DNA of 64,000 nucleotides from Zootoca vivipara (taxonomy: Eukaryota). The translations under genes were made by a program, and so were the position numbers. The stretch spans positions 44,888,001 to 44,952,000 of the forward strand of contig NC_083289.1 in the NCBI RefSeq assembly GCF_963506605.1. The letters are read 5' to 3'. The notes beneath the pieces are model-generated. The model worked only from the letters and a program-made list of their open reading frames with translations, was not told the DNA's origin and ran no database searches. Positions 1 to 64,000 of this stretch are shown here, one piece after another; position 1 is the stretch's first letter; each line of letters opens with the position of its first letter.

Positions 1-597
1 TTACACTGGTTCTGTGCTCCTTTGGAAAATTGAGACACCATGGAGACCGCCATAACTTTAAGAAATAGGATTTAGTCACATATCTACACCTGAGTGCATA
101 TCTTACAGCATGGTCATTTCAAGAGGGGCTCGTCCCCCACCCTGGAGTCCAAGGCATATCTTCCCAGCCAGCCAGCCTACAGCCAACCTGCCCAAGATGG
201 ATCCCAGCCATTTTTCTTCCCAGCACACCTTGCTCTAAGGACTCTCTTTTCCTGTCACTTTAAACCCACACCCCATCACTATGGCAACATCTGTCTGCCC
301 AGGCCAAAGATTCCTCTTAGATGGGCTATCAACCCCTTTTGTCATGTTAACACCTCTATCCCAGGTGAGGCACTGACTTGGAAAGGAAGCGTAACCTGTA
401 CTTTTCCACTGGCCTCCAATCTTCCCTTCAGTACTCCAAATAATCCAAATCCTACCATTTATTAATTTCTAGGGTTTAGGGCTCCCAAAATCATTCATTC
501 ATTTTTCTTCCTTCCAGCCTTCGTTTCTTCATTGTAGCACAGGAAGTCAACCTTGCTTTAAGCTGTTCAGTTGTATGAAGGTGTTTGTTTTAATGTA

Positions 598-760
598 CAG
601 TGGTACCTCTACTTACGAATAACTCTACTTACGAATGTTTCTACTTACGAATGGAGCTCCGTCCGCCATCTTGGATGTTGTTTAGATAGGATTTTTTCTA
701 CTTACGAATTTTTTCTCCCAATGCATTCCTATGGGATTCGACTTACACATTTTTTCAACT
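598..760. mobile_element. Truncated Tc1/mariner-type MITE
   Basis: TA followed by CAGTGGTACCTCTACTTACGAAT, the same terminus as the complete copy at 35816-36012; repeated CTACTTACGAAT subterminal motifs; right end missing. Confidence 0.7.
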
Positions 761-799
761 GCTACCAAGCCACTGCCAAAAAGGCTGTCCGGGATTAGG

Positions 800-945
800 G
801 TGACGGCATAGCTGGCTCAGGTTGATGAGGGACCCTTGAGGCTCTTGATCTCAGGGTCGTGGGTTCAGGCCCCACATTGGGCAAAGGATTCCTGCATTGC
901 TGGGGGTTGAACTAGATGACCCTCATGGTCCCTTCCAACTCTAAA
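800..945 (+). mobile_element. tRNA-Lys-derived SINE with CR1-type 3' tail
   Basis: CTCTTGATCTCAGGGTCGTGGGTTCAGGCCCCACATTGGGC resembles the 3' half of tRNA-Lys(CTT); it is followed by ATTCCTGCATTGC..GGGGGTTG.ACTAGATGAC..CCTTCCAACT, also present in the CR1 3' fragment near 17670-17740. Confidence 0.65.
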
Positions 946-2169
946 AGTTGCTTCTCAATTGGGATTCAAGGCAGGATACAACTTTTTTAAACGACATCGT
1001 AATAAACTACAAAATAAGCACTTTTCCATTACTCTCCCGTACAAAATTCCCTCTTTCTCTCCAGCCAGCTCATAATGAAGCACTCCAGCCACTGCTGTTC
1101 ATACTTTACGAGAGGGACCTTTTCCACCAGTAACAGTGGCATCTGGGACACAGCCTTGGTGTGTGAGAGAGCGGTCCTTCTGGGTGGGCTTCAGTCCCTG
1201 CCAAACCGGTTGCAATAAAAGTTAAGAAGCGATCATTGTTTTGTAGCATGCGTGGGCCTGAATGTGGAGTCGCAGAGGCCAAGTAGCTGGAATCCAGCTT
1301 TCTCTTTGAGAGATACACTACTCACGGGCCAAACCCAAATGTAGCCATAGCTATGAAGGACAGTACAAACAGCATAAACAGCCTTGCTGTCCTGGAAGTC
1401 AGGGTCCAATTGAAAGGGCTGGACACACCCATTGTTTTTCCTCTGCTCTCTCCTTCCCACTTTGTGAGAGACAGACACACAATGGGGTTCGTCAATTAAG
1501 TTTGTTTGGTCTATACCGTAGAGTTATCAAGACAAAGACAGCAGGGAGGGGGAAAGCCACAATATTTATGCACACAAATTGTGACTTTTTTTTTAAAAAA
1601 AAAGAGTACCACAAAATCCAGAAATGGTCAGAAATAGTTAAAAATGAAGACTTATTGGAGCTGCAGTCCAGGATATCTGGAGAGCACCTGGTTAAAGGTA
1701 ACTGACTTACCAGTAGATATTCCACAAGTTTTTTATTTAAATGTTTTGATAGCACATCTTGAGGATTCAGGGGGTGGAAAGAAATATACAAGTTTCTCGG
1801 GCCTCAAAAATACTTTTCTTCCCCCATCACTTGAAGTCCAAATTACATGAAGGAAATGGACTTTTAATTATTCATTCTCTTGGCAGGATCTATTAAGAAA
1901 TAATAAGATCAAATGGAAACTCCAAAGCCTTTAAAAATATCTCCCTATAATTGATGAAGGCTTTGAGAGGAGAAGTGGGGGAAACGCAGTTCTGAAATTC
2001 AATTACAGATCACAAATTAATGAGCAGAAAGATGTCCGTTATTCAGCCATGTCAATTAATAAAGTGGGGGCATGGACACTCAACTGCTGTGCGCTTGGCT
2101 TTCGATTTAGGAAGGTTCAGTTCAGGGCTGTTGTCAGGACTCCAAGGTATAGATTGCGTATACCCCACA

Positions 2170-2419
2170 TAGTTGTACCTCGGAAGCCGAACGGAATCCA
2201 TCCCAGCAGTCTGTTCGACTTCCAAAATGTTCAGAAACCAAGGCATGGCTTCTGATTCGCTGCAGGAAGCTCCTACAGCCAATTGGAAGCCGTGGAAGCC
2301 ACGTCGGACATTCGGGTTCCAAAGAACGTTCACAAACTGGAACACTCACTTCCGGGTTTGCGGCATTTGGGAGCCAAAACATTCAGCTCGCAAGACGTTT
2401 GGGATCCAAGGTACGTCTG
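2170..2419. mobile_element. Tc1/mariner-type MITE
   Basis: Ends ...CCAAGGTACGTCTG followed by TA; internal sequence matches the second copy at 25464-25711. Confidence 0.7.
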
Positions 2420-2515
2420 TACATTTAAAGGACATGACATCTCCTAAAGAATCCTGGGAATTGCACTGACAAGAGGCATCATGCCTCTGAATACCGGTGG
2501 CTGGGATACCCAGGT

Positions 2516-2877
2516 CATAGCTGCCAAGTACCCCGTATTCCCCGGGAAACCCCCATTTTTCCTTACCATTTCCCAGCGGTCTCCCGTTTGAGCTCCTCTC
2601 CCATAAATCTCCCTTAAATCTGCTCCTGCTGGCAGCCATTTTTCTGGTGCCGGTTTGCCCATCTATGGGCACCAGAAAATGGCCGCCGCTGGCGCCAGAA
2701 ATAGCTTCTACACATGCCCAGCGGCCATCTTAGGAGTGGCCACATGGCGACGGCCATCCTGGAGGTGGCCGCATGGCCACCCCTAAGATGGCTGCCAGAC
2801 AACTTCCGGTGCAACTTCCGGTGCTTCTGCTGCTTCTGCTAATCCCGTATTTTTCTGTGGGAGATTTGGTAGGTATG
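2516..2877. mobile_element. hAT-like non-autonomous DNA transposon
   Basis: Termini CATAGCTGCCAA...TTGGTAGGTATG; 8-bp TSD ACCCAGGT at 2508-2515 and 2878-2885. Confidence 0.75.
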
Positions 2878-3825
2878 ACCCAGGTGGGCAGAGGAGCTGT
2901 TGAGCTCATGTCCAGCTTGCATGTTTCTCTGTAGGCAACTGTGAGAACAGGATGCTGAGCTAGATGGGCCATGGGCCTGATCCAGCAGGCTCCTCTTACA
3001 TTCTTACGTTAACACTAATTCACACTTCCTAAAACGCTCATGGACTGGTTGGACACAAAGGAACAGGGAGAGGAAACAGCTGGGGAACCTTCAAGGGAAG
3101 AAGGCTCAGAGCCCAGGGAGTGATGGTGGGAGAACGATGAGTGGTCAGAGGGAGAAGACTGGGAGGAGGAGGTGTCAGAAGCTGAAGAGGTAACAGGGCT
3201 TAGTGGGCAGGAAGAGTCTGTGGCAGAGAGCAGTCCAGAATCAGAGGCAGAAGTTGAAGCAGGAGAATGAGATGAGGGAGGCCAAGAGGCCAAGATGAAT
3301 CTGGCAGGGGAGGCGGCATCAGTCTCCCACCCCTCCTGCTGCAACAAGTTTCCCTTCCATCCGGTTTCCCTGGGCAAGAAGAGGCATGGAAAGAGCAGAG
3401 GAGAGATTGGCGACGTCATAATATGTGCTCTATCCTCTCTTGCCTGTGAAACCTTCCGTGAATGTTTCCTGCCTTTGTGCTTCTGACAGTTATCTCACAC
3501 ATTGAGACGAGCCCCCTGGCCACTTTGCCATCAAATGCTCATTTTAGATCCCTCCTGGCCTCTGGCGGGTTTCGGAAGGCTTTGCTGAGACCAGCAACGC
3601 CTGGAGGCAGAAGCGGAAGAAAGGGTGCCTTTAGAGTCAAGAGTCTGCTTCGATTTCCGAAGGCATGTCACATCCTCTGGAAGGTTTCAGCCTGTCACAG
3701 CTAAGAGGAACTCTGACAAAACTTCTCTTTTCCTGGCAGTGGAAGACAATGAATATATCCTGTCTTTGCAGGGTGGCTGTGTGTCCTACTTTACAGAAGA
3801 CAGACTTGTATTTGAAGGTGTACCC

Positions 3826-3961
3826 CAGGCATCCCCAAACTGCGGCCCTCCAGATGTTTTGGCCTACAACTCCCATGATCCCTAGCTAGCAGGACCAGTG
3901 GTTGGGGAAGATGGGAATTGTAGTCCAAAACATCTGGAGGGCCGCATGCTTGACATGCCTG
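3826..3961. mobile_element. hAT MITE (CAGGCATCCCCAAAC family)
   Basis: Imperfect palindrome CAGGCAT...ATGCCTG; 8-bp TSD GTGTACCC at 3818-3825 and 3962-3969. Confidence 0.85.
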
Positions 3962-5830
3962 GTGTACCCTATTAGAAGAGCTCCTTGTTACAGGTACAAG
4001 GTAAAAATAAAGGACCTTAACCTGGGTGTGCAGCAGAGGCCTTGACGTCACCCATCAACACCTGGAAAGTAGGCTGAGCAGGCAAACAGCTCACCTGGTC
4101 ACATTCCTTCCTACCGTGGCTGCCATAGGTCCCGTGGCACCAACAGGGGCTGGCAGGTAGATCTGTCAGAGGAGGAGGATCCAGGAGTTGCTGTTGTTAC
4201 TTTCAGTTGGCAAACAATACATAGTTATTACTACCCCTGCCTTTGCATTGTGTTTCCTTTGTTCTGCAATGAACGGGGTGGAATAACGTAATGACAATGT
4301 CATTCACGTAATGAATTGCGTAAGTTCAGCACTGTGGACAGCGGGGGAAATGATGTTGTTTTCAGTGGAAGGTGAACTGCAGCAGAAGAGAAACGCTGCT
4401 GAGTGTGACACATGCAGGGATAAACTGCACCTTCTTGTATCTCTGTCTCACGCGTTGCAATGTATTTCCGCAACACTTTCAAAACCACAAGAAGTTCATT
4501 TTTAAAAAATGGAATTGTTGCAATGGGGTGACAGACCCCTTTTGTCTACTTTAAATGCATGCACCTAATGTATGCGCTTGAATCCGTCCTGCAAAATAGT
4601 CTGGAGGCACCCACAGCTGCATTCTACAAGGAAAGATGCATTTGCCTCTGGTTGCTAATGGAGATCCACACAATATAAATTGCTTGTGTAACCTTCTCTG
4701 TGGGTAAAGTATTGTCCAGAGTGCCTGCCAAGCTGTGCCAGCCATATCCTTTGTTGGGGAAATTGCAGGCCAACGGTTTTAGATGGGGAACTGTTGTGTC
4801 CACATTAGGACCCAATGGTCAGGAGATATGCAGAATTTAGCAATGCACTACAAACAACGCAATTCAAAAGTTAAATTGATGTGTGTGTGTGTGGCATTGG
4901 AAAAGACAGAAAACATTTATCCCGTGGAAAAAGGCACAATTTATTTATTGTGTTATTATTTCGTTATATTTGCATGATGTTTGATTGTAAAAAGCAAAAC
5001 AAACCAACCTTCAAAGCGGTTTAGAAAAAGAACAACACAATAACACTGTCAGTAAAAGGAGTTAAACAGAGCTATTTAAAACATTCAAAGAATAATTAAA
5101 ATCAAAAGCAAGTTAAAAACAGGCTAAAACATATGTCATCATTCTACATATCTGGGGAGGCTGGCCTAAACAAACATGTTTTTAGCAGATGTCAAAAAAA
5201 AATTCTTTTGACAAGTGCCAGATTCTCCTTCCTCACTCATCCCACTTAGTGGAGGCAGCTGAGACGGTGATATTTGCAAACCTGATTACATTTCAGAGTA
5301 GGGGAACTTGACTCTGTCATGTCCCTGGCAGCTGGCAGATCATGCCATGCCCTCGATGTTCCTCAAGCCGAAAAGCCAGGCTGGTAGCAAAAGGAGTCTC
5401 TTTGTCAGAAAGGGTCTTTCTTGTGCAAGCGGGGGTGGGCAGGTGAAGATGGAGAGCAAATACGACCTTTTTTTCCATCACGAGGGCCAGGTCAGTCCCA
5501 GCTGGTATCAGCTGGCAGGGCTCCCTAAATGAAAAAGCGTAAACAACATGTGCGAGGTGGCAAACAGCTGCAACATTCCGGTGATGCTTTCTGGGTTTCC
5601 TGATGGAACAACAGCAAGTGCGGTTTGGGTTCTTGGAAGGAGAAAGACACCTCCCCACACATACTTTTGTATTTCTTTTTTTAAAATCATTTTTTTCTTT
5701 TTTTCCTGTTAAATCTTTTTTTATTAAGTTTTAATAACTGCCAGTTTACATTCAAACATTAAACATCAACATCAGCATTTAGGATTTCCCGAATCCTTCA
5801 ACTCCCCTCTACCCTTCCATGGTTACCACT

Positions 5831-6128
5831 GTTGTTGTTGCTGTTGTTTAGTCGTTTAGTCGTGTCCGACTCTTCGTGACCCCATGGACCATAGCATGCC
5901 AGGCACTCCTGTCTTCCACTGCCTCCCGCAGTTTGGTCAAACTCATGTTCGTAGCTTCGAGAACACTGTCCAACCATCTCGTCCTCTGTCGTCCCCTTCT
6001 CCTAGTGCCCTCAATCTTTCCCAACATCATGGTCTTTTCCAGGGAGTCTTCTCTTCTCATGAGGTGGCCAAAGTATTGGAGCCTCAGCTTCACGATCTGT
6101 CCTTCCAGTGAGCACTTAAGAATGGATA
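5831..6128 (-). mobile_element. RTE-BovB LINE 3' end
   Basis: Minus-strand ORF C-terminus KLRLQYFGHLMRREDSLEKTMMLGKIEGTRRRGRQRTRWLD is typical of BovB; (CAA)n-like tail at the left end; matches the copy at 21785-22159. Confidence 0.9.
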
Positions 6129-6407
6129 ATAGGAACCTGGAATGTAAGAACCATGGATAATGGTAAGCTGGATGTGGTCAAAAATGAGATGGCAAGAATA
6201 AATATTGACATCCTGGGCATCAGTGAACTAAAATGGAAGGGAATGGGCGAATTCAGTTCGGATGACTATCATATCTACTACTGTGGGCAAGAATCCCGTA
6301 GAAGAAATGGAGTGGCTCTCATAGTCAAGAAAAGAGTGGCAAAAGCTGTAATGGGATGCAATCTCAAAAATGACAGAATGATCTCGATACGAATCCAAGG
6401 CAGACCT
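6128..6407 (+). mobile_element. RTE-BovB N-terminal AP-endonuclease fragment, inverted relative to the adjacent 3' end
   Basis: Translates as IGTWNVRTMDNGKLDVVKNEMARINIDILGISELKWKGMGEF...RRNGVALIV...NDRMISIRIQGRP, the start of the BovB ORF. Confidence 0.88.
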
Positions 6408-6525
6408 CGGACCCTAGTCGGCACAAAGAGTCCTTGAAAAAGAGTACTTTGCAGAATGCTGCTTTTATTACAAAAACAAAAACTTCTCCAACCATGACCA
6501 ACAGCTTTACACATCAAACGCAACC

Positions 6526-9500
6526 GAAATAAAAGGTTGGGTAAAGAATTTATAAATTCGGCGGAAAACAAGAAGAGAGGAGTGGTCTTGTATATAAAGG
6601 ATAAATTAGATCCGAAATTGATTTTGAAAGATGAGGAAGGAAGAGTGATTGCGGTCCAAATATCGATCCAAGGAGAAAAAATGCTGATGGTGGGAATATA
6701 TGCACCGAATGAGAACAAAGCAGAATTTTACAAGAATTTGGAGGAAAGATTGACAGAGTTTATGGATCAAAAGATAGTACTCATGGGGGATTTTAATGGA
6801 GTGACAGTGCCAGAACTGGATAGGACGAAGAAAAGGAAGAATGAAGGTAAGCTACCAAAATCCTTTTTTGAATTGGTAGAAAACCTGGGCCTAGTGGACA
6901 TCTGGAGGTTGAAGCACCCCACGATTAAACAGTTTACGTTCTTCTCAGAACCAAACCAAAGTTCTGGAAGGATAGACCATATATGGATCTCCAAAGAACT
7001 AGTGCCCAGGGTAAATAAAGCAGAGATAATACCAAGAACACTGTCAGACCACAATTCAATATTCATGGAACTGAAAGGCAAAGACCAAAATTCTTTTAGG
7101 TGGAGAATGAATGAAGATCTTTTTGAAGATAATGAGGTGGTGATGAAAGCCAAGAATGTCTTGAAAGATTATTTTTATTGGAATTTACATAAAGACACTG
7201 GACTTGATATGGTATGGGATGCAAGTAAAGCTGTGATGACAGGCTTTCCAATACAGCAAAACAGTTTCCTGAAACGAAAGAAAGAAAAGAAGAGGGAAGA
7301 AATTTTGAAATGTCTCATGGAAAATGAGAAAAATCTGATTGACAAACCAGAGAATCAACAAATTAAAAATAATATAAAGATGTTACAGACACAATTCTCT
7401 ATGTTGATCAACCAGGAGATTGAGTGGAAAATAAAACAAATGAGACAAAAAAATTTCGAATCGGCCAATAAAACAGGAAAACTGTTGGCCTGGCAATTAA
7501 GGAAACGCCAAAATCAAAGTGTAATAACTAAGATAAAAATGGAAGGAGGAGTGACAGAAGAATCAAAGGAAATTAAGAAAGCCTTTCAAAAATTCTATAA
7601 AGACTTGTATTGCAAAAAGAAAGAAGAGGAGAAGAAGATCAGTGACTATTTAGGAAAATATGGTCTGAAACCAATTCCTGAAGAGGAAAGTAAGAAACGT
7701 AATAACAGGATAACGACACAAGAAGTACAACAAGCAATAAAGAGAATGAAACAAGGAAAAGCCCCAGGACCAGATGGACTTTCAGCGAAATATTATAAAG
7801 TTCTAAATGGACAGTTGGTACCAATTTTAGAAGAAGTGATGAATGACATTCTTGCAGGAGGAAAGATCCCAAATACATGGAAGGAGGCGTATATAACATT
7901 GATTCCAAAGCCTGGCACAGATGGCTTAGAAGTAAGAAATTATAGACCAATATCACTATTGAACAATGATTATAAATTATTTGCGGATATAATGTCTAAG
8001 AGGCTGAAAGAAGTCTTGAATGAAATGATACATAGAGACCAAGCTGTTTTTCTTCCTGGTAGACAGTTAAAGGACAATGTTAGACATATAATAGATGTAA
8101 TAGAATATCTGGAAACCAAGATAGATAAACCAGCAGTTTTAATGTTTGTGGATGCAGAGAAAGCCTTTGATAATATATCTTGGCAGTTTATGAAAAGAAA
8201 TTTGGAATCGATGATTGGAAAAGACTTCTTTTTGAATGGGATCGAGGCAATATATTCAGAACAAAAAGCAAGATTGATAATCAATAATACTTTAACAGAA
8301 TATTTTGATATCACAAAGGGAACCAGACAGGGATGTCCTTTATCTCCTTTATTATTTATTATGGTTCTGGAAGTACTATTGAATAGACTAAGAGATCTTT
8401 CCTCAATTAGAGGAATTAAAGTCGGTGCAAAACAATTCAAAGTGAAAGCCTTTGCAGATGATCTAGTTTTAACATTGGAAAACCCTAAGGAAAGTGTTGC
8501 AGAAGCTATAGAAGAAATTGAGAAATTTGGCCAACTTGCAGGATTTAAATTAAATAGACAGAAAACAAAGGTCATGGCAATGAATATGACGAAAGAGGAA
8601 AAGCAGGAGCTACAGCTAAAATATGGTCTCGACGTGGCAAAAAAAGTACAGTATTTGGGAATATGGATGACAGCAAAGAATATTAATCTATATAGCGACA
8701 ATTATGAACCAGTATGGAGAGAAATAAAGAAAGATTTGGAAAGATGGACTAACATGAAAATGTCATTCCTGGGAAGAATAGCAGCAATAAAGATGAATGT
8801 ATTACCTAAGATGTTATCCCTATTTCAAACTATACCTGTTGTGAAGGGTACAAGACAATTTCAAGAATGGCAGAAGATTTTGTCAAGATTTGTCTGGCAA
8901 GGGAAAAAGCCCAGAATAAAGCATAAAATTTTGGTAGATAGAAAAGCAAGAGGCGGATTCTCTCTACCAGACCTCAGACCTTATTATGAAGCGTCTTGTA
9001 TATGTTGGATAAAAGAGTGGATAACTCTAAAAAATATGGACCTGCTAGATTTGGAAGGTTTCAATAATAGATTTGGATGGCATGCATATTTATGGTACGA
9101 TAAAAAAAAGTCTCATACAGGGTTCACAAACCATGTGATAAGGAGATCTCTGTACGAGGTGTGGGAAAGAAATAAAATGCTGTTGGAGTCTAAAACACCA
9201 TGGTGGGTATCACCAGCAGAGGTATTAACAGTTAAGAAAGTAAATATGGAGGGGAGGCGGGCCACGTACAAGGAAATTTTGACAAAAACTGAAAAAGGCT
9301 GGAGACTGAAACCTTATGAAGAAATTAAAGGGATACTAACAGGATGGATACAATACCATCAAATAAATGATGTTCTTAGAGAAGATAGGAAAATAGGATT
9401 TGAGGATAAAAGGTCCAAATTTCAAACAGAAGTGCTAGAAGGCAAAACAAAGCTTCTGTCAAAAATGTATGACCTGTTGTTAGAGTGGTATACAAAAGAT

Positions 9501-10327
9501 GAGCTGACAAAAGAGGTGATGATTAAATGGGCAAATGACTTTGGGCATAATATTGAATATGACGCGTGGTTGAAATTATGGAATCAAACTTTAAGATTTA
9601 CAGCATGTACTGCCTTGAAAGAAAATATATATAAGATGATTTATAGATGGTATTTAACGCCAGTTAAACTAGCTAAAATGTATAGAATGAGTGATAAAGC
9701 ATGCTGGAAATGTAAAGAGAGAGACGGTGAATTTTATCATATGTGGTGGACATGCGATAAGGTAAAAAGATTTTGGGAGATGTTATATAATGAACTGAAA
9801 AAGATGTTTAAATATACTTTTCCAAAAAAACCGGAAGCATTTTTGTTAGGAATAATAGGAGGAGAGATTAGAAAAGAGGATCAAGTACTGTTTATGTATG
9901 CGACAACCGCGGCTAGGACATTGTTAGCCCAAAAATGGAAATTACAGGAATTACCAACAATTGATGAGTGGCAGACGAAAATGATGGACTATGCTGAACT
10001 TGCTAGATTGACTTGTAAGATCCGTGACCAAGGTGAGACGAAGTTTCAAAAGGACTGGAGTAAATATGTGGACTATATGGAGAAAAACTGTAGATCTTTA
10101 AAAACACTTGCAGGACTGAAATAAATCCTACGAATTGACTAAAAGGGTAAAAAGGAACTGCAAAAAATGGAGTTAACAAGAAACCCGCATGAAGGGGAGG
10201 GGGGGAAGTCCTAGCTCGGCAGAGCAAGATGTAAGAGGGAAATATAAGATGTTTTGTATAAAAGATTGTTCTTTTTTTATTTTAATTTGATAAATTGGAA
10301 AATTGAATAAATTTATTTGAAAACAAA
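6526..10327 (+). mobile_element. L1-clade LINE, 5'-truncated, young insertion
   Basis: Contains the open ORF2 below, a short 3' UTR and AATAAA near 10306; 11-bp TSD CAAACGCAACC at 6515-6525 and 10328-10338. Confidence 0.92.
6537..10124 (+). CDS. L1 ORF2 (AP endonuclease + reverse transcriptase + C-terminal CCHC), N-terminally truncated
   Basis: 1195 uninterrupted codons with IYAPN, GDFN, RIDHIW and SDHN (endonuclease); KAPGPDG, YRPISLLN, DAEKAFD, GTRQGCPLSP, FADD and YLGI (RT); CWKC..HMWWTC. The called start is a TTG next to the truncation point, not a native ATG. Confidence 0.9.
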   Translation: MGKEFINSAENKKRGVVLYIKDKLDPKLILKDEEGRVIAVQISIQGEKMLMVGIYAPNENKAEFYKNLEERLTEFMDQKIVLMGDFNGVTVPELDRTKKRKNEGKLPKSFFELVENLGLVDIWRLKHPTIKQFTFFSEPNQSSGRIDHIWISKELVPRVNKAEIIPRTLSDHNSIFMELKGKDQNSFRWRMNEDLFEDNEVVMKAKNVLKDYFYWNLHKDTGLDMVWDASKAVMTGFPIQQNSFLKRKKEKKREEILKCLMENEKNLIDKPENQQIKNNIKMLQTQFSMLINQEIEWKIKQMRQKNFESANKTGKLLAWQLRKRQNQSVITKIKMEGGVTEESKEIKKAFQKFYKDLYCKKKEEEKKISDYLGKYGLKPIPEEESKKRNNRITTQEVQQAIKRMKQGKAPGPDGLSAKYYKVLNGQLVPILEEVMNDILAGGKIPNTWKEAYITLIPKPGTDGLEVRNYRPISLLNNDYKLFADIMSKRLKEVLNEMIHRDQAVFLPGRQLKDNVRHIIDVIEYLETKIDKPAVLMFVDAEKAFDNISWQFMKRNLESMIGKDFFLNGIEAIYSEQKARLIINNTLTEYFDITKGTRQGCPLSPLLFIMVLEVLLNRLRDLSSIRGIKVGAKQFKVKAFADDLVLTLENPKESVAEAIEEIEKFGQLAGFKLNRQKTKVMAMNMTKEEKQELQLKYGLDVAKKVQYLGIWMTAKNINLYSDNYEPVWREIKKDLERWTNMKMSFLGRIAAIKMNVLPKMLSLFQTIPVVKGTRQFQEWQKILSRFVWQGKKPRIKHKILVDRKARGGFSLPDLRPYYEASCICWIKEWITLKNMDLLDLEGFNNRFGWHAYLWYDKKKSHTGFTNHVIRRSLYEVWERNKMLLESKTPWWVSPAEVLTVKKVNMEGRRATYKEILTKTEKGWRLKPYEEIKGILTGWIQYHQINDVLREDRKIGFEDKRSKFQTEVLEGKTKLLSKMYDLLLEWYTKDELTKEVMIKWANDFGHNIEYDAWLKLWNQTLRFTACTALKENIYKMIYRWYLTPVKLAKMYRMSDKACWKCKERDGEFYHMWWTCDKVKRFWEMLYNELKKMFKYTFPKKPEAFLLGIIGGEIRKEDQVLFMYATTAARTLLAQKWKLQELPTIDEWQTKMMDYAELARLTCKIRDQGETKFQKDWSKYVDYMEKNCRSLKTLAGLK

Positions 10328-10436
10328 CAAACGCAACCAGCTTTCTACCATCCAACCAACCAACCCAACCACCACAAACACCCAAACAAATCATCCTCTA
10401 TATACACAAGCATATTTGGGTGAAAATTTGCATGAG

Positions 10437-10526
10437 CATAGCTGCCAAGTTTTCCCTTTTCTCGCAAGGAAGCCTATTCAGCATAAGGGAAAATCCCTGT
10501 AAAAAAGGGATAACTTGGCAGCTATG
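10437..10526. mobile_element. 90-bp MITE (CATAGCTGCCAAGTT termini)
   Basis: 15-bp TIR; flanking direct repeat CATGAG; second copy at 24090-24180. Confidence 0.75.
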
Positions 10527-10647
10527 CATGAGTCATGCAGGCTTTGCCAATTCATTGTAGGCCGCTGACTCATGCTGACTCAGTTTGAAGTAAAGAAACG
10601 CCAGCTAATTTTTAAGCCGTGACAGTAACAGCTTTGTCCCTGTAGGA

Positions 10648-10783
10648 CAGGCATCCCCAAACTGTGGCCCTCCAGATGTTGTGGCCTACAACTCTCATGA
10701 TCCCTAGCTAACAGGACCAGTGGTCAAGGAAGATGGGAATTGTAGTCCAAAACATCTGGAGGGGCGAAGTTTGGGGGTGCCTG
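10648..10783. mobile_element. hAT MITE nested at the 5' edge of the Penelope fragment
   Basis: Same family as 3826-3961; 8-bp TSD CTGTAGGA at 10640-10647 and 10784-10791. Confidence 0.85.
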
Positions 10784-11166
10784 CTGTAGGAGAACAGGAC
10801 ATTCTCCCAGGACATTCTTTACAGGATCTCAAAGTAGCTGTTTTATTACAAAAAAAATTCAGAAACAGACTGGAAAGAGAAGTTGCTGAATTGCAACTCA
10901 TTACCAAGCTTAAAACCATGGAGAGACCTGGTCTGAATAAGGACACTGGATTCTTATCTCATTATACATGATAAAGCTTTCTTTAGCACCTCACCCATTG
11001 CTTTTTCCTGCAAGACCAATTGCAGTCGTTAACAGTCGTCAACAGGATCACCACTCCTATCAGCCAATCACCCATTCCCACCACCCTTCTGATTAATACC
11101 CCTCCCACCCCACCCTCTGACTATACATAAAGGTCTGGTGCCTTCCGTTTCAGTGTATCCGTTTCA

Positions 11167-11206
11167 GTATATCTGAAGAAGTGTGCATGCACACGAAAGC
11201 TCATAC
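11167..11206 (+). ncRNA. Minimal type I hammerhead ribozyme motif in the Penelope pseudo-LTR
   Basis: CTGAAGA core 11173-11179; palindromic stem II GTGTGCATGCACAC 11181-11194; GAAA 11195-11198; GC-TC; stem I TAT/ATA. Predicted cleavage after C11202. Confidence 0.75.
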
Positions 11207-11869
11207 CTATGACAAACTTAGTTGGTCTCTAAGGTGCTACTGGAAGGATTTTTTTATTTTATTTTGAGTGCGTCAGACCAACACGGCTACCTACCTACGA
11301 GCTTTGTCCCTAAAAAGCAACTGTGAATTGAACGATCCAGTGGTTGCTGCTACTGGTGCAAAGGAAGAGAAGAGCCAGAGGCTGCGGGGGTGTTTTGATG
11401 TGCCACTGCTCATGGGAGCCCAATGGGCTGCAGTACAGGCTTCATGGCACATGCCTCCAACATAATACCTCTGCTCCTTACCCCTCAAGCATCTTCCTCC
11501 CAAGGCATCTGGCTGCCTCATTCCGCCTAAGGGTTCTGCCCAGCTGTAGCTTGGAGCGCTTCTTCAGAGCAATCTTATTTTTTTTCTTTCAGAGCTCCTG
11601 AGCAACGGAAGGCAAACTGTTCTGCCTAATGCCTTTCTCCAGAGGAGTCGAGTCAGGATGAGTCACTCAGAACCCACCGCCCTTTACCCAGAGGTGCACA
11701 CATGCAGATGAGGCCCTGACAGGCTCAGCTGGCGTTTTTATTGACACTCCAAGACAAAAGCATCAATCATGAAGCTGGCAGAAAGTGGGTTCCAAAGAAC
11801 CGAGGCACCTCAGTGCTCCACAGCCACTCCAGAAGAGCATGGAAATCTCGCAGAAACAATGAGCGCTGA

Positions 11870-12084
11870 TAGGGTTGCCAGACTCAATAGAGGACAGGAC
11901 TTCTGTGCCTTTAATTGCCCTGCTGTCTTTTGAGTCTGGAAACCTTAAAGAGAAACCAGCAGGCCCTTTGTTTAATTTCCAAGCAAAGGGTCTGCTGGTT
12001 TCTCTTTAAGGTTTCCACACTCAAAAGAGAGCAGGGCAATTAAAGGCACAGAGGTCCTGTCCTCTATTGAGTCTGGCAACCCTA
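11870..12084. mobile_element. Fold-back hAT MITE (TAGGGTTGCCA termini)
   Basis: About 100-bp near-perfect inverted arms around a ~13-nt spacer; TSD AGCGCTGA/ATCGCTGA. Confidence 0.85.
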
Positions 12085-12456
12085 ATCGCTGAGTGTCTTG
12101 TCAGGGTAAAGGAATTGACAAGGGTGTCTACAGCCTTCATTGTGGCATCAACTCAGTGAATGCAGTGCCATTCATCAGGTGGCTCCATCAATGCATAGAG
12201 AGACATGCCCTTTGTTGGCATCCTTTTGGGGGCAACATGCATACCGTATGAGGCAAAATGGCACACAAAAATGTGTGTAGAGGAGAAATTTGCACTAAAA
12301 TGATGGTGAATTTTCAGGAGGACTTCTTTTTTAAAAAAAAATCGCAAACAACTGAAGCAAAAATAGACAGACCTGAACATCAGCTTGGAAAAACGAGGAC
12401 CTTGCAATTAAATTGACAATGGGGAACAGAAATGGGGGAGAGAAGAAACAAGGATA

Positions 12457-12793
12457 CAGTGGAACCTTGGTTTATGAACACCTCGGTTTACGAATTTTCA
12501 GTTTACGAACGCCGCGGACCCATCTGGAACGGATTAATTCACTTTTCATTACTTTCAATGGGACAGTTCGCTTCAGTTTATGAACGCTTCAGTTTATGAA
12601 CAGACTTCCGGAACCAATTACACCCATGCTTCGGGTCAAGTACGCTTCAGGTTGAGTGCTCCGCGGACCCGTCTGGAACGGATTAATCCACTTTCCATGA
12701 CTTTCAATGGGAAAGTTTGCTTCAGTTTATGAATGCTTCAGTTTATGAACAGACTTCCGGAACCAATTGTGTTCATAAACCGAGGTACCACTG
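12457..12793. mobile_element. Tc1/mariner (Tigger-like) MITE with internal tandem duplication
   Basis: TA-flanked TIR CAGTGGAACCTTGGTTTATGAAC / GTTCATAAACCGAGGTACCACTG; two internal copies of CCGCGGACCC..TCTGGAACGGATTAAT...CAGACTTCCGGAACCAATT. Confidence 0.85.
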
Positions 12794-13419
12794 TATATGC
12801 GAATGGAATTACATGTGGGTCATAGGAAGCTGCCCTTATTGGTCCACCTAGTTCTGTATTGTCTATGCCAGAGGTTCCCAAACTTATTTGGCCTACTACC
12901 CCGTTTTTTTGGGGGGGGGGCGTGAATTACTCAGTGCCTCCCCGAAAGCTACCTTTTTCAAGTGAAGGGACAGGGCCAGTGCCGGAGCCCGCCTGCCATT
13001 GACCAAATAGGCAGGCAAGCTGTGATCCACCTCTTGGACCTGGGTGAAGCCAGTATCACCCAATTTTGGAAACACTGCTCTATGGTGACCTGCAGTAACT
13101 CTCAGGGGATACCGAGAGATTCCAGGAACTGAACTTGGGATATTCTACATGCAAGATCTATGATCTGCCATTGAGCTGGAGCCTTTCCTCAAAGGCTCAG
13201 CTCCGGGCCAAGGTTGAAGCCAGATGTTGCCTAACTACAACTCCCATTATCCCTCACTGCTGGCCATGGTGGCTGGATGTGTCTAACAACATCTGGAGGG
13301 CCTCAGGTTCCCTACCTCTGCCATAGATGTCCCAGAGGGAGTTCCTGCCATTTTTGAAGCCCTTGAAGTTGGAGACATTTGCATGCCCAGGGCCGACTTC
13401 TGTTGTTCCCTTTGCTTTG

Positions 13420-13752
13420 TGTTATGTACTGAGCTGAATCATAGAACAATAGGATCCAGAATCAGCAGTCTGATTGGTCCGCAGGAGCCACCCAATCCAA
13501 CTCCAGGTGAAAGTGAATCCGCAACCTGATTGGCCTGCAGGAGCAGCCAATCAGGCTGCTGGCAGAAGTCAATCCGCAACCTGATTGGCCCACAGGTGTA
13601 GCCCTGAAGTAGCCAATCACGCAAAGCCCATTGTGTAAATAATGTATATAAGCAGATGGTTTTGGGAAAAGGGCATACTTCTCTTCTTCTCCTTGATGAC
13701 TACGAGCTGAATAAAGAGCATGAAATTCACTCTTGACTCCGAGTATATTTCA
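13420..13752 (+). mobile_element. Solo LTR
   Basis: TG...CA ends; 5-bp TSD CTTTG at 13415-13419 and 13753-13757; repeated CCAAT/ATTGG, TATATAA near 13645, AATAAA near 13710. Confidence 0.85.
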
Positions 13753-14272
13753 CTTTGCCTCCTGGCAATTGCTCCAAGCTTCTCTCAGCTCTCCTGGCAG
13801 GGCAGAGAAGGATTGGCAGGTCCCACATGTGTGACTCTGAGTCACCCAATGTTACTGATCTCCATTGTTACAAATGACTTCGAGCTGCCTACAGACAAAT
13901 CGCTCAGGATCGTAGAACAAAGAACAGGAGCCCGCAAGGCTTCGGAGAGCTTCTCGCATTGCTATCGTTACCAGCAACAGCTAATGATAATTAAGTCAAT
14001 CTCAGAGCTTCACCTCCTACAACCTGAGGGGTTGCATAATGAGAATGATAGGAGCTGGAAGCAGAATGAGAGAAGCGTGCCGGAATGAGTTCCGTAAGGG
14101 TGGGGGGAATCTGTAGCCCTCCAGATGTGGTTTGGACTCCATCTCCCAACAGCCCCAGCTGGCATGATGATGTACTCTAACACCATCTGGAGAGCCATGA
14201 GTTCCGCATGCTGAGGCCTCAAATCCTTGCAATAAACTTGTTTTATTTTCGGGCTATTTATTAGCTTATTTA

Positions 14273-14978
14273 TTTTTCTTTTTTCTTCTTTATTTTTCTT
14301 TTATTTTGACAAAGTAACAACCATACATAAATAAGAATAAAAATGTGCACCCCACCACTGAGACCATTCCATTGCAACTATCCAGCCTCCCAAAATTTCA
14401 ACACCTCTTGCGATGGTTTGACCCCTTTCCGTTTTAACACTACAAATTCTACAAATGCCCTCCATATCTCCTCAAAATCATTTCTCCTGCATATTCTCCA
14501 TCTTACCTTAATGGCACATGTTAATTTATCGTTAATAGCTATATCCCATCTTTATGTTGTTGTTGTTTAGTCGTTTAGTCGTGTCCGACTCTTCGTGACC
14601 CCATGGACCATAGCACGCCAGGCACTCCTGTCTTGCACTGCCTCCCGCAGTTTGGTCAAACTCATGTTCGTAGCTTCGAGAACACTGTCCAACCATCTTG
14701 TCCATCTTTATACCATTCTTCCATTTTATATTCTGCTTTCGCCTTCCACTTCCTAGCTATCATAATTTGTGCAGCTGTCAATAAATTTGTGAGCCAGTCC
14801 TTCATAGCCTGCGAACCTTCCACCCCATTGTAAATTGATAATAATGCTACCTCTGGACTTTTGGTCAGCTTTAACTCAGTGATTTCTGTTATTTCTTTAA
14901 ACACCCTTTGCCAGAAAAAAATTGTACATATTTACACCCCCACCACATGTGAACGTAATTCCTGGTTTCCTGGCATCC
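14273..14978 (-). mobile_element. L1-clade LINE 3' fragment, interrupted by BovB
   Basis: Minus-strand peptide LLTAAQIMIARKWKAKAEYKMEEWYK is homologous to the C-terminus of the ORF2 at 6537; T-rich tail on the left; 16-bp TSD TTTATTAGCTTATTTA at 14257-14272 and 14979-14994. Confidence 0.8.
14556..14701 (-). mobile_element. RTE-BovB 3' end inserted in L1
   Basis: Nearly identical to 5840-5985; TSD CCATCTTTAT at 14546-14555 and 14702-14711. Confidence 0.88.
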
Positions 14979-15091
14979 TTTATTAGCTTATTTAAAGGTC
15001 TGCCCTGCTTTTTCTGCAACAGAACCCAGAGTGGCTAGCTGCGAAAATAATTCAGAACCATCAAAATAACCACACAGAAGCCATTTAAAAG

Positions 15092-15330
15092 CAACATAAG
15101 AAGAACAACTGGCTGGATCAGGCCGGAGGCCCATTGAGTTCAGCATTCTGATCTCAAAGTGGCCAAACTGATGCCTCTGGGAAACCAGCAAGCAGGACCT
15201 GAGCACAACAGTGCTCTCCTTCCCTGCCGTTTCCAGCAGCTGCCATTCAGCATCCTACTGCCTCTGACAGTGGAGGGAGAACGTAGACATTTTGGCTAGT
15301 AGCCATTGATGGCCTTAACTTTCATGGAAA
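15092..15330 (-). mobile_element. CR1/L2-clade LINE 3' fragment
   Basis: AACATAAGAAG...GCTGGATCAGGCC...GGCCCAT..AGT.CAGCAT motif shared with 28445-28680, 33090-33540 and (opposite strand) 2900-3010. Confidence 0.55.
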
Positions 15331-16009
15331 CTCCCATTGATGCAATGTCACCCGAGGACGATCATCCAGCTGCCATAACACTGTGCTCTATCGGCTTATC
15401 CACACTTACCTTTCTTCCGCTCTTTCAAAGCAGGGTCCATGGTTCAAAGCTCTGTGTCTGGGGGCCCATTCTTTCGCCCTGAGCTTCCTGCCAAAAAACC
15501 TGCTCTTTACAGCTCAATCAGAGCAAACATCAATCCATGGGAAACCCGAACTGACGTTTGCGCCAATTCAGATTTGAAGAGTGGGTGGCTGGGGCAACCC
15601 AGCCAGATGGGCAGGGCATAAATAATAAAATTTTCATCATCATCATCATTTTCATGGGGAAAGTTCAGGAGGAAAAGAAAAAGAAAAGCTCTCGTAGAGC
15701 GTTAAAATGGACCGCTGCCTAGAAAGAGCAGGGCAAAAGCTAAGTATGGATGAGCCCTATGTATGAATCAACAAACAGTCTGAAAGATCCCAAGAACAAA
15801 TTCAATTTATATTTTCCATATGTCAGGGGCTGGAAACCTCGGTCCCAGGGGCCGAATGTGGCCCTTGAGACCTCTTTGTCTGGGCTTCAGGATTCTCCTC
15901 TCCCCTGGCTGCAGCTGCAGTCCCCACCAGCACTGCTCTGTGCCATTTTCAGATGGTTTTGCCTAGTTATAATGCGACCCTGAATACAGTAATGGCTTTT
16001 GCTTGATGG

Positions 16010-16014
<5 letters not shown>

Positions 16015-16069
<55 letters not shown>

Positions 16070-16085
16070 GAGAGAGAGAGAGAGA
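16015..16085. repeat. (GT)n-(AG)n compound microsatellite
   Basis: Directly visible. Confidence 0.95.
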
Positions 16086-16652
16086 CTTGGTTTCTGTGTA
16101 GCTGGAATGTGCCCTATTGTACAAATCACACCAATTGCCCCCCACCCACTTTTGCATTTGCCCCCTTCCGCCTCCACTGGCCTGCGGCCCCTGGAAGTTT
16201 GCCCACAGGAGAATGTGGCCCCTTGGCTGAAAATGCTCTCTCACCCCTGCCAGAGGTTGTGTCTATCATTCAAAGAGCAAAGAAGCCAACAGGGTCTTTC
16301 CTTGAAAGGGTGTCATTAATGTTGTGCCGCTTACTCTACTGTACAGGGTGCAATTGAACTCTTGGGGTGGGTAATTATGTGTCATGGCTTTGCCTTCAGA
16401 GCGGTTGCTCCTCTGCCCTGGGGTGTGTGAGACTGTAGCCAAGAATTATAGGGAAATGATGGGCTGCAGTCTGTTGTTAAACTCCCACTCTCAATCTTAT
16501 ACAGTACAAAGCATTCTCCATGCGCTGTTACTGCTTCAGCGTGTTCAGAGAGAAAGATGTATTTCTGCTGTGTTGTTGTTGTTGTTGTTGTTGATTTCAT
16601 TTCTTTATATTTTTATATTGCTTTATATTTTTAAAGAAAAAACGCCTTAAAA

Positions 16653-16788
16653 CAGGCATCCCCAACCAGCGGCCCTCCAGATGTTTTGGCCTACAACTCC
16701 CATGATCCCTAGCTAACAGGACCAGTGGTCGGGGATGATGGGAATTGTAGTCCAAAATATCTGGAGGGCCGAAGGTTGGGGGTGCCTG
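16653..16788. mobile_element. hAT MITE (CAGGCATCCCCAA family)
   Basis: 8-bp TSD CCTTAAAA at 16645-16652 and 16789-16796. Confidence 0.85.
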
Positions 16789-17132
16789 CCTTAAAACACC
16801 CAAAGATAAATAAATAAATTCCAGAATAAAACATTACTGAAGAAAGTATAAAGTATACATCCAAAGCAACATAATTAACAGGAAGCTGAAATATTACTGT
16901 ATTTTTTTGGTCCATAAGACGCACCTATTTCTTAAAGGAGGAAAACAAGGGAGGAAAACAAGCCTGGCAGTGGAGGCTGCAGAGGAGGAGAAAGCAGATT
17001 TTGGGTTGCACGTTCCCCTCCGCAGCCACAGCTGCCAGTGGCAAAGGGACCGGGGGGGGGGGACGTTCCTCCTTCCTCCCCCGCCCCTTTGCCGCTGGCT
17101 TTAAAGCCAGCTGGGGAGAAGGGGAGGACGCT

Positions 17133-17422
17133 CTTCTCGTGTTATTGGCCGAGGGAGCCGGCGTACAGCTTCCAGGTCATGTGGCCAGCATGACAAAGCT
17201 GCTTCTGGTGAACCAGAGCAGCACACGGAAACGCCGTTTACCTTCCCGCTGTAGCGGTCCCTATTTATCTTCTTGCACTTTGACACGCTTTCAAACTGCT
17301 AGGTTGGCAGGAGCTGGGACCGAGCAACGGGAGCTCACCCCGTCGCGGGGATTCGAACCGCCGACCTTCTGATCGGCAAGCCCTAGGCTCTGTGGTTTAA
17401 CCCACAGCACCACCCGCGTCCC
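17133..17422 (-). mobile_element. Sauria/Squam1-type SINE, 3'-truncated
   Basis: tRNA-like head with a GGTTCGAATCC B-box on the minus strand; aligns by eye with four other copies. Confidence 0.88.
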
Positions 17423-18187
17423 TCAGTACATAGGTAGTACATAGGTAACCAAGTCTAAAAAGCCTGGAATACCAATTTTCATGACCTTCTGGCATATGTG
17501 GTAGCTCATTTACCAGAAGTAATGTATTTAGCAATAACTCTGGAAGTGCCTACTCGATTCCGACCAAACTAAGCCTCCAAGAGCAAAATATACATGGCGG
17601 ACTCCCCTTCCTCATAGGTTTTTGTTTGATGGTTGGATGGCCATCTGTCAGGGATGCTTCAGTCGAGATTCCTGCACTGCAGGGGGGTTGGGCTAGATGA
17701 CTCTTGGGGTACCTTCCAACTGTACAATTCTGTGATTCTATACGCAGCCTAATTCTTTAGGGCACACAACTCTACCTTCTCTCTTGCAAGAGCACGACAC
17801 TCTCATAAGCCCACTTCTCATAGGTGAGTTACAGCAGTGGGTTAAAACTCTCACCCATCACTCCTATATCCTGAAGGGAAAAACCTTAGGATTGTTTCCA
17901 CTGTTACGAGATAAAAATACAAGCTGCAGCTCTCGTCGTCAGCTCTGTGGATGCCATGCCTGTGTGGTATCATTTTCAGATAATGCCACAATGCCTGGAT
18001 TGTGGTGTGTGACATCCGGGTGAAAAACGCGGCAGGCATCCTGCTTGGGGGTGTTATTGTTTTGTTGTTTTCGTGTTAACTATTTACTTGTTCTTTTACC
18101 TTGCGCTTTATTCTGTGGACCTCCCTGAGATCTTGTGATGAAGGGCAGTAGGCAAATTTAATAAATGCACAAAATAGAAAATAAATA

Positions 18188-18556
18188 AGGGACCTAGGTG
18201 GCGCTGTGGGTTAAACCACAGAGTCTAGGGCTTGCTGATCAGAAGGTCGGTGGTTCGAATCCCTGCAATGGGGTGAGCTCCTGTTGTTCGGTCCCAGCTC
18301 CTGCCCACCTAGCAGTTCGAAAGCACATCAAAGTGCAAGTAGATAAATAGGGACCGCTCTGGCGGGAAGGTAAATGGCGTTTCCGTGTGCTGCTCTGGTT
18401 GGTTCTCCAGAAGCAGCTTTGTCATGCTGGCCACATGACCCGGAAGCTGTCTGCGAAAAAACACCGGCTCTTTCGGCCTATAGAGCAAGATGAGCGCCGC
18501 AACCCCAGAGTCGGACACGACTGGACCTGATGGTCAGGGGCCCCTTTACCTTTACC
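18188..18556 (+). mobile_element. Sauria/Squam1-type SINE
   Basis: A-box TGGCGCTGTGG, B-box GGTTCGAATCC, BovB-like GAGTCGGACACGACT near the 3' end, (CCTTTA)n tail; TSD TAGAAAATAAATA at 18175-18187 and 18557-18569. Confidence 0.92.
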
Positions 18557-18676
18557 TAGAAAATAAATATTTAACACAGGAGGGGCATAGTGAGAGGGAA
18601 AGTTATCACCAATGCCTCATTCCTTTATGGAAACAGACAGCAAACTCTCTAGTGCAGGTTGGGGAACTTGTCAACC

Positions 18677-18707
<31 letters not shown>

Positions 18708-18949
18708 ACCGTGCCCATCCAGCTTGGTTGCCCCAGTCACTATGGGTGGTTTCCAACAGAATGTAAAAAAAAAAAAAACCCATAATAAAACATCGAACAT
18801 TAATAATAACAGTCTGAACCAATGCAAGGAAAAGTCACAATAAATTTAAAATAAACAACTTACATCAAATAAAGCAATATTCAATCATGCATTAGAATCT
18901 AATAGTAAACAGTAAAATTATACAGTATCAAGAAATAGTAATTAAACAG

Positions 18950-19061
18950 TTACAGGTAGGTAGCCATGTTGGTCTGACGTAGCTGAAACAAAAAATAAAT
19001 TAAAAAATTTATACCTATGACAAACTTAGTTGGTCTCTAAGGTGCTACTGGAAGGAATTTT
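18950..19061. mobile_element. Short inverted Penelope pseudo-LTR insertion
   Basis: 18950-19010 is the reverse complement of the tail at ~11248-11296; 19011-19061 matches 11203-11252 forward; 14-bp TSD TAGTAATTAAACAG at 18936-18949 and 19062-19075. Confidence 0.85.
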
Positions 19062-20509
19062 TAGTAATTAAACAGGTTACACTTATAAAGAATTACTAAA
19101 CTACAATAGAAAGTAACGTCAAGTCACAATGCGTAAAATACCGCAAAACATACGGAAAACATGTATAAGGATCAAAATGAGAAACAAGGACACACAACAT
19201 TATATATATGAGAAATCCTCACAGAAAGTGGGCTCATAGCACTCACCGAAAGAAGTTAGAATGCATATTTACATTCCATGACTTGGATGAATTGTGCCCA
19301 AGGCTGTCACATAACAGCAGTAGTGTTGACTTAGGATCTAGTGATTCCAGGGCCAGCCCAGCCCCTCCTTTCCCCAGGAATGTCCCATTTTGGAATACCT
19401 CTGTCCACTTGTTAGGTGGGCAGAAAGGAGAGTGCACAAGGGGAGGATCGCTCTATTACAATACTAGACACACTTTACCTGTAGTCTGTATTATGTTGGT
19501 TCTGGTCCAGTGGTCCTCAAACTTCTTTCTCTGGACCACACTCAGAATGAAAATTTGCTCACGCCAATTTTAAAATAAATACATTAGAAAACAAAAAGGA
19601 ACAACTCCTAGCAGTGCTCGATTTATAACATAGAACACAATTACTTTATAATATGATTGTGGGGCAGCCAGAAAGTCTAAAACAATGCAGCTACATAAGA
19701 ACGTGAATCATCCCCGAAAAATAATTGCAAACAAGCCTCTGACACCTGTACCTCAAATGGCTATACAAACTCAATGAGAGGTGTGAGCTTGCTTTTGCCA
19801 GGTAATCTCATTTATATTAGACCTATTTTGAGACAAACAAGCTCCCAACTCCTCATCAAAACAAAGAAACCTGCTACTGGTGTTGACTCAAACAAATTCT
19901 GCCCTGCACTCTGTTCGAACCGGATTGTCCTCAGTATCACTTGATGTTCTTGCTAGCATTTTGAAAATATATCTATCCATATCCTTCCAATAAAATAATA
20001 TATTCTGATACTGTACTATACTACACTGAAATGTTTAAATGTTTCTTTGATTGTCCTTGAACCTTCCTGCCACGCTTGCCATCCTCACCTACCAGCGTAC
20101 TTACCTTCCAACTTTTTCCAATGCAAAATAAAATTGAAATGCACATCTTCCCAAGACACACTCCTTGGTTAGTCACGTAACCCATGCCTCGCTCTCATCC
20201 CGAAAAAAAGCACTTGGGCGCAGGGAGATCTCATGCGGCCCTGAGAAAAGCACTTTTTCGGGGCTAGAGCACAGCCCAAGAGCACGTAAGATCGCAGCAC
20301 CCAAAATGGCCACCAAGTTCTCTTGAGGAAAAACAGGATGTCCCTTTTTTTCTGGGACTCTTGGAAGGTATGCACTACTGTGGCATGCCACACCCTTTGA
20401 GAACCAGCGCTCTCATCCTTTGTTTATGAAGGCCATTGTCAGTCAGTCAGATGGATTTGCTAAAAGATGTTGGTCATCACAAAGCCATCAAGTTTAGAGA
20501 TACATTGCT

Positions 20510-21208
20510 TTTTTAAAAAAATGTATTTATTGAAAATTTTATAACGAACAACAAAAACATACAGACTACGAAAAACCACTGCAAAAACTACAAAATAAAA
20601 AATACAAAATACAAAAATACAAAAAACATACAAAACAAAAACTCCAACTTATAAACCTTGTTTCTAATCTAGTGACTTCCTCATTCCTCCTCTTTCTGCG
20701 CTCCATTATAAATCGTCCTTAGTAATTTTGAAATCTTATACAAACTCTAAATTTTACTTAATACTAACTTATTTCTATACCTTTTATATCTTAATATTTA
20801 ACATTCCAACTATTTCCTTTCTTTTTACTCAATTTATGACTAACTCTATCAATACCTATTTCTCACCATTGTATTATCTACAACCTCTTTGTATCTCCCT
20901 CACTTCCATAAATTCTAATCTATTATACGCTTATTCTTCAAGTAAACTTTAAATTTCTTCCAATCGTCTTCCACTGCTTCTTCACTCCAATCTCGAAGTC
21001 TCCTGGTCAACTCAGACAGTTCCATATATTCTATCAACTTCTTCTGCCATTCATCCACTATTGGTATACTTCACATTACTTAATCATTAACTCTTTCTAC
21101 ATTAACATAATTTCTACTTAGCCTCTAATTTTTCCCTTAAAATATTCCACATTTCCTAAACTATAATTTCTATCCCATCTAATATATTGAATTATAAACC
21201 ACCTTCCC
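20510..21208 (-). mobile_element. L1-clade LINE 3' fragment
   Basis: Minus strand near 20950-21070 encodes IPIVDEWQKKLIEYMEL-like ORF2 C-terminus; AATAAA and A tail at the left end; 15-bp TSD TAGAGATACATTGCT at 20495-20509 and 21209-21223. Confidence 0.8.
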
Positions 21209-21784
21209 TAGAGATACATTGCTGGTCCTGAGCATATTGGACCTAAGTATGCTCAATGATTTTCAAAAAACATGATCCATCCGGCCGGTAGAGCAAACAT
21301 AGAAACCGTATATGCAACAAATTTATCCCAATCCCAGCACATAACAGATTTTCTCCCTCCTGTATGAAAAGAAAACTGTCTGAAGCCTCTCTTCCGAAAA
21401 CCTGTCTCCCAGGGGAATTATATCAGGAAACAACACATTGTGGACAATATCTTTCGCTTCTCGCTGCCCCCCCCCCAGTGACAATTTACAGGAATTCTGC
21501 TGTAGCTCTCCTCTAAATATATACTCTGGGCATTTTGGAATATCAGAGCGGCAAATGCTTTCCTCATTGCACCAACAGATAATTCAAAGCCCACTGGTTG
21601 CGCTCCTCCATTGCCCTATCTGAACTGAGGGTGCAACCTCAACTGCACCCATCCCTCTCAATGTGGTGCCACACTGCAACAGAAGGGGAACAGTGTGGGG
21701 GCTAGCTGCCTTTCACAAAAGCTTTTCCTCTATTCTCGATTTCCTCCTAAAGAACACCCATTAATAACCTTCTAATAATCCCAG

Positions 21785-22159
21785 TAGTGAATTATGGTGC
21801 TGGAGGAGACTCTTGAGAGTCCCATGGACTGCAAGAAGATCAAACCTATCCATTCTGAAGTAAATCAGCCCTGAGTGCTCACTGGAAGGACAGATCCTGA
21901 AGCTGAGGCTCCAATGCTTTGGCCACCTCATGAGAAGAGAAGACTCCCTGGAAAAGACCCTGATGTTGGGAAAGATGGAGGGCACAAGGAGAAGGGGACG
22001 ACAGAGGATGAGATGGTTGGACAGTGTTCTCGAAGCTACGAACATGAGTCTGACCAAACTGCAGGAGGCAGTGGAAGACAGGAGTGCCTGGCGTGCTCTG
22101 GTCCATGGGGTTACGAAGAGTCAGACATGACTAAACAACTAAACAACAACAACAACAAC
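21785..22159 (+). mobile_element. RTE-BovB 3' fragment
   Basis: ELWCWRRLLRVPWTARRSN...MRREDSLEKTLMLGKMEG; (CAA)n tail. Confidence 0.9.
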
Positions 22160-23317
22160 CCTGCAACTTCACTTCTCGCAGTGAGGGGAAATATTGGGGC
22201 TGTCACAAGCTTGCAAACTGGCCAGGCCAGTCAGCTTCTGTACAAGGAATGTGGGGGTCACCATCTTGTCCTTTTCATCTCAAACAGCAAAATATTTTGG
22301 GCTTGGCCAAGCGTTTCCTTCCACATCGGTGACCCTCGCTGTTGAAATAATGTTAACTGAGGACCTGCTGTTGGTGAAGTCTCTCTGTTGAGCTTCCCAG
22401 TGGCTTCTGAAGTTGGGAATTTCTTGCCAACATGTGCCTGCAGGGCAGCAGATGGGAAGGGGGCAAAACAGAGGGGAAGGAGAGAGAAAGTGAGTGCAAG
22501 GGAAGGATGGGAAAGGGCCCAATGATGAATGATTAGGGATTAAAATAGCTCTCGCCTTGGCTGCCACTGAATATGAAGCTCCTGGAATGATACAGCAGAT
22601 GTTTAAAACAGATTGAAATGTCACAGTCTGCATGGAGGGTGGAACACAGTGTTATCAGAGTCTTCCCTCCTCTCTAATCAGACTGTTCCTTTTGCCCGAC
22701 TCACGGAGCGATGAGGATGGCACTTGCAAACGTCCAAAGTTGAGGAGAGCAAAGCTCACGGGGTCAGGATGTTGGAGAACGGTGATGAAAACAGGAAAGG
22801 AATTGGAAATTGCTGCAATCTGCGTGCTTCTCTGTGGTCAGGAATGGAAATCAGTCGCCCAACACAATCCATATTCATTCCCACTGGTGCGCGTGTGTTT
22901 CAAGCCTGGAAAGAATATGGAATGGATGGCATTTTAATCATTACTATGGGATGTCCTTTACATTGAGAGGAAGGCAAAGTGTGCAAATAGTTACATAACT
23001 TGCACAGCGGCCAGAGAAACAAATAGCATAGAATTTGGCAGAAACCAGCCATGCTGATATTGATGAATACAAGTTGGAAAGGAAACCACTGCCTTCTTAC
23101 TGTCAGGCTCCCATTCCAGAAAACAACAATGGCGACACTTATTTCAGAGTAAGGAAGAGATCTTTATTCAGGCCAACAGCAGTACAGTACAGCCTCAGTA
23201 GCAAGCACATGTTCCCGAGTCAAGGACACATAGGGAAGGCTACATCTGCCCCTCCCCCCAGGCCTGAGCTTCCCCATCCCAGATGTAGATTGTCACTATT
23301 ACATTTATAAACTTTTT

Positions 23318-23318
23318 A

Positions 23319-23360
<42 letters not shown>
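23318..23360. repeat. (AAC)n microsatellite
   Basis: Directly visible. Confidence 0.95.
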
Positions 23361-24089
23361 AACTTTGTGTAGAAACATCAGCCACTGTGGAAACTGGAGG
23401 CATGTACATGAAACTGAAAACAGAATCTGAAAAGCCTTCAGATGTGATAATGCACAGGGATTATCTTGTTCACGCTGCTCTCTTTTTGTGTGGGTCATTC
23501 GTAACAGGTGAAGTGGGCCAGAGCATGCTGCTGATCCCCATCAATGATTACCCTGCCCTCTCTCAATAAGAAAACGGGAAGAAAGTGTTTCTCGGAGGAT
23601 GAGAATTAACTTCAAGGGGTAGATGACTGGGAACAGCTCATGCTGTGAAGCCCTTTCAGAGGCTCGAGAATGAGGCATCCATGAAAAAAGGTTAAGAGTA
23701 TGTATATATATTACTCATGATGGGTGCACGAACCAGCCAAAGTGAAGCAATTTTAAGCCCTGCTGGTTGCAGCGGGAGATGAGATTTCAGCACCTGCTTA
23801 ACTTCATAATAAACTGAATTGAAAAGTGCCCCTTTTTTGCAGCATCGTTTGGACTTGTTTCAAAATGTGGTAAGTGGGTCTTGCAAGGGAGCTTTTGCAG
23901 AGCAGAATTCTCACATTCAGGGTCCCATTCTTTCTTTCAGAATAGAATGTGTTATTCTGTTACTCTGTTATTCTCTTCCCTGTGTTATAATCTGCCTCAT
24001 ATAACCAACATGTTTAAGTCTAATTAATGCATGAAGGGGTTACCATGTCAGGCATAGCTAGGTCATTCCTCCTTACCTTGGGAGGAAGG

Positions 24090-24180
24090 CATAGCTGTCA
24101 AGTTTTCCCTTTTCTCATGAGGAAGTCTATTCAGCATAAGGGAAATTTCCTTTAAAAAAGGGGAGAACTTGACAGCTATG
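24090..24180. mobile_element. 90-bp hAT-like MITE
   Basis: TIR CATAGCTGTCAAGTT; 8-bp TSD GAGGAAGG at 24082-24089 and 24181-24188. Confidence 0.8.
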
Positions 24181-25463
24181 GAGGAAGGTAGTCAGGCCTT
24201 TGTTCCCCTCTCAGTCTAAAGGAGAAGCTCTGCGTGTGAAGAGGTTCTGAGCTGGTTGCTGCAGCTCAGACCTTATGGTTCTTACAAGCCATTCTTGCAT
24301 TCCTATACCAATTATTTAGGAACTTTCACCACTGTAACCAAATCAAGTTTTACTGCTTGTGATTTCTGACTGATGTATGTAAAGCACATGAACCTGACCT
24401 TTGGAGAGTTTGTAAGTAAACCATTTTAAACTGGATACAACCCTGTGTTTGCAAGATACCAAAGTGTCACAGACTAGCATGGCCTAGTTTAGAAAAGATT
24501 TCTCTCTTTTTTCCTTGTCTCTTTTTTTCTTTAGCAACCTCTTGACTGATGGAGAAGTTTCCTTGGCAGTGGTGCTGAGCTTGGCTTTCTCAAGGGTAGC
24601 TTCCCAGCAAAACATCTGGATGCGATGGTCCATCCAAGAGGCCTGACATGAAACAGGGCTTCGGATTGCATCCCCAGAGAGGCAGTCCGCTGAGGAAAGG
24701 CTTGCCTTGATGGGGCGTGTCCGAGATGCTGGATAGGAAAGGGCAGCCCAGGAGCGAGCAGCGGATTTGGCAGAGACAAGGCTAGCTGTGTCCTGGCTTC
24801 CAAAGGCTGACCACCCTCGCTGCCATACAAATTTCGCTGCAATCCTAGCAGTTTCTAATGCATGCAGTAGTTCTTATGCTTAAACAGCCAGCCCACAACA
24901 TTTTCTTCCCTAAGGCACAGCAGCAAATGTGTCTTCCTCCTTCCAGTTCAAGGAGAGTAGAACTCAAGGTCAGTCAAGCTATTCTGGCACCTGAGCCAGA
25001 AAAATCATTCAGGTACCTTCCCCCCCCCCTGCATCTTTGCAGTAGTAATAGTAGTAATAGATGTTTCATTAGTGAGCCACACAACTTCCACACAACCCAC
25101 ATGCCTGCTGAGATAGTTTGGGAAGGTTTCCGGTGTGTTAACAAACCCTCTAAGTGTCCCTATTTCCAGGGACAGTCCCAGGTTTACAGAAGCCATCCTA
25201 GTCTCTGATTTGATTCCGGAATGTCCCACTTTCCCTTAGGACACACCTATTTTCATCAGAGAAATGTTGGAGGGTATGGAGTTATTTGACCCCTGAGCCA
25301 AGGAGATAAGTAATTCTACCGCCTATAGAAGACATCTGACAGCAGCCCTGCATAGGGAAGTTTTTTAATGTTTAAAGTTTTATAAGTTTTTTTTATATGT
25401 TAAAAAGCCGCTGGGGCAACCCAGTCGGATGGATGGGGTATAAATAACAAAAGTATTATTACA

Positions 25464-25711
25464 CTAGTAACTTGGAAGTCGAACGGAATGCGTTCCAGAA
25501 GTCCGTTCGACTTCCAAAACATTTGGAAACCAAAGCACGGCTTCCAATTGGCTGCAGGAAGCTCCTGCAGCCAATTGGAAGCCACGGAAGCCCCGTCGGA
25601 CTTTCGGGTTCCAAAGAACATTTGCAAACCGGAACACTCACTTCCGGGTTTGCGGCATTCGGGAGCCAAAACATTTGACTCGCAAGGCATTCGGGATCCA
25701 AGGTACGACTG
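25464..25711. mobile_element. Tc1/mariner-type MITE, apparently nested in a larger hAT-like element (~25143-25763)
   Basis: Matches 2170-2419; the flanking element ends GTTGGAGGGTATG. Confidence 0.65.
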
Positions 25712-27192
25712 TATTAAGGAACAGGACATCCTTATTTTCACTGGTGAAATGTTGGAGGGTATGCCACTGTGGCTCGTGACATCTGAGTCGTATGGCTAGG
25801 AGGGGCATATTTTAAAGAGAGTTGAACGGCAGGATTAAGTGCCGTGTTTTGGAATACACTGAAAGCAAATATGGGTCCTTCAGGAGAACTTCATTTACTA
25901 ATGGAACCTGCTGAGAAAGGAGCACTCCATAAGACTTCCGCCTCCATCATTAGCCTTTGCTTGGCTTGCTGCTTTTTGTACACTTCCCTCAGGCTACTAA
26001 TATGCACCACAAGGGATAGCTCATTGTCAGACAAGGAACAGCTACCAGCGCTGGAGTGAGGTGAAGGCTGTGGGTTTTTAGAAACAAAAACCTCCCCCCT
26101 TTTCACCAAACAGAATTTGCTAAAAATAGCAGCTCCTCGAGAACAGGCCTGCCTGAAAATAGCTGTTTTCTCAGGGAGCAGAGATTGCTTCTTCTGAAAG
26201 GAGTTGCTATTAATGTAGAATTGTCCCTCAGGCCATCTTCTGAAGAAAAAAAGAGAGGGGGGGTTAAACTTGCTGTGTACACTAAATTCCACAAAAAGCC
26301 ATGTTCAAATATGGACACCTCTCAGTTGTCAAGCTGTCCAATAACCTCTCTAGAGATGACTTGTTCAATCCTAGTTTCATCAGGAAGCATTTTCTGCATC
26401 TTAAGCAATAGAGGACCAGAATTCTCACGCACACCCTGTGACATCTGACAGCCTCGAACAACGTGGTGATGCAGCAGCTTTCAAGCAGCTTTCAAGCTGG
26501 TGGCCAGCAGCTTTCAAGCTTTTCTGCCTTCAGAGAAACCCTGTTGCTCTGAGTATCAACTTGTCTACTAAGAAACCTCAGTCTGCAGGTCTGTACTGAG
26601 GGATATGACGTTCTAAGGCAGTGGTTCCCGAAATCTGACCTGCCGTGGGCTACAAGGAAAATGCTGAGGTTCTTGGCAGACCACAATTTTTTCCTGCCTC
26701 TTGCAGCAACTGTAATGCACTGTGCTACACGCTGTATGATTTTTAATTGTCTTTTCACAGACATGCCACAGACCACCTTAATGAAGAAATCCCTGATCTT
26801 GGGAGCACACAGTCTCCTGTGGGGTCCAGCCCTTCGGATCTCACCAGTGACCTACTTGAACTTTTCTGGAAGTTTCACACTGCATGGGGAAATATAAAAA
26901 ATAGCAGGAATTTTTTCCTTCAGGGAGTTTTTGATTACTATTGCTTGTTTGGAAACAATTGTGAGATGTGAATGTACATTAAGCCAACTGAGATCTGTTG
27001 TTGTCTATTTATTTATTTACTTATTTATTGCTTGATTGGGGGAGGGGGAAACCCCTCAAAAGAATAATAAAAAAACCCATTACATGTAAAACAGTTAAAA
27101 ACAACTATTCAAAACATTTATAAAATAAAATAAAATTAGTGATAAACTAAACACAGATGAAAACACACACCTGCACTCTACCTATTTGGATA

Positions 27193-27552
27193 AAAGGTAA
27201 AGGGACCCCTGACCATTAGGTCCAGTCGTAACCGACTCTGGGGTTGTGGCGCTCCTCTCGTGTTATTGGCCGAGGGAGCCGGTGTACAGCTTCCAGGTCT
27301 TGTGGCCAGCATGACAAAGCCGCTTCTGGTGAACCAGAGCAGCACATGGAAACGCCGTTTACCTTCCCGCTGTAGCGGTAGGCCTATCTATTTATCTACT
27401 TGCACTTTGACGTGCTTTCGAACTGCTTGGTTGGCAGGAGCTGGGACTGAGCAACGGGAGCTCACTCCGTCGTGGGGATTTGAAACGCCGACCTTCTGAT
27501 CAGCAAGCCCTAGGCTCTGTGGTTTAACCCACAGCGCCACCCGCATCCCACA
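27193..27552 (-). mobile_element. Sauria/Squam1-type SINE
   Basis: Full length; TSD TATTTGGATA at 27183-27192 and 27553-27562. Confidence 0.92.
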
Positions 27553-28190
27553 TATTTGGATAGGCTTCTCTAAACAAAAATGTTTTTAGCAGGCACTGAA
27601 AACAGTGTAGTAAAGCTAACCTGCCTGATGTCAATAGGCAGGGAGTTCCAAAGTGCAACCACACTAAATGATCGATTTCTTACAAACGTGGAACAAGTAT
27701 TATGTGGCACCTGTAACAATGCTAGTTCTTATTGTTTATGTTCTTGTTCCTACTACTCCTATTATTGTCTTATTAACACACCACCCTTTCTTACACAGAT
27801 TACAGGGTAGTACACAACATGAAAACTGTGATACAGCCATTATAATTAAAGAAACCAGTTAGTTATAACACATATCCTATCATCAAGACTCAGAGTCTTT
27901 AACTGATTGGTTTTTTGTTTCTAATTGCAGGAAATATCGCAATACTTGCCTTCCTCCACCATTTAGCACGGCCTCCTTCGGATATAAACTTATTTTGTGG
28001 CCTATCCCTTTGCAACAACCTCTAGCTCAATTTTAAGAAATAAGTAAATAGTAAAAAGATCCATATTTCGCAAGCCTTCCCAAAGCCTCTTAGCAGCCAG
28101 AGAAATTGAACAGCTTTTTCTGTAGGCTGTTTTTTTCTAAGCAAGGCTGACACCTGCTGGGAAGCTCTGAAATGGCTATTTGTTAAATAG

Positions 28191-28280
28191 GTATCTGAAG
28201 AAGTGTGCATGCACACGAAAGCTCATTCCAAAATATAAACTTAGTTGGTCTTTAAGGTGCTACTGAAGGAATTTTTTTAT
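28191..28280 (+). mobile_element. 90-bp Penelope pseudo-LTR insertion carrying a hammerhead motif
   Basis: GTAT-CTGAAGA-A-GTGTGCATGCACAC-GAAA-GCTC-ATTC; 12-bp TSD TTTGTTAAATAG at 28179-28190 and 28281-28292. Confidence 0.82.
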
Positions 28281-28759
28281 TTTGTTAAATAGTGGATTCT
28301 TTCACTATTAGGTCCGTATGACCCTTAATTTTGCTACATGTGTATGATCAAGCATGGATTCTGTGCTCAGAATGGCCAGATCTAGGCCCTGAGGAAGGAG
28401 GCATGTGTGTGCCACGAGAACAAGCTCATGCATTCAGGCCGGTTACATAAGAACATAAGAACATAAGGGGTTCTTCTGGATTGAGCCAATGGTCCATTTA
28501 GTCTAGCAACCTTTTCTCACAAGGGCCAACTAAATGCCTCAAGGAGGAGCCACAATGGGATCTGAGCATATGAGCGCTTTCCTCATCTGTGGTTTCTAGT
28601 AACTGGTATTCAGGAGCATTACTACCGCCAACTGTGGAGGCAGACCATAATCACCATGGCTAGTAGTCATCAATAGCCCTGGAGGAAAAGAAACTCAGGA
28701 AAGGTTCGGACAATAGAACCCTCCCCACGATGCCGCGTAGACCTCCACCGAGGCCAAGG

Positions 28760-29250
28760 TATGAGGTGTGCTCATTAAAGATTTCCCCTGATGTACTTCC
28801 TGTGGACTGAGACAAATGAAACTGGGCACAGTTACAACTCCTTCTCTACATAGCTACCAGCAAGAACCACACACTTCTCCCATCGCTTTATGCAGCTGTG
28901 GAGACCTCGTCTGTAGAAGTTGGCAGGTTGTATCAGAAGCCATGACTTGACCTCAGAAATCAGTCTGGAAAAAGCTTGCCCTTCAAAAATAACTTCATGG
29001 TTGGAAAGAGGTGGAAGTCTGATGGTGCTTCCATTGTTTGGACTGGGATTTAGTCTCTGGGTCATAATGATGGACCCATGTTTCGTCCTGAGTAATTAGT
29101 CTGGCGAAGAATTCATCATGGTTTTCGTGACACCTAGCCAAAAGAGGCCGTGAGCATGTGACTTGTGACTCGTTCCTGCTTCTGGAAAGGCGTCAGCAGC
29201 CAGGGAATCCACAATGTGGACACTGTTGCAACGGGGTCCTCTCTGTATCC
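28760..29250 (-). mobile_element. Degenerate, internally deleted mariner transposase relic
   Basis: Minus strand encodes LITQDETWVHHYDPETKSQSKQW and FYRRGLHSCIKRWEKCVVLAGSYVEK; mariner-like terminus TATGAGGTGTGCTC at 28760. Confidence 0.8.
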
Positions 29251-29314
29251 ACAGGTAGGCAAAAGAGAGAAAATCCCAAACTGAGATAAGCCCCGAGCTC
29301 ATATCCCCTTTCAC

Positions 29315-29635
29315 TAAGGCAGTTCATTAAAAACTTCTTTTTGAAAATGCCTGCTCCAAAGGTCTTATCTTACTACACGAGGGATTATATAGCTATATCT
29401 GAAATTTCATGCATATCAGTTAATATCTTGACCCTCCTCCACGAAAATAGCTGTTTTGTTGGCCATTTTCCTATATCGTGAAGGCTGAAATTTCAATTCA
29501 GTGGAGCAGGGTCAAGATATTAACTGATATGCATGAAATTTCAGATATAGCTATATAATCCCTAGTGTAGTAAGATAAGACCTTTGGAGAAGGCATTTTC
29601 ACAAAAAATAATAATTTTTTTAATGAACCTCCCTA
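29315..29635. mobile_element. Fold-back hAT-like MITE with ~125-bp inverted arms
   Basis: Long inverted repeats; 8-bp TSD CCTTTCAC at 29307-29314 and 29636-29643. Confidence 0.85.
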
Positions 29636-29678
29636 CCTTTCACGCTCCCCCCGCCCTCATGCCAAACATACATTAGGT

Positions 29679-30324
29679 CAGTGTTTCTCAACCTTTTTTG
29701 GGCCACGGCACACTTGTTCTATGAAAAAAAATCCCGCGGCACACCAACTCTGTGCCGCCCTATATTTAGTTTAGTTTGGAGGGGAGACGTAAAGCATGCC
29801 ACTGAAGAACTGCTGCGCGGTAGCCAGGCGGACCCACCAGGCGCAGAGCCTGCGGAGCGAGCGGGGACACGTTAGACAGCACACACAGACCCCAGGCGTG
29901 CAGACACGGGCGCGCAGCTGCTGCCGCCTCCCTCCCAGCCGCCCCAGGCAGCCGCCCGCCGCTCTGGCCCGGCGAAGGGAAGCCCTGCGCAGCCTTCCCC
30001 GCCTGCCTCCTCCTCCCCAGGCGGCGGCGGCGCCCTCTCTGGCCTCCCGCTGGATGCCGACTCTAAATTTTGCCGCGACATTCGGCGACGAGAAGGGCGA
30101 TTTGCATTGTCACATGCCTGGCAGCCGCCAATAATCAGCGCTGACCCGCCGGAAAGGAAGCCGCCAGGTCACGACACGGGCGCTCGCCTCGCGTCGTGAC
30201 CCAGCCGGCTTCCTTTCTGGCGGGTCAGCGACGTGACAATGCAAATCGCCCTTCTCGTCATGGCACACCAGCCAGCGTCTCGCGGCACAGTAGTGTGCCA
30301 CGGAACACCGGTTGAGAAACGCTG
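29679..30324. mobile_element. GC-rich non-autonomous hAT (Charlie-like) element
   Basis: TIR CAGTGTTTCTCAACC / GGTTGAGAAACGCTG; 8-bp TSD CATTAGGT at 29671-29678 and 30325-30332. Confidence 0.88.
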
Positions 30325-30565
30325 CATTAGGTACATGTGAGACAGGTGAGTCATACCTGATTCACATGAGGCAACAAGATCTTGTGCTCATCTTTGGCTT
30401 TTCCGTCTCCCTAGGTGTCATGGGAGGATGAGACTGGAAACTGATAGCTGGAGACAATGCCTGGCGGGGTGATTTACAAAATACAACCACAAACTCACAG
30501 ACTAATTTTTACAGGAATCATAAAGACATTAGCAAGAACAAAAGGATTTAAGAAACAAAAGATGG

Positions 30566-30695
30566 AAACAGTTTATTGAATACAGTATTTACAAACAAAC
30601 TGTAAACAGATAAGAACATTGGCAGGATTGTTGTAATAACCTTTAAACATTTAAAGTAGATGAATAAATTATTAAGTTAATTTGGAATATGCAGA

Positions 30696-30729
<34 letters not shown>

Positions 30730-30862
30730 CAAATTTAAGGAACCGCAGAAAGAGGGGGAAGGAAGTCGAGTTTCGAAATGTTAAAATGATTGTAAAATTA
30801 TTAAAAGGTATACAGTTGAAAATCATAAATAAAAATTACAGTATATATAAATAATAACAAAC
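30566..30862 (+). mobile_element. L1-clade LINE 3' UTR fragment with internal (GT)n
   Basis: Purine tract AGAGGGGGAAGGAAGTC like the 3' UTR near 10195-10210, AATAAA, and TSD AAACAAAAGATGG at 30553-30565 and 30863-30875. Confidence 0.65.
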
Positions 30863-32289
30863 AAACAAAAGATGGTTGCATAGATTTCAAGTGTAAACTG
30901 CAAACTGTTTTGTAAGCTTTAAGACGATCAGTTGTTACAAAGCACTTAATTAAAAAATATTGCAAAACAAACTGTTACATGTCTTTATAATCGCAAGGGG
31001 TCTGACTCATGGGGATACGTTTCATATCAAGATGTATTTTATTTCAAGGCATCACAGTGGAGAGAAAAGAAACATGGCTGTTCCCTTTATTAGTTCAATA
31101 TACCTTTATGTAATTGAGGGAGCATTTATTTTCTTAGCACTTCCTTGAATTTGTCTAGTCCTCTTTGAAAGCCAGTCAAGTTGGTAGCCACCTCCTCATT
31201 GCCTCCTGTGGCATTGAGTTCCATAGTTTAACTGTGCACTGCATGAAAAAGTGCTTTATTTTATCTGCCTCGAATCCAACATTCAGCTTCTTTGGAGTTC
31301 TGGAGAGAGGGAGAAAAACTTTCTGTAGCCTCTTTCTCTATGCATGCATATTTTTACAAACCTCTATTATCCTCTTACTCGCCTTTTCTCTAAACCGAAA
31401 AGCCCCAAATGTTGTAACCTTTCCTCGTAAGATAATTGCTCCATCCCCTTCATCGTTTTGGTTGACTTTAAAATCGATTTTTAAATGTTAACATCCAGCC
31501 TTTCAATCTGTTCATCATGTTTGTTGAACAAACAAACCCCAACATCCAAGACTAATGAAAGCAATAAAAATAAAAGCAGAAGCCAGCGTTTATATAGAAC
31601 AAATCAATCATCAATAAAACGACAGAATTGTCTAATCATTAGATTATGTTTCAAAATCATTTCTCTTTAAAAGGTATACCTTTGTTTTCTTTTTCCTTTT
31701 TTTTGAGGTGAGGTGCCTTTTTATTGCTTATATATTTTGGATTAGTGATTGTTTTAGGACGCATCGTGATACGATGTTTGCAGTTTTATGCTACACAGCT
31801 TGAGAGATTTCTATTAAAAGGAGAAATATAGAACAGCAATATTATTTTAATATATTCCCCCATCCTTTGCTGTAATTTGCAGCACTAAGGGTGGCTTGTG
31901 AAAGTTTAAAACACAGCAAAAGTCAACAGAAGTTAAGCAACCAGTAAGGGGGGGATAGGTGTAAAAACCTTTTGTAGAAATGTATTTGTGTGGAGGGGGG
32001 GGGTCAGTTTCGAAAGCAAATCTCATTAATTCATTGTGGCTTGGACAAACATTTTGGCTAAGTTATTTATTAGGAGTATTTTCTATGTGGGATCTTATTG
32101 TTTCTGGGCTTGTTTTGTTCTTGTTGTTTCGCTTTTGTGTGTGTTTTCCTTGACTGGGGTATTTTTCAGCTGAAAAGCCGTTCTGGATCCCCTTCAGGAG
32201 AGAAAAAAGCGGGATATGAAGTGATTGACAGCACACAAGCCCTATGCCTGTTTACTCAGGAAGCAAATCCCACTGCCTTCAAGGGATCT

Positions 32290-32780
32290 CGCCCCTCAAA
32301 TATGCGCGCGCCAAAGACACCTGTGAGGAGAACGTTCCGCTCTTATCCAATCCCTTGGCTTCTCTTTCCCGCCTAAACTAGCTCCGCCCAGCCCCTCCCC
32401 TTCTCCCACCTCGCTAGGCCCGCCCATTACACCGCCCAAGGAGAGGGCGACCTTCTTTTCCCACGAGCCCCGCGCGCGCAACCTTCTCCCGGCAGCCCTT
32501 GCGAGCGGAGGACAGGGAGACGCTGCGGCAGCTTCAAGATGGCGGACCGACCCGGTAAGCGATTTTTGAGGGAGGGAGACGCCAAGGTGACCCGGCTCCT
32601 GTCAGGGTTTGGGCGGTGCTGGGGTTAGCTTGCTCCCATTTTCCGGAGAAGAAGTGCCCCGCGCTCCGCCCTGTTCTGTGGAAGGAGAAGGGAGCGCCTT
32701 CTGCGAAAGACGCCCTTCTCAATGCAGCCGTAGGTAGAAGCGCCAGGCCGCTGCTTCTCATTGCTGGGGTTCGCCCTTGA
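32290..32780 (+). promoter_or_regulatory. ATP5MF CpG-island promoter
   Basis: CpG-rich; CCAAT near 32346, GC boxes (CCGCCC), GCGCGCG motifs; YY1-type CAAGATGGCGG overlaps the ATG. Confidence 0.8.
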
Positions 32781-35700
32781 GGCCACCGTTTCTCTCTCCC
32801 CCCCCCCCCAACCTTTCTCTTTGTTGGCTCCCAACAGCTCTCCTTTGCATTTGTGTCCTCGTGCGGGCACGTTCAACTCCCAAGAGACTGCGATCTTCTC
32901 CCAGTATTAAAAAAAACTGGCAGTTTTTTTTAATACTGGAAGTATAAAATCCATTGTCATTGGAGGGAGAAGGAGCGTGTGTTGAGCTTTTTAGGGGGAG
33001 GGTTGCCTTGAGATGTTGAGCTTTTTTTAGGGGGGTTGTTAAGCTTTCTTTAAGGAGGGTTACAAGAAATCGCAATTGCAAGCAGCCCACCTAGGCCAGC
33101 ATCCTGTTCCCCCAGTGGCCAATCACATGCCTCTATTGGGAAACCTGCAAGCAGGACCTGAGCACATGAACAACTCTCCCTGCAGTTTCCAGTAACTGGT
33201 ACGGGAACTGGATATGAACGGGATCCGTTCCGGTGCCCTGTACGCATCCAGAGCAGTACTTACCCTGAAGTGCCGAATCTGTGCATGCTGCCCGCGCGAT
33301 TCGGCACATGTGTGTGATGTCATTCGGCACGTCTGCGCATGTGCGAATCGCTGAACCCGGAAGTAACCCGTTCCGTTACTTGCGGGTTCGGCACGTACCT
33401 ATCCAGTGTCGGACACAACCTGAAGCATATGTAACTAGAGGTATGACTGTATTGGGAAGCATTTATAGCCTCCAACCATAGAGGCTGAGCCATAGCTGTG
33501 ATGGCTAAAAGCCATCAATAGCTTTCTTCTCCATGAATTTGCCTATTCATCTTTCAAAGATGTCAGAAGTCGGTGGCCGCCTCCGAGGGGAGGTGTGGGG
33601 AGATGTTACCACTTGCTCCTCCATGGAATAGGGGTGGGTAAGTCATAGCAGATACCCACCCTCACGTTCTTTTTTCTCCCTCTTAGTTCCAGTAAAAGAC
33701 ATGAGGCTGCTGGATGTAAAAGTGGGGCAATTGCCAAACTGGTTAGCAACTCGAAATTACACCCCAGCTGGGTTTGTTTTGGGTGTCCGAGGAGGTGAGT
33801 GTCTGGGAAACATCTGATGTGGAGCATATATTTGTGGCAGGAACTGTATGCATGTGATCATCTTGCTGAATATTTAGTTTAATCTGTTCAACACCAACAT
33901 TTTGTGTGCAGATAACCATGGTTTCAGAAGTCTCCTATTAGGTTTATGCCAAGTGTTATACCTGAGAAACAGTGTCTGGATTCAGTGTACAACAGATCAC
34001 ACTTTCCATTGAAATATTCTTAATTTGCCAATGAAATAAAGGCTTCATGGGGTGTAAAAATCTAGTTGTGATCCACCTTCAAATTTTTAATCCCACTTGA
34101 TGCATTGACAGTGTGATCCAAATACATACTTGGGAGTATACCTATTTCTATTGAATTTGGTAGCATAAGAGTAAAAAGGCATAGGATTGAGCCACAAGTT
34201 TCCTCAGTCTTGTAGCCAGATCCTTTGCATTTCTATGCTTAACTTCCACTGAGCTCATTGGCACACTCAAATAAATGCACACAGAACTACAACCCTGAAC
34301 AGGCAGTTTCTGGCCTTCGTTCCTACTTATTTAAAGGACCTGTCCACCCTTCAGTTTAAAGCAAACAAAAAACAAGCATATACTTAAAAACAGCAAAATC
34401 AATAGTAGCAGCATAAAAACAGAGGCAGTGGCTGCTTATGAATCAAAAACCAGAGAGCTCTTACCCCATGTACCGTGTTTCTCATATTATAAGACATGTC
34501 TTATATTCATTTTTTCCTCAAAAAAACACACTATGGCTTATTTTCAAGGGATGTCTTATTTTTTTCCTCCTCCTCCTGCCGCGGCCGGCATTGCTGCTGC
34601 GCCTATCACTATGTCTTATTTTTGGGGTATGGCTTATATTCCTTGAATGCTTAAAAATCCTGCTATGGCTTATTTTATGGGTATGTCTTAAAATATGAGA
34701 AACAGGGTAGAGCTGGCAGTAGTTCTGAAACATTTCAAGCAGGTTTTTATTTCCCAGCCCAACTTCCTTGACGGGAAGGAATTGAACACAAGGCCTCTTG
34801 CAAAACATTCGTTCATCTGCAGAGCTGCAGCTTTAACCTGAGTTCTCAGTCCCTTTCCCTCTGTTCCTAAGCATATGTCTTAATGTAGTCATTTTTAATT
34901 GTTAAGCTAGATAAGCTAAATAGTACAGACTTCTTGTAAAATCCTGATCTTTGATAAATTTCCTACTTGGGCTATAAATCTAAGTACACTAGCTAGAAAG
35001 GTAGGTCTCATTGAGGCTGCTGAGTTCAATGGAACTAAGCAATAGGCTGCAAAAGTGATGATCTTGGACTCAAGACTTCATTTCTTTATTCTGTTAGCCT
35101 TTTAGTGTAGCTGTCACTTATTATCACTACTAGTACTATGGTAGGTGTTCCTCTGCTATCTGTATACTGTGCAGCTAAGACGACGTTCCTTTTTCACTAG
35201 GCTATGACAGATTTGTCAAAAAGTACATTGATGTGAAGAAACCAGGCATTGGTGGCTTGGCCATGATGCTAACTGCCTATGTGGTTATCAGCTACATCTG
35301 GAGCTTCGACCATATAAGTGAGTAAAACTTCCATTGTGTATACCTAAAAAGCAGCATTAAATACAGAACAGACACGTCTTTCACAATTTATCTTGTACAA
35401 TTTCAACTTTACATGATAAATGCATGCAAAGCAGGTATCTTTTAACCTCCCTCCCTTGCTTACTGGGCAAGCCCTGCTCAGCAGGCAAGCTCTGGGATGC
35501 TCTTGCAAGATACTGCGGGGCCGTCCCAGGTTCCCACAAGAACTTGCATGACCCCCATCAGGCTTCCAGAGCTAACATGATGTGATGGCCTTGCTTGGGG
35601 GACAAGGCCAACTCAGTGCACTGGCTCTGGAAATGTAAGGACACTAATGGGTGGTTAAAGTATATCACTTTTTGCATCCCTGCGTAAGATGTTGTACTGT

Positions 35701-36669
35701 AAATACTCTGAGAATTCTTAATGCTTTTAGGGAAAGGCATGTGTTGTTGATTTTCTGGCCGTGCTTCATGCCCCGGGTTGCATCAGTTGCACTCTCACTC
35801 TTCCTTATGGAACTACAGTGGTACCTCTACTTACGAATTTAATGCGTTCCGAATGCACATTTGTAAGTCGAAAAAAATTGTAAGTCGAATCCCATAGGAA
35901 TGAATTGGGAGAAAAAATTCATAAGTAGAAGCAATCCTATCTAAATCGCATCCAAGATGGCGGACGGAGCTCTATTCGTAAGCAGAAACATTCGTAAGTA
36001 GAGTTACCACTGTACTAATCTTGGGATACAGTGGTGCCTCGCTAGACGAATTTAATTCGTTCCACGGGTCTTTTCTTATAACGAAAAATTCATCTAGCGA
36101 ATCCCATAGGAATGCATTGAAATTTGTTTTGCCCATAGGAACGCATTAATTGAATTTCAATGCATTCCTATGGGCTAATTAATTCGCTAGACGAATTTTT
36201 CATAAAACGAATTCATCTAGCGAGGCAGCCTCCGCTCGAAAAATCCTTTCACTAAGCGGAAATTTCGTTAAGCAGGGCATTTGTTAAGCGAGGCACCACT
36301 GTACCTAAATTGAACTTACATGGCCAAAGTATACCACTGAGTACTTGTGCTGGAGAAATGGGGAGGTTGTGTTCATAGGAAATTTGTAAAATTTCCCAGA
36401 TGCATGTAGCTGCTTACTGTTGGGATGCCCTGCTGCCATCAGGCGTTAAGTAAAACCTATTTTCCCCAGGTATTTAGTTAATGACAGTATACAGTATGTC
36501 ATTATTGTTTAGCTTTGTCATGGCAATTAGAAGCTGTTTTGAATACACATGGAAATATGGGATAAACCTTTTAAATAAAGAATTCACTTCCATATACAAA
36601 TATCCAAAAGCCTCAGCAACTGTTTGTTTTGGCTATTCAGAGCATGATCGCTGGAGGAAGTATCACTGA
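32539..36669 (+). CDS. ATP5MF: ATP synthase membrane subunit f (ATP5J2), 89 aa
   Basis: Exons 32539-32554, 33687-33794, 35201-35317 and 36641-36669 (270 nt), all GT-AG. Protein MADRPVPVKDMRLLDVKVGQLPNWLATRNYTPAGFVLGVRGGYDRFVKKYIDVKKPGIGGLAMMLTAYVVISYIWSFDHIKHDRWRKYH. Confidence 0.96.
33202..33449. mobile_element. Tc1/mariner-type MITE in ATP5MF intron 1, inserted at TA in a LINE fragment
   Basis: Ends AGAGGTATGACTG followed by TA; the flanking CR1/L2-type fragment resumes after it. Confidence 0.65.
34473..34707. mobile_element. pogo/Tigger-like MITE in ATP5MF intron 2
   Basis: TA-flanked TIR CCGTGTTTCTCATATTATAAGAC / GTCTTAAAATATGAGAAACAGGG; related copy at 54054-54291. Confidence 0.8.
35816..36301. 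mobile_element. Two adjacent Tc1/mariner MITEs in ATP5MF intron 3 (35816-36012, 36029-36301)
   Basis: Each is TA-flanked, with TIRs CAGTGGTACCTCTACTTACGAA and CAGTGGTGCCTCGCT respectively. Confidence 0.85.
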
Positions 36670-36785
36670 AGCTTGATGGACCAGAAGAATACAAGCTACC
36701 ATACTGCAAATTGTAATGAGTTAGCTTCAACTGGATGCAGATTGGCTCTTACCTTCTAGACTCAACAGTGTACTCTGTGACCAAT

Positions 36786-36791
36786 AATAAA
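36786..36791 (+). terminator. ATP5MF polyadenylation signal
   Basis: AATAAA about 120 nt after the stop codon. Confidence 0.75.
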
Positions 36792-37144
36792 ATACTTTCA
36801 TTGTGACTGATGGAACTAATTTGATCACTGCAAGGTAACAAACAGTTATCCTACAGCGGGCGCGGGGGGTGTACATTAAGTTGGTGCTTGAAGGGATTGT
36901 TAACCATAGGCCATGAGTGAATAATTGCCTTTTGTAAGGATAAGGAGTAAAGAGCATTAGACATAGTCAGTGCTATTAACAAAATCTAGAGACTAGATGA
37001 CATTCTTGGAACTTACTCAAGTCTGCAGAGTAATTCAGTTCAGGTGACTGAAGCTGTGTGCATTTTAGAAGTAGGCTCAATCTGGCCCTAGCAACAAAAC
37101 CAAATAATATAGCTTCTTTCATTTGGTTTCTCTAATAAGGGACA

Positions 37145-37150
37145 TTTAAT
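37145..37150 (-). terminator. Candidate CPSF4 polyadenylation signal (ATTAAA)
   Basis: Only strong hexamer I found on the minus strand between the CPSF4 stop and ATP5MF; GU-rich TTATTTGGTTTTGTTGC lies ~35-55 nt downstream. Confidence 0.55.
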
Positions 37151-38220
37151 GCTCTTGTTTTGCAGCAGGAAGATTCCTTAGTAAAATTGAAACCACTGTT
37201 CCTGCTACATAACTGCTCAATCTACAAGATAATCAATTAAATATCCTGGTTATGTTGTGATGCAGGACCTCAGTTAATTTTTCCCAGGCATGTGTACTTT
37301 TTCTGTCCCCCAAAGTCACACTTCATAAATTAACATCAAAGTATCTCCCTTTAAAATAGGAAATAAATGTTTAAAGATAGTTTGGGCAACTGTAGCTGAA
37401 CTCTTTGATAATGGGTCAGAATTGCATGACACATTTCAGAAAGTGCAGATTCTACCATCAAAAATCAAGTATAGTTGTGTGGTAAGATCGTGGAAAGGTG
37501 AAAAGGTACATATAATCTTGTAACACGAGTTTATACACACACGTGTCCCTCTACTTCCAACTATGAATGCATAATGAACTTAAATACCTTTGCTTTTCAA
37601 CTCTGACTAATCAGTTAAAGGGACATGAGCTGTGTAGCTTTGTGACTTCATCTTGGCTACAGAGGCAAGGACATTCTACTGGACTTCAGCAGGATGCCAA
37701 CTCCTTCACCCTCCCACAATAGGAGACAACTGCAGGTAGTTAAGTAAACTCTTTCCACATAACATACCAATAACCCTTGGACCAAACACTTTACATGGAA
37801 GACACTGGTGTAGATTTTAAGCATGTGCAGAACACAGCACAGTTGTGCAACTCATGACATCTCATGAGCTAATCCCCACCTTCCACCCATAGCCAAGGAC
37901 TGCTGAAAAAATGAAAGACTTCCAAGCCAAGGATATTGGAACAAGGAGTGCCAATTCCAAATATTCTATTTCAGAAGAAGGCTTGTGTATTAAGCTTTTC
38001 TTCAGCCTGCTTCCCAGCTGGGCAGTCTGAATAAAGGCAGGCACCACTTATGTTCTAAAAGGTAAAACAAATGAAATACAAAAAAGAAGTTGTGGGTAAG
38101 TAGTCCTCAGTAGGCTGTCCTTTTCGTGTAGTCACTGGGGGGGGGGGTGAAGATGGCTCAACAAGTTCAATGTGGTTTCAGGCATAACTCGGCCCTCATA
38201 TTTAAAAAGGTGCTGCTGGC

Positions 38221-41200
38221 TCATTGTCCGCTAAGGAATGCCAAATGTCCTTTGGTGCATCTGTTGGCATAATGTCCTTTTTCACCACACTGGAGAGAAG
38301 ACCAAAAAAAATGAAGCTATTAAAATGCAGGAAGTTAAAAGCTTCAAATAAAAATAGCATGAATGGAAATAAGCACGAAACCTATCTTCCTCCCAAGGTT
38401 GGAAGTCAATAGTTTATATTTGACTGAAACTTTGAATTGGTGCCTTTCCCTGTGGTGCTGCTTTTGGAAGTGGTTGGTATCCCTGTTTAAAGCAGTGACA
38501 ACAGAGTAAGATGCCAAATGTTAAGCAGCACTAAATTTAATCTATGGCTGTAAGTAATGTTTCTTTGCAACATCAGGTGACAAGTGGGCAGGCCTTGGCC
38601 CAATCAGCCTGGCGGGGCAAATTAGGACCATCAGCCAGAGATTTGTCATTGTTGATATAGATAGAGGGGAATTCTTTACCCATCTTCATGTCCTGTCACA
38701 CAAACTTTGGGAGACAGATAATTTTATCTGGGTACGTTTTTTAGTTGAGAACTATGGAATTCAACTTTGTTGCCTTCCATTGCAACAACTTCCAGAGGTG
38801 TAGCCATATTAACAAAGGTGTTTTCACAAAGGTGTAAGCAGCTTCCCAAGACAGAGATGGAGTTTCCTTATTCTATACCTATCCCTTGCTTCGCTGGTTC
38901 ATACTCTTACATATTCCCTTTTAGATTATCCCTGCAATGAAAGGACTGTCTTCTTAAACATTACAGTACAGTGCTTGGAAGTTTTAGGTGCTTATATGTA
39001 ATAATGCAAAGTACTGCAAGTCCCTAAATCCCACTATTTTTCAAAGTTGGCTGAAACAACACTCTCCGCTTGGATGTATGAAAATAAAATGCAACTGTTT
39101 ATTTCACTTTCAAAACTCAGGATTTGTGGTGCAGAGTTTTAAGATTCCCCAGACAATTCTTTCCCCTACAACCTGCAGGCTTCAGCTTACCTTATAACAG
39201 GTGACCTGTTCCAATGGCCGAGGACCCCTGTTCCCCATGCTGTTGTTTTGAGACTGCATAACTCCAATGACCTGTGGGGTCCTCTGTTGGTTGGGAGAAG
39301 AGTTCTGACTCGTTAATTGGATGAGGGATGATGACCTCTGTAGTGGTGGATTGTTATTTAGCTGAGGGGGGGAAAAGCAGCCCACACATTGAATGATCAA
39401 TTCAGAAAAAATATTCACTGCTATCAGACATGATAATCAAAAAACCATCATCCTGAACCTGGATGTTCTCAACTTCTTAAAATTCAAAGTACTATAGCCC
39501 TGAACCATGATTGAAATGCAACTACCCCCAAGTATGTTTCTTTTTGCCAAGGCTTCTACAAATGCAGAATGTAACATCCAACCTTCAGATAGCAAGAAAT
39601 TCCCACAGTACCTGACTAGAGAATGAAGCACCAATGGTGTATAAAAAGATATACCCTTCAAATAAAAAAAAGTTCCTCACAATGATGCTTTGTGATTTCT
39701 ATTCTCTGAAGGATATAAACTGTATATTTGGTGTTCAACTATTTCAACATCCTTAACCCTCTGGCATTTGGAAGATGCTGCAGAAGTCTGTAGATGTAAC
39801 TGGGGAACTGCATACCTTTTGTTGTGGCAGTGGTGCTGGAGGCAGTGGTGGTTGCTCTGTGGTTCCCATGGGAAGTTCAAATCGAGGGCTAATTTTAAAA
39901 GAAAGTGTATATAAGGAAACATACAAAGATCAAATTGACCCTCAAACCACTGACACTTCTCCCTTACAGCTTCAGAGTTCATACATGTCCTGAGCAACAG
40001 AAAATAATTCCTTTCCATGTTACATTTTGCTGCTTGGATACAGAAACTACAGCAATGAGAAAGTATTTTCTACATACAGCGCTAGTACAGGAAGGAGAAA
40101 CAGATTCTCTCCAACCAAATCATTCAGAGGCCAGTAACCAACAACCAGAGCAGCTTGAGGAAGAGCCCACCCTCGAGGCTAAAGAAGCATGAGGTACTTT
40201 CTCCAGCCAAATTGAGAGACGCTTACAGGGCTAACACATTGCGACAACTTGTGGGAACAAGCTATACCCCATGCTGCTAGGGAAAGTCAGACCTCTAGGA
40301 TACTGTCAACCTGACAATATCTTCCCATTTTCAAGTATGATAGCAAAACTCAACCTGAGCAAAACCTAAGCTCTGTGCAAGCCTGCCTTATTGGGAAGCC
40401 ACAAGCCTCAGTAGGTTAAGAAAAATATTTGTGAAATACAACAATCATTTTCCAAGACCATTTCACTTCCATGTGTTTTCTTACAGCGGGGTAGGGCATC
40501 ATCCTACACCGGATCTCCTCCCAGCTGCTCCTGAAGGCAAGCTTTGAGACCTTCAAGTGTACAAAAGGCCCTTCCCATATCGATCATATCTTAGCTCCAG
40601 AAAGCAGGGCATTGATGGGGCTCTGCAGAACTTTCTTTCCTCAACCTTTCCTAACTTTCTGGCTTCTAAATTTCCCATGTCTTTCTCTCTCACTACTATG
40701 GAGCTTATTCAGAAATGGGTTTAAAATGTTTTCTTCAACTCGAAAAAGAAGAGTCCAGCACTTTCTCATCACTCATTTGAGGAATATTCTGACTCTGGAA
40801 CCAGCCTAAAAGATTTCCAGGATACATTTGAATGGCAGAGTGCATGGTAGATGAGCTTGTGACACTTGTGAATGAGCCTGGGGCAACTTTCAAAGAAATT
40901 AATATATGCCAGTGTGTGATATAGAAGTTATGATGTATAAGGTTAAAGGGGAAACATAAAACAGCAGAAATAATCCTGGAGCATACTCACTGCATGAATT
41001 TGCAAGTGGGGCCCTCTGGACAGAAGCCTACCAGATAATTCACACATATAACACGTCGGGTATGTCTGTGCCTACAGAGGGGGCCTGCAATTAAATATTT
41101 TGTGGTTATATCTGTTATATGCAAACACAGGAAACATTCAGGATACACAAGGCTTGCTGTATACACACAAAACCGAGCCTACCAAGGCTACCTGTGATGT

Positions 41201-44200
41201 CTGTCCATTCAAGCTGCAAGGATTGTGCATTTTCAGAGACTTTCTCACTACCACAAACATAAATTTCCCAGAAATGAAGTCAAGTTCTTAAGCAGCCAAC
41301 TCTTATGCCAGACATCAGGGATGGGACCTTCCCAAAGTGCAAGGTGTTGCAGCTTCACATTATGGTTGCAAAGCAAATATACGTTGGAAGTCAACAAAGA
41401 TGCAGGCTAGCAAGCTACACAGCCAGCAGCAGAAATATGTGGTATACATACCGTGTTTACAAAAACCTCTGTCATACCAAGGGCAATCTTTTATCTTAGA
41501 TTCTGGGTCAATGTGCAAAAATGGGCATTCCTTGTTGCTGCATTCCCCTGCAGTAGACAAACACTCACTTTACTGGACCAAGCAAGAGAGAAAGAGCATT
41601 GTGCATCAGCATTAGGATCAAACAGCTTTCCCAGAACAATGATACAGCATCAGGAAAAACTTGAATGCATATCTTTTTGCCATCACAAGAATCTTGGCTT
41701 TCTAGAATCTTGGCTTTCTAGTGACCAGTAATTTACCAATCCTGGAAGTGTAAACCTTCTCTAGCCAGATAAATAAAGATTCTAAAAAGTTAAGCATAAA
41801 GAGTCATCTTCAGAAGAAAGACAATTTAAGGTTTTTAATTATGCTATACTAAATCACCACAAAGTTGGTGTCATTTAGATCATTTATTCACTTCAAGTGC
41901 AACCCAAACCAAACAAGGCATATAAAAATTATGGAATTCACAGTACGTTACAGACAGCACAGCACATTATGAAACAACAACAAGTGAAAGTGCAAATTTT
42001 CAAACAGAACTACTCAATGTATGACCATATGCCTGCGCTCAAGGGTTATACACATATCTGATTATTTTGTCCTATAAACACAGGAAGAGAAATTCCAAAT
42101 TGCACCAGACAACATAACAACATACAGAATTTACTGTTCACTGCAAATAAGTTTAGCTCAAAAACCAGCTCCTAATGGTGAGAACTGCAAGGTAACTTAT
42201 CTCGTTCCATTGTGTTACTGCCAATCCTAATACATGGCCCCAAAATGTGTGAAGCAATATGATTTCACATGACCCAACTACAACTCAAGGCTGGTGTCTC
42301 TATGGAGACCTAGTACAGTATACAGTATAGCAACCAAAAGGGAATTACAAATGTAGTAAGAATTTACTTCTAAACCACTGGTTCTTGCCCAGATGAGGGA
42401 ACAAACCTTTATATAAAAACCAATAGACTATCCAAGCAAAGCTTCCAGTAGGAACCCAGTTTATTTAGAAAAGCTATTGCACAATAGGACAGGCCCACTA
42501 ACCAGTTGTTTAGCAATGAACTGCCAGTTAGAAAGATTGCTCTGAATGAACATTAGAGCAAAGCTTTTATAGAGTTATACTGTACACACATAGCCATACA
42601 CCATAAAACAACATTGCATACATCAAGGGGTGTAAAATGTCAGGCTCCACTGTGTTAGCAACTTCCCCTCATTCAGCTTTTGCACTTATCCACAGTTGCC
42701 TTGACAACCAGGCCTTCAGAAAGGAACTATGACATTCCATTCCCATATCTTCTTTCTGTGTCCTAGGAAAGCTTCAAGGAGATGCTAGTTTAACACTTGT
42801 TGCTAACTTAAAACTGTCCTAGCGAAACATTCTGAGTAGCTGCAAAAAATACTCCAGGGTCAGATAAGCAAGTAATGCAGTGATTCAGTGGTTTACACAA
42901 TGTGAGAGATACGCATGAGAGTTACACAATGCAGGAACACCAGAATCAAATTATTCTTTGGTAAATTCTATATAGAGAATAAGTGCTATTGGATAAATAT
43001 ATAAAACAGCCACAGCAAAATCTGTATCAATAATCTAATATCAAAATTTATACATCACAAAGTTGCAAATTTCTGTCATCAGTGGGTGGTGTTAGGCAAG
43101 CATCTCCTCATGGAATTGTAAAACAGTACTGACCTTAATTTATGAAGCTATTGTAAGGATTGCTGAGACAATATATATGAAGTATCCTGAACATTTTAAA
43201 GTGCTTCATAAATGTCTATTTGTATTGAGTGATTTCCTCTGTACAAGGCAAGCCTTCACAGTACCAGTAAAACTCACGCAGATACCATATTTCCTCTTAC
43301 CATATTTTGAGTAAAAATAACACTCTGGCATCTTAGTCATGTCATATTCATGCAAGAATTCACACTGGTCACCCTTCTTGCACAGCCCTCGTAGCCAGTG
43401 TTTGCAAACTACTGTCTTTTCGCCACTGATGTGCCGGAAGGGACACATTCCTCCTATTGTGCAGAAAACAAGAGATAAAAGAAATGCTCTTTAACACACA
43501 CCCCATCTGAGTTATGGGTAGAAAGCATCAAGGAATGTCTATTACAATTTTCCTTTGACCTAAACATGTTTGGCTCACAGAGCATATTTTTTGATAGATA
43601 ATATATGCAGAACTGGGACCCAGGTGGCGCTGTGGTTAAACCACTGAGCCTAGGGCTTGCTGATCAGAAGGTCGGCGGTTCGAATCCCTGTGACGGGGTG
43701 AGCTCCTGTTGCTTGGTCCCAGCTCCTGCCAACCTAGCAGTTCGAAAGCACATCAAAATGCAAGTAGATAAATAGGAACGGCTATAGCGGGAAGGTAAAC
43801 GGCGTTTCCATGTGCTGCTCTGGTTTGCCAGAAGCGGCTTTGTCATGCTGGCCACATGACCTGGAAGCTATACGCCGGCTCCCTCGGCCAATAATGCCAA
43901 ATGAGCGCTGCAACCCCAGAGTCGGTCACGACTGGACCTAATGGTCAGGGGTCCCTTTACCTATATGCAGAACTAACATGGTAGAAACAACCTCTCCCCT
44001 CATAGAGTCTTCTAGGCAGATAGGATGACCAAGAAATGTCAAAATGAAAGGAGGGTCCATGAATAGAAAATCATGTCTTCTCAAAAAGTCATAGGAGCTT
44101 GGAAACCACAAGATCCTAATGTATTATTTTTATTCCGATACCTCAGTTTGTAAGTCAATGGGGTCAAAAAAGTGGTTTTGTTGTACCAGGGACTGATAGT

Positions 44201-46472
44201 GTGCTTGGAGGCCATTTAGTTCTACAAAGTTTTGTACATCTTATGTCCACATACCTAACAAGACTTCCTTGTTTCTGTCAAGTGCTACGTACACTGATGC
44301 AGTATATAAACAATAAAGACTAACTACTGATTCACAATAAAGGACTGTGGTTTATTAATTGGCTCTGCTTCATCTTTTTCTAGCACAGCAATTTGCAGTT
44401 GTGGCTTACCTTTTCCACAGGCCGCTTTTAAAAAAAAATCACAGACAGCTGCACCCGATTCTGTGGAAAAAGAGATTCACAATCAAGCTCCCTATATCCT
44501 ACACCTCAGTAGTTTCAACAGTTGCGTTATTACATTATCAAAATGAAGACCGCTATACAAATTAATCACTCAAGTCTTCAGATGGAAATTTACCCAGTAT
44601 CATCTAATGAATTTATGGCTAATCACACATTTCATATTCTTTTTTTAAAGTCCATATTCAAACTGTTACAGCACTGACAGGAACTGCTGGGGCAACGTAC
44701 AGTTTAGCAGTGTTCCTGAGCCTCTCATAGCTATGTAACAAGTAGAAATCCAGAAAAGGTTTTCCTAGCATTTCTTCCCTTAGCCTGAGAATGTTTTGGA
44801 TAACTTGAAAGCCCACATGCACCATGGAAAGAAGTTTGTACTAAGCTGGCTACCTATTTTGTTCACACAAAGTTTGCCTGTTTTGAATTCTCTAAAGTGT
44901 TATATAAATGCTAGTTGTTATTATTATGCTTCCTACTGCAGCTTTGGGGGCAAGTAAATAAGTTATTGTTTTTGAAGGCATTTTTTGGTTGAATTTTATG
45001 AAATTTTTACAGCTGTTGACTATACTATTTTATGGATCCACTTTTTTCCTTTTAAAAAATACTTCCTTTGCACTTTAGCAACTGACTTCTCAAATATAGT
45101 TTTAATCCTACAAAGCTGCATCTTTGCTTTTACTCACTAGTCTACCACCACCAATTTATCAGTCAACAGGCCAAAATTAAAACTATATAATGCACCCTTT
45201 TATTAAGTACAGAGTACAAATCAAAGTATGACATAAGTGTGATTGATGGAGGGCATTATCAACTGCAACTAGTGCTCTGGTCCATGGGGTCATGAAGAGT
45301 CGGATACGACTAAACGACAACAATAGCATTAAAAATAGCAAAGTGGAAATTATGGAAATAAGTAGACCTCGGTTTTTCAGGGCTTTGTAAATGTATACAA
45401 GGACAATGAACCTGGTTCAGTAGTAGAGGGGCAGCCAGCACAGATTTTTTTTAATAATGATGTTGCATGTTGTTGGCCAGGTGGTCCTGTCAGCAGTCTG
45501 GCCATTCTATTCTGCTTCAGCAGGAGCTTCTGGACAGACCCAACAAAAATACACTGCAGTAATCCAGTCTTGAGAGTACCACCACATAGTTATGATGGCT
45601 ACATAGAACCTCTGGAATCGAGTCAGTGTATCTCAGAGTCCTTTTCTACAGAACAACAGGAAGAGAAAGCTGTTGCCTTCATGCCCTACTGGAGGGTTTT
45701 CCAGAGGAATCTGGGTGGCTGCTACAGGAGGCAGGACACCAGACTACACAGGACCTTTCACCTGCTCCAACAGGGCTCTTCCTCCACTAGGGTTATAAGT
45801 AGGTTTAATCCCCCCTTTAAATAAATTTGATTCATAGTTTAATCCATCTGCCTTCTCTTCAGTGACTCACAGGGCAAACCTACACTGCCTGCCTCAAAAA
45901 TAAGCCCTGCCAAATTCAACAGGACCTAGCACTTAAAAGTAGAATTTTCTTCTGAGGAGGGGGGGGGGTTATTCCAAAATGTGTTTTTGTGGAATCGTAA
46001 ACCACACAATTGATATAATTTATTTAGATAACACTTAAATCCCGGTGAGACTCTGAAAGAAGCTTAAAAAACAAAACAAAAACCTTCAAAACCTAGGTGC
46101 AGCAACAAAAACTATACGACATCCGCATGGAACAAGGATTGCTCTGGCCCCCTTCCGTGACGTGTCCTCCAAGTTAACACCTCCCTCAAAGGCCCCTATT
46201 CAGTATATTGGGAATAATAATAATAATAATTGCAATGTGTGCCTCTGCCTCATTCTCCCTCCATCTTCAATTCCACCGGGAAGAGCAGGTGTGGGGCGGG
46301 GGGATCTGGGTCTGCCTCTTCCTGCGCGGCCCTCCCTGACCTCCCTCCCTCCGCCGCCCCGTCGCGTACTGTCCATGCCCGGGAAGGGCAGCGGCTGCGC
46401 CCCGAGCTGCTGCTCCACCGCGATCTCCAGGTCGAACTTGATGTGATCCACGCTGGCGATAAGTTCCTGCAT
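38221..46472 (-). CDS. CPSF4: Cleavage and polyadenylation specificity factor 4 (CPSF30), 269 aa
   Basis: Exons 46370-46472, 44410-44460, 43301-43453, 41452-41547, 40991-41084, 39816-39888, 39191-39361 and 38221-38289 (810 nt). [35 protein letters not shown]..., five CCCH fingers and a C-terminal knuckle [14 protein letters not shown]. Confidence 0.97.
43615..43961 (+). mobile_element. Sauria/Squam1-type SINE in CPSF4 intron 2
   Basis: TSD TATATGCAGAACT at 43602-43614 and 43962-43974. Confidence 0.92.
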
Positions 46473-47230
46473 GGCGGCGGCGGCGGCTGTGCGTTCAAAG
46501 GAGGCAGACTGGGCAAGGAAGCGAAGTATCTCCGCTCCCCTCGAGGCGCTTCGGCTCTGAGGGAAAACTGAGGTAAAACCAAAGGGCGGGGCGAGTGAGG
46601 AGCCTAACGCTTGTGTGCGCGCGCGAGTAAGAGGGACACCAGCTCCCTCCAATCCGAACCCGACGGGCCTTCGCGAGGGATGCTGGGAGCTGCGGGGCTT
46701 GCGCACGCGCGCGCTCACACCCCGCCTCCGCTCTCCGGCTCAGCCAATAAGACTAGGCCCCGCCCCTTCAGTTGGGTGGGCGAGGTTAAAGTCCCTCGCG
46801 CAGCCATGGTTCGTGTCCCACTCTCTCTCTCACTCGCTTTCCTCTTTCCGGCCCCGCCTCCCCTAGCTTAAAGAGTCGGAAGCATTGTTATGGGTAGAGA
46901 GAAGAAGAGGGCGGAGGAAGAGCGAACCAATCGGCTCTCGCGCCGAGGTGGGGGGGTGGCTCCTCGGCCTATCGCCCCAGCCCGAACGAGAAGCTCCGCC
47001 TACCACTTCCAGAGGCCGAGGCGTGCGGGGAAGTCGGGAGTCGCGAGCGGGAGGTCCGGCCTCGCGCGTGGAGGGAACGTTGGCGGGTGAGTGGCAGCTC
47101 GTGTGCGCGTGCGCGCAATATAGAGGGGAGGAGGTGGTCGTGGCGCCTCATGGAGGCCCCTTCTGTCTCGGCCGTGGAAGAGGCTCCTAGAGTCGGCCTC
47201 AGCCACCGCAGCACGGTGGCCAGGGGTGAC
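46280..47230. promoter_or_regulatory. Bidirectional CpG-island promoter of CPSF4 and PTCD1
   Basis: High CpG; CCAAT boxes near 46744 and 46927; several GC boxes and GCGCGCG motifs; likely non-coding PTCD1 exon 1 ending at 47086 (CGG|GTGAGT). Confidence 0.85.
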
Positions 47231-48862
47231 GGGAATTGGAGTCCAGCAAAACTCATGGAGGGCTTTAGCTTTCCCATCCGAGCCTGGTCCTCACACTGCT
47301 CTTGAGAACAGTAGTCGTAATAATAATAATAATAATAGTTTTATGATTTATGATTTTATTTTATTTTTTAAAATTTCTATACCTCTTTATATTTTTAAGA
47401 ACAATCTCAAAGCGGTCTACACTACAGCATATTAAATCAATAAAACATAAATAAAACAATCTGAAGAAAGTCAAATATAGAGTATACAGTCAAAGCAACA
47501 CAACATAAAACTAAAATATTACCTTTAAAGATAATATTTATAGTCCGAACACATCTGACTGGGTTGCCCCCATATAAAACATATTAAAACGTCAAATTCT
47601 GTATTCAAAACCTCCCCGATAACAGGGCTGCCTTCAGAGGTCTTCTAAAGGTTGTGTAGTTCTTTATCTCCTTGACATCTGATGGGAAGACACCACTGCC
47701 TAGAAGTATCGAGTGGGGGGCTTCTTCCCACAGCCCTGAGAGCATTTGTTTTGTAAAATTTACGTACCGCCTGATTGTAAAAACAAACCTACAACAACAC
47801 CCTCAAAGCGGTTTACAAAAAGATAAAACAGTAAAATGGAGAGAGAAAAATGCAACCCTACTTTCAAAGTTTAAATACTAGAACTAGAATTCTTGACACC
47901 CGCAAAGTTGTGGAACTTTTTCCATCGTGTTGCCATGCACCCAAGTTTTCCCTGACATTTTGCCCCCTGGTGCCATTTTTTACACCCGAAGGCAAGAACA
48001 TGTCAGGAATTTTCCTGACGTATGGCAAGCCTATTTCTAAGCACCTGGGTAGGCTTCTCTAAACAGGAATGTTCTTTTCATCAGGCGCCGAAAAGAGTGC
48101 GGTGAAGACGCCGGCTTGATCTCCGTAGGCAAGGAGTTCCAAAGTGCAGGTGCTGCCACACTAAAAGATCAAGTTGTTACAGATACGGAATGGGTATTAT
48201 GTGGAACCTGTAGTATTGCCAATTCCGCCAGTCAAAACAGTCAAGTGGGCGCATGTAAAATAAGAAACTTTGTTTGAAATGTTTCCACACTTAAGCTTTC
48301 ATCAAAACAGATTTCAGAGCAGCATATAATAGTATAGGTAAAGCATTGTGTGCAGTTAAGTTTTACTCAAAATAGACCCATTTAAATGAATGGGCCTCAG
48401 TTAATTTATTTTTTTTACAATGCAAAGTGTGGATTGAAAAAACAACCTAAAAGCAGGAACAAGCTAAGATGCAAAGTACAATAAACTCAAAAATATGAAT
48501 TACTTAAAGTGTCTAACTAAGGCTGCAGTCCTATAACTAGGGCTAACTTACCCATTGAACTCAAGAGGCCCATCGGGAACCTGTGGCCCTCCAGATGTTG
48601 CTGGACTCCCAACTCCCAACATTCCTAGCCGTATGATGTGATGCAACAATTTGATCAGTGCTGTGTTTAGTTTCTGATCTTGTTTTAATTTTGATGTATC
48701 GTCGTTTTAATGTTTAACAGAAGCCACTGCAAGTTTGTTTGTCTGTTTGTTTTAAATTTTAATGAAAAGTAAGGATATAGATATATAAAAAAATGTTTTG
48801 GATTTGGATTCTAGGAGATGGCCGTCTAATCAGAGAACAAGGTGACGAAAGCGGGTACCACA

Positions 48863-51800
48863 ATGGCTTTGCAGCTGATACGCCATTGCTTCCCTGCAGG
48901 ACTTTTCACTGTGAGAGGTTCTTTCTATCCTTGGCTGTGTTCTACTTCCAGATTGAGGTCCTTTTCAAAGAAACATTTGGCAAGGCCTAGAAACACGCAT
49001 CATCTCAGGTTTCTGGCCTTGAGACCTTTTAGTTCATCCCCAGTGGTCTACAAGTTACACAGGAGAGATCCGAAAGAGACACACTCTGCCACCACCTCTG
49101 AAGCAGCCAGCAATGAGGAAGAGAAATTTGATGATGACGAAGGCTTTGGGTTGTTGTCTCAAAAATTTTCTTCTAGACAATTTTTTCACAAAGCTTCTGA
49201 AGAATTTCGCAATTTGCAACTCAAAAGCCAGGTGGAGGAAGTGGAAGATGAAGAATTGGAACCAAAACCCAGACAAGGTCCCAGGAACACTCCGTATTGG
49301 TATTTCTTGAAGTGCAAGGCATTGATAAAGGAAGACAAGGTCATTATCTCAGCTGTCTTCATTGCAAGAGTATTGAATAGACGCATAGCTAATGAAAGGC
49401 CATTGCCCAGTGCTAGAATAGAGCACCTTCCAGGGACTCTGGGATGCCACTGCTAGTCAGTGTAGTAGACAATATTAGGCTGGATCAGAGTTAAGGAGCC
49501 TTCAGTCCACAGGCCTAATATTGGCCAAGCCCATACCCAACACCATATCATTGACATCGGCAAAACCCTGTGCACAGCGCTTTGCAAACCCCAACGACCA
49601 GCTGATCAAAGGGGCTTGCGAAGCAAGGTGTCAAACCATGCTGACAAAAATGGGTCATCCAATGCCACTGTGATGCCCACCTGTCACATGTGGTCCGTAG
49701 AGGTGGGGTCGGTAGACAAGGCTTATGCCTGCACCTCCTGAGCTAGATGAGCAGTGTGATCTTGTGCAGCCCATGTTTAATCCAAAGATACACATTAAAA
49801 TGCCACTGGGGCCTGACATCTGTTCCCATGGAAGGGTTGCCCATAAGGGAATGTGGCCTTTGGGCTGAGAAAGATTGCCCAAGCCCTGCAGTAGCAACAG
49901 TTCCTGCTGCGTCCTCACAGTTGTCCTCTCTTAACTGTAGCTGGCGGAAGCTTTGAACCTGTTTGACGTACAGATGCTGAAGGAGGAACGTGTTCGGCCA
50001 GAAGAGAGCAACTACACTGTCCTGATCGGTGGTTGTGGCAGAGCTGGCTATGTGAAGAAGGCATTCAGGCTCTATAACGATGTAAGTACTATAATTTTCG
50101 TTCAGATAAGGGAGAGAGCTACTGTCAGAAAACCAAGCCAGGGATAGTTTTTGTATGAAACCACCCAGTGTGGCTGGTGCTGATGGACGTAGGCATCCAA
50201 TGCCATCTGGAGTTCCCCAGGTTCCCCATCTCTGAACTAGGGAACTCTTGTTGCCAGAGAAGAATTGAAAGACAAATATTCCTGCAAAGTGCTATTGAGA
50301 AGGTTTCGGAGCATCTTTCATTCACGTGGAGAAAGGTGCGTTCATCTCCCCTGCTGCTTTTGAGCTGCGTCGTGTCATCCCTTCACCACGCACCCTGTGG
50401 CCTTCTGGATGTTGTTGGACTCCAACTCCCATCAGTCCCAGCCAGCATGGCAAGGAATTATGGGAGCTGGAGTCCAGCAACAGTTGGAGAGCCACAGTTT
50501 CCCCAGCCCTGTTCCAGTGAGCTAAGTCAAAAGCAGATCTCGCCTTCCATTTGTTCATTCAACAGGCATCTCATTAGCCAGCATCCTGGTGTGTTTTTGT
50601 GTGCCAAGTTTCTAAACTGACAAGAAAACTCAAATTCATGCCCTATGATGCATCAAATTTAAAAAAATTCAGCAAGTTTGCCTAGGATTTCACTCTGATT
50701 CTTTGCAGTAGGAATCACATAGCCATGTGGAATTTTCCATTTATTTTAATTCTATAGCACGATGAACAGCATATGGTAGAGGAAACACAAGGGCTGTGAA
50801 GGTATTGGCAGTGACTCTTGCAATTAGTTAATATGAGGGGTGGGTCGACATATCTTGTAGGGTTTATTATTTTATTTTCTTAATTTAAATCCTCATAATC
50901 GAATCTCCATTACATCCTCCCATCTTAATAGTGACTCTGGCATCAAGTGCTTGGAAGTCTGGCTCTCAGCGCTTTCTGCTGGAAGTCTGTGACACCTGCA
51001 ATATTTTCTTTGAAAGTTTTCCATTCAATATATAAGTCCTCTCTGTCTAATTGGGATTTTCATAATTGACTCCTGTGCATTACAACACGTTCACAAAGTA
51101 TCTGTTCTATTCCTGATACCACATCATTGTTTTAGTATTTTTATGATGCGTATCTATTGCTGTTTTATTGGGAGGCAGATGAAGAAGCGAGCCTTGACTC
51201 CGACTGACGCCACGTACACAGCCCTGTTTAACGTCTGTGCAGAGTCACCCTGGAAGGACTCGGGCCTGCAACATGCGCTTCAGCTACGGCAGGAACTACT
51301 GAACAAAAGCATTGAGCTCAACCTAGTCACGTACCATTCTCTGTTGAAAGTTTGTGCCCACTGTGCAGATCTCCGGATGTGCTTTGACATATTGAAGGTA
51401 AAGAAGCTTCTGGTATAAAATTTGGGTTGTTTTAATCCGTGTGTGTGGTTTTCTATGCAAGTTCTTTTTGGAACTGTGTAGCTGAAAGTGGCATATATTA
51501 TCCTCAAGGAAATAAGTTGCCCGAGCTTGTAGTAAAGGCCCATACAACACTTTCAAACAAACAACATGGGGTGGGGAGACTGCAAAATGTAAACAGTGCA
51601 CAGGATTGTGAAATGTTGCAGGGTGTGGGAATGAAAGTGTTGGCTTAAGAAAAAGTTGTTACTTCTGTTTCCTGGTTTTCAGAATGCTTTCCAAATACTG
51701 TACTTAAAATGATTTGCAAAGAATCATAGAATTGTAGAGCTGGAAGGGACCAAAGGGCCATCTAGTTCAATCTCTTGCAATGCGGGAATCACAGCTAAAT

Positions 51801-54800
51801 AATCCCTGGCAGGTGACCATCTAACCTCTGCTTTAAAACCTCCAATGAAAGGAGTGCAGTCCATTCTACCATCAAACAGCCGAAATATGCTGAGTCAGAA
51901 TCTCTTTTTTTGGTGATTTGAATCCATTAGTTCGGGTCTTACTCTCTGGAGCAGCGGAAGAAGCTCCACCATCCATGCGACAGCCCTTGAGATATTTGAA
52001 CATAGCTATTATATTTCCTCTGTCTCCTCATTACCAGACTAAACATACCCAAGTCCCTCAACCGTTCATCATGGGGCTTGCTTTCCAGGTTCTTGACAAT
52101 ATTGGTTACCCTCCTCTGCACATGTCAATATTCTTCTTAAACTGTGGTGCCCAGAACTTGACACAGAACCTGCGGCCTATGGGGGTCGTTTAACTAGCCT
52201 ATGGACCCTCGCCGCCTGCTCGGTCGGCTCCCGTGTGCCGCACTAAACCCGCACAGAGCAGAGCAGGGACTGCATTCCACAATGCTGGCCGGCTTCCCAT
52301 TGGCTGCAGGAAGCTCCTGCAGCCAATGGGAAGCTGCGCACGCCTCCTCTGCGCTGGAAGGAGCGCCAGAAATAGTGTTTGCGCATGCATGCACGTGCAC
52401 ACTCTGGCCCACCGTGGCATCTGCGGGACTGTGAACCTGACCAAGGCACAAAAACTTTGCCAGCCCCTGTCCTAGATCCTTTTCACATGTAGTACTGGCA
52501 AGCCAGGTATCTCCCGTCTTATATATGGTTATTTGTGTCTAAGTGCAGAACCTTACATGTAATCCATTTTGTTTTCTCCAATCTATTACAATCAGGATTC
52601 AATGTGACTTTATCGTCTGAGGTATTAGCTACCTCTCCCGGTTTGGTGTCCTCTGCAAACCTTCATTTTAACCAGGATACACTATCTGAACATTAGTTAT
52701 TGTAGAGAAATTTCTGATTTCTCATAGAATTACACCCCCACTCCTCACAAATTGGTAAACCTGCAGAGATTCTGTTGCTTTTAGTGGGTTCCTTTTTTGT
52801 AAACGGGTCCATCTCCTCCTGCTGATTTTTGGTGTGGTTTGGAACAGAGAGGCATGTAAATCCAACTAAAGACTCCTGTTTGCCAACAAGTTACGTAGTT
52901 AGAATGTGGAATAATGAAAGTATTTTTTCTAATCTTACAGAGAATTAGACAGTGCGTGACATTTAGTTTCTTACAGTACAAGGTTGAAATTAGCTGTCCC
53001 AGCTGACCTCAGCAATAGTATTTGTGAACACAGTATTGATGGACATTTGTACCTTGGTTAATTTAATTTGAAAGTGTCACTTTTGGCCTTCTTAGTCTTT
53101 CCTGGATCTTTTTATTATTATTATCTAAGAGAGAGAGAGAGAAGTTTTCCATTTGAGCTACAAAAGAGCAAATGTTTCATTAAAGATTTCCATTGTGGAA
53201 TAAGTGTGAAATTACTGTATTCATCCCTTTTTTCCAATTAAGGAAATCGTCCACAAAGGCCATACGGTCACCACAGAGACTTTCAACTTTCTGCTTATGG
53301 GGTGCATAAAAGACAAAGAGAATGGGTTTCGCTATGCCTTGCAGGTCTGTATTTTCCTTTCCTCTTTACAACAGAGCAAACCAACAAAGAGCTTCAAGCT
53401 TGCATTCACTCTGGCTGGTTTTCTTAAGCGATTGCTTCCTCTGGTTGTGATCCTTAAATTTCCATGTATCTTATAGAACTAGGGAGCTATATACATCTTA
53501 GATTAATTTTATTGCTAAATTTTATCCCACCCTTCTTCCCAAAGGAACCCACGGCAAAATGTTAAAACCATACAATTTAAAACCAAATAAAAACCATATT
53601 TAAAACAATTAAACACCATCTCAATTTTTTAAAAAAGCATCATGCTAATGATTGTGAGGTTGTGCTGTCAGTTCTGAGTTGCTTTTTAAAAAGACGAGAG
53701 GGTGCGTTACCCTTTAGTTAATCACCATTATGCCATTTGCAGTTACTTAACATGCTTATGTTGAAACATTTGCCTTCAGAACACAAGATGTATCGTGGAG
53801 GAGGTGGGCAGGACAAAGGATCCAGCCAGCAGACCTGATTCTGAGCTACCCTCCCCCCCCCCCGCAGGCTACTTTGTTTATTGCTCATAGTTTGTTTGGA
53901 GCTAAACAAACCACAGGCCCCATTTCAGACATAACCCAATGCCAGGAATCACGGTCCATCTCTCCTGCATGCTGTGAGGGAGGAGCAACATAGATGAGTT
54001 TGGTGCTTTTACAGTATACACTGTTTTACTGTGATGTGCAAACTGAGCTACTACCCCGTTTCTCCGAAAATAAGACGTAGCCATAAAATAAGCCAGAGCA
54101 GGATTTTTAAGCATTCAAGGAATATAAGCCATACCCCCAAAATAAGCCATAGTGATAGGCAGTTTAACCTTGTAGGTTAAACTGTGCCATACTTAATTAA
54201 AAAAATAAGACATCCCCTGAAAATAAGTCATAGTGGGGGTTTTTGAGGAAAAATAAATATAAGACGGTGTCTTATTTTTGGAGAAACACGATAAGTGGCT
54301 TTGGGGACAACTGCTGTCTTCCAGGCTCCAATCCCAAGAAGCAAATTCCTCTGAATACTGAGACTTACTGCTGAGTGAGCACATTTAGGATCAACCTGTC
54401 TGTTTCCCATTAGTGTTAAAACTGTAATTATATAGATTGGGGTACAGTTCTCTTTTCTCTGCCCTGACCTTTCTTTCCAACAGGTTTGGCAGCAGATGCT
54501 TAAGCTGAACTTAAAACCCGACAGTTACAGCTACAACCTGATGCTCGGTGCTGCCAGAGACTGCGGCCTTGGTGACCCCCTTGTAGCTTCCAATTTGTTG
54601 CTAAGAACTTCCAAGGAAAGCCCAGCTATCCTGAGGCTGGAGGCTGGTAAGCAACACCGGAAGGCGAAGGGTCGGCGAGGAAAGGAAGTAGATGCTGGAG
54701 CTGCAATGCAGTTGGATGTGGAGATGTTGGAAAAATGGGTGTTCCCAGAGGAGGACAGAAAACCTGAGCAGCAAGTCTATAGCCAAAAAAGCAAACTCAA

Positions 54801-57404
54801 AAATGACCATTGTGCAAAGGCAGAGACTGGCGATATCTCCACTTTGCCAGATTCTGTTACACGCAGGAATCTGGGGATCTCTGATAAAAAACAGATGGCT
54901 CCAGATGTTACAGAAGCAAACACTATGTGTTTTTCCAAAGCCTCCTTCAACTTCCCCAACTTGTTGGACTCGCAGCCGCCCAGCGAAAATGTGATCTCCT
55001 TAGGGACGGTGGCAACCGCCTCCGATAGACTGGCACTCATTGGGGACATGGAGGGTTTCTTAAAGAGAATGAAGGATGACGATGCAGCATCCAGTATCAA
55101 AACTTTCACACTGCTAGCTGAGCTGGTGCAGCCCAACAGCCAGTCAGAGTCTTCCTTGTTGACTGTGATGGAGGAGCACAACGTGAAACCAGATATAACT
55201 TTTTTTAATACCTTGGTGAGGAAGAAGAGCAAAGGAGGAGATCTGGAAGGAGCAAAGGTAAGATCGCGGGCATATGTGTGGGTCAAGGGTGGGCGGCTTT
55301 CAGGCTTGCAGGAACTACTGTGGTTTCTTTTTTTTACCAGAACCTGATACATTTCCTGCCCACCCACTAGTGTAGGCCATAACCTTTTGGAGAACAGCAT
55401 TGACTAAGAAGTACAGCTACATTGCATGCAAAAAGTCCCAGGATCAAAAGTCCCTAGCATTTCCAGGTAGGACTGGGACAGAACCTTGTCTGAAATCCGG
55501 TCAGTGTAGTAGCCAGTATTGAGCTTAATTGGCCAATGGTCTGACTGAATGTAAGGCAGCTTCCAATGTTCAATTAGCTTCATTCGTACACATTGCACCT
55601 CCTCTCAGCATGAACTTGAACAGGTAATCTGGACAGCTGTAGTCACATGCCTTTGTATATTACAGAGCCTGCTGCCCCTAGTGCTGAAGGAGGGACTTTC
55701 TCCCAATCTACAGACGTTTTGCAACTTGGCAATAGCCTGCCGCAAAAAAGAGGATGGACTGCAGTTACTCTCAGACATGAAGGTACAGAAAACTCAAGCT
55801 TTTGGAGCTGTTCTGCATGCGGCAGACCTGGTGGTTTTGATGGCTACATGTTAATGAGGAGTTCTGTTAACATAAAGGGGATCTTGTCTTTCAGCCTTCC
55901 CACTAGCTCTTGTAGGTGGCCATTGCAATCAGTTGTGCAGTGTGCAAATCCCCGTCTCCCCAGCTTTGGGGGCAGTAATCTTGGTATACTGTGCGACTCC
56001 TAAATGTGTGTGTAAGGACTTCAGAATTACCTTTGTCTGACAGTTTGGTGCTGTTTTTCAGCGTTCTGGAATAAATCCCAATGTACAGATCTATGGTGCA
56101 CTTGTAACTGCAGCTGTGAAGAGACTGGACTATGCCTACCTCACAGAGATCCTCGCAGATATGAGTAGAAACCGTGTTCCTCCAAATGAAGTTGTCCTAC
56201 GCCAGCTGGAGTTTGCAGCCCAGTATCCTCCTAACTTTGATAGGGTGAGGTAAACCTTTGTTTTCTGCTGAAGCTGATTTATACTCAAAAGAGAATATTA
56301 AGACCAGATATTATATGCACTGTCCTTTGAACACCCTTGCAATTCTGTACATTCTTGCACATTTACCCAGATTGTACCCAGTTAAGTGTGCATCAGCCTT
56401 CCCCCAACATATTCCTTTCCATATATTTGCATTCAAACTCTCAGCCCCAGCCAGCATAATTTAGTAGTCTGGGATAATGGTTGGGCACCAGGTTGAGGAA
56501 GAAAAATGTATAGGATGCAAAGTGAGTGCAAGTATACAGTATCTAAAGAAAGGCCATTATACCAGCATCTACTTAATTGGATAAAGGTCTTCTCCACACC
56601 AATGGTATTAATTTCAGTTGACAGCTGAAAATGTACTGTTTAACCAGACCGTGGGACAAGGTGAGAGGTTGGATGAGCTTATTTATTGCATGTTTTAATT
56701 CATCACCGATACTGTGTGTTTTCTGCAGAAATGTTTATACACCATTGGGTTGTATTCAGTGATATTCCTATACAGGGTGGGCCCATTGAAGTCTATGGAC
56801 ATGACTTGTTCACTAATTTTAATGGGTATGGGCAACATTAGCTACAGCCCTCTAATTTGTTTAATGTTATGGATTTCTGCCCTAGGGCTATTTGATAAAA
56901 TGTGAGAAATCCAAGAGTTTCCCGTTTATCTTACCTGTGCTCTCTGAGAGACCACCAAACGCAACTGGTAGCAGCCAGACCTGGTAACACTTCTAGATCC
57001 CATTGATTCCAGCAGAAGAGAGTTTAAGCACTTGCTTGTGGTCTTCCCTCTACAGAAACATTTTAATACCAGCATTCCTCCACCCCTTCCAAATAGAAGC
57101 AGCAAAAGTTTATGTAAGCTCCTGACAAATCTAAGAAGCAGTTTCTCACTTCTTAAGAGTAGAACTAATCTTCTCTTGCTGTTACAGTGTGTTAATTCTC
57201 CTCCTTTTCCTCTTGCAGTACAAAACAAAGGACTATTACCTGGAGAGAATTAATGGCTTTCGATCCTACTACTTCCGCTGGCTGAAGTGGATGGAGGCAG
57301 AAGAAACACCACACCCTTGGGCAAAATACAGAACTCCTAAGCAGCCAGAAAACAAACATAATCCAGAAGATGCACAAAACTACAGCAGCCAGAGGAGGAG
57401 GTAG
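48863..57404 (+). CDS. PTCD1: Pentatricopeptide repeat domain 1, mitochondrial, 732 aa
   Basis: Coding exons 48863-49339, 49941-50081, 51179-51397, 53243-53344, 54484-55257, 55666-55782, 56062-56244 and 57219-57404 (2199 nt), all phase 0. [15 protein letters not shown] motifs ([31 protein letters not shown]), C-terminal [10 protein letters not shown]; Arg-rich N-terminal presequence. Confidence 0.95.
51723..52660 (-). mobile_element. CR1 LINE 3' fragment interrupted by a hAT-like MITE (~52165-52469)
   Basis: ATCATAGAATTGTAGAGCTGGAAGGGACC CR1 tail; minus-strand peptide [28 protein letters not shown]. Confidence 0.75.
54054..54291. mobile_element. pogo/Tigger-like MITE in a PTCD1 intron
   Basis: TIR CCCCGTTTCTCCGAAAATAAGAC / GTCTTATTTTTGGAGAAACACG, TA-flanked. 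Confidence 0.78.
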
Positions 57405-57749
57405 AAAAATAAAACCAATGTTAATACTCCATAGTGGTGTTGGAAAGTTCATTTTGCCTTCATTTTGCCCCAGCATTCTTGTCCAAAATAGCTTAAGAAT
57501 TTTTTTTACAAAAGAGGGAGTGAATTTATATATTTCTACTCAGACGCAAGCCCTGCTACGTTCAGTGGGATTTTCTGCCAAGGAGGTTTTTATAGCAGTT
57601 GTGGGGAACCGTTGAACTTCAACCTCCATCATCCCTGGCTAATAGTGGAATATTTGGCATGCCAAAGGTTCTCCCTTCCTGATTTATAGGGTTGCAGACA
57701 AAAATATTTAAAAAATGAAGACCTCACAAATTGAAATATGAACTGCTGT

Positions 57750-57755
57750 AATAAA
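57750..57755 (+). terminator. Candidate PTCD1 polyadenylation signal
   Basis: AATAAA preceded by TGTA and followed by U-rich sequence. Confidence 0.6.
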
Positions 57756-58474
57756 ATGTCACTCTTGATAAAGTTAATTTTTCATATTTTCTGCTCTAAA
57801 TGAGACTTAGGGCTTTTTTCTTTAGTTCCAGAAGGGTGCCCATGCCCCATATTTCATGCAAATATGGAATTTTATATTGGATGCAAGATTTAGCTTCCTT
57901 ATGTCACCTTGGTTTTCATTATAAAAACACAAGTTTCTAGGGTGTGAGATTTTAAATATAAGCCTGAAGGAATAGGCAATTCCTATAAAAGTCTTGGTGT
58001 ACAAGTAAACAGAGAGCTTGAGTTTTATTGGGAATTTTAGAATGAGAGGGATTGTTCTTCATCTAACAAGCAGCTATTTTGCAAACTTGTCCCACTTCAT
58101 TGCTAATTGACAGGCCTTCTCCTAGGGAAGTATAACATATTTAAAGCCACCCTTATTCCCTCTCCCACCCAATATAAATAAGGTGATGTAAGTAGTTATT
58201 TATATATCTTGTCCTTGTCTCCATGCATAAGAAATAAGCCCTCCATTGTTTCAGCTCTTTAGTGGATTGATGTATAATCTGAATTAACTCATGTCTCCCA
58301 ATCCAATACTACTAAGCATAATTATTAAACAACTTTATCCCCATGTTTCCAAATTATCCCTGGAAAAAGGAGGGTCCAGTTTCATTTATGTTCTTTATTA
58401 TGAAAACAAATTCGTAAAGGTAACAGTAGCAGCACAGAATGAAACAAACCATCTGCTGAGGCCATAGGCAAGAC

Positions 58475-58480
58475 TTTATT
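58475..58480 (-). terminator. Candidate BUD31 polyadenylation signal
   Basis: AATAAA on the minus strand ~200 nt after the stop; a second one lies at 58394-58399. Confidence 0.65.
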
Positions 58481-58676
58481 TTAAAATAAAGTAGTTATAC
58501 AAGACATTAACACACTTTACTGCATTTACGATTCAGGTTGTTGGAGATCCACTCACCGCCGGGTCTTACGACAAGGAAATTATGGTTCTTAAGAACAGTC
58601 ATTGACTATGAACCAGCCATTTAAGAACTCCTCAAAAGGGAAAGGTAACTTTAAAATTGGGGGCGCGCGGAGTATT

Positions 58677-61600
58677 TCATCCAGAGCAGCCTCTGCACCC
58701 GCAATGAGTGCACTCAATTATTCTTCCCTGTAGAATGAAATCAGCATTTTAGTCACAGCAAGCCTCTGAGTACACAGTAGAACAAGAAGAAAGGAAATAT
58801 TGCTGGTTAGGAAAACTTTTATGAGAATAGATACACTGTTTCCTGCTGACTTCCATACTACTGTTGCAGGGTGGAACATTTATTACAAGAACCAATTTTT
58901 TTAAAAGATAGGACTCTCTCAAAACTGTCTTATAACTTGCTTGTTTTTAAAAAGACCCTTTAAGATGTTGGAATGCTAGAAAAGCCAGGAAATGAGACTG
59001 CAAATCTTTCTGCAGTCTTTTTCTTTGATTTCCAGAAGTTTTCACATTTCATAGAGTAAGAGAGACACATTGATACGATGGGTGGTCAGCTTTGAAACAG
59101 CATTTTTGCAGTACAGTCTTTGACTCCTGCATCTGGAAGAAGGATTGATGGGGGACGGAGCGATAAGGGAAGTGAGTTTTTATTTTTTTTTCTTCATATT
59201 GTTGCCTCGTACCTTCCCGGACGCGATGTCCTGGCTTGTTTGGAGTGAAAGAGAAGCAAAAGACTGTGTGAGTTGAACTTTATAACTGTTGTTACTGAGC
59301 ATATTTTTTAAAGATGTGGAGTTGCCGATGAGAAAAGCCCCCCCCTAGTCGGACGGAAGGAGTTCTGGACGCGTTCGGAGGATTTATGAGCTGTGACGCA
59401 CTTTAAATTGGAGCAGCGACCTGAAGCTAAGTTCAGCTATAGGGCAAGGAGATCCATTAATTTACCAAGAGTTTATGGTTTGATGTTTGGGTCTCCTGCC
59501 TGGAAAAGCTGTAAATTCTATAATGATCGTAAATCTTCATGGCTATGAGAGAAAACGAAAGTGATTTGAGCTTTTTAAGATGGCGCTGCTTCGAGCTGCT
59601 TCAACGCAACAGGGAGCTCCATTAAGAAGATTTATGGGGAGGCTGGACTGATTAACTCACACAGGAGAAAGAACATCTGTGAAACTTTGTTTGATATTTA
59701 TCTCAGCAGCTGGGAAACAATCGGATGAAAGTGGAAAACATCTATGTGACTGTAAGGGGAAGATCTGGATTATTATGAACTTGGAGGACGATTTGAACTT
59801 TAGAAAAAAGACGGCAGTGGACAGTTGCGAGGAATTCCCAATTTCTTGAAGCATGGGAACCCAAATAAAAAATTCTTTAGATGATTTGGCATAACATTCG
59901 GTTTGATTGATATATATATGTGTATAATTTGAAATATTGAATGTGATATAATTGGTTTTAATTGGAAAATTAATAAAAATATTTTAAAAAAAAAAGAAAC
60001 AGCATTTTTGGTGGAACCACAAGATTATTTCTTGAATTGATTATTTCTTGAATTTATAGAAGACCTCCGGGTATAGGGCAGTTCACAGAAAAGATCAATG
60101 TAATTATTATTATTATTATTATTATTATTATTTCATTCAATAAGTCTGTATACCCATAGATCTCAGGGCGGTTCACAACGTAACAGGATGAGGCTGTTCA
60201 TCCAGTCCTACTGAGTTCACTGGCAAACTGTCCCCAATGAGAAAGTGGGTCTAAGGTTCAGAGACAAATAAGGTCTCTAGCAAGAGGAGTAACAAACCCT
60301 TGCCTTTCATGTGGTTTGGATTTCCAGAGGTCACACTATTACTTATTTGCATGAACCAGATTTTTTTGGGGGGATGCACAAAAAGGCAAAAGAAATGGGA
60401 CGCAGAAAGAACTGTTGTAATGACCCTGGGGGCTTATTTAAAACAACATTCTTACCACTTCCAGCTTGCTTTTGGGCACTCTGCAGATGCAGTTGGTTCC
60501 AAAGTTGGTATCTCTGGTCTGGATGCAGCGCAAACAGCAGAGGTTTTCGTAACCTTGCTTTTTCCACTTTGCAATTAAGTTTTTGTCTGCATATCCTTCT
60601 TTAATGCAATACTCATACAACTCTGTGCAGGAGAGAGAGAGGATGAGATAATTAGAAAGCGCAGTAGTGGCAAACAAAAAATACTAGACCTTTGGCAGAA
60701 TTTGCTCACACCTACATTCTAAAAAGGGGCGCAGGTGGCGCTGTGGTCTAAACCACTGAGCCTAGGGCTTGCCAATCAGAAGGTCAGCGGTTCGAATCCC
60801 CGCGACAGGGTGAGCTCCCATTGCTTGGTCCCAGCTCCTGCCAACCTAGCAGTTCAAAAGCACGTCAAAGTGCAAGTAGATAAACAGGTACCGCTACAGC
60901 GGGAAGGTAAACGGCGTTTCCGTGTGCTGCTCTGGTTCGCCAGAAGCGGCTTTGTCATGCTGGCCACATGACCTGGAAGCTGTACGCTGGCTCCCTCGGC
61001 CAATAACGCGAGATGAGTGCTGCAACTCCAGAGTCGGTCATGACTGGACCTAATGGTCCCTTTACCTTTTTACATTCTAAAAAGGTTAGTATTTCTTTTT
61101 CCATTTGACAGACCGGCCCAAGCACATTTCCCAGCCATACTGAATAAAGCATATGCATTTGTCCTTAAAAGATCAAAGACTGCTGTGTTACCTCTACTGA
61201 TGGCTTTTCTCTTATAGAAGAGATCAAAAATGTAACGTGTTTTCTGGTGATGAATTCTGAAGATAGGCCAGAGAGATTCTACTTTCCTCTTCCCTTCATG
61301 CGGTTCAGTTTCAGCTGCAGAAAAGTAGGAAGAAGGGCAGAAAACATGTTAATTTTGCCAGTTAATTCAAATGTTCATTACATCTCCATTATTTCATATT
61401 GCTAAATACAAGGAAAACATCGTATAATCTGATAAATAGGATGTGAGAATTCATTGGAGAATATATGCTATAGTTTTCTATTCTCATGTAGCATTTTGCT
61501 ACAACCAACAAATGTTTTCAGTCATCACATTTAACCTGCAGTATATAAAGGTGATTTGTACTCGGATCACTACTCAACACAGTAATTTTCTAAGTTCTTA

Positions 61601-62539
61601 GGCAGAACTGTTCCCATTCCAGATACCGTTTTAACTGATGCAAGGTTAACAAAGATGAATCATCTCTTTGAACGTGAGTGGTGCCTTTTAAGTCCACAGT
61701 CCAATCTAGAACAAAATTCAAGGACTGTAAAGTCTCTTTCTGCCTTTTGGTTTTTATTTTCAGTCCTAGGTGTAAAAAAAAAAAAACACAACCTGTTCCT
61801 TTCAACTGGTCTTTCTTTCCTTTTAAAAGGGAACTCCCAAAGGTAGGTACAATTCCCAGGGTTTTACAAGCATTTCTGGTAAGCACCATTTCTTTGCCAA
61901 ATTATATGTACAACACTGAGAAGACTAGGTGCTAACTAATAATTAACTGCTGGCCTGTGAGGCGTTGTAAATTCCACTTCTGAACTCTGTTCTTTCCCAT
62001 CAAAAGCCTTATCCCTTTTTTCTTCTTTTTTCTCCTGTTCAATAAAATTATTGGCTCAAGGACACTGAAAAGGCTTCTTCTGATATCCACCATTAAGCCA
62101 ATATCAGCTGTTAAGTATAGCATAATTTAAAAAACCCAAACAAACTACCTTTCCTCTTTTTAAAGCCATACAAAGAAAGAGAAATATGAAAAAAGGAAAA
62201 CAGTAAATGTGTCTTGCCTAAACTGCACTGTTCTTAGTCAAAACACCATTAATAACTGCAGTGCCAAATAAATGCATCTTATCTGGGATCTCTATTTTAA
62301 TTGGAGATGTCATGGACTGAACTTGGGATCTGTGTACAAACCATCATGGGCTTCCTATACTGAATATGCCAAAAAGGCCATATGCTCATATGCTGTTCTA
62401 TTATACAATTCATGCTCACAGCCAAATTAGTACTCTGCTACTCACCTTCTCTCATCTTTTGATCTAGCTCATCTAAGGTTGGTTCAATCAATTCCCAGCC
62501 GTCTGGAGGAGGTTTTCTACTCCTCTTCACCTTGGGCAT
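58677..62539 (-). CDS. BUD31: Spliceosome protein BUD31 (G10 homolog), 144 aa
   Basis: Coding exons 62446-62539, 61192-61314, 60456-60622 and 58677-58727 (435 nt). [42 protein letters not shown]...[49 protein letters not shown]. Confidence 0.97.
59109..59995 (+). mobile_element. Poly(A)-tailed retroposed insertion in the last BUD31 intron
   Basis: AATAAA plus A tail; 15-bp TSD GAAACAGCATTTTTG at 59094-59108 and 59996-60010; no long ORF. Confidence 0.8.
60728..61070 (+). mobile_element. Sauria/Squam1-type SINE in a BUD31 intron
   Basis: TSD TACATTCTAAAAAGG at 60713-60727 and 61071-61085. Confidence 0.92.
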
Positions 62540-63001
62540 CTTGTCAGCAGAGAGGGGGGGAAATCTGGAAAAAATAAGGGAGTAATAAAATGTGTACCGC
62601 TATAAATTAGAGCACACCTTTTACATATTTTTGAACCAGGTGTCTGAATAGCCTAAGTTCTCCCCCATAGCATTAACAACCAAAAGACACCCTCCCATTT
62701 CCCTCTGGTTATCTGAACATATACTTTTTTATTAATTTGTTATTATTGTTTATTATTAAATTTATATACGTATCACCCTTCATCTGAAGATCACAGGGCA
62801 CTTTATAAGAAAACAAAATGCATAACATAACAACAACAATGCCCCCAGAAACATTTCAAAGGCCATAGATTGGCCTTTTAGCACCAGGGCAGCTCAACCT
62901 GGAAGGAGGTACCGCTTAATGTATCGGTGCCCAAGTCTATCGTTTCATGCAGTCATAGGGAACCTGTGGCTCTCTGGATGCTGCTGCTGGACACCAAATC
63001 C

Positions 63002-63297
63002 CAGGGCCAGATTTATGTATAAGCTAAAAAAGTTATAGCTTGGGGTCCCACTCTCTAGGGCCCCCCCAAAAAAATATTAAAGGAAAAAAAAACTGGATGT
63101 ACATTTCCAAAGTATAAGATAGAAAACAAATAAAATGGCTTTAGATACCTGTTACTGTAGGCCCATAAATTACCATATAGCATAGGTTCAACACAAAAAA
63201 CAGCGGCAATTTGTTGTTGACAAAGGGCAGCTGGAGATAAAAAGGACCCCATTACCTTCAGTAGCTTAGGGCCTCATCAAACCTAAATCCGGCCCTG
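63002..63297. mobile_element. hAT MITE in BUD31 intron 1
   Basis: TIR CAGGGCCAGATTTA / TAAATCCGGCCCTG; TSD CCAAATCC/CCAACTCC. Confidence 0.8.
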
Positions 63298-63489
63298 CCA
63301 ACTCCCTTCATCCCTGCTGGCCACGGTGGCCGGGACTAGTTAGAGTTAGGAATTCAGAAACACCCAGAGAGCAAGAGGTTCCCCAAGCCTGCTTTAATGG
63401 CTGCAGAGCAGGTAGAAATCCAACAAATGAAACCTTTGCCCGGCAGGATGCCATCATCATAAATTCCTGCCTGCCACACACCACTGGAG

Positions 63490-64000
63490 GCCCTTACCTT
63501 ACCCCAAAAAAGTGCGCCGGCCAGAAAGAGAACTCGTCAAATGAAGGGGCTGCGACCCCCACCCTCCCCTAGAGAGCCCCCAAAGAAAAAGCTCCTACGC
63601 TACTGGAGACTTGCTTCTTCCGAGCTCTTCCGCCTCCTCGAAGCTCTCCGTCGCCTCGCGATGACGTCTCCGCGACGAGAAAGGCCCTTTCTCGCGCTCG
63701 CGTCACGCTAAGGAGGTTCCCTCGGTGGCTGTCCTCGTCGACGCCTGTCTAGAAGTCACTCCACGGATGGCGGCCGGAGCCGCCAGGCGAGGCAGGCGGA
63801 CTGCTCGAAGCCTCTCTCGACGGACGCGGAGTGCGCTTTGTAATGCCGAGCTTTCCATCAGGCGGCGCCGCGGACAGCCGCCGCTTCCCTACGCTGGCAC
63901 CCCGCAAGCCAGGCCCCGAAGGCAGCGCGTGCCCGCCCGCCCGCGCACACGAAACGTGTGTCAGAGAGAGGCGCGCGGGGGGGGGCATAGACTTGAGCGT
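63490..64000. promoter_or_regulatory. BUD31 CpG-island promoter and non-coding first exon; probably shared with a divergent gene beyond the window (PDAP1 in human)
   Basis: CpG-rich; CRE-like TGACGTC near 63662; CTCGCG motifs; minus-strand GTAAG donors at 63497 and 63502. Confidence 0.75.

What the first reader, a model, noticed from the sequence alone, without database searches (positions are those of the whole stretch)
18950..19061. Retrotransposed copy that begins exactly at the predicted hammerhead cleavage site
Seen: between 14-bp TSDs lie the reverse-complemented Penelope tail (18950-19010) and a forward segment starting ATACCTATGACAAACTTAG at 19011. In the intact copy this sequence starts at 11203, the first base after the predicted cleavage site (GAAAGCUC^AUACC). 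Both segments end at about the same T-run, as twin priming would give. Inference: the second cDNA ran off the 5' end of its template, so that end was made by ribozyme cleavage and the ~100-nt 3' product was mobilised. This would be a genomic record of in vivo self-cleavage and suggests a tiny ribozyme-processed, non-autonomous retroelement. One copy cannot exclude chance.
Basis: partly seen in the sequence, partly recalled or inferred. Interest (0 to 1): 0.8.

Follow-up and report, generated by a model that had tools for sequence, protein, structure and literature searches.

The report
Two-armed Penelope micro-insertion at hammerhead site
A 112-bp dead-end insertion of a very common lizard Penelope-like retrotransposon has one arm that starts exactly at the predicted ribozyme cut site, but genome-wide read pile-ups show this is an exception, so one locus cannot prove ribozyme cleavage in vivo.

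Summary
Between exact 14-bp target-site duplications (18936-18949, 19062-19075) lie an inverted Penelope "tail" arm (18950-19010) and a forward arm (19011-19061). The forward arm's first base matches 11203, the base after the predicted hammerhead scissile bond. The arms overlap by 6-7 nt in the T-run.

This is the known two-armed Penelope insertion. Both DNA strands prime reverse transcription, one at each of the two internal start sites (T-run and tail end) described for the Anolis element PAc.

The cleavage inference remains unproven. About 48,000 DNA contigs and 7,800 RNA reads of the same species were laid on the reference copy. The dominant 5' end lies at 11169/70, 33 nt upstream, so most copies carry an uncut hammerhead. 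That position is 31 nt downstream of a TATA box, so it is probably the transcription start. Depth does not rise at 11203; I estimate copies starting there at no more than about 2%. No pile of RNA ends was listed.

I put about 0.4 on a ribozyme-cut template. The "tiny non-autonomous retroelement" reading is not supported, because the copy has no ribozyme core and no promoter.

Two unchecked notes from other windows of this genome report the same coincidence.

The parts
18936..18949 (.). Left target-site duplication, TAGTAATTAAACAG
   Evidence: Exact 14-nt direct repeat with 19062-19075; sequence read.
18950..19009 (-). Inverted arm: T-run plus complete Penelope tail (element +46..+98), with its 3' end ..CCTGTAA next to the left duplication. 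cDNA primed on the top strand at reverse-transcription start site 2.
   Evidence: Alignment A1. BLAST 18954-18999 against 11253-11296, 87%. Pattern match 18956-18978 on the minus strand with 1 mismatch. The family 3' end 11296+GTAA is seen as loose ends.
19010..19010 (.). One base (t) at the inversion joint that matches neither arm's source, if both arms came from one RNA. It may be an untemplated filler.
   Evidence: The forward arm carries G at the 11247 equivalent, so this T is not templated by the same source. The variant 11247 G>A exists in the family, so this is not certain.
19011..19061 (+). Forward arm: element +1..+51, from the first base after the predicted hammerhead cut to the T-run. 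It has no tail. cDNA primed on the bottom strand at start site 1.
   Evidence: BLAST 19011-19062 against 11203-11254, 98%; alignment A1.
19062..19075 (.). Right target-site duplication
11169..11300 (+). Reference copy A: predicted RNA start (11169/70), minimal hammerhead (core 11173-11179, helix II 11181-11194, GAAAGCTC 11195-11202, cut between 11202 and 11203), T-run 11249-11265 (start site 1), tail 11266-11296 (start site 2). Pseudo-LTR remains with a TATA-like box lie upstream (about 11122-11134).
   Evidence: motif scan; depth profile and loose ends; fold.
28191..28280 (+). Copy C: a typical 90-bp mini-copy, from the start of hammerhead helix I to the T-run, with an intact hammerhead, no tail, and a 12-bp target-site duplication (28179-28190, 28281-28292).

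Best explanation
The insert is one dead-on-arrival micro-insertion of an abundant lizard Penelope-like element (PLE), made by target-primed reverse transcription on both strands of a staggered (14-bp) break. The top-strand 3'-OH (..AAACAG) primed at the outer start site, the tail end ..CCUGUAA. It copied about 60 nt and stopped at the T-run. The bottom-strand 3'-OH (..TTACTA) primed in the U-run, the inner start site, and copied 51 nt toward the RNA 5' end. The simplest reading is one RNA with two primers: the outer cDNA stopped where the inner primer sat, which explains the 6-7-nt overlap. The two cDNA ends were then joined without microhomology. Shown: the anatomy, the target-site duplications, and the two family-wide 3' ends. 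Inferred: the order of events and the use of a single RNA. Across the family, the norm is run-off to 11169/70 (probably the capped transcription start) with the hammerhead uncut. In this copy the inner cDNA ended 33 nt short, exactly at the scissile bond. I rate a ribozyme-cut template at about 0.4 and an unrelated stop (premature termination, a stall at the folded ribozyme, or trimming before joining) at about 0.55. The confidence given below is for the two-armed PLE insertion mechanism, not for cleavage.
For: Exact 14-bp target-site duplication enclosing both arms. Arm identities and register. Two family-wide 3' ends in DNA contigs of two studies: loose ends behind 11255/11265 (222/246 and 123/131 contigs) and behind 11296 followed by GTAA (116/91). 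Tail depth is 7-10% of core depth. Copy C independently ends at the T-run with its own target-site duplication. Published PAc biochemistry shows both strands nicked and extended, two internal start sites bounding the ~34-nt tail, and AT-rich targets (PMC11167929). An inverted 5'-truncated copy with a one-sided tail is the standard PLE layout (PMC8557442). The geometry matches PAc: its tail spans +55..+89 from the cut, against +47/63..+94/98 here.
Against: No step of the mechanism was observed directly. Use of two RNAs by a dimeric protein is not excluded. The primer ends show only weak complementarity to the start sites. The reference used for the pile-up is a single, slightly aberrant copy with a 14-bp duplication and a diverged tail. 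Logan contigs give k-mer depth, not copy counts.
Confidence: 0.82

Rival explanations
1. One reading: the inner cDNA ran off the 5' end of a template already cut by the hammerhead, leaving a 5'-OH at AUACC. The copy would then be a genomic record of in vivo self-cleavage. The template need not be a 100-nt RNA; any cut PLE transcript would do, because initiation is internal.
For: The coincidence is exact to the base. Run-off to the RNA end is the family norm, shown by the sharp 5' boundary at 11169/70 with heterogeneous flanks (134/128 contigs), so internal stops are uncommon. The two arms together hold exactly one non-redundant copy of +1..+98. The joint has no microhomology and one extra base, as expected after run-off. 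The PAc hammerhead has the same architecture (GAAACGUC^A against GAAAGCUC^A) and cleaves in vitro only when the PLE protein is bound, that is, within the particle that inserts. Two unchecked notes report the same coincidence at other loci of this genome.
Against: This is one locus in a family of roughly 10^5 copies, so chance alone should put many 5' ends on any given base. Depth does not rise at 11203 (tables 2 and 3), which I take to bound such copies at about 2% or less. No loose-end or joint class at 11203 appears among the listed rows, whereas 11170/11172 recurs. Other breakpoints occur at 11184-11186 and 11218. No RNA-end pile was listed (table 6). In Anolis no gDNA or RNA discontinuity was found at the site, and hammerhead mutants did not change the insertion product. 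Minimal hammerheads cleave poorly and need dimers. Helix I of the A/B subfamily is only 3-4 bp.
Confidence: 0.4
2. The stop has nothing to do with cleavage. It could be premature termination, a stall of the reverse transcriptase against the folded ribozyme core, or nuclease trimming before end joining, and it fell on this base by chance.
For: The family is very large (core k-mer depth 4.6 million against 16 for single-copy sequence in X1). Varied breakpoints appear in other copies (11172, 11184, 11186, 11218, 11232, tables 5 and 5c). There is no depth step at 11203. With about 80 possible positions, roughly 1 in 80 truncated copies would fall here. The scan had thousands of copies to look at.
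Against: This gives no reason for the exact base. Most cDNAs of this family reach the RNA end. The only strong local structure, the helix II hairpin at 11181-11194, would predict a stall near 11195, not at 11203.
Confidence: 0.55
3. The copy is a member of a tiny, ribozyme-processed, non-autonomous retroelement (retrozyme-like) that propagates as a ~100-nt RNA.
For: Animal non-LTR retrozymes derive from PLE pseudo-LTRs and depend on PLE enzymes (PMC7229834; bioRxiv 10.64898/2026.07.22.740005). The segment contains both reverse-transcription start sites.
Against: The copy lacks the CUGANGA box, helix II and the GAAA box, so it cannot cleave again. It has no tandem units and no promoter. The abundant short form in this genome is a different unit (11169/70 to the T-run, with an intact hammerhead). 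No RNA-end pile was listed at its boundaries.
Confidence: 0.03
4. The structure arose by post-insertion rearrangement of an ordinary tail-bearing copy (an inversion plus a deletion), or it is an assembly artefact.
For: PLE inverted structures are known to trouble assemblies.
Against: A perfect target-site duplication encloses the whole structure. The arms overlap rather than being a simple inversion of one copy. Two independent changes would be needed. The flanks are single-copy, and the architecture is the recurrent one for this family.
Confidence: 0.03

Closest known systems
Two-armed (inverted plus tail) insertions of endonuclease-positive Penelope-like elements, and the in vitro behaviour of Anolis Poseidon PAc (Craig et al. 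2021, PMC8557442; Frangieh et al. 2024, PMC11167929)
   Same: One target-site duplication encloses two oppositely oriented 5'-truncated arms. The 30-40-nt tail is present on one side only. The outer ends lie at two internal start sites some 50 and 90 nt downstream of a minimal hammerhead. The target is AT-rich.
   Different: This insert is extremely short (112 bp in all). The inner start site is a U-run rather than an AC-rich loop. One arm ends exactly at the predicted scissile bond, which has not been reported for PAc; no discontinuity was seen there.
L1 twin priming (Ostertag and Kazazian 2001, from my own knowledge; the term is used in papers listed)
   Same: Inverted and direct segments lie within one target-site duplication and meet at nearly the same template coordinate with a small overlap.
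   Different: There is no poly(A). The enzyme is a GIY-YIG/telomerase-like PLE protein that nicks and extends both strands as its normal behaviour. Both primers use defined start sites rather than one tail and one random internal site.
[quoted passage not shown]
   Same: The idea that a self-cleaving ribozyme defines the 5' end of the RNA template and hence of the genomic copy.
   Different: In R2 the full-length copies as a class start at the cut. Here the class starts 33 nt upstream with the ribozyme uncut, and only this copy (plus two unchecked ones) starts at the cut.
Animal non-LTR retrozymes (Cervera and de la Pena 2020, PMC7229834; Li et al. 2026 preprint)
   Same: Short, ORF-less, derived from the PLE pseudo-LTR.
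   Different: Retrozymes are tandem units that each carry a complete hammerhead and give circular RNAs. This copy has no ribozyme core and is a single unit.

Membership tests
Penelope-like element insertion (endonuclease-positive, Poseidon/Neptune type) | Minimal type-I hammerhead in the pseudo-LTR of the source family | tested here: met
   The descriptor CUGANGA + helix II + GAAA hits only copies A (11173-11198) and C (28195-28220) in 64 kb on both strands. The features listed by Cervera and de la Pena 2014 are present.
Penelope-like element insertion (endonuclease-positive, Poseidon/Neptune type) | Optional 30-40-nt tail, i.e. two alternative 3' ends | tested here: met
   loose ends behind 11255/11265 and behind 11296(+GTAA). 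Tail depth is 7-10% of core depth. Copy C ends at the T-run.
Penelope-like element insertion (endonuclease-positive, Poseidon/Neptune type) | Inverted 5'-truncated copy abutting a direct copy inside one target-site duplication | tested here: met
Penelope-like element insertion (endonuclease-positive, Poseidon/Neptune type) | Source element encodes RT plus GIY-YIG endonuclease | not testable with these tools
   There is no PLE ORF in the window; the only long ORF is an L1 ORF2. An unchecked note reports a Neptune-type ORF elsewhere in this genome.
Minimal (dimer-type) hammerhead ribozyme | Core boxes C3-A9 and G12-A14; G10.1-C11.1; an extra nucleotide after A9; A15.1/U16.1 with palindromic 15.2-16.2; C17 | tested here: met
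   CUGAAGA-A-GUGUGC..GCACAC-GAAA-GC-UC^A in copies A and C. The layout is the same as the experimentally cleaving PAc motif CUGAGGA..GAAACGUC^A.
Minimal (dimer-type) hammerhead ribozyme | Helix I of 4-6 bp | tested here: inconclusive
   Copy A has 3 bp, disrupted by a local 14-bp duplication. Copy C has 4 of 5. The family consensus GGUAU/AUACC would give 5.
Minimal (dimer-type) hammerhead ribozyme | Match to a curated covariance model | tested here: not met
   Rfam 15 gave no match at gathering score or at E<=10. This is expected for motifs without helix III, but it means the assignment rests on motif alone.
Minimal (dimer-type) hammerhead ribozyme | Self-cleavage at the predicted bond | not testable with these tools
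   No pile of RNA ends was listed in two RNA runs (table 6). Most of those reads come from copies embedded in host transcripts, so this says little.
Twin priming | Both arms inside one target-site duplication, 3' ends outward, arms meeting at one template coordinate | tested here: met
   Arms cover +1..+51 and +46..+98.
Twin priming | Complementarity of the second primer to the internal priming site | tested here: inconclusive
   The bottom primer ends ..TTACTA before a run of A. Only 1-2 nt could pair with the U-run.
Ribozyme-defined 5' end (R2-like) | Genomic copies as a class begin at the cleavage site | tested here: not met
   The dominant 5' boundary is 11169/70 and there is no depth step at 11203.
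Non-LTR retrozyme | Each unit carries a complete hammerhead, with two or more tandem units | tested here: not met
   There is no core in 18950-19061 and the insert is a single unit.

The most novel reading that the evidence does not exclude
This copy, and the two similar ones noted elsewhere in the genome, are run-off cDNAs made on PLE RNA that the minimal hammerhead had cut inside the inserting particle. They would be the first in vivo trace of self-cleavage by a vertebrate PLE hammerhead. The ratio of copies starting at +1 to copies starting at the transcription start (at most about 2%) would then measure how often cut RNA serves as template.
Probability: 0.38. Interest if true: 0.6.

Novelty: new member of a known kind. 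Interest (0 to 1): 0.35.

Why it matters
The function of the hammerheads conserved in Penelope-like elements is an open question. Cleavage has been shown only in vitro, weakly or with protein help, and no in vivo ends have been found (PMC4209133, PMC11167929, PMC8557442). A class of genomic copies starting at the scissile bond would be cheap, assembly-only evidence that cleavage happens in the inserting particle. The present data point mostly the other way. In this lizard, as in vitro for PAc, uncut RNA is by far the main template. The very abundant dispersed "single hammerheads" look like run-off copies of the 5' leader, from the transcription start to the inner start site, rather than mobile ribozyme elements.

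Tried and rejected
(1) Rfam scans of the whole window and of 10900-11400 at E<=10 found no hammerhead, so the ribozyme call rests on motif and on comparison with PAc.

(2) I looked for more copies in order to plot 5' ends. The window holds only three copies and two hammerheads. Exact-pattern scans of metagenome and viral contigs returned 0. Using the window's L1 ORF2 to reach other lizard contigs failed: the relatives are UniRef-only Podarcis entries without contigs, or 4-6-kb Logan contigs. The other window ORFs are not multi-copy. So the census could only be approximated by the single read-laying run, whose lists are cut (631 loose-end rows and 60 joints not shown).

(3) Folding gave little. 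The leader's MFE is not better than shuffles (z = 0.49). Co-folding two copies is dominated by the palindromic helix II and says nothing about the helix III dimer.

(4) I considered that the inverted arm's lower identity (87%) meant a different source. I rejected this because copy A's own tail is diverged, and arm B matches the family consensus better (loose ends behind 11255 and 11296).

(5) I considered a Pol III reading of the 86-nt unit (TATA at -31, T-run end). It is not needed, because tail-bearing copies read through the T-run. I left it as a note.

Full report
WHAT IS THERE. Reading 18800-19220 and testing for repeats shows an exact 14-bp direct repeat, TAGTAATTAAACAG, at 18936-18949 and 19062-19075. 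It encloses 112 bp (18950-19061). BLAST of the reference region against the window and a four-way alignment split the insert into two arms.

- The forward arm is 19011-19061. BLAST gives 51/52 identity for 19011-19062 against 11203-11254.
- The inverted arm is 18950-19009. On the minus strand it reads from an A/T-rich run through ..GTCAGACCAACATGGCTACCTACCTGTAA. It is 40/46 identical to 11253-11296.
- One base (19010) matches neither source, and there is no microhomology at the joint.
- In element coordinates, with +1 = 11203, the arms cover +1..+51 and +46..+98, so they overlap by 6-7 nt inside the T-run.

THE RIBOZYME AND ITS CUT SITE. Copy A reads CTGAAGA (11173-11179), A, GTGTGCATGCACAC (11181-11194), GAAAGCTC (11195-11202), then ATACC from 11203. 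These are the features of the minimal dimer-type hammerheads of Penelope-like elements (PLEs): the two core boxes, an extra nucleotide after A9, G10.1-C11.1, A15.1/U16.1 around a palindromic 15.2-16.2, and C17 (PMC4209133). A descriptor scan finds the motif only in copies A and C of the window. The Anolis element PAc has the same layout (CUGAGGA..GAAACGUC^A; consensus read), and its motif was shown to cleave in vitro in a way that depends on C3 and G8. The cut between 11202 and 11203 is therefore well predicted. It is still motif-based only. Rfam gives nothing, helix I is 3-4 bp in the window copies, and folding adds nothing.

THE FAMILY, FROM READS. One run search found DNA-type contig sets of the same species from several studies, plus 2026 RNA raw reads. 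I laid X1 and X5 (contigs) and X21 and X22 (RNA reads) on 11053-11352 at 85% likeness.

- Depth. It rises about 40-fold at 11163-11182 and stays flat at about 4.6 million (X1) and 10.8 million (X5) over 11183-11242, apart from a dip across the variable 11203-11212 segment. It falls about 10-fold in the T-run (11243-11262), stays at 7-10% of the core over the tail (11263-11296), and drops to single-copy level (16 and 40) from 11303.
- 5' boundary. Loose ends with unrelated flanks pile up before 11170 (134 and 128 contigs; 673 and 485 RNA reads). Their last two letters are always GG.
- 3' boundaries. Loose ends pile up behind 11255/11265 (the T-run) and behind 11296, where the next letters are GTAA.

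The dominant genomic form is therefore an ~86-bp mini-copy running from the start of hammerhead helix I to the T-run, with the ribozyme intact. Copy C (28191-28280, 12-bp target-site duplication) is a textbook example. About one copy in ten carries the tail. The two 3' ends correspond to the two internal reverse-transcription start sites of PAc, which bound its ~34-nt tail. That tail spans nt 85-119 from the AUG, or +55..+89 from the cut. Here the T-run is at +47..+63 and the tail end at +94/98.

HOW THE INSERT WAS MADE. PAc protein nicks and extends both target strands and uses the same start sites on each. Inverted 5'-truncated copies and a one-sided tail are the standard PLE footprint. In this insert the top-strand end ..AAACAG is followed by the complement of ..CCUGUAA, the outer site. 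The bottom-strand end ..TTACTA is followed by the complement of the U-run, the inner site. The outer cDNA stops where the inner primer sat, which is what one RNA with two primers predicts. The inner cDNA went 51 nt. This is inferred from anatomy, not observed. An unchecked note from another window (s1-853140) says that all four inverted inserts there have one complete and one short tail, which is the same asymmetry.

DOES THE 5' END RECORD CLEAVAGE? Arguments for:

- The coincidence is exact to the base.
- Most cDNAs of this family reach a sharp end, so internal stops are uncommon.
- The arms together hold exactly +1..+98 once.
- The joint looks like run-off plus joining.
- The PAc ribozyme is switched on by the protein that performs insertion.
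- Two unchecked notes (s1-854128, s1-856277) report the same coincidence elsewhere in this genome.

Arguments against:

- The family has roughly 10^5 copies, so any given base will carry many 5' ends by chance.
Base-level depth goes from 2376 to 2403 (X21) and from 1374 to 1398 (X22) between 11195 and 11204, and it falls in the DNA contigs. I take this to mean copies starting at +1 are at most about 2%.
- No loose-end or joint class at 11203 reaches the listed rows, whereas 11170/11172 recurs. Other breakpoints (11184, 11186, 11218, 11232) occur.
- The two RNA runs showed no pile of RNA ends (table 6).
- In Anolis no gDNA or RNA discontinuity was seen at the site, and ribozyme mutants did not change the insertion product.

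The listed rows are truncated, so a minor peak cannot be excluded. Weighing a chance rate of roughly 0.1% per base against an unknown cleaved-template rate bounded at about 2%, I put the cleavage reading at about 0.4.

WHAT THE SHARP 5' END AT 11169/70 PROBABLY IS. Loose ends before 11161 give the pseudo-LTR consensus ..TATATATAAGGGTCTGGTGACTTCT, followed by GTTTCAGTG (the last G at 11169). The first T of TATATAAG lies 31 nt before G11169, the canonical distance from a TATA box to an RNA polymerase II start site. Mini-copies begin GG|TATCTG, whereas long copies have TG at that place. The extra G would fit copying of the cap. The abundant mini-copies are therefore best read as run-off cDNAs of the 5' leader of PLE transcripts, started at the leader's own copy of the inner start site. 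That makes them dead-end by-products rather than mobile elements. This is an inference and it needs CAGE or RACE.

COMPARISON AND VERDICT. The structure is a clean, very small example of the known two-armed PLE insertion. It works like L1 twin priming but without poly(A). The ribozyme-defined 5' end has a real precedent in R2 (PMC3774820). There, however, the whole class starts at the cut, and that membership test fails here. The insert is not a retrozyme, because it has no core, no tandem units and no promoter.

- Novelty: a new member of a known kind, with an unproven but testable extra.

Noticed in passing
window 11122-11172 (and loose ends before 11161 and 11170): The dominant 5' end of roughly 10^5 genomic mini-copies is 11169/70. 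That position is 31 nt downstream of a TATATAAG box in the pseudo-LTR consensus. Mini-copies start GG where long copies have TG. This suggests run-off at a capped transcription start, and that the dispersed single hammerheads are leader cDNAs.
   Followed up: partly
window 11144-11171: Copy A carries a 14-bp tandem duplication (TCCGTTTCAGTGTA / TCCGTTTCAGTATA). It pushes the TATA box away from the start and weakens hammerhead helix I. Its tail end reads ACGA instead of the family's GTAA.
   Followed up: partly
window 11184-11186 (tables 5 and 5c): Several inverted and tandem joints of other genomic copies break at the apex of the perfect palindrome that forms helix II. This may be a hairpin-induced stop or snap-back of the cDNA.
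   Followed up: no
window 11053-11102: This pseudo-LTR stretch has 5-15% of the core depth, but in the RNA runs its first-mate strand bias is opposite to that of the core (table 2). I have no explanation.
   Followed up: no
window 6537-10124: An L1-type ORF2 of 1195 aa (endonuclease plus RT) without stops. Its best relatives are Podarcis muralis entries at up to 63% identity. This points to a lacertid-like lizard genome with young L1s.
   Followed up: partly
window 10648-10783, 16652-16789, 3826-3944: A ~136-bp repeat that also matches itself in reverse (76-79%), present in three copies at 92-93% identity. It looks like a small palindromic MITE-like element.
   Followed up: no
window 54496-55347: A 283-aa ATG ORF with weak sub-threshold PPR-repeat matches. 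It may be a host exon.
   Followed up: no
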